Positions 1-38,008 of a DNA stretch of 38,008 nucleotides are shown piece by piece (position 1 is the first letter of the stretch; each line of letters starts with the position of its first letter). Both the position numbers and the translations under genes were made by a program. This DNA comes from Chiloscyllium plagiosum. Lineage: Eukaryota. The DNA is taken from contig NW_025214008.1 in NCBI RefSeq assembly GCF_004010195.1, positions 1 to 38,008 of the forward strand, read 5' to 3'. Under the pieces are notes generated by a model. The model searched no databases. It was given only the letters and a program-made list of their open reading frames with translations, and was not told the DNA's origin.

Positions 1-1650
1 ACCTTGTCTATTTACCCTATCCATGCCCCTCATGATTTTATAGACTTCTATAAGGTCACCCCTTTCAAGTTTCACAACACCCTTCCAATAGGAAGGAGAC
101 CAGAACTGCGCACAATATTCTAAAAGTGGCCTAACCAATTTCCTGTACAGCCGCAATATGACTTCCCAATACCTGTACTCAATACCCTGACCAATAAAGA
201 AAAGCATACCAAACACTGCCTTCACTGTCCTATCGTCCTGCGACTCCACTTTCAAGGAGCTATGAACCTGCACTCCAAGGTCTCTTTGTTCAGCGAAGAT
301 TTGCTTTCTCAAAATGCAGCACCTCTCATTTATCTAAATTAAGCTCCATCTGCCACTCCTCAGCCCATTGGCCCATCTGATCAAGATCCCATTGTACTCC
401 AAGGCAACCTTCTTTGCTGTCCACTACACCTCCAATTTTGATGTCACCTGCAAACTGACTAACTATACCTTTTATGCTCATATCCAAATCATTTATGTAA
501 ATGACAAAAAGTAGAGGACCCAGCACTGATCCTTGTGGCACTCCACTGGTCACAGGCCTCCAGTCTGAAAAACGATCCTCCAACGTCACCCTATGTCTTC
601 TACCTTTGATTCAGTTCTGTATCCAAATGGCGAGTTGTCCCTGTATTCCATGAAACCTTGCTAACCAGTCTTCCATGGGGAACCTTGTCGAATGCTTTAC
701 AGAAGTCCAGATAGATCATGTGTTGCTGGAAAAGCGCAACAGGTCTGGCAGCATCCAAGGAACAGGAGAATCGACATTTTGGGCATAAGCCCTTCTTCAG
801 GAATTGTAGAGGAAGGAAGAGAGCTTCTTCAAGGAAGGCATCCTTGCAAGAGGATTCGCAGTAGGTTAAAATCTTCGAGGAGAAAATGAGGACTGCAGAT
901 GCTGGAGATCAGAGCTGAAAATGTGTTGTTGGAAAAGCGCAGCAGGTCAGGTAGCATCCAAGGAACAGGAGAATGCCCGTAACATCGATTCTCCTGTTCC
1001 TTGGATGCTGCCTGACCTGCTGTGCTTTTCCAGCAACACATTTTTCAGATCTCCAGCATCTGCAGTCCTCACTTTCTCCTCCAGCTAGATCATGTCCACC
1101 GCTCTGCTCTAATCAATCTTTTTCAAAAAAACTCAAATCAAGTTTGTGAGACATGATTTCCCACACACAAACCCATACTGACTATACCTAATCAGCCCTT
1201 GCCTTTCCAAATCTATGTACATCCTGACCCTCAGGATTCCCTCCAAAAGATTGCCTACCACTGACGTCGGGCTCACTGGTCTATAGTTCCCTGGCATGTC
1301 CTTACAACCCTTCTTAAACAGTGGCACCACGGTGGCCAACCTTCAGTCTTCTAGCACCTCACCTGTGACTATCGATGATACTTTTTTCAGCAAGTGGCCC
1401 AACAATCGCTTCCCAAAGAGTTCTAGGATACACCTGATCAGGTCCTGGGGATTTATCCATTTTTATGCGTTTCAAGACATCCAGCACATCCTCCTCTGTA
1501 ATATGGACATTTTTCGAGATGTCACCATCTATTTCCCTACAGTCTATATCTTCCATGTCCTTTTCTACAGTAAACACTGTTGCAAAATACTCATTTAGTA
1601 TCTTCCCCCATCTGCTGCGGCTCCACACAAAGGCTGCCTTGCTGATCTTT
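1..1650 (-). mobile_element. CR1-clade LINE ORF2 (reverse transcriptase) fragment, disrupted, interrupted by a Penelope-like insert at 722-1085
   Basis: Minus-strand translations give CR1 RT motifs: DKSPGPDQVYPRTLWEA (ORF 1359-1709), VVPLFKKGCKDMPGNYRPVS...QYGFVCGKSCLTNLI (1133-1339), WRPVTSGVPQGSVLGPLLFVIYINDLD...FAGDIKIGG (326-589, degenerate FADD). Frameshifts lie between the blocks. Confidence 0.93.
722..1085. mobile_element. Penelope-like element terminal (pseudo-LTR) fragment with direct and inverted copies, flanked by a 10-bp target-site duplication
   Basis: TAGATCATGT at 712-721 and 1086-1095. Direct repeat ~719-771 / ~922-974. Inverted repeat ~877-974 / ~988-1082. Hammerhead-like core on minus at ~771-803 (CTGAAGA-A-GGGC-TTAT-GCCC-aAAA). 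Confidence 0.85.
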
Positions 1651-1659
1651 GCCGAGCCA

Positions 1660-2090
1660 ATTGATGGCCCAATCCCAGAAATGAATACCAACAAAACTGA
1701 AACTCTCAATGTTCATGCCCGCTTTACTTCCTCTATACAACTCGCGCTCCCATCCAACACATTCAGCAATCCAATTTGTGATTAGCTATGGCTCGAGCAT
1801 AAATCTATTTATTACCACTTCGATTTCTATCTGTTACAGAATTCTCAAAGCGTGCCAATATTTCTGGAAATTCTACGTTTCCAGTTTACTTATTCAAATA
1901 TTTTGTAGGAACTTTTTGAACGGATTCTGAACATCCCAATCAAATTCCCTACTCCTACCCTTTTATCTATTCTACTGTTTACAGCCAGAAAAAAAGAAGA
2001 AATCCAATAGGGTTTGTAAAACAAAACATTGCTTTCACAACAACTTGCCTGGCCCAGGTAGACGACTGGTTGATTGTCATCATGCAAAGA
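1660..2090 (-). mobile_element. Highly decayed CR1 LINE RT fragment
   Basis: Antisense residual similarity to the CR1 RT segment from the QHGF/GRSCLTN motif to the RGIEG-type region (ORF 1890-2087 reads GQASCCESNVLF). Confidence 0.55.
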
Positions 2091-2094
2091 GTTT

Positions 2095-3085
2095 GTATAA
2101 ATAGGTCTTTTTCAGGATGGCTGCTGGCGACCAGAGGAGTTCCACTGTGGTCAAGTGAAGCGAAGTTTGTGTCATCTGCAATGAGAAGCAGGGGCATTTA
2201 GTGTTGAGGTAAAGGGAACGGTGCAGAAAGCCAGGCGAAGACATTGGGCAAAGAAGTGGCTGAACGAAATAGAACGGGGGAAATTGTTAGATTGTGCACT
2301 TTGGTACCAAGAGCAAAAGTGAAGATTCTTTTGAAAATTGGAAAAGATTTGAAGCAGAAAGAGAGTGAGGAGTGCTAGCTAATCATGATTATCTTCGGCA
2401 TAACATACAGGTTCAGTTTTCTTTGTCAGAAGGCTGGAGAATTCTTTCGCATTATTTTCACAAAGACTAGCATATAAGAGCGAAAATGTACAGCTGAGAC
2501 TATGTTAGGCTGTAGTCAGGTTGTTTATTTTTCGAATATTAAAAGTTGCTTAAAGTCCCAAACCGAAGGAAGGAATTGCTTGACTTTGTGGGAGATGCAG
2601 TGGAGGTTCACACGAAAGGCTCCGGGGTGGAGTGCTTGACATATGATGAGCAGTTAGGGTTTATTGGTCTATTTTCGATGGAGTTTATAAGGATGCGTCA
2701 GGGTCTCATTCAATCTCTCAAAATACAAATATTTAAGAATAGTTTTGATGCGGGCAAGGCAGTTTCACTCGGAGGAGAAAATAAGACCCAAAGCCCCAGT
2801 CTCATAGTGAAAGGATGACCAGTTAGAGCTAAGATGAGCAGGATTCATAGAGTGGCATAGTGTGTTAAATCTGTGGAACTCATTGCTACAGAGGGCTGCG
2901 GAGGCCAAATCATTGAGTGAATTGAAGACAGAGATCTATAGTTTCCTGATGAGTCAGTGGATCAAGGATTATGGGGAGACGCCGAGAGAATGTTGTTGAG
3001 TTACGTATCATCCATCATATAGTGGTAGTGCGGACTCGACGGACAAATGCCCATTTCTACCGCTATTTTTATTGCCTTATGGGCG
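2095..3085 (+). mobile_element. Decayed CR1 LINE 3' half including 3' UTR
   Basis: TTTTCAGGATGGCTGCTGGCGACCAGAGGAGTTCCAC (FSGW..TRGVP) at ~2110; LTYDEQLGFIGLFSMEFIRMRQGLI (ORF 2546-2818); CR1-type 3' end near 2930-3085. Confidence 0.75.
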
Positions 3086-3179
3086 ATTATTCTTCAATTG
3101 GTTTCGACGTGTGCAGATATCATTCTGATATATCATACATTGCAGCATGTTCCTCAATATTGTTGTTATCTCTCAGTTT

Positions 3180-3640
3180 CAGATCGACTACATAAAGCTG
3201 CACCTTGTGTGTGAATAACAGAAACGTGGCGTACACGTTATGCCAGTCATAGAGAAGGCAAAAGGAATAGTGACATTGATTTAAAGAGGAATGAAGATTA
3301 AACATTGGCAAGTATTGCAATAACTACAGAAGGCACGATTCAGCCCACACTGCGAATACTGTCAGCAGGTTGGTTTCCTTTGAAGACGGAAAATCTTCTT
3401 GCACGACAGGCAGTCCAGAGATGTCTCACGTGATTGATCCTCAGGGTGGAAAGATGTTCATGAGATAAGTAGGAGAAGATTGAACTTGAACTCATTCGAA
3501 TTTCAAATATTGAGAAGTGAATTGGTTGATACATTCAAGATTCGTTGAACGATTTACAAAGTCGATGCTAAGAGCTAGATACCCTGACCACGAATCTGGA
3601 ACGGGAGGGCATGAAATCACAGGCATGGCTCACACAATCA
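3180..3640 (+). mobile_element. Decayed CR1 LINE ORF2 C-terminal fragment
   Basis: CAGCCCACACTGCGAATACTGTCAGCAGGTTGGTTTCCT (RPHLEYC.Q.W.P-like) at ~3341 and GCAGTCCAGAGATG (AVQR) at ~3410. Confidence 0.65.
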
Positions 3641-3659
3641 AGGAAATAAGCAGTTAAAG

Positions 3660-4340
3660 GAGGAATGCAGGCACTGAAGAAGATTACAGAAAAGCAGGTA
3701 TTGTAGAGATGGTAGTATGCTACTGAATTGATGATATTGAACATAAATGGGTCGAGATTAGGTGTTTTCAGGGTCTGAAGATGTCATACGGTTGTGCAGG
3801 GTTGTTGGTACAACAGGAGATGCAGAGATCGTGATGGCTATAGGGCATTTAGATGGCACTGTTATGGGTGGTATTTACAACTGTAGAAGTTTACAGAGAT
3901 AGGGAGAGTTGCAATGACTGGAGATTACATAGATAAAGGTGGCATTTGGAGCTGCAGGTGTTACTATGTTCGAGAGGATTGATGGGAATGGATCAGTTTA
4001 CCGAGCCAGAGAGAAGTGTGGGGATTGGAGGAGCCAGAGTTACAGAATTGTAGGGATGCAGCAGTTCAGCGAGTTATTGAGGCTGTCAAAGAAGGTTTGC
4101 AGCATTTCCAGTAGGGATAGACAGATGTGAAGTGCTGGTCTGGAGGAGGTTTCAGAAATCGAGAGCGTTTCAGATGCAGGAACATAGGACAAAGGCAGTG
4201 AGCTGTAACAGTTGACGAGATTACAGGGACAGGGTGCATTGAGGGATTGGAGGCTGGTATAGGAATTTTTAAAATGTTGCAAATGATCAATAACTTTACA
4301 TCAATAAAGAGGATATGAAGGTTTGGAGATCGAGCATGGG
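3660..4340 (+). repeat. Degenerate ~35-38 bp tandem repeat array (consensus ~GGACTGGAGGAGGTTACAGAGATAGGGAGGGTTGTAG)
   Basis: Recurring TTACAGAGATAGG / CTGGAGGAG motifs, e.g. GTTTACAGAGATAGGGAGAGTTGCAATGACTGGAGATTACATAGATAAAGG at ~3889-3939. Confidence 0.8.
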
Positions 4341-5419
4341 AATTGGAGTGACAGGATAAGATCTGTTTGAAAAGGGCTCCCATATCAAGTGGAGAAGGGA
4401 ATATTCATTGTTCTAAATGACCATCTTGTACTTAACATTTGTTTCTACACACTTCTTGGAATTTGCTGAGATAACAAGAAACACGATCGCTAGAGATTGA
4501 AGGAGCTAAAAGACTAAGGCCAAGCTGTACGGCATAGCGCTGCTTAGATGTTCTTCAGCTGGAGGGATTTACCATGAGGGTGTATTATAGGGATTGGAAA
4601 ACGGAACAGGCTCAATGAATGAAAGTGAAATGCTGATTGACACATGGTCAAACAGAAATGGAAGATGCCAGGCTCCACGCCTACCATTTACTTAGTGACT
4701 TGCTCTCACCGAGCCTGGTGCCAAGCTGCAGATACGAACAGCATGAATTTTCCAGGTCCTGCTGCTCAGACCCCAGTGTACGAATCTCTGAGCAACTCGG
4801 TGCGATATAAACAGATTGGTATTTATATTATTACAGACTGTCCACAATTACATTTGCCTAGCAAAGGGCTTAAGATACACACTACTTAATTCACATGGGG
4901 GCGAACTCAACCAAGCAAACAAACGCTGCTCCTGGATTCCTTTGTGATACAAACCTATTAAAAATAATCTGAGGAAATCAACAGAATGCATGTAACCGCA
5001 CTGCATGAGTCAGATTCATGGCTGAAGATTTCTTTCTCTATAATTGGAAACTGAATCTTGCTTCACTCAAAACTAACACTTAACATTAATGGAAAAATAA
5101 TATTCCAAACTAAGGCTTTGATAAGTTGAACTCTGGTCAGCCGTTTAGATCTGGATTGTACCAGATGCACAGAGATGTTTTCTATCAGAGCAGCATCAGA
5201 GAGCTGGCAGGCACACAGACAGAATGGACAAATACATTCATTTCTAAACTCATATCTCCCAGCCTCGGTACCGGAAGGTCTGTTCAGCCTTTCTCCTAAT
5301 GAGCTCCAGATTCAGCTCAGCAAGATCCCAGAATCATGCAATTCCTGAGACAAACCTTTTCCACGAGAATCCGACCACCCCACCCTTGATTTGATCAGAA
5401 AATCCTCAATTTAAATTGT

Positions 5420-8400
5420 AACTTCCCGCTGCTTTTACAATTCTTTCGACCTCGGTTCCATCATACAGATTCTACGTTTCCTCATATGTCTAACATCCTG
5501 CAGGATCCATGTCTTTTCTTGCATTTGCATACTTTTCCCATTTGTACAATATTACCGACATCTTTAACATGCCTCAGATTCTAGACCGCATCCTACCTTT
5601 GAACTGATCCCGGTACACCATTGGAGCCAAGTAGAAGTAACCAAGATAGCGACGGCGTGCAATGGCAGCAAGAAATTTCAGGAAACTGGAAGGTGTGGTG
5701 TCTGAAGGAGGTTTCACAAGCAGGAATGGTTTTCAGGAGTGGAGACATTTACACAGAAAGTATGACATCTCTCATCTCGATCAGACTCCTCAGATGGGGA
5801 GAGATGTAGGGACTGGAGGCGGTTTCAAAACTAGGTAGAATCATTGGACACAATGAGGTTACAGACTTTTGCACAGCTGTAGTGGTTGCAGACGTTCACG
5901 GAGATTAGTGGGTTGGGACGGCAGGAGCACTTTACTAAGAAAAGGATTTTGTAGAAACGGGAGAGGTTTACACAGACAGGGATATCATATGGACTGGTGA
6001 ACGATACAGCGTAATAGAGGTTTGTTCGAAATGGAGGAAATTACTTATATGGTGGGTACAATGACTGAAGACCTTTACAGATGACGAAAGGCCTAACCTC
6101 AGAACATTGCAGTGGGAGGAAGGTTGTCGAGACTAGCACAGTTTACAGAGGTAGGAGCAGCAACAGGGGAACATTGCACAAACTGGATGAGTTTCCTGAG
6201 GTAGTGAGGAATGCATGAGAGTGTGACGTTTCCACACATAGGGTTATAAGAGCTGTAGAAGATTGTGCAGTAGATGGACAGAGAGGCTGGCGGAGCTTAC
6301 ATTGTCAGGGTGATTGATAGCGACAGTATGATGTCACGTAGATATTAAGTTTGTTGAAACTGGATCTAGACAGTCACAGGCATTTCAGTGGGTTCCACAG
6401 ATGGAGAGTGCTGCTGGAACTGAGCGCATTACAAAAATAAGGTCGAGTGTAATGTCTCCACTTCTTTAGAGGGTTTCAGACGAGTGGTGTTGAGACAGAT
6501 AGGGGGGATGTAGGAGCGGCAGGCGTTTACAGAGATAGGGAAGTTTGGTCGGTTTGGAACAGTTTATGGAGAGAGGGGGATTTTTCGGGTCAGTAACAGG
6601 GAGCACAGAAGCAGAGTTGCAGACTTACACAAAGAAAGAGTGTTAAAGGCGCTGTTTTACAAAGAATGAGAGGAATCTAGCTACTGTAGGAATAAACAAA
6701 GGCATGGAGTGTTGTAGTGTTTGGAAGAAATGTACGGATCCACGAGAGACATATCGGGTATAAGAGGAGGTTCGTGACACTGTTGTCTGCAGAGGCTGTG
6801 GGGACTGAAGTATGCATGAGAGTCGGGAGTGATGTCGGAGCCTAACGAGTTTACAGAGTTTTAAGGGACTTGAGGTGCTTACACAGGTAGCGGTTTGAAG
6901 TGATAAGAGTTCTTTACAGTGATAAAAATTGAAGGGACTGGGGGAGTTTACAGCGATGGAGATTTGAAGGGACTGGATGGGTTAACAGAGATAGGAGTTT
7001 GAGGAGACTGGAAGTTTTTACAGAAATAGGGGTTTCAAGGCTCTGGAGGTCTTTACGCATGTAAGGAGAGCTATAACTGTTGCAGATTGCAGAAACAAAG
7101 TGAACTGATGAACTCGAAGATCATAAAGACGGCAGGTTTCTCGAAGCAGCATAGAATATCAGAAATAGAGCAGATTATGATTTTGGAAGATGTGTGAGTT
7201 TTGGGACGACGTCACACAGGCACAGTCAAGATTAGAGGCAGAGAAAATGATGAGAAGAACACACAAACGTAAGACGCTGTATGATATCATATTACAGAGG
7301 TAGGAGGGATTTACTGATTGCAGGAGGCTGCAGTGATATAGAGGGTGAGAGTGACTGCAGGATGTTACAGACATCAGGAAATCTCTTCAGTCCGGTCAAG
7401 GTTGATGAGATATGGAGATGTATTCAGCCTGAATATGGTCACAGAGAATTGCAGTGTCGGAGAGTCTAGATAAAAAGTATTGAGGTGTGTCGGGTTTTGT
7501 GTAGGTTACTGTGACAAGAAGAATTGTCAGACTGGTGTTCATGATAGAAATACATATTGTGGTCCTCTCTAGAAGAGGTGATCTAAAACGTTTTATAATG
7601 ACTCAAGGAAATTACACGCATAGGGAAGGAAGTAGTAACATGAGTACTTAACAATGCAGTCGTACTTTTGTAGAATTTAAGACGTAGAAATGAAATGACC
7701 TGACATGGCGGGCAAGAGGGATTCGCTGGTGCACAGATACAGGGAAGAGCTGTATGAGGCTACTGAAATTGTTAGTCTTTTGTGGCAGGGATGGTTACAT
7801 CAATAGACAGGGCTTTGGAACGTCAAAAATGTTAAAAAGATAAGGAAGCTTCCCAGGTCTGGAAGAGATTGGACAGATAAGGATGGCTCAAGGGCCTGTA
7901 CATGTTTGGACAGATAGGAATGCCTGTATTAGCTGAGAATGAATACATTGATTGTGAAGGATTTCGGTATTAAAGATTAATAGACAGGCATGAATGGTTC
8001 AATTCGTCAGACGAGCTAAAGTGATAAGGACTGTTGCAGCCGTTCTCATGGATGGGAAATGTTCTATAACCTGGAATTTACATTGACATAGATGTTAATA
8101 GGAATTCAATAAACCGACAGACGTAGCGATAATTCGATAGATTAGAGGAATCAACAAACAGAGGGAGGATTATAGGGAGTTGGGGCGGTTATAGATTTGC
8201 GAGTTTCAAAACGGGCTAATGAGTAAGTGGAGAGACTATATGACCAGTTAAATGTCTTTGGTTTCACAAAGTTCGCATGAAATGCTAAATAAAAATTCCA
8301 ATTCAATAAATCCGAGGTAGAAAGACGTTGAGGTTGGAACTTGGGAAATAAATAGTGATGTGTTGAAAAGAGTTGAAAATAGAGAGCAGGAGGTACTGGA

Positions 8401-8430
8401 GGTCCAAACGTAAATGTAGACAAAACCTTC
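5420..8430 (+). repeat. Long degenerate ~35-38 bp tandem array; the first ~180 bp are in inverted orientation
   Basis: Local period of 35 seen directly: GAAGGGACTGG 6931, GAAGGGACTGG 6966, GAGGAGACTGG 7001, CAAGGCTCTGG 7036. Strongly G/A-rich plus strand from ~5620. Confidence 0.85.
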
Positions 8431-8434
8431 GAAC

Positions 8435-8700
8435 TTGATGAGGTGTAACCCAGGACATTTTTCATCGGATGAATTCATTCCTGTCTCCAGCAAGAACAAC
8501 GGTTTTCATTTTGGTGGTGGCCCAGATATTGAGCCCTCAGCTGAGAACTTCAGTGTCTTCCAGTTGAAAGGTGTGGTCTATTTTGGTGCAGTTTTCAGCT
8601 TTTGTGCCAGTGGGGTCATTGGATACTGCTCGCAAAGTCAAGCAGATACGATGAAAACAGCTGAATGTATACTAAGCAACTATCCACAAATAGTGACGTT
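8435..8700 (-). mobile_element. Penelope-like element ORF N-terminal fragment (decayed)
   Basis: Minus-strand translation IDHTFQLEDTEVLS*GLNIWATTKMKTVVLAGDRNEFIR* resembles the 'EVLSRGLNF' motif upstream of the RT in Penelope ORFs. Confidence 0.55.
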
Positions 8701-8710
8701 ACTTCCAAGT

Positions 8711-9250
8711 CATAGGACATAGAATATAGAACATTTCAGCGCAGTGCAGTCCCTCCAGTCAACGATATTACGTCGACCAGTGAACCAAAACGAAACCCAT
8801 CTAATCTGCAATATTCCATTCTTGTCCATGCCTATAAAAGTACCATTTAAATGCTCTTCAATTTGGCGAGTCTACTACTGTTGCAGGCAGTGTGTTCCAT
8901 CCCTCTCCTAAACTATGAGAAAATAAATTACCTCTGACATCTGCTGCATGTATGTCACTCCTCAGTTCAAAGCTATACCACCTCCTGCCAGCCATCGCCA
9001 TCCGATGAGAAATGCTCTCACAGTCCAACCTATCTAACCCTCCAATTATCATATATGTCACAATTAAGCCGTCTCTCGCCCTTCTTCTCTAACGAAAGAA
9101 GCCTTACGTGCCTAATCCTTTCCTGCTAAGACCCTCCCTCTAGAATAGGCAACATCTTAGTGAATCAACTCTGATCCTTTTCCAAAACTTACACATCCGT
9201 CCTATAATGTGTTGGCTAGAACTGTATGCAATACTCCAAATGTGGTCACA
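8711..9250 (-). mobile_element. CR1 LINE 3' end fragment
   Basis: ORF 8858-9061 YMIIGGLDRLD...DVRGNLFSHSLGEGWNTLPATVV; AGAACTGTATGCAATACTCCAAATGTGGTC (antisense of RPHLEYCIQF) at ~9219; CATAGAATATAGAACA tail at ~8718. Confidence 0.85.
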
Positions 9251-9254
9251 ACAG

Positions 9255-10470
9255 GATGGAGAGTGGGACACTTTAATGATCAGGGGCATTCGGCCTCGGA
9301 TCTTCAAATGACAATCCTTCAAGGGGAACTTCGGTACTTGCAACAATGCACAGTGGCTGAGCAGAGGCTGATAGCCCATCTCAACCAATGGCCTCAGTCA
9401 AGTATTCGCGTTCCTGGCATACGCGAGGTTATCCGACTGCACTGTACACACTCTCTCATGCACACCCGAACACAAATATATACAAACTCCAACATACCCA
9501 CGCAGACCCGCTTTCACACGCGTGCTTTCTCTCATACACATTATAACAAACGTTTACAGTGTCATGCACCTGAAATGATCAATTGAACAAACGAAGATTG
9601 CATTTCAATATTTGATATTTTGGAATGGGTGGCAGTTTCGATTCATTAATATGTAAATTCCAGAACTCCTTTGATGTTACATTCTCGAGATATCTTTCAA
9701 AGGTTTACCAAAAAAATGCATTTAATCTCACCTCAGACAATGCATTTGAAGTGTGAGCTTAAAGTCTGCCTGTCTCCCAAACTTGATTCAGACCGTTTTA
9801 TTTCTATCGGAGGAATGCATGAAAAAATATAATTCATGAATTGACTGCCTGCGTAGACTGTCTATAGATTATGCGCTTTTTGACCAATTAGAATATATCT
9901 GCAAACATAATCCTGCGAATGCCAATTCGCCCCACAGACCTATATGTATTCGTGTGCATGAGAGAAAGAGGTAGTGGCTGTGCGCATATGAGTGTGCGCT
10001 TGTGAGTGTGACTAAACTTGAGACTGTGTATTTTCGTTTGTGCATGCACACTAAAGTGTGTGTGAGTGTGACGGACTACAAGCATGTGAAGTGTATGTGC
10101 ATGTTTGTGATTGTGGGGTATATGTTTAGGAGCTTCTAAGCTCACACTTCAAACGCATTGTGTGAGATAAAATTAAACGTTTTTTTTCGGAAACTTTTGG
10201 AAGTTATCTCGAGAATGTAACTTTAAAGGAGTTCTGGAATTTACATATTAATGAACCGAAACGTGCCACCCATTCAAAAATATCAAAGATTGAAATGCAA
10301 TCTAGGTTTGTTCAATGGATCTTTTCAGGTGTATGACACTGTAAACGTTTGCTATAATTGTATATTAGAACCCTGCTCCACGCTACCTGATGAAGGATCC
10401 ACGTTTTTAAACTCGTGATTCCCAATGGACCTGTTGGACTATGACCTGGTGTTGTATAACATTGAACTTT
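9255..10470. mobile_element. Penelope-like element 3' region (GIY-YIG domain tail plus 3' UTR) with internal inverted duplication
   Basis: ORF 9209-9586 contains VGHFNDQGHSASDLQMTILQGELRYLQQCTVAEQRLIAHL. CA-rich tract 9440-9540 is mirrored by TG-rich tract 9950-10125. Inverted repeat ~9541-9761 / ~10137-10357. Terminus CCTGATGAAGG...CCTGTTGGACTATGACCTGGTGTTG at 10387-10454. Confidence 0.85.
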
Positions 10471-10479
10471 AATGGAAAA

Positions 10480-12160
10480 GGTCACTTTGGCACAAAGCGT
10501 GCTCGGAAGAGTTTGATCGACTGAAGAGGAGGTCGCAGAGAACGCATTCTGGGAAAAGGAGCAGTTTACAGACACATGGGACGGTTATAATGTTTGGAAT
10601 GACCTATACAGATGTGGTGTAAGGCTGGAGAGAAGTCATGATAAAGAATTTAGTCAGGACTCTAATAATTTATTGGTATAAAGGAGAACTGAAGATGTTA
10701 CAGTCAAGGGATGTTTAAGAAATTCAGTTTACTTTACAGAAATACACATGTTTGCAGGAGGTTACAGTGATCAGGAGTGTTGCAACAGATGGCGAAGGCT
10801 ACATTTAAAGGGAGACTTCTAAAGACAGGAACAGCTAACAATCATATGGATATTTGTAAGGACTGGAGAAGCTTAAATAGGCATGGAGTGTTTTGGAGAG
10901 TGTAGGGGTTTATGGGGATAAAGAGAAGACTCTGGATGAGACATAGTTCAGTAGAGATGGAAAGCAGAGATGGAGGAAGATCTAAGTAGAATTCAGATGG
11001 TTTGTCAATAGTCCATTCGGCCCATTCCGACAGATTCGAACTAGTGTACACAAATCATCGAACGAGCATCTCACCCTGACCTATCCCCGTACCTATCCAT
11101 GTAACCCTCTATTTCTCATGTTAACATAGCTCACCCTACATATCCCTGAACAGTATAGGCAACTACGTATGGCCAATCAACCTAACTTGCATTCGTTAGA
11201 ACAATGGAAAGAAATGCAGCCACCATAAGTCAGCCATACAGGCACGGGAAGAATATGCGAATTCTACACAGACTGTCGGTTGAATCGAACCAAGTGTGGG
11301 GCTGCAGAGTTAAACCCTGAGCCACAATGTCACCCCTACATTCGATTATACAGAGCATTACAGATATTGAATCAAGTCAGTGAATAAACGAAGTCTGTTG
11401 CAACTGGAGGGGGATAACGTCAGAGTGCGCTGTAGGAAATTGAGAAGGATACATACATGGTACTGATCAGAAGGACTTGCCTAGGTTACAGTAACAGGGA
11501 GGGCGATAGAAGCTCTCAAATTACCGCGGTGGCATGTTTGTCGAGATTGGATGAAGTTAACAATCCACAGAGTTGAAGACAGTCGATTAAGTTGTGGAGT
11601 TAGCAAGTGTTCATTTGGCTGGTGGAGGTTACGTGCAGAGAGAGTTAACATGAATGGAAGTTGTTAGATCAATCAAGAGGATGCTAAATACTCACGATTG
11701 GTGTTAGTGGCTTCAGCATGATCGAGAGTTCAGGAGGCAAGTTGTAACCGGAGGTACGCAAACATACGTGACATTATACTGACGGAAGTACTCACTGAGA
11801 TAGAGATCGAGATTAGGTGAGAATATAGACATTGAGAGGGTTCAACTTGGTACATAACGTTACAGAAATTGTGATTTGATAGACAGGCTTTAGTTACAAG
11901 AGGAATTTGTACAGATTGGCTGACTGGTTGAAAGTTGGAGGAAATAAGCTGCTGTAGGATAGGCTGTAGGGGCTCGAGAACATTAAAGTGATAATATGAA
12001 CTGTAGAGACTGGAGGTAGGTTACCATGGAGAAGCCAGTTGGGGCTGGGGAATGTTATGGACTGGACGGGTTGTAGGTAGTGGATAACATGACAGAGATA
12101 ATGATATTTTAGTTTTTGAGAGAAATTCATTGACTGTAGTTCTCTCAGTTTCAAAATCGT
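10480..12160 (+). repeat. Continuation of the degenerate ~35-38 bp array, interrupted by a SINE at ~10988-11337
   Basis: Same motif, e.g. TGTAGAGACTGGAGGTAGGTTACCATGGAG ~12002 and TTTGTAAGGACTGGAGAAGCTTAAATAGG ~10853. Confidence 0.75.
10988..11337 (-). mobile_element. HE1-like tRNA-derived SINE (decayed)
   Basis: Antisense match to the SINE at 19838-20143: CCATTCGGCCCA tail, ATGGCCAATCAACCTAACTTGC, CTGAGCCAC (antisense A box). Confidence 0.75.
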
Positions 12161-12199
12161 TGCAGAAATAAATGATGATAATTAAACGCATAAATTTGG

Positions 12200-13660
12200 G
12201 GAAAGTCCCATATTATTAGATTAACATGATCAGTCGGCACTATTACTAACACAAGGAAGGATCTGGCAAACATAGGCTGGGGGAGTGGCGGCTCGCAATT
12301 GGGTCTATATTCCGAAAGTGGTAGCATTTTAAAGTGAAACGGTAAGAATTGGGGGCCAGTGTGTTCTGCGGAGATTCAAATGCAAAGACAGCAAATCCAG
12401 TGAATACTCACAATGCGATACTGGGATTTTGGTAAAGAAAGTACAAGGTGATAAAAACAGGCATAGCCTTTCAAAAACGTGAAGAGTGCAAGGGGATGCT
12501 TTAAGATGAATGATAAAACATGATCATAAACTACCCGAGGCAGTTGCTATTGTGAAAAACCACGAGTTATTTTACTAGTATACTTAGAGTAAGAGGATTC
12601 ACAAGGAAAGAGTGGGGCCTGTTACAAACCAACTGACAATTAGTGCATGGAGTCAGACGAAATAGGTGCAGACTTAAATGAATTCTTCTCATCTGTTTTC
12701 ACACAGGAGAAACACATTGGAGGCAGTGGTTCCAGTTGGACGATGAGATTAAAAACGTGTTAAAATCAATGTGGAGGAGATACTAAATGTTGTGCATGCA
12801 TAAACTTGGAGAAATCTCCGTGGCCCAATCAAGTGTATACCATGCTGCTATGGAAGGCAACGGAAGAAATCACTGGGGCGCTGGCCAGTAAGTGGACTAC
12901 TTTGCTGGCCACAAGTAAAGTGCCGAGTGACTGGACAATAGATAATATGTTACTTTTGTTCAATAATGGCAGTAGGGATACGCCAGCTAATTACAAAGCA
13001 GGTAGTCTGACGTCAGTGAGGTTGAAAACATTTGAAAAGATTCTGAGGGACGGAATGAACCAATACTTGGAACGACAAGAATCGATTAGAGATTGTACGA
13101 ATTTGGTGGAGAGAGCTCATGTCTGATGAATTCAGTTGCGGTTTTTGGAATTATGTTAAAAATACTGATGAGGGCAATGCAAATGATGTTATTTACATAG
13201 ACTTCAGTAAGGCCCTTGGCAGCTTCTCAAATGGAAGGCTGGTCGCAAAGGTGAGAGCCAATGGGATGATTCAGGATTGGAAACCTTTGACCAGCGGTGT
13301 ATCACAGGGATCTGTGCAGGAACCATTACTGTTTATTATGTACTTTAATGATTCGGCTGTGAAAGCAGAAGGCATCTTTAGTCGGTTTGAAGATGGAATG
13401 AAAGGTGGGAGGTGTCCATAGTGAGCCGGATGGTTTCAGGCTACAGTCTGATATCGATCATATGATGAACTGAGCAGAGTAATGGCAGACGGAATACACT
13501 TCTGATAAGTATGGGTTAATGTACTGTGGTCGGTATGAGAAGTTAGCGACACACACAATGGTCAGCATGTCTTTGAGGAATAATGAGGGACACGGGGATC
13601 TTGGTGAACACATTCAATAGATCATGAATGTGACAGCACAGGTTGAAATTGTGTTGAAGA
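12200..13660 (+). mobile_element. CR1 LINE ORF2 fragment with internal deletions
   Basis: ORFs 12806-13126 (EKSPWPNQVY...KVPSDW...DTPANYK) and 13119-13421 (DVIYIDFSKAL...WKPLTSGVSQGSVQEPLLFIMYFND). Confidence 0.88.
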
Positions 13661-13699
13661 AACCAGACAGGGTGCACAGCAAGCAATGTCCCAGTGAAT

Positions 13700-15480
13700 T
13701 GCGAGAGAAATATGAGAAGACTTAGCCTTGCCTGACAGGGAAGTGGGACCCTAAGCGGTGCTAAGCACAGAAAGAAGTTTGAGGATGTTATTGAAGTTCA
13801 AGAGAACAATTTTAATAAACAAGGCAGGCAAGAACACAGCAGGCAATGAGGGAAATCTGATGCATGAAATTGCATTTGTTTCAATGCAGGTAAAGCAGCT
13901 GAACTCAGGGCAGGAGTGGAACTGGGATCTCTTAGGTATTGCAGAAACTCAGCTGAGGGAGGGACAGCACTGGCCACGCAATGTTCCAGGCGGCAGGTAC
14001 ATTGCACAATTCACAACAGTACTTTTCGAGAATATCCCTGCGGTTCATCAAGTAAAGCTATATCAGTTGATGTGTAATCTCTTGGATACGTTTGGACTAC
14101 AGTTCTGCAATATTCTGTGGGAGAATATGGAGTAAATATGTCGGGAGATCTCAGATTCCTGATCGAATAATGGGCTTATAATGGAAGGGGATTTTAACAT
14201 GCCAAACCTGGAGTGGGACTGCCATGGAGTTAAATGCTTGGATGGGATGATTTTTTTTACTGTATTCCAGAGACCTCTCTCAATTAATGTATGGATTTAT
14301 CGAAAGAAGAATGAAAGAAACCTGATCTTCTCTTGAGGAATAACAAAATGCAAGGGAGTGTGGTATTATTGGGGGATACATTGGCAAAGTGAGCAATGTT
14401 GTATTAGTTGGAAAGCAGTTATGGAAAAGGACATGACTTGTTCACAATATAAAGTTCTAAATCGGAACAAGGAGAATCTTGATAGCGTTGGACATGAACT
14501 TGTAAATGGAGATTACGTAGGCTATTTGTACATAAAGGGAAGTCGAGCACGTGGAAATGATTTAAAATGAGCAGTCAGAGTCAGCATGTTCCTGTTCGGG
14601 TTAAAGCTACTGCTGACAGAAATAGTAAGCGTTGGCTGTCTATTGAGGGTATAACCAACTGGATCACGGGAATCCCCTGACCAACATTGCAGTTGGAGGA
14701 ATACACATTGGATGGAAATCAGCAAAGCAAAAAGGGGATATGAAATACATTTGGAAGAGAAGGTAATGGATAATTCGAAGAGACATTGCAAGTGTATTCG
14801 GTGCTAAAGAATAACGAGTGAGAGAATAGGTGCGGTTAATGATCAGCAAAGCCATCGATACTTGGAACCACAAGATCCTAAACTTAAATTGTACTTCAGA
14901 ACGTACTACAGTGAAATATTGGGGACCTCAGGGAACTAAACAGTGATTGTTTTGACCACTATTGGAAAACAGTGTGCAATATTGGTCTCTCTGCCACAGG
15001 AAGGATTTAGACATACTCGGAAGTGTTCAGAAAAGATTATCAGCAACGTTGACAGTGTTGTTGGGTTTTATCTGTAGAGAGAGGCTGAGTGGGCCGCGGC
15101 TACTTTCACTGAGACATGGGAGGCTGAGGAATTATCTTGCGAAGACAGTTTTTTCATCATAAGTGGAATGCATAGGGTAAATAGATATTTGATCCAGAGA
15201 TTGTGGAGTCCAAATCTAAAATGCATTAGCTTTAAAGTGAGAGGGGAAAGATAGAAACGTCTCTAACGGCAAAGTGGTTCAACCAGAGTGCTGTGCACAT
15301 ATGGTTAAGCGTCCAGAGGAAGTGATGGAAACTGATAGAAATATATTTTAAAGGCATCTATATAGTCATATGAATAGGAAGGGTTTAGAGGAATATGGGC
15401 ATATATCTGGCACATGGGACTAGACACGTCATGGGCGAGTTGGACCTAAGTTCTTTTTCTGTGCTCTACATCTCTGTGAC
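13700..15480 (+). mobile_element. CR1 LINE: endonuclease-start region joined by deletion to the ORF2 C-terminus and 3' UTR
   Basis: WNWDLLGIAETQLREGQHWPRNVPG (APE endonuclease N-terminus, ORF 13758-14135); ENSVQYWSLCHRKDLDILGSVQKRL (14962-15162); 3' tail GTGCTCTACATCTCTGTGACTC ~15461. Confidence 0.8.
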
Positions 15481-15489
15481 TCGATGCCT

Positions 15490-16310
15490 TGAGGTGAGTC
15501 CACATTACGGAAAAGGAGATTCTGGAGCATTTAAAACATAAATAAATACCCAGATCCTGATCAACTATATTTTAGGACATTGTGGGAAGCGAGGGAAAAA
15601 AAGAGGGGTCTGCATTAGAAATATATTTATGATTGTTAGCTATGGGTGATGTGTTCGACGACTGGAGCGTGACATAGTGGACAGCCGAGGGTTTTTTCTG
15701 CAATTATAAATGTTTGTAAATGAAATAACTGACAAATGGCGATGCAGTTTCAGTCTGTTGAATATAGGATATTGGAAGTCATGTTAAAATTGCTAAGTTC
15801 TCTTCTACATTACTGCATCAAGTTCTCGTCGTCCCTTTACTGAAAGGGCATTATTAAGCTGGAGAGGATTGAGCAGAGATTTATCTGAATGTTGTTAATA
15901 TTGAATGTCTCATTTGTAAAGAACGGCTGGGTTGTCCAGGATTCTTTCAATGGACCTTACAAACGTTTGTACGATACTGGGGAATATAGACAGAGGTAAT
16001 GATATTTGACTTTTCTTGTGTCTGTGAGAGTTTCAAGACGAGAGGTCACATTTTTTAAATTAGAAAACAGATTCAAGAGAAAAAGGTATGTGGGGCAAAA
16101 TTTTACGCAGAGGATGGTTTGTATGAGGAATGAACTTCCCGATGAAGGGTGAATGTGGGTGCAGTTACAACATTTAAGAGATATTTGGATAAGTATATGA
16201 ATCCGCGAAGTTTGTATTGATATGGTGCAGGAGCAGGCTAGTAGCATGTGTTTAGTTTCAGATTATGGTCGTCATCGACCAAACGGGATGTTCTGCGCTG
16301 TAATTCTTTC
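15490..16310 (+). mobile_element. Decayed CR1 LINE fragment (heavily deleted, to 3' end)
   Basis: AAATACCCAGATCCTGATCAACTATAT (K.P.PDQ.Y) ~15545; DW.V fused to VDS.EG at ~15660; TTTTACGCAGAGGATGGTTTGTATGAGGAATGAACTTCC ~16101. Confidence 0.7.
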
Positions 16311-16324
16311 TTGCTACGAATATA

Positions 16325-17510
16325 ATGTTATGCCATTACTTAACAAAGGCTGCAATGAAAGCGAGAGAACTACAGCTGTGTCAGGCAGACTTCAGTGGTG
16401 ACTGGGTTGTTGGAGCCCTTTCTGTGATATCGGTTTAAATGTATCTGGAATGGCAGGGACTGATTATGGATAGTCGGCATGGTTTGGTGTGTGGGAAATC
16501 ATGTTGCACAAAGTTAATTTCATTTGTTGAAGATGTGACCAAGAAAATAGATGAAGGCTGAGAAATAAACGTCTTTTTTCTGGCTTCCGCAAGGCTTTCC
16601 ACAGGTTTCAGTATGGTACACTGTTGAATAGGGTTCGATCACATGGTATCAGGGAGAGGAAGTCAACTGGACACAGAACTGTCTGTACAGTACTAATGAG
16701 AAGGTAGTCGTTGAGGGTTGCCGTTCTGATTGGAGGCCTGTGGCCTGCTGTGCGCTAGAAGGATCGGTGCTGTTTCTACAGTTGTGCAAAATTTATGCAA
16801 GTGGCTTGCGTGAGAAGATACGAGTTATTGTTCCTGAGTTTGTGAATAATAAAGTTGATGTGATAGTGGGCAGTGAATGCAGTGTACAAAAGAATCGAAG
16901 ATAGAGTTTAATTCAGGCCTTGGAAATTGTTAAGAAAAAGCAGGTAGGAATAAAAGTACTAATAGTTGTGCCATGTACATCCGGGGTATTGTTGTCGAAC
17001 AGTGAGAGAACAAGGGTGCTGTTGTATTCTTCCTTGAAAGTCGTATCATAGGTGGAGAGGATTGTGAAAGCAATATTTGACGCTCTTATCTTCAATGATT
17101 TGTGTTCTTGAGTTGAAAACATTTGTAACATTGTCCTTAATATTTCATTTGGGCATAGAAAACATACGTCACGACCGTTCAAATGGCTTAAAATGAAAAC
17201 CCGCGAGGCACAAGTAAGGTGAATAGCTACTGGTAGGTGAGTTCACAACGAAAGAGCATAAACGTAAGGTGATTGAGAAAAAAAATAAAGAGGGACATGA
17301 GCGACAGCATTTTCCACAGAGGAATGAACCGCCAGAAGAAGTGATGGAACCAGGTACAATAAAAATATGTAAAAGTCATTTGCTCAGGTCCATGTTGAGG
17401 AGAAGGTTGAAGTGATATGATTCAATAGCAGGCACAAATAACTCGTTTAGTTTACGAAACCTGATCAGTAAGGATGAGAGAACTCAAAGTTCCGAGTCCA
17501 TGCTGGATGA
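16325..17510 (+). mobile_element. Decayed CR1 LINE RT-to-3' end fragment
   Basis: GATAGTCGGCATGGTTTGGTGTGTGGGAAATCATGTTGCACAAAG (S.HG.V.GKSC.T) ~16469; TTCTGATTGGAGGCCTGTG (SDWRPV) ~16724. Confidence 0.75.
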
Positions 17511-18484
17511 CTCCATGTCTCCAGTTACTGGAGGAAGATACTACCGAGATAACGCATGTTGTCGAAAGTGAACCAAGTTACAGAAATAGTTATAGTAATC
17601 TCGATTGGAGTGTGTTTCAAATATGTGGAGTATTGTCGCAGGGAGCAGGAGATTACAGAGGGAGGAAAAGCAATATGAGCCAAAATGATTGAAGACACTG
17701 GTCAACAAGAAATGCGACAGACACAGTTTGGGAGAATGACAACGGAACAGAAAGATCGCAAACATCATGACCAGCCACTCTTGGGAGGCCTGTTTTCATC
17801 TCTGTTGTCTTGATGCTCACTAAGACAGCGCAGGCATCGATGTTAAATGTAGACTTTTTACGTTGTGTTCGTACAACAGAACTTAAAGTATGAATGGCGA
17901 TTAAGTCTGCGATCTTTCTATACTGTTCTCCCCTTCAGCATTGTATCTATGTCCTGTGCTGTTCGTCGATGTTCCTAGCCATCTAATTTTTTTCTTCCCT
18001 GCTCACTGTGAATAATGTTAACGTGCTGCAGGATTTATTGAAAGCTCCAGAACGACCTGCCCTTTGCCTCTCTGGCTGCCCAAACGTCTGAAATGTGATG
18101 ATGGCTGATACACCCAGCAGTTGGGAAGTTTATTGAATCAGGAACTTTCTGATTCCGTACAGGGGAAAGGACGCAATCAGAAATTGGACTGATGCATGAG
18201 TGTTACACATGTAGAATGGAACTGAGTACCACAGGTATCTGGAAAGTCACAGTCTCCATCCCTGGTCTGTGGTACGCTGTGTCTCTGCAGACCAGAATTT
18301 GTAGCTGCAGGAGCGAGAGGTGTTGACAAAGGACTGCAAGTTGACTCACACTGTGAGGGATACGAAATAGAGAGTTATTGGGTGGTATTATCAGTTTGCA
18401 GCAAGGTTTCAGGATCAAACAATTGTGTACTTAAGAGATTGTGATTCATGGTGCCCTTGCGTGAGCAACCTGCCAGCAGTCGAT

Positions 18485-18760
18485 GTGATGGCGAAATGGT
18501 ATTATTGATAGGTTATTTACCTAGAAACTCAGCTAAAGTTCGAGGGATAAGACTAATGTCGGTCAATGACAGATTGTTGAATTTTGATTAAATGTTTCTC
18601 AAAAATGTTGTTAGCAAACAACAAATACAAATTAAGCCACTGCTGGTGTTAAAGAAAAATCCATCTAACACATTCGTGTCTTTAGCAAAGTACATTTGTG
18701 ATCAACTGGAGTGGACGTTTTAGTTTGACAACAGACACACTGCACTGTGATTGAAATCCT
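18485..18760 (+). mobile_element. Very decayed tRNA-derived SINE of a second family (not HE1)
   Basis: A-box-like GATGGCGAAATGGTATT at ~18488 and body motif AAAAATCCATCTAACACATTCGTGTCTTTAG ~18655 resembling a common shark SINE body. Recognition is from memory and the match is weak. Confidence 0.4.
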
Positions 18761-19415
18761 AGCCACGCCCACTACATCAAAGACATCTCGGAAATTACTG
18801 CCGGACTACTGAGACGTCATGGCATCATGTAAACACACAAAACCATAAGCACACTAAAACTAATGATTTTTAAATATCCGATACAGTCAAACAGCAAAAT
18901 TGATATCATTCACAAATACCGTGCATGAACTCTAACGAACATTACATTGGACAAACACGTAGAAAGCTTGCCAAAAGGATACATAAACATCAGCTATCCA
19001 CAAAATAACATGACCCTCTGACACCAGAATCCCGACATGCAGATAAGGACACCACATCGACTGGAGCAACACATCCATCCTCGGACAAGCCCAACAGAGA
19101 CACGCACTAAAATTCCTAGAAGCATGACTTTCCAACTGGAACTCTGTAAAATAAACACATTGACTTGGACATCATTTATCAACCCGTGAGAAAATGAACA
19201 GGAAATGACGTAATCGTAGGAAAAAGACATCGCGACTGGAAATGGTATTACCAATCCAAAGAAACACAAACATAAAAGTAGAAAAGCAGAAAACATCAAC
19301 AATGCTTCCTCTGGAACATCTCGGAAGATATAATCTAGTGTGGTGACAAAACGTCTGAAATGAAGCTTTTAGCTCAGCGAGCAATCCTACATTCAGAATG
19401 GTGTCCATAAATATG
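18760..19415 (+). mobile_element. Penelope-like element, GIY-YIG endonuclease region and 3' terminus (pseudogenised)
   Basis: From 18940: HYIGQTRRKLAKRIHKHQLSTK*HDPL; upstream YIKDISEITAGLLR; downstream ILGQAQQRHALKFLEA; decayed hammerhead-like GGTGACAAAACGTCTG ~19342. Confidence 0.88.
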
Positions 19416-19419
19416 CAGT

Positions 19420-19530
19420 TAACAATCACACAACACGAGGTTATAGTCCAACAGGTTTAATTGGAAGCACACGCGCTTTCGGAGCGACGCTCCTTCATCA
19501 GGTGATTGTGGAGGTTTCGATCGTAACACA
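19420..19530 (-). mobile_element. Short Penelope-like terminal fragment (same family as 10380-10470) with hammerhead-like motif
   Basis: Minus strand reads CACCTGATGAAGGAGCGTCGCTCCGAAAGCGCGTGTGCTTCCAATTAAACCTGTTGGACTATAACCT. Confidence 0.8.
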
Positions 19531-19539
19531 TTTGCCGTC

Positions 19540-20500
19540 CTAATTGCAGTCAATCAACAAGTTTATCTTCAGCGAAACCTCGAAGAGGATTACCTTTGCA
19601 TTTCATGTTTCAGAACTTTCTCCCTATTTAGAACATTATCAATGTCTCTGTTCTCTCCAGAAAAGTGAACGAGCTCAGTCTTTTACACATTGTATTCCAT
19701 CTGTCACTTCTTCCACTATTCTGCAAATCTGCCTAGATATTTATGCAGCCTCCATGGCTCCTCAGTGCAACCTTCCCCTTCAACTATTTTTGTACCATCC
19801 GCAAACGTAGACAGATTGCCCTGAGTTCCTTCATATGTGGGTGGCACGGTGGCACAGTGGTTAGCGTTGCTGCCTCACAGCGCTGGAGACCCGGGTTGAA
19901 CTCCCGCCTCAGGCGACTGACTGCGTGGAGTTTGCACGTTTTTTCCCGTGTCTGCATGGGTATCCTCCGGGTGCTCCGGTTTACTCCCACAGTCCAAAGA
20001 TGTGCAGGTCAGGTTATTTGGCCGTCGGGTTAGGTAAGGGGTAAATGTAGGGGTATGAGTGGGTTGTGCTTCGGCGGGTCGGTGTGGACATGTTGGGCCG
20101 AAGGGCCTGTTTCCACACTGTAACGTAATCTAATCTAATCTAACGGGCATTACTGTGAAAAATGCAAAATCGTAGACCTAAAACTGGCCTTTGCGAAACA
20201 ACTGCTACCCCTACCTTCCATCGTGAAAATGAAACTTTTATCCACACGCTCTAACTTTTGACAGACAGCCAATCTTCGATCAAACCTGGACCTGGCTTGT
20301 CAAACAACGCGCTCTTATCTTACTCAGCAGTCTGCTGTGCAGCTACTTGTCGATGGTCTGCTGCAAGTCCAGGTAGATAACATCCACTGGCTGTCCTTGA
20401 CCTAGCTTGCTCGCTACCTTTACAAGGAACTCTGACAGGTTTGCCAGTTATGACCTCCACTGATGAGACAATGCTACATTGGCCCTATCTTACCATGCAT
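19540..20500 (-). mobile_element. Decayed CR1 LINE RT fragment, split by a SINE insertion
   Basis: Antisense KFADGTKI (TTTTTGTACCATCCGCAAAC ~19787) and DVIYLDLQQTIDK (TTGTCGATGGTCTGCTGCAAGTCCAGGTAGATAACATC ~20347). Confidence 0.8.
19838..20143 (+). mobile_element. HE1-like tRNA-derived SINE, best-preserved copy
   Basis: Pol III A box TGGCACAGTGG (19850-19860), B-box-like GGTTGAACTCC (~19894), core CCTCCGGGTGCTCCGGTTTACTCCCACAGTCCAAAGATGTGCAGG, CR1-like tail GGGCCGAAGGGCCTGTTTCCACACTGTA, (TAATC)n end. Confidence 0.92.
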
Positions 20501-20539
20501 TTCATTGTATTCAGGAATCTCATCCTTAAATAATTCCTT

Positions 20540-21070
20540 ACAGGTGGGCTGGCGAGGTTGGGTAATTAAATGCATAAGATTAATAGAAAATGTCCTTTCT
20601 CTCTGGTGGGGGAGTCCAGAACTAGTGGGCATAAATATAGGGTGAGAGGGGAAATATAGAAAATAGACCAAAAAGACATTTTTTTGACTCAGAGTGTGGT
20701 ACGTGTATGGAATGATCTGCCGGAGGAAGGGGTTGCGTCCAGTACAGTTGCAACATCTAAAAGGCATCAGGATGGCTGAATATGAAGCGTTTGGAGTGAT
20801 ATGGGCCAGAAGCTGGCAGGAGTGACTAGGTTGGATAAGGATATTGTATCGGCATGGACGAGTTGTACCGAAGAATCTGATTCCGTGCTGTACATCTCAG
20901 TGACTCTATGACTGTATAAGTGAGATGGTCAGATCTTAGTTAATCAGTGAAACAAGGGTTACTTTGAAAAAGCAGGAAAGTACAGTGGAGCATCATCTGT
21001 GATATCATTGAATTGTGGAATATACTCGTTGGGCGAAATGACCTAATTCCCATGTTCTATAATCTCCTGG
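20540..21070 (+). mobile_element. Two adjacent CR1 LINE 3' end fragments
   Basis: GGGGAGTCCAGAACTAGTGGGCATAA, TTTTGACTCAGAGTGTGGTACGTGTATGGAATGATCTGCC, tail CCGTGCTGTACATCTCAGTGACTCTATGACT (~20883-20912); second 3' UTR GGGCGAAATGACCTAATTCC ~21031. Confidence 0.8.
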
Positions 21071-21929
21071 TCTTCACTAAATCAGTTTCAAACTCAGTGA
21101 AACATGCATAATACTTTTAATCTCGACTGTCACAAATATCCTGTACATTGAGATTATTGGAAATTTCTCAATACGCAATATTTGATGTAGAATTGGCTAT
21201 TCCCTTATTGGCTCCTTGAATGTTCTTAAAGGAAACCATTTTATATGCAGCCCATGTTTCCATCCATTACAGCCCTCATACTCCTTATTTATCCCGGCGG
21301 GGTGGAGACTGTTATCATACACAGGTAATGCATTGCCCTTGCTTCAAGTACATTCAATTTCTGCTCTTAATCATGTTTATAATATTATCATGATTCGTGC
21401 ATTTACTAAAGTCCTGCTAACGGTTGCTGCCACTTGCTCTTTCTTGGCTGCACCCAAATAGACTCCACGTTTTGAACTTCAGATCTGATTGACTCTCTCA
21501 CCAACGTATTAACGTCATAGTTTCGTCATAACTTTACGAGATCTTGTTTGGCTTTTTGACTCTTCTTCTGAAATCCAAACAACAGTTATATATTAACTTC
21601 CCATCCATGGTCATTCTGCAGCGACATGCTCCTCATCACAATTCGGTCATATTCGTTCACTTCAGTTGATGCTGTTAATTCAACTGTTTTGTTACAAATG
21701 CAGGAAGTGATAGTTTCAGTGATAGTGGGGTTAAACAATTGAGTCAAGGTCACATAGATACGGGAATGTTCATGGTTGTAAGATGTTATCAAGTTAAGGA
21801 GATTTGCTGGAACTCCATAATCCGATCAACAAGATCTCAGGCTGTGCATTTGCATCTCCAAATTATTTTCTTGCTAAAACGCATGGTCCAATCAGAATCA
21901 GTGGTTCAAATGATAACATCTGTCAGGTT

Positions 21930-24320
21930 CCACAACACATTCTCGTTCCCATCCTGCAAGCTCTATAATTCCAGCAACTATAAACTCCTGCAGGATCGAC
22001 GTCTTTTCCTACATATGTACCATCCTCCAGGCTCTGCAATCCTCCTACATCCGTAATTTACTTCCACTGAAATGATCCCCAGAAGTGCTTGAGAGAGTGA
22101 CGGAGCTTACAAACATAGGGAGCAATAGCAAGGCTGGAGGGTTTTGCAGACTTTAGGAGTTTTTTCTGCAGAAAAAGGAGGCTTCAGTAATTGTTAGTGT
22201 TCATGGTGATGAAGGAGGGTGGAGCGGTAGAAATGTATGTAGGAACATTCCATGTTTTGTAGTATGGATTTCTTTTGGGGACTGGATTCGTTTACAGAGT
22301 TAGGTAGGTTTTAAATATTGGATGATGTCATACGAAGAGAAGAATTGCTATAACAGGACGTTGATTCAGCAAATTGGGAAGTATGGAGTCTGCAAGAAAG
22401 TTCAAGCTTGAGAAGAGTTTTCTGCAATGGAGGGAGTTGCAGAAGCATCAATTGTCTCATCTAAAGCAGATGACCCAAGTTGGCAGGGCTGTTGCTGCTG
22501 GAGATGGTATCAAAGGGAGGAAGGATTGTAAAGCCACAGGAGGTCATATAACTGTGCAGAGCTGTAGGGTCGGCCAGAAGAGGAGGCAGACGTTTCCACA
22601 GATGCGGGAAAGAGTGAGATATTGTATGGAGACCAGTCGACGAATGTAGTTACTGGAGGAGTTTACATTAACAGGCTGGGTGTTAGCGACTGAAAGATTT
22701 TACATTGATAGTGTCTTCTCGGAAACGGTTTACAAAAATCACATACATTGGACGAGCTTCGACAGATCGAGAGTATCACAGGGTCCAAAGAGGACTACAC
22801 AGATCGAGATGATTGTAGTGTGTCTAGAGACTGATGGTGTTTTTGGGACTGAAAGAGGTTATGTAGGAAGGGAGGGCAGTAGGAGCTGCAGCAGTTTCTG
22901 GGTTCTTGAGGAGATGGAGCAGATTAACGAGACGGAGCGGTTTCTCCGGTAGGAATTGTTCCAGAAGTGAGGGTTGTCTGCCCTGGAAAATTCAAAGATG
23001 GGGAGGGTTTACGGTCAGGAAGAGATTACACAAATAGGAACGTTGGAAGAGACTGAAGTAGTTTTCATGAAGAAGGTTACACAGTTAAGGAGGAATATCG
23101 CGACTGAAGGTAAGTTCACAATCATGGAAGGTTGTTTTGGTAGAAGGAGCTCCAGGATAGGAACTGCAGTAAGGATTTACATGGAAACGATAGGTTGTAT
23201 TTATTGAAGAAGATGACACTGATGCGGACAATGTTACGGACAGTGGAAGAGACTCTCGAGGAGGTCACAGCGAACATGTTATGGAAAGTGGAGGAGATTA
23301 GAGACACAGGGTAGGCGGTAGGTCTGGGGCGAGCTTATACAGATCATCCGTGTTGGAGGGCTGCAGGTAGCTTATCACAATGAGATTCATCAAGACATGA
23401 TTACCTGTTTGATACAGAGCTGATCTGAGGGCATGACTGTCAAAGTTAGACAATCCAGGTGAGTTTTTGTAGATATATAAATGGTTCGAGGAGGACAAGT
23501 AGATAACAATGATTAAGAGTGTTGTAACGAATGACGAAAGTTATAGTCATAAGAAAAATTGTAAGGGCAGGAAGAGGTGACAGTCAAATAATGCTTTGTA
23601 ACGACTGTAAGAGCTGATATCGGCCAGGCTGTAGCATTTTACAGAGATAACGTGAATATTGAGGATGAGGCAAGAATAGGTGACAGGACTTTCGGAAGAT
23701 CTGAATAGAATCTTCACATCCGGCCGTATGACGAGAATCCCAGCCAGGCACAGCCCTCAACATATCCATGTAATCCTGCATTTCTCAAAAGAAACTCACC
23801 TGGCCTGCACATCCTGAACACGATGGCCAATCCACATATCTGTACATTTTTGGGCTGTTGTGGAAAATAAGAGCAATCAGATGAAATTAACACAGGCATG
23901 GTAGACTTGCGCAGTTGACAAAGGCAGTCGCTCAAGACTGGAATCGGGCCCAGCTCCCAGCGCTGCGAGGCTGAAGGGCGGACCACTGAGCCAATGTCCT
24001 ATCATGTATCTGATGAAGCAGAACATGCAGACATTGTAAAAGATCGCAAAGTTTCCGAGAGTTATCAGAACACAAGGAGGTAGTTAGGAACAGGAGAAGA
24101 TGATATAGATGTTAAACACTAGCGACACTGGAAGAGTATACAACAATAGGTAGGGCTGTGGAGTCTCTCGACAAATGCAGAGTTTGGAAGAATAGTCGAG
24201 ACTGGGGAAGTTAGTAATACTTTGACCTGAAGAACTTGCTTGAGGTTACTGGATCAGCAATGAAAGTATGGGTTGTCTGGGGTTAGAGACAGAGGTAGTT
24301 GAAGGGAATGAACAAGTGAT
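21930..24320 (+). repeat. Degenerate ~35-38 bp tandem array (copy B); first ~140 bp inverted; SINE inside
   Basis: E.g. TGTAGTTACTGGAGGAGTTTACATTAACAGG ~22645; inverted unit CATCCTCCAGGCTCTGCAATCCTCCTACATCCGTAA 22021-22056. Confidence 0.8.
23705..24000 (-). mobile_element. HE1-like tRNA-derived SINE (decayed), positional equivalent of 10988-11337
   Basis: Antisense head GGAATCGGGCCCAGCTCCCAGCGCTGCGAGGC...ACCACTGAGCCA; ATGGCCAATCCAC body. Confidence 0.8.
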
Positions 24321-24329
24321 GTTGGGAGT

Positions 24330-25350
24330 TTGATAGCGAAATGACAGTGCAATAAAAAAGGCGAAACTCTCCGAAAGTACAAAGAGTGCAAGTGGGTCCT
24401 TTTAAACGATGGGCAAATAAGGCCATTAATTAGCCTTGGCAGATCAATGAATAAAAAGTCACAAGGTATTCGATAAGTATAGTGAACCTAAGAGGATTCA
24501 CAGCTAAAAGGTGGCTCCTGTTCAGCATTCAAAAAGTCGAAAGGCATTGAAGCTGGAGAATTCATTTGGGTTGGTGAGGTTCCCGATCAATAAGGAGTAG
24601 GTATTATATGTATTCGCTGGCATAAATTTGAAGTCATCTCCAGTGCACAACGAAATGTGTCCCACAGTGCTAAGTGAGGGAAGGAGGAGAGTTTTGCGGC
24701 GCTGTCATATCTATTTAATAAGTTGCTGGCCACAGCTGGAGTGCAGAAGGACTGGCGCTTCGCTAACGTGATACAGCTTTTCAAGAAGAAGGGGAGGGAT
24801 GGACCAGGTAAATACAGAGGAAGATGATCCTTGAAGAATTCTGTCGAGCTTTTCTTTTTAAAATGGTTTATAAAAATAATGTTGGGGGCAGTGCAGATGA
24901 TGTATTTTACCTCGGATTCATGAAGGTCTTTGATAAGGTCCCTAATGGAATGATTGTCCAAAAGGGAGGAGCCCATGGGATCCAAGGCGAGTCGGTAAAT
25001 TGGATCCAAAATTGCAGTTTGATATCCTTTCACCAACGGTGTACCACAGGGATTTGTGCATAAGCCATTGGTATTTACTCTGTACCATGGTAACTTGGAC
25101 GTGAAACCTGAAGCTACAATTAGTATATTTGCAGATAATATGAAAGTTGGGATTGTTATCCACAGTGAGGCAGATGGTCTCAGGCTACAGTCTAATATCG
25201 ATCAGATGATAAACGCAGCAGAGTAATGGTAAGTGAAGTTTAATTCTAATAAATGTGAGGTAATGAGCGTTGGTAAATCTAATCAGCAAAGGGCGGAAAT
25301 AGTAAACGGTAGGTCAATGGCGGGTACTGCATAACAAAGGGATCTTGGTA
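24330..25350 (+). mobile_element. CR1 LINE ORF2 fragment (paralog of 12200-13660)
   Basis: DVFYLGFMKVFDKVPNGMIVQKGGAHGIQGESVNWIQN (ORF 24824-25063); AAGGACTGGCGCTTCGCTAACGTG (KDWRFANV). Confidence 0.85.
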
Positions 25351-25354
25351 AAAT

Positions 25355-26335
25355 GTTCTCAGGGTACTGAAGGTTCTGATGTAAATTTGCTGCCTGAGCT
25401 CGAAATTTCGTGTTCACATGTTTCGTTACCATACTTGGAAACACTATCAATGAGCCAAAAGTGGAGCACGGGTGTTAGTGCCACGCTTTCAATCTATGTT
25501 TTTACTTTTAATTCGGCTGGTGATGTCATTTGGTTTGGTGATGCCAATTCTTGTAGTGATGTCCTCTCCTGTTCTTTTCTCAGAGTCTCATCCAATTTGC
25601 TTGATGATAGAATGCCTGTTGGCATGCCATATTGATATGAATTCTCTGTGCATGTCCCTGTTTGGCCTTGTCCTCAGATAGATGTGATCCCACTCGAAGT
25701 GATGTATTTCTTCATCTGTATGTAAGGATCTTAGTGAGATTGTGTCATGTCGTTTTCTGGCTAGTTGATGGTAATGTACCCTGGTGGCTAGTTTTCATCC
25801 TGTTTGTCCAATGTAATGTTTGTTAAATTCTTGCAAGGTATTTTGTAATTGTCACGAGTTTGCTTGTCGCATGCATATTGTCTTTCAATTCATTAGCTTC
25901 TGTTTTAATTTGGTGGATAGTTTGTGAGTTACTATGATGCCAAGAGATCTGAGTCGTCTGGCAGTTATTTATGTCATTTCACTGATGTAGGGGAGAGTGG
26001 CAAATGTTTTCTGAATGCGATTTGCTTGCTTGTGTGTTGCAGAGAAATCCGTGGATAGTGTTCATTGGACAATATTTTCCACAATCTGAAAGAGCATGTA
26101 AAACAGGAAATGATAAACCCCCAGGAAATGATCTAACCAGAGGAAATGACGTCGCCAACCGAAGGAAGTCTAAACACATAAATATAAAGCTGATTACCAC
26201 CATCAGTGTATGTCCCGAGGGTAACTGATTATTGTTACCTACATTGTGACGCAACATCTAAAAGCAAAACTTGCACCCCAGCGAGTAAACTTGGATACAG
26301 AGCTTCAACCCGTGTGACAAATCTACGAGAAATTA
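25355..26335. mobile_element. Penelope-like element (GIY-YIG region on minus ~25355-26060, inverted 3' terminus on plus ~26060-26335), inserted only in copy B
   Basis: Antisense HYIGQTG (CCTGTTTGTCCAATGTAATG ~25799) and TLPYIS (ACTGATGTAGGGAGAGTGGC 25981). Plus-strand terminus AACAGGAAATGA...GGAAATGACGTC matches 19196-19215. The CR1 resumes at ~26339 (GATCCCTGAAG). Confidence 0.85.
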
Positions 26336-26419
26336 GCTGATCCCTGAAGATGTCAACACAGGTAGACAGGTTGTGGAAGGTATCTGAATTGGGGACAGGG
26401 CTGGGATTCTTATTTTATA

Positions 26420-29400
26420 GGGGCGAATTGCGAGAGATACTGAAGAAGACTTAAACTAGTCTGGCAGGGCAGTGTGACCTGAAACAGTTGTGATGACCAA
26501 AAGAAGGTGGAGGTTTTTACTGAACTTGTACTATAAGATGTGGTTAAACTAACTGACCACGGTACAGCGCTCCAGAAAACGTACTGCCAAATAAAGCTGT
26601 TGGGTTGTCACCTGCTGCTCTGAGATTTTTGACAGGCGTTCAAGAGAGCAACTTAAAAAGACAACACACGCGAGAGCACTGAAGGATGTGAGGGAAAATG
26701 ATGAATTGAACTGCATTTGTTTCAATGCAACGGGCCTGACAGGGCAGGAATAGGAACATGAGATTGGGATTCTATGGATATTATGAATTTCAGCTGAGTG
26801 AGGACAACACTGACAGCTCAATTTCCCAAGATACTGATGCTACTGGAAGGATAGAAATTGAGACAAAATTAGGGAAAACATGTCAATGGAAATAAGAGAA
26901 AATATTCCTGCGGGATTGCCCAGGGAATCTTCATTACTGGAATGAAAAAATAAGATTAGGTCTTCAGTTAGATGCAATTCTTCGACTGACCCCTCATAAA
27001 CATTGGGATATTGAGATGCAAATTTATCGGAGATCTCAGCCATCAGGAAGAAGAATAGGATTATAATGGTAATGTTTTTGTGTAACCTTTCCAATCCTTG
27101 ACGAGCAGAGCGACAATATGAAGCATTTCGACGGGAGAAATTTGCCAAGTGTATGCCAGACAACTTTCAATCAATATTAAATGGCCCAACAGGTGAAAGG
27201 GGCAGAAACTGACTTCCCTTTGGGAAACAAGGTCCGCAAATAATGAGGTGTGAATGGGTGAGCAATTTGGCAAAGTTTCTACGATCCTATTAATATGGAA
27301 ATATCTGTGGAAAAGGAGAGGGGTGGTCCAAAAGAGAAAGGTATAAAATAGGAGAACACCGATCTTGATAGTATTCGGCATGAACTTTCAAAAGATGTTT
27401 GGGGAAGCTACTTGCAATAGAAGTGAAGTTTGACACGTGGGTTGATATAAAAGTGAGATAAAATGAGCATTCAGGGTCCGCATGTTCCTACTAGAAAATA
27501 GGCTCGCGCTGAGGGAATTAGGAAACGTTGGCTGACAATTTTTGGCTCTGATGAAAAAAAACGAGTGCCATATCACAAACAGTCAGGTGGATCGAGTGAA
27601 TCCCTTCAGCATCATCGTGTTTGTAGCAATACACGTTGGATCGAAATCATGAACGCAAAAAAGGGGACATGAAGTATCTTTGAGTGAAAAGTTTAAGGAA
27701 TATCCAAAGAGATTTTACAAGTAAATTGAGAACAAAGACGTAATTGGGAGAAAATAGGGGCCCTCAAAGATCAATGCGGCCATCGATATCTGGAAGTATG
27801 GAGGATTTGTATGATCCGAAACAAGTATTTCACGTCACATGTTAGTGTAGAAAATTATACGGGAAGTCAGGGAACGAAATATCGATTTGTTAGACCACTA
27901 TTGGGATATTGCATGCAACTCAGGTCTCTGGGCAGAGAATGGTATTGTTGAAATTCATAGGTTTAAGAAAAGTTATGGAAGATGTTGCCAGGTTCGGAGA
28001 GTTTTATGTGCAGGGAGAGCCTGAATAGTCTTGAAATATTTTCACTGAAGCGTCACTGGGTGTTAGGTGACCTCACCGAGTTTTATGAAAGCATGAAGAG
28101 CATCGATAGGGTAAAGAAACAAGGTATTTTCCAATGTGTTTGCAAATATAAAACTAGAGGACATAGGCTTAATTTGAGAGGGAAAGATTTGAAATGGACT
28201 GAAGGGTTTTTGTTCTTGCAGACAGTGATACATGTACGGAATAAGTTGAAAAAGCAAGCAGAGGACATTAGTATAATTGCAACATTTAAAAGGCATTTGG
28301 ATGAATGGATGAATAGTAAGGGTTTAGAGCCACGTGTGACAAACGCTAGCAACAGAGATTACATTTATCTGGATTATCTGATCGGCATGAACGATTTGGA
28401 CTAATGGTCTCTTTCCCTGTTGTACATGTTTCTGACTTTAAAAAAAACCATATTTTAAGAAGAGGTGTTGATGAAGGTTTTATGACACAAAGGTAGTAAA
28501 GTCCCTAAGACCTGATCAAGTATATCACATAAATTGTACGAAAATAGGGAAGAGATTGATTGACGAGCCCCTGGCAGACATCTTTGTACATTTAAACCAA
28601 TGATTGATGTGCTGGAAGACTGGAGGGTGGCATGGTGGACAGTGAAGAAGGATTTCTAAGATTACAAAGTAAACTTGATGAAATCGGTGTATGGGTTTAA
28701 AATTGAAAGTGGAGTTCAATCTGGATAAATGTGAGGACTTGCATTTTGGTACAGCAAACGAAGGCAGACTTTATACACTTAAAGTTAAGGCTTTTCGCTG
28801 TGTTGTAGGACAGAGGATCTTCAGCCACATAATACTTTGACCTTTGCATCTCGTCGAGATAGGGTGGTTAAAAAAGGCCTTGGCACACTTGTCTTCGGTG
28901 CTCAGTATTTTGAGTTCAGTATTTAGGAAGTCATATACAGTGTTTCCAGAAGTGTAGTGAGGCGTGTTCTGGAATATTGCATCCAGTTCTGTTCGCCCAG
29001 TTATTTGAAGGATATCATTAATCTTCACAATTTTCAGCTCTCTATGCTGGGCATGGAAATTTCCACTCACAATGAAGGACTGGAGAGGCTGAGATGTTTC
29101 TCACTCGTGCCTGGAGGTTGAGAGGCGACCTCATAGGAGCCTTGTAAAATAATGAGGGCTATAGATACAGTAAATGTAATTTTATTTTCCCGAAGATGGG
29201 GAAGTTTCGAGACCAGGAGTCGTATATTTCAGTTTAGAGGAGAGAGACGTACATACAAAGACGTGGGAAAGGTTTGGAAGTGTATGGGCCCCGGAAGGGG
29301 CAGCTGGGAGGAGCGAAAATTCCGATTATGGTCGGCTTCATCCAAAGGATCAGTCGCGTGTTGTATGACTATGACTAAGAATATAATGCATTTTTGACCA

Positions 29401-30580
29401 ATCTTGAGACAAAGCAAGGGAACTAAACGCCAATTAGCTTGACGACAAATGTGTGTAAATTGTTGGAAGAGATTCTGTGGTCAGGACTGACACACATCTG
29501 GATAGGGAAGGATTGGTTATGGATAGTCAGCACGGCTTTATTAACGCAAATTCGTGTCTCACAAACTTGATTGAGTTTATTTAAGACGTGACTGAGAAGA
29601 TTGATTAATGCACTGCAATGACTACTTTAATGACTTCAGCAAGGCCTTTCACAGGGCTTAGCATAGAACACAGGTAAGCAAGTTAATATTAGAAAGGAAC
29701 AGGAAGATCCAGACAACTGGATACAGAATTGTCTTCAGGAAAGGAGAAGGAGAGTGGAGGTTCAGTGCTGTTGTTCAGACTGGAGGCATGTGACAAGCGG
29801 TATAGAGTAATGGTCTGCTCTGTTTCCACTGTTGTGTATCATTTACAGGAACAATTTTGGTGAAAGGATAGGAGGCACTTTCAATATTTTTGTGGCGACC
29901 AAACATTAGTGGGCAGTGAACACAGTTTACAAAGGGGATCTTGATCAACCGTACCATTCGGCCAAGGTCAGAATGTGAAGTTTAATTCAGGTGTTCGATG
30001 CGGTTAAGACAAACCAGGAAGGACTAACATAGTCAATGGTAGTGCCCCGGGCAACGTTGTCGAATGGAGAGAGAAAACAAGGGTGCAGTTGCAATTTACC
30101 TTGGAAGTGATATCACATGTGGATAGTGAAGTGAAAGCGGTATTTGGCACACATGACTTCATTGCTCAGAGTGTTGAGTCCATGGAGGAATTTCTAACAT
30201 TATCCTGAATAGATCCCTTTGGCAAATAGGCTTACAGGTTGCCATTATAATGGTTTATAAATCGATGCGGGGCATGCGTAAAGGGACTAGTCAAGGGTAG
30301 GCCAGTCCAAAAAAAAATTGTAAAACCTTGAATGAGAAAGCAAAGATTTAAATAGGGGCGTGACGTGCAATATATTCCCCAGAGAAAAGTACGTATATGG
30401 AAGGAACTGCTCGGCGAAATGGTAAAAAAAAGCAATTGCAAAATGTAAAAGACATTTGAACAGGTGCACAGAGAGGAGAACGTTCGAAGGGATGTGGGCC
30501 AATCGCGACTCATTCAGTTTACTAAACTTGGTCAGCATGGGCAAGTTGGGCCAAACGCTCTTTTTCAGTACATCATGGCT
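26420..30580 (+). mobile_element. Run of three decayed CR1 LINE fragments (~26420-28435, ~28445-29375, ~29385-30580), paralogous to 13700-17510
   Basis: ORF 27982-28404 (LEIFSLKRHWVLGDLTEFYESMKSIDRV...KTRGHRLNLRG); TTCAATCTGGATAAATGTGAG (FNLDKCE) ~28715; GATAGTCAGCACGGCTTT...TCGTGTCTCACAAACTTGATTGAG (DSQHGF..SCLTNLIE) ~29522. Confidence 0.82.
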
Positions 30581-31104
30581 CCATGCTTCCCGGTACTGCA
30601 GGCGGAGTCTACCGAGATAAGGTATATTTTAGAACTGAACCTCGTTACAGAGATAGGGCGGTCGTCTAGAATGGAACATTAATCGAATACGTAGAGGGAT
30701 TCTCGAGCGGAGAGGGGTTTACAGAGATAGGAACTGTTACAGGAGTTCGAATAATTGAAGACACTTGTCCACAAGACGTGTCATCAATACAGTGCTGGAG
30801 ACAGAACACAGAACAGAAAGATCCCACGTTACCACCCTCTCGTTGCAGGTCTGCTTTAACCTCTGTTGTACTGATCCTCCCAATGCGAACATAAGCTTGG
30901 ATTGATAACTGAACTCCCTATAATGTCTTTGCACAACAGAACGTAGTGTAAGTTTGGTGAATGAGCTTTGGAAATTTCCCCCACCCCCTCCCAACAAATA
31001 GCATCTATGGCATGTTATGTTCTCCCATGTTTTGGAGACCAAACTTTGTTCTCTGCTCTGTGTACTTAGAGTAAATTTACCTGCTGCGTGATTTTAAAAA
31101 AAAT

Positions 31105-33185
31105 GCCTGCAGACCACCCCACCCGTTCGATGAGGGCAAACATACCATATATCTTGTTGATCACTCTATCAGCCTGCACAACCACCTTAGTGTACAATGG
31201 AACTAAACTTCCAGATCTCTCTGTTCATCAACCTTTCCCATGGCTCATCCGTTTACAGAATGGTTTTGTCCAGAATTATACGTCCCAACATTTGTCCGAA
31301 ATGAACTCCATCGGCTACTTGTCTGCCAAACTCTCCAGTCTATCTAAATTCTCCAGTATGCTTTGACAATCTGCTGTGTTTCTGTTACGCTACCGATCCT
31401 CGTGTCATCTTCAAACATGCTGACCATACCAACAGAGCCATCTTCGAGATAATTTATGTGTATCACAACGAACAGTGGCCCAGCATTGATCCCGGTGGAA
31501 CATCACTGGTCATCTTTCTCACGAAGCACCTTTCAACTACTACTCGCTGTCTCCTGTTGCTCAAGCAGTTGTTTATCCACCGATCTAGATCACACTTCAC
31601 ACCGTGTGTCTTCATTTTCTCAATTAGTTTACCCTGGGAAACCTGATCAAACGCCTTACTAAAGTCCATGCATACACTGCATCCACAGCCATTTCTTCTT
31701 CTATCAACATGCTCACTTCCTCAAAGAACACTATCAAGTTGGTAAGGTAAGATCACTCCCGCACAATATCATAGTGCCTGTCACTGATACGCCCAGTATT
31801 TTGCAAATATGCATAGATGTCATCCCTCAGTACCTGTTCCAGCAACTTCCCTGCGACTGACTTCAGGCTCACTGCTCTGCAGTTAAATGGAATACCCCTA
31901 CTGTCTTTCTTTTACAGCGGGACCACACGAACAACTTGTCCGTCTTCCAGTTCTTCGTCTGTGTTTAAGGATGCTACAATATTTGTCAGGCACACAGCTA
32001 TTACTCTCCAGACACCCCCAGTTACATGGGATAGATCACATCCTGTCCAGGAAATGTGCCTAAGTTAATATCTTTTTACCGAATCAGCTCATCTTCCCTG
32101 CAAATGACAACTTTCATGATTTCCCCTGACTCAGTGAACACTGATACAAAGTAATCATTGAGAATCTCAGCCATTGTCTCAAGTTCAACACAAAACCTTC
32201 CTTCCTTATCCTTTAGTGACCAACACTTTTTCTCATGAACCTCTTGCTTCTTTAAGATAAATAAAAGGCCTTGAGATTCTCCTTAATTCTGGTTCCTAAA
32301 GTTATTTAATGGCTCATTATCACCCGCTTGAATCCTCAGTTCACATTGGACCTATTCGGCCGATATACCTCCAAGACCCATTCTGTTCTTAGCTATCTGG
32401 TCGTTGCATACGCGTCTCTGTTCTTCTTGGCTCGTCGCACGATTTGTCCTATCACTTTTGGTGAAACTATATTTGAACGCCTCCCACATATCAAATATGG
32501 ACTTCCCTTCAAATAGCTGCTCCTAATCCACATTTCGAAGCGCCTGCAAACTTTTGATGCAAAATTGGTCTGAGCCCTGTTTAACACTCTTTCCTTAGGA
32601 CCACTGTCAACTTGCTGTACGTGAATTCTAAAACTTACAAAATTGTTGCCTCTATTCCAGAAGAACTTGTGCAAACGGGCCTGGCTCTTTCCTCAACACA
32701 AGGCCCAGTATGGCCCCTTGCCTCATTGGACAATTGACATTCTGCTCTCGAAAAATGTACTGTACGCTGTTTTTAAATTCTGCCCATTCCAGACATGTGA
32801 CATAAATGTTTCCCAGTCAAAGTTGGAAAACTGAAAATCTGTCCTGTAATACTGTCTCAATGATGTTACTGCATCCTTCTTATTTCTCTGCACTACACAT
32901 ATTGCCTCACTGCTCACACCCTTCATTGTGCCCTCCTTTTGCACAGCCTTGATATTATCCTGGATCAGCAATGCAACTTCTCCACCCATTTTATTTCCCT
33001 CTCTGTCCTGTCTGTATCCTGGAAAGTTTTGTGGCCAATCGTGCCTTCCTTCAAACAAGTCTCTGTGATCGCGATAACGTCATACACGCAGGCTCCAATC
33101 CAAAGCCTAAGTTCATCAGCATTGCCCACAATACGCTTTTCATTAAAGCATATACACTTCAGACCAACAGTTCGTTTGCATTCAT
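31105..33185 (-). mobile_element. CR1 LINE ORF2 (endonuclease through RT), internally deleted and decayed
   Basis: HDWPQNFPGYRQDREGNKMGGEVALLIQDNI (ORF 32723-33058, APE domain); MDFSKAFDQVSQGKLIEKMKTHGV...NRRQRVVV (31463-31669). Confidence 0.88.
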
Positions 33186-33389
33186 CTACTCTCTGCCTAT
33201 CCTTCTGTTTGGTAATGTTATCTTCGTGTGATCCTAACGATCTCTCGTTTCCACCTCACAGACGAATAGAGTTCTCTTATGGTTTCATGTTGTACAATTG
33301 TTCAATGGCTGTAAAGAAACACCTGGAAACTATAGAAATAAGGCCAAGTTCTGTCCTGAATTCCTTGCTTGAGGACAAGTAAAAAAAAA

Positions 33390-34550
33390 ATGCATGCATT
33401 TGACTACGAGTATGGTTTTGTGAGTGAGAGGTCATGACTCGCAAATGCTTTAGATTTATTTAATGGAAGTGACTAGGAAAGTTGACGAGGGCTGGTCGGC
33501 AATAAAATTCTATATGGATTTCAGTCAGTGTTTTGCTATGTCTCCACGTGATAAGCTGCTCGGAAAGGTTAGATCACATGGAATTCAGGATAAGCTGGCA
33601 AGTTGGATACAAGATTGGTTGATGACAGGGAGCAGAGTGCAATATTGGAAGGAGTGGAGGCCTGTGACGAGTATAGTTCCTCAGAATTCGGTGTTGGGGC
33701 CAATGCTGTTTGATGTCGATATCAATGATTCAGGTGAAAATGTGCAAGGTATGATTAGCAAGTTTGCAGATGATACTAAAATAGGCAGTATTGTGGACAG
33801 TGAGGAAGGTTCTCAGTAATTGCAGCAGGAACTTGACCAGATGTAAAGGTTTCCTCTGAAATAGACAATAGAGTTCAATATACATAAGTGTGAGGTGTTG
33901 CACTTTGGAAGTAGTTTCAAACCAAGGTAGAAGTTTCATGGTGAATGGCAGGGAGTTAATTAGGGTTGTGGAAGTGAAGGACCTTGGTGTTCAGTCTCAC
34001 ATTTTTCTGAAAGTGGAGTCAAAGGTAGAATGGACGGTGATGAACGCTTTTGGCACACAGACCTTCATCTGGCAAGGCATTGAGTAAAGATAGATGGGAA
34101 GTGATTTTTCAGTTATGCAATACGTTGGTGAGATCACACTTGGAATACTAGAAGGAGTGCAGAAGAAATGTGACTCGGAATCAGAGGTCTGAGTTATGGG
34201 GAGACGTTGGACAATTTAGAACATATTTCTTTAGAGCATAGGGAAATGAGGCAGGACTTATTCAGATGCACAAGATCATGACAGACAAGCATTGGGCGTA
34301 TGCAGTCAGACATTTTTTCTAGCACTGGGGATTGGAGGACGAGTGGGCATCATTTGAAGGTTAGAGAGAAAAACATAAAAGGGGAACTGCAGAGGAACAT
34401 ATTTACACAGTGGGTGGTACGCTTATGGAATGAGTTGCAACCTGAAGTGGTTGAAGCAGCTGCATTCACAATATTTAAATGGCATTTGAATGAACACTTA
34501 GCTCGGTCTGGAACAGCTTGGACCAAAGGCTCTATCTCTGACCTGTAGGT
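33390..34550 (+). mobile_element. CR1 LINE RT-to-3' end fragment
   Basis: ORF 33463-33819 WRPVTSIVPQNSVLGPMLFDVDIND...MISKFADDTKIGSIVDSEEG; ORF 34300-34548 RTSGHHLKV...RNIFTQWVVRLWNELQPEVVEA. Confidence 0.92.
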
Positions 34551-34833
34551 CGCTAAAACGCTAAGATTATGTACTCCAGGTACAGTCTCACTAAGACTGC
34601 TTGCAGCTGCAGTATCTTTTCAGTATCTTTCCAACATTACCTTTATAATATTTGCCAACATTCCAACTTTCTGCCTTTTCAGCTGGTACAGTAATAGCGC
34701 CAGTGGGCTGAATGACCTCCTCCTATCCGTCCGCACCAGGCACATTGGGGCCATCACCGACACCATTAACGGCTCCAGAGAAAGGGAGAGGAGAGTTCAG
34801 AGTCTGAGAACAAGAGATTTGAATGTACATAAA

Positions 34834-35014
34834 ATGAATCAAAGTGTGAGAACAATCGATTGCAATGTTCTAACAATTGCCAAAGGTTTACCTGAGGCTA
34901 TTTGGTACCTTGCGACCTATTATAACCAATGGTCATTATCACAGCGGATCAAAATTTCACTTCTAATTGTTCAACATTTTTATTATCCTATCCTGGCTAT
35001 CGTTGGTGTCCCTG
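34834..35014 (+). CDS. First coding exon of a GPR139/GPR142-like class A GPCR (N-terminus and start of TM1); partial, the rest lies beyond the window
   Basis: First in-frame ATG at 34834 gives MNQSVRTIDCNVLTIAKGLPEAIWYLATYYNQWSLSQRIKISLLIVQHFYYPILAIVGVP, then CCT G|GTAAGT (phase-1 donor at 35015). There is an N-glycosylation sequon NQS. YYPILAIVGVP parallels GPR139 TM1 YYSLLLCLGLP-AN (recalled). No TE similarity seen. Confidence 0.82.
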
Positions 35015-35020
35015 GTAAGT
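35015..35020 (+). other. Canonical 5' splice donor GTAAGT
   Basis: CTG|GTAAGT immediately after the GVP codons; perfect intronic consensus. Confidence 0.8.
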
Positions 35021-35149
35021 ATCACTGCCTATTATTATTTCTATTAACCATGTTTAAATGTATTACTGTTTTTTTAAATTTACTTAACACTCGTTTCCAC
35101 TGACATTCTTATTGAGACATCGAGTCCGGTTATTCAGTCGACAAACCAC

Positions 35150-35640
35150 TACTAACCACATCTGTGAAATTGGTCATCTGCACTCTCCCTCTTTGATCCT
35201 GACACTGTCCTTCGTGGATCTCTGTGTTGACCGTTAAAATTTCATCTTTGAACCATGATTCATTGCATCCCTGCTCTTGTTATTTAAATACTTGTAGCCT
35301 GAAGGCCACTATCTTCTGTCTTGTTTGCAAACTCGGTTTCCTTCTCTGACTCCATTGCATGCCTCAGCAATATTTGCGGCTGAGATGAGTTCCAGATGTG
35401 ATGATCCCTTTAACCATGAGATGATTCCTGAAATCATATCCTGTCTATTCATAATTTTAACAACTAACACTTCCAGAATATATTTTACACGTTCACCCAT
35501 CTTCTACTTGAACCTGGAGCTATGAAAAACAGTCTTAATAACACCAATAACCTGCTGATGACACTCCTAACCCCAAAACTGAATATGCAATTCTGAGTCA
35601 ATTTTCCACGTAATGTATCCGAACCGACACAAAACTCCCA
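35150..35640 (-). mobile_element. Very decayed CR1 LINE 3' fragment (in the predicted intron)
   Basis: Antisense residual similarity, e.g. CTATTCATAATTTTAACAAC ~35445 and CTGAATATGCAATTCTGAG ~35579. Confidence 0.45.
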
Positions 35641-36419
35641 TCCATCCATCATTCCTCTGCGTACTGCAACATATTGTTATTGCGTTTGGCAAAGCCTTTC
35701 TGTTCGTCTTCAGAAGCACGTGATCACATCTGTCAGTGAAATGTCCCTCAGTCTCGGTTTGGACTAATCAAGTCTGCGCTGCACAACATGACTGATAGTT
35801 GCCCATGGATAATGCAGCAGAATGTATCTGACAGCAGATAGGGCGCGTAGAAATGTCACAAGTGGAGGAATAGTACCTCTGTAACCTCAAGATCAGCAGC
35901 AGTTTTTGACGCACAAGATAAACAAAAAAACATTTCAAACTAATTAGATGTTTCTCCGAAATAAGTTAATCAGTCCGGCACAATATTAAAAGTAGGCTTT
36001 AGTCAATATCTTCATAGAATCATAGATTTCGAAGTAGTTATAGTTCCAGAAACCTTTAAAAGCAGTAGACGAAAAGATTCAAATGAGTTTCGGACGGAAA
36101 GGATGATCATTATCCCCACTCTCATCAAAACAGAAAGGTATGCACATAGTGGTTAGTAGAAATTGGAATGTAGTTTGAATGAACACACTGGGGCACAATT
36201 TGTTAGAATAAAGTATAACATGAGATGTAACCACGTAACTTTTCTGGGACTGAACAAAACTCAAGTTCTTGAGAATAGTAAGACGTTTCCTGAAGTAGTG
36301 GGGAAGAATGCATACATTGACAGTTAACATGGAGAAAGAGCACCTGACAAATGTTAGTTAAATATAGCATTCATTGTGGAAACCTCAAAAAGAAAGACCA
36401 GAAAGTCTGGGAAAACATT

Positions 36420-37560
36420 ATGAAGGACTGGGGTGCCCACAAGCTTGCATCTAAATGATCAGCGAGTTTGAAATGCATAAGATGATATACCAGAGAGGCA
36501 ATTGCAGAGGGCTAATTTGGCACCGCTGATCAACAACTCATCAAAGTGACTGCCAAGCAAATATTCATTGACTTAAGCTTTTTTAATGTCCATTCGTTGC
36601 GACCTGTTAGATGTCGAATTGACATGGAATGTCAACGACAAACTGTTAATGATTGCAATTCCTCGGCATTTGACTCCATCGATTGTCTCCACCTCAGCTG
36701 TATTGGTGGAGGTAGTGGTGCTTTCGACCTCCTGCCTCCTGAAATTGATGATTAGCCCTTTAGTTTCTGTGACACTGAGGTAATGATTGTTATATTTGCA
36801 TCACATCACAAAGCACACCATTTTGTTCTTCTGTCTCAGTATTATTTGATATGCAGTCTAAAATTAACTTGTCGATGAATGCGGATCCAGGGAATATAAT
36901 AAGGGGCTGAGTGCATAATGTTGAGAGGCGTCGGCATGGAGGATTATCGTGGAGGAAGTGTTTGTCTCGTTTCACTGTTTATGGTCTGTGGGTCAAGAAT
37001 TGAGGATTCCAATTGCAGATGGAAGAGCCGCCACCTGGGTCTTAGAGCAAGGACATTGGTTTGGTTACAAGCATTGTGTTGTTAGGCAATTCTGTAGTCC
37101 TAATGTCGAAGCCTGATGTAGTTCATATGGATGTTCAGATATTCCAGTGGGTAGTGTAGAGCTAGAAAGATGGTATGTGACTTGAACCTATTGGGTCGGT
37201 CGACAAATTGCAAGAGATCAAGTCATGATAGATTTGATATGAGCAAGAAGTAATCTCTTGAAGCTTTTCATAATTATGAAGGTGAGAGCCACAGAATGGA
37301 AGTCATTGAGACACGTTGTATTTGTTTTGTGTGATACCCGGATTGTGCTGGCCTTCTTGAAGCAGGTGAGGACTTCAGATTGTAGCTAGTACAGGTTAAA
37401 GATATTAGCGAATACTCCCACTAGTGCCGGGGAATCCATTTGGCACAGTCGCTTTCCTTGAGTTCACTCACAAAAAAGCTGGTCGGACATATGTGGTGTT
37501 CACTGAGAGAGCAAGTGCATTATGGCTTTCGGGCAGGTGACAAATTTTCAATGACCTGCT
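36420..37560 (-). mobile_element. Rex1/Babar-type non-LTR retrotransposon RT fragment, decayed
   Basis: Minus strand gives CISNNTETE (ORF 36790-36975, cf. ISNNDETEY), LSVTETKGLIINFRR (36727-36780, cf. LNVSKTKELIIDFR), VLTCFKKA (GAAGCAGGTGAGGAC ~37360, cf. VPTCFK) and LSPLLYSL (CAGGGAATATAATAAGGGGCTGAG ~36888). Confidence 0.75.
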
Positions 37561-37579
37561 GTGTCAACCAAGCAGGCAA

Positions 37580-37928
37580 TGCAATGATTCAGTGGTTAGC
37601 ACTGCTACCTCATTCTGGCAGGGATCTCTGTTCCATTGCAGCTCAGGGCAACTGTTTGAGAGGCCTTTGCACAATCTGTCTGTGTCTGTGTGGGTTTTCT
37701 CTGGGTGCTCCGGTTTCCTCCCACTATGCCAGTTATATGCAGTTTAGGTGAATTGGACATAATAAATTTCCCATACTGCTCATGGACGTAATGCGTAGGT
37801 GCATTAGTGAGGGGCTAATCGAGTGCAATAGCGTCAGGGAATGGATCCAGGTAGGTTTCTCTTTGCAGGTTCGGTGTGGACTTGTTGTGCCAAATGGACT
37901 GTTGCCACACTGCTGGGATTCTATAATA
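37580..37928 (+). mobile_element. HE1-like tRNA-derived SINE (moderately decayed)
   Basis: CAGTGGTTAGCACTGCTACCTCA head, GGGTGCTCCGGTTTCCTCCCAC core, TCGGTGTGGACTTGTTGTGCCAAATGGACTGTTGCCACACTG tail; similar to 19838-20143. Confidence 0.88.
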
Positions 37929-38008
37929 ATATGCGCCCGCTTGGAGAAGGGGAGGTATTGTGTTAGAAATTGTGCTCGGCTTTATATTTTTTTAGCCATG
38001 TTAATAGC

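Follow-up and report, generated by a model that had tools for sequence, protein, structure and literature searches.

A shark exon from a large, GPR139-related receptor repertoire with a possible role in chemical sensing

The window analyzed here, a stretch of 38,008 nucleotides from Chiloscyllium plagiosum that makes up an entire contig (G000:C100603), raises the question of whether a short protein-like segment among transposon remnants is part of a gene and, if so, what that gene does. Reverse-transcriptase remnants of LINE elements occupy at least 6.3 kb of the window in 11 patches, the nearest of which is a broken remnant at 33286..34148 on the plus strand, recognized by Pfam and profile matches. 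When 38 of the 85 long frames of the window were scanned with Pfam, only two matches, both to reverse transcriptase, were above cut-off. This is consistent with a sequence-only reading in which the segment was the only non-repeat, protein-like part of the window. Three short tandem arrays were also found in the window, and Rfam gave no match on it.

The segment begins with an ATG at 34834-34836, which opens a frame of 60 codons running to a CCT (Pro) codon at 35011-35013, followed by a lone G at 35014 and a phase-1 splice donor GTAAGT at 35015..35020 on the plus strand. Both the 60 codons and the G|GTAAGT donor had been described from the letters alone, and it had been recognized correctly that the open reading frame track overruns the donor into the intron, as the stop-to-stop frame spans 34549-35103. 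A G|GT after the equivalent Pro codon is retained in 27 of the 29 other loci fetched. Pfam gave no significant match with the 60-aa peptide alone. Searched against its own genome, the peptide gave E<=7e-12 for all of the 150 loci scored among 3,029 candidates, and it corresponds, at 47% identity, to residues 1-60 of a whale-shark protein called 'probable GPR139', with the alignment stopping where exon 2 starts. Exon 1 is thus more than a chance frame. In the paralogues L036 and L038, an acceptor AG|TN-AAC (two bases, then Asn) opens an exon 2 of 307 aa, and paralogue exon 2 matches Pfam 7tm_1 (E 2e-19; 70.8 and 73.2 bits against a cut-off of 30.5). Splicing of exon 1 to such an exon 2, beginning with x-Asn1.50, would give a receptor of about 360 aa. 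Bases 34834-35014 on the plus strand are thus almost certainly exon 1 (60 codons plus 1 nt, for the extracellular N-terminus and TM1) of one copy of an expanded two-exon class A GPCR family, as judged from homology and the conserved donor; the gene structure proposed earlier gains its support from the 7tm_1 exon 2 of the paralogues.

Many members of the family carry a 42-nt (14-residue) N-terminal unit in variable tandem copy number, often with an N-glycosylation sequon (e.g., L019, L024, L025, L032, L047 and L048; proteins P0323 and P0348). Two degenerate copies of this unit make up window positions 34792-34875, and 34792-34833 matches the first 42 coding bases at 28 of 42 nt.

Because the contig ends at 38008, 3 kb into intron 1 (35015..38008, plus strand, cut by the contig end), exon 2 of the window copy cannot lie inside the window, and family profiles run over the window matched exon 1 with exon 2 absent. 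Over 2.65 kb the intron shares 92% identity with C95106, and over 1.7 kb it shares 92.5% with C98143. On C98143, the nearest relative of the intron, an open exon 2 follows about 19 kb further along the same strand, beyond N gaps. This exon likely resembles the missing exon of the window copy, and does not imply that the window copy has one. An assignment of the window copy's own exon 2 was attempted and rejected: around C8:48.0 Mb, the place to which its subfamily maps, an N gap takes up the position of exon 1 of L154, and no assembled exon 1 separates the two open exon 2s found there. In C95106, two copies of the far-upstream family element described below (G000:C95106:5977-6214 and 9330-9567), separated by 3.3 kb, precede what is the nearest full-length relative of the intron.

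The family to which the exon belongs is large. A protein search with exon 2 returned 1,495 proteins; among the 120 matches listed, all are from sharks and most are named 'probable G-protein coupled receptor 139', which bears out the earlier statement that cartilaginous-fish annotations contain many divergent GPR139-like genes. Exact patterns of 21-23 nt found 677 exon-1/donor loci and 637 exon-2 loci in the assembly, the exact exon-1 pattern recovering 9 of 30 and 3 of 16 known loci. With two mismatches allowed, the numbers rose to 2,534 exon-1/donor and 1,899 exon-2 matches, with 0 for reversed-pattern controls; these counts come from a fragmented assembly of 101,977 contigs, in which alleles and fragments may inflate them. 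With some 1,900-2,500 matching loci, the window exon is a member of an expanded family, as the sequence-only reading had supposed. The matches listed crowd on scaffold C8, and members were found in sharks, rays and chimaera. Among the first 60 exact exon-2 loci listed, 15 have N gaps and 15-16 of the other 45 are intact; the script called 14, inspection removed one and added two, and one more is open without a detected acceptor. Extrapolating this third to the 637 exact exon-2 loci gives an estimate of at least 200 intact genes. Frames of 312-486 aa at some exon-1 matches were considered as intronless retrocopies and rejected, as they proved to be N gaps.

Within this family, exon 1 of the window copy is undamaged. 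It is 96% identical to two sister copies and differs by three private amino-acid changes and two silent ones (codons 5, 25, 27, 28 and 40), its ATG stands in a good context, and its donor is perfect. The upstream region has a different history. Six close paralogues match the window in two pieces, and compared to L005 about 950 bp (approximately -1034 to -89) are missing, with the join at 34745. Family sequence that in close paralogues lies far upstream, at approximately -1264..-1035 from the ATG, is here found at 34517..34745 (plus strand; 90% identical to L005 and 79% to L012), directly beside a remnant of the likely 5' UTR at 34746..34833 (plus strand), as delimited by paralogue alignment. 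The same alignment places the junction at 34745..34750 (plus strand), and TGGGG microhomology on both sides in L005 fits a real deletion. Among the 40 family loci scored, none of the other 39 is continuous across this junction. What was deleted is the non-coding block that the family conserves best, and it contains a homeodomain-like TAATTA, Ebf-like half-sites and an ATAAAT box. Consequently the window copy has neither the block nor its box, and the 600 bp before its ATG hold no homeodomain or Ebf-like match, compared to an ATAAA box in 23 of 27 paralogues.

As this block is the likely promoter, the window copy is probably silent, a judgment based on the deletion as it appears in the assembly. 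Alternatively, transcription from a different promoter, either new or further away, or by way of a non-coding exon upstream could make the copy a working gene; an assembly error could also account for the deletion. We regard this as a lesser possibility, though a sizeable one, given the open exon 1 with its good start and donor, the two close sister copies and the open exon 2 in C98143. Yet the segment lost is precisely the one that the family has conserved most among its non-coding sequence, the microhomology is in keeping with a real event, some two in three of the exon 2s free of gaps are broken, and exon 1s with no exon 2 behind them exist. A copy that is probably silent is itself of little importance, but it shows how members die: the likely promoter is lost and the exon remains undamaged, so that working members must be fewer than a tally of intact frames suggests. 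L027 apparently has an upstream deletion of its own (approximately -1070 to -230 relative to L005), and loss of the upstream block may recur as a way in which members die. At window position 34697, an additional C appears in the contigs of both DNA-like runs, X1 and X3, which points to a possible 1-bp assembly error or an allele. These two runs were read as DNA because of their DNA-like contigs, while the single-cell RNA runs yielded 7 partial reads (X5) and 0 reads (X6); summed read depth at the window donor does not give copy number.

The pattern of selection bears on what the intact members may do. In codon tests of 21 intact exon 2s, which omitted L091, L089, L113 and L127 and used regions set by topology beforehand, omega was 0.92 for extracellular parts, 0.31 for the TM core and 0.38 for intracellular parts. 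Comparison of M1a and M2a gave 2dL=346, with an omega of 6.8 on 5.9% of sites, a test that is open to inflation by gene conversion, and synonymous length also seems higher in the extracellular class. All 16 sites with a posterior above 0.9 are extracellular (ECL1, ECL2 and the tops of TM6 and TM7), although that class comprises only 78 of the 289 columns. The family is therefore very probably a repertoire under diversifying selection. Values of omega near 7 are no less typical of arms races in immunity.

Like a chemoreceptor repertoire, the family is large and clustered, contains pseudogenes and diversifies at its ligand face. In our main reading, to which we give a probability of roughly one half, it is a repertoire of chemical sensors that turns over by birth and death. 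Its likeliest site would be smell-type neurons, its fast-evolving outer vestibule would recognize peptide-like ligands, and the window copy would be one of its members, likely a silent one. The OR, TAAR, V1R, ORA and T2R repertoires are comparable in that they form clustered GPCR arrays with birth-and-death turnover and many pseudogenes, and have a conserved inner face and a variable ligand side; the homeodomain and Ebf-like sites upstream may be a further likeness. The family differs from them in its separate ancestry, in the intron inside TM1 and in that its outer vestibule, and not its deep pocket, is what varies.

The conserved upstream block bears on which cells might use these receptors. 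Its ATAAA box mostly lies 128-141 bp before the ATG in the 23 paralogues that have it. In 22 of 25 promoters, which are related and not independent, a homeodomain core TAAT[TC]A precedes the box by 30-33 bp, and an Ebf-like site (<=1 mismatch) directly follows the box in 10 of these 25 related promoters and is missing in 15, with any match occurring in 4.5% of shuffles. These motifs are short. Ebf acts in B cells too, and GATAA doubles as a GATA site. Adjacent Lhx2 and Ebf sites mark olfactory receptor enhancers in mouse, according to passages of PMC5608512. Only 20-62 complete olfactory receptor genes are given for cartilaginous fishes in a section of PMC10869828, in line with the small shark olfactory repertoires mentioned in parts of PMC6368271. 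Taken together, the homeodomain and Ebf-like sites and the small known olfactory repertoires tilt the balance to external chemosensation, which on sequence evidence appears somewhat more probable than immunity. In the accessible part of a catshark study (PMC11979771), the top-50 genes of a brain and olfactory library include no GPCR.

A more far-reaching version of the main reading is tentative, and somewhat less probable than its converse: that cartilaginous fishes have a further vertebrate chemoreceptor family, with hundreds of intact genes from a GPR139-related orphan lineage, exceeding the known OR, TAAR, V1R and V2R genes together severalfold, expressed in sensory neurons and reading peptides via a variable vestibule. 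If true, such a family would explain why sharks smell well despite few known receptors. About two thousand loci, an estimated at least 200 intact genes and strong outward-facing selection contradict the picture of GPCR-poor genomes (as cartilaginous fishes are described in part of PMC8455134) with few olfactory receptors, whichever tissue uses the family. We found no published description of it in the literature on shark receptors, genomes and repertoires, where subscription papers and some supplements may list these genes. The texts of PMC11979771, PMC8455134, PMC11406177, PMC10869828 and 10.1101/2025.06.08.657570 do not mention GPR139 or GPR terms, and 12 of the 24 supplements of PMC8455134 gave no match to the family. 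Its proteins are already in RefSeq, where their name misleads, and the family is apparently a large, undescribed receptor repertoire. Recognizing the mislabeled family makes the paradox of shark olfaction testable.

The same diversification could serve immune surveillance, with the receptors on leukocytes or barrier epithelia sensing peptides from pathogens or damage, as formyl-peptide receptors or MRGPRs do. We consider this unlikely, though not strongly so. Very strong, outward-facing positive selection and the broken state of about two thirds of gap-free copies would suit such a role, and the neighborhood offers some hints, as a URGCP/GVIN GTPase of the interferon-inducible type lies beside the paralogue on C101948 and the joined gene model P0249 suggests adjacency to an integrin-alpha-like gene. 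Location in fast-turnover regions is not function, however, and the homeodomain and Ebf-like block before a TATA-like box resembles olfactory regulation. The GTPase frames on C101948 (L035:1645-6577, minus strand; URGCP/GVIN-type very large GTPase, Pfam URGCP_GTPase, E 6e-142) are split over three frames and lie about 11-16 kb downstream of the family exon 1. P0249 is a database model of 790 aa that combines the N-terminal half of a family receptor with integrin-alpha-like sequence, and is probably a fused model of neighbors.

The surplus of first exons, with the exon-1 pattern commoner than the exon-2 pattern by 1.33 to 1, allows a different gene architecture, in which the surplus exon 1s are alternative first exons with their own promoters and a shared exon 2, as in the clustered protocadherins or UGT1, and the window exon is one of them. 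Such an arrangement would fit scaffold C8, where 7 exon 1s and zero exon 2s lie at 10.12-10.32 Mb, where a same-strand pair of exon 1s has neither a gap nor an exon 2 between, and where 5 plus-strand exon-1 pieces precede one exon 2 at 6.60-6.80 Mb. Many of these exon 1s are truncated or cut by gaps, though, and their orientations are mixed. Simple genes of one exon 1 and one exon 2 are known (L036, L038), the selected diversity sits in exon 2, and partial duplication together with assembly gaps explains the surplus. Alternative first exons are therefore improbable, and it is simpler to regard the surplus as orphan exons left by partial duplication. The two regions of C8 (G000:C8:10,120,001-10,320,000 and 6,600,001-6,800,000; L157-L196) hold 13 exon-1 pieces and one exon 2 in total; the tandem exon 1s at 10,211,177 and 10,233,300, 22 kb apart, have an inverted duplicate pair near them.

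Which ligands the chemical sensors of the main reading might detect can be judged from their conserved residues. We scored 120 family proteins by motif anchors, with numbering from a profile alignment to GPR139 and the same kind of anchors. The class A motifs N1.50, D2.50, DRF and P5.50 are present in the alignment, as are C3.25 (116/116), W6.48 (119/119), N7.49 (100/101) and Y7.53 (99/101), and the family has lost P6.50 (kept in 1 of 119) and P7.50 (0 of 101). The deep pocket and the charged D3.37, E5.39, R6.59 and E7.36 are near-invariant, and positions 6.58, 7.32 and 7.35 are variable (101-119 of the 120 proteins scored). We infer that the deep polar set of D3.37, E5.39, H5.42, W6.48, R6.59, E7.36 and Q7.42, with the disulfide between C3.25 and ECL2, may grip the part of the ligand that all members have in common. 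Specificity would then be set by ECL1 and ECL2 together with the tops of TM6 and TM7, and the conserved inner face (DRF, N7.49, Y7.53) would couple all members to one G-protein pathway. A shared anchor with a variable vestibule would suit peptides better than free amino acids, and the protostome receptors of the superfamily, which respond to peptides (PMC8514136), point the same way; a peptide-like ligand has about even odds. A structure model of P0007 (pLDDT 51, seven long helices) is too weak for pocket geometry.

Free amino acids, suggested earlier by analogy to GPR139, are by comparison very unlikely ligands. GPR139 binds Trp and Phe via F3x33, H5x43, W6x48, N7x38 and R6x51, as stated in part of PMC5430874. 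The family agrees with three of these pocket residues, having Tyr at 3.33 in 103 of 116, His at 5.42 in 99 of 102 and Trp at 6.48 in all 119 proteins. GPR139 is also its best PDB match in a profile search (E 8e-12) and likewise in a fold search with a low-confidence model (E 1e-3); when a family exon 2 was searched against PDB as a single sequence, GPR139 was not among the matches at E<0.001. Additionally, the intron interrupts both at the same position and phase, just before Asn1.50, as the sequence-only reading had placed it: the acceptors of L064 and L067 (GPR139/142) agree with the family exon 2s. Exon 1 of L064 and of L067 was not located, and for the true GPR142 it was not found in the 10 kb upstream. 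Against these similarities, the residues that anchor the amino-acid backbone are absent, with Arg6.51 in 0 of 119 and Asn7.39 (N7x38) in 0 of 101 proteins, as is Glu3.32 (0 of 116), and twenty amino acids would hardly need hundreds of receptors with variable vestibules. The nearest relatives are also other orphan lineages, so the proposal of GPR139-like amino-acid sensing is not upheld.

The earlier view that the window copy is not a true GPR139 ortholog fared better, since the family occupies a separate branch and the true genes lie elsewhere in the genome. One GPR139 (C21; E 2e-157 to a PDB chain) and one GPR142 (C24) were found by a degenerate TM7 pattern with six matches, the other four being non-coding chance matches. 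These two proteins are 55% identical to each other and each about 23% identical to the family. GPR139 (PDB 7VUG, 9M42) and GPR142 share with the family the class A 7tm_1 fold, the two exons and Y/F3.33, H5.42 and W6.48, and are the source of its database label. They differ from it in being single genes here, compared to hundreds to thousands of family copies, and the family has Cys3.25 and an ECL2 Cys and is without Pro6.50 in addition to the three residues named above. In a 51-row tree, the GPR139/142 clade (100/100) excludes the family, whose 22 rows lie on one side of a branch (97/95); the tree is midpoint-rooted and has no protostome outgroup.

A further reading takes the family for cargo without function that segmental duplication has multiplied in chromosome arms rich in repeats. 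This might explain why it is embedded in LINE debris, why flanks and introns were duplicated along with exons and why most copies are broken, but is highly improbable given an omega of 0.3-0.4 on the TM core and inner face, positive selection confined by topology, and intact members across sharks, rays and chimaera.

The wider relatives of this putative sensor repertoire are found in small orphan lineages. Among 1.84 billion representatives searched with a profile, 129 matched at E<=1e-30, and of the 30 looked up the named ones come from sharks, rays and chimaera, followed by salamander, coelacanth, teleost, caecilian and amphioxus. Nematode srw receptors (PF10324) are a chemoreceptor expansion of the superfamily of GPR139/142 receptors. 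The nearest feature clusters of the family include FMRFamide-receptor-like proteins, and PF10324 is assigned to 16% of the family's own cluster. In part of PMC8514136, GPR139/142 and the protostome peptide receptors of FMRFamide, MIP and myosuppressin type are given a common origin; in relation to these and to srw, the family is at most an independent expansion.

Within the tree, the family is sister to a conserved salamander orphan gene (100/99; XP_069092602, XP_069461538, XP_078504422), and next to these branches a gnathostome clade of the coelacanth type (99/95; XP_005988539). Both carry the same database label as the family, but differ from it in being one or two conserved genes per species, and in sharks a single gene of their own belongs to the coelacanth-type clade, distinct from the expanded family. 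This clade possibly corresponds to the GPR210A/B subtypes, which are named near GPR139/142 in coelacanth, gar and fishes in a portion of Rinne et al. (PMC6504862). The salamander gene is a good handle on the ancestral ligand of the family. It is nearly invariant in three salamanders (P0351, P0400, P0403; branches 0.01-0.12) and has a long stem. A conserved adjacency that could serve synteny is suggested by P0410 and P0508, members of the single-copy gnathostome clade from zebra shark and a frog whose annotation is that of TMEM183A isoforms.
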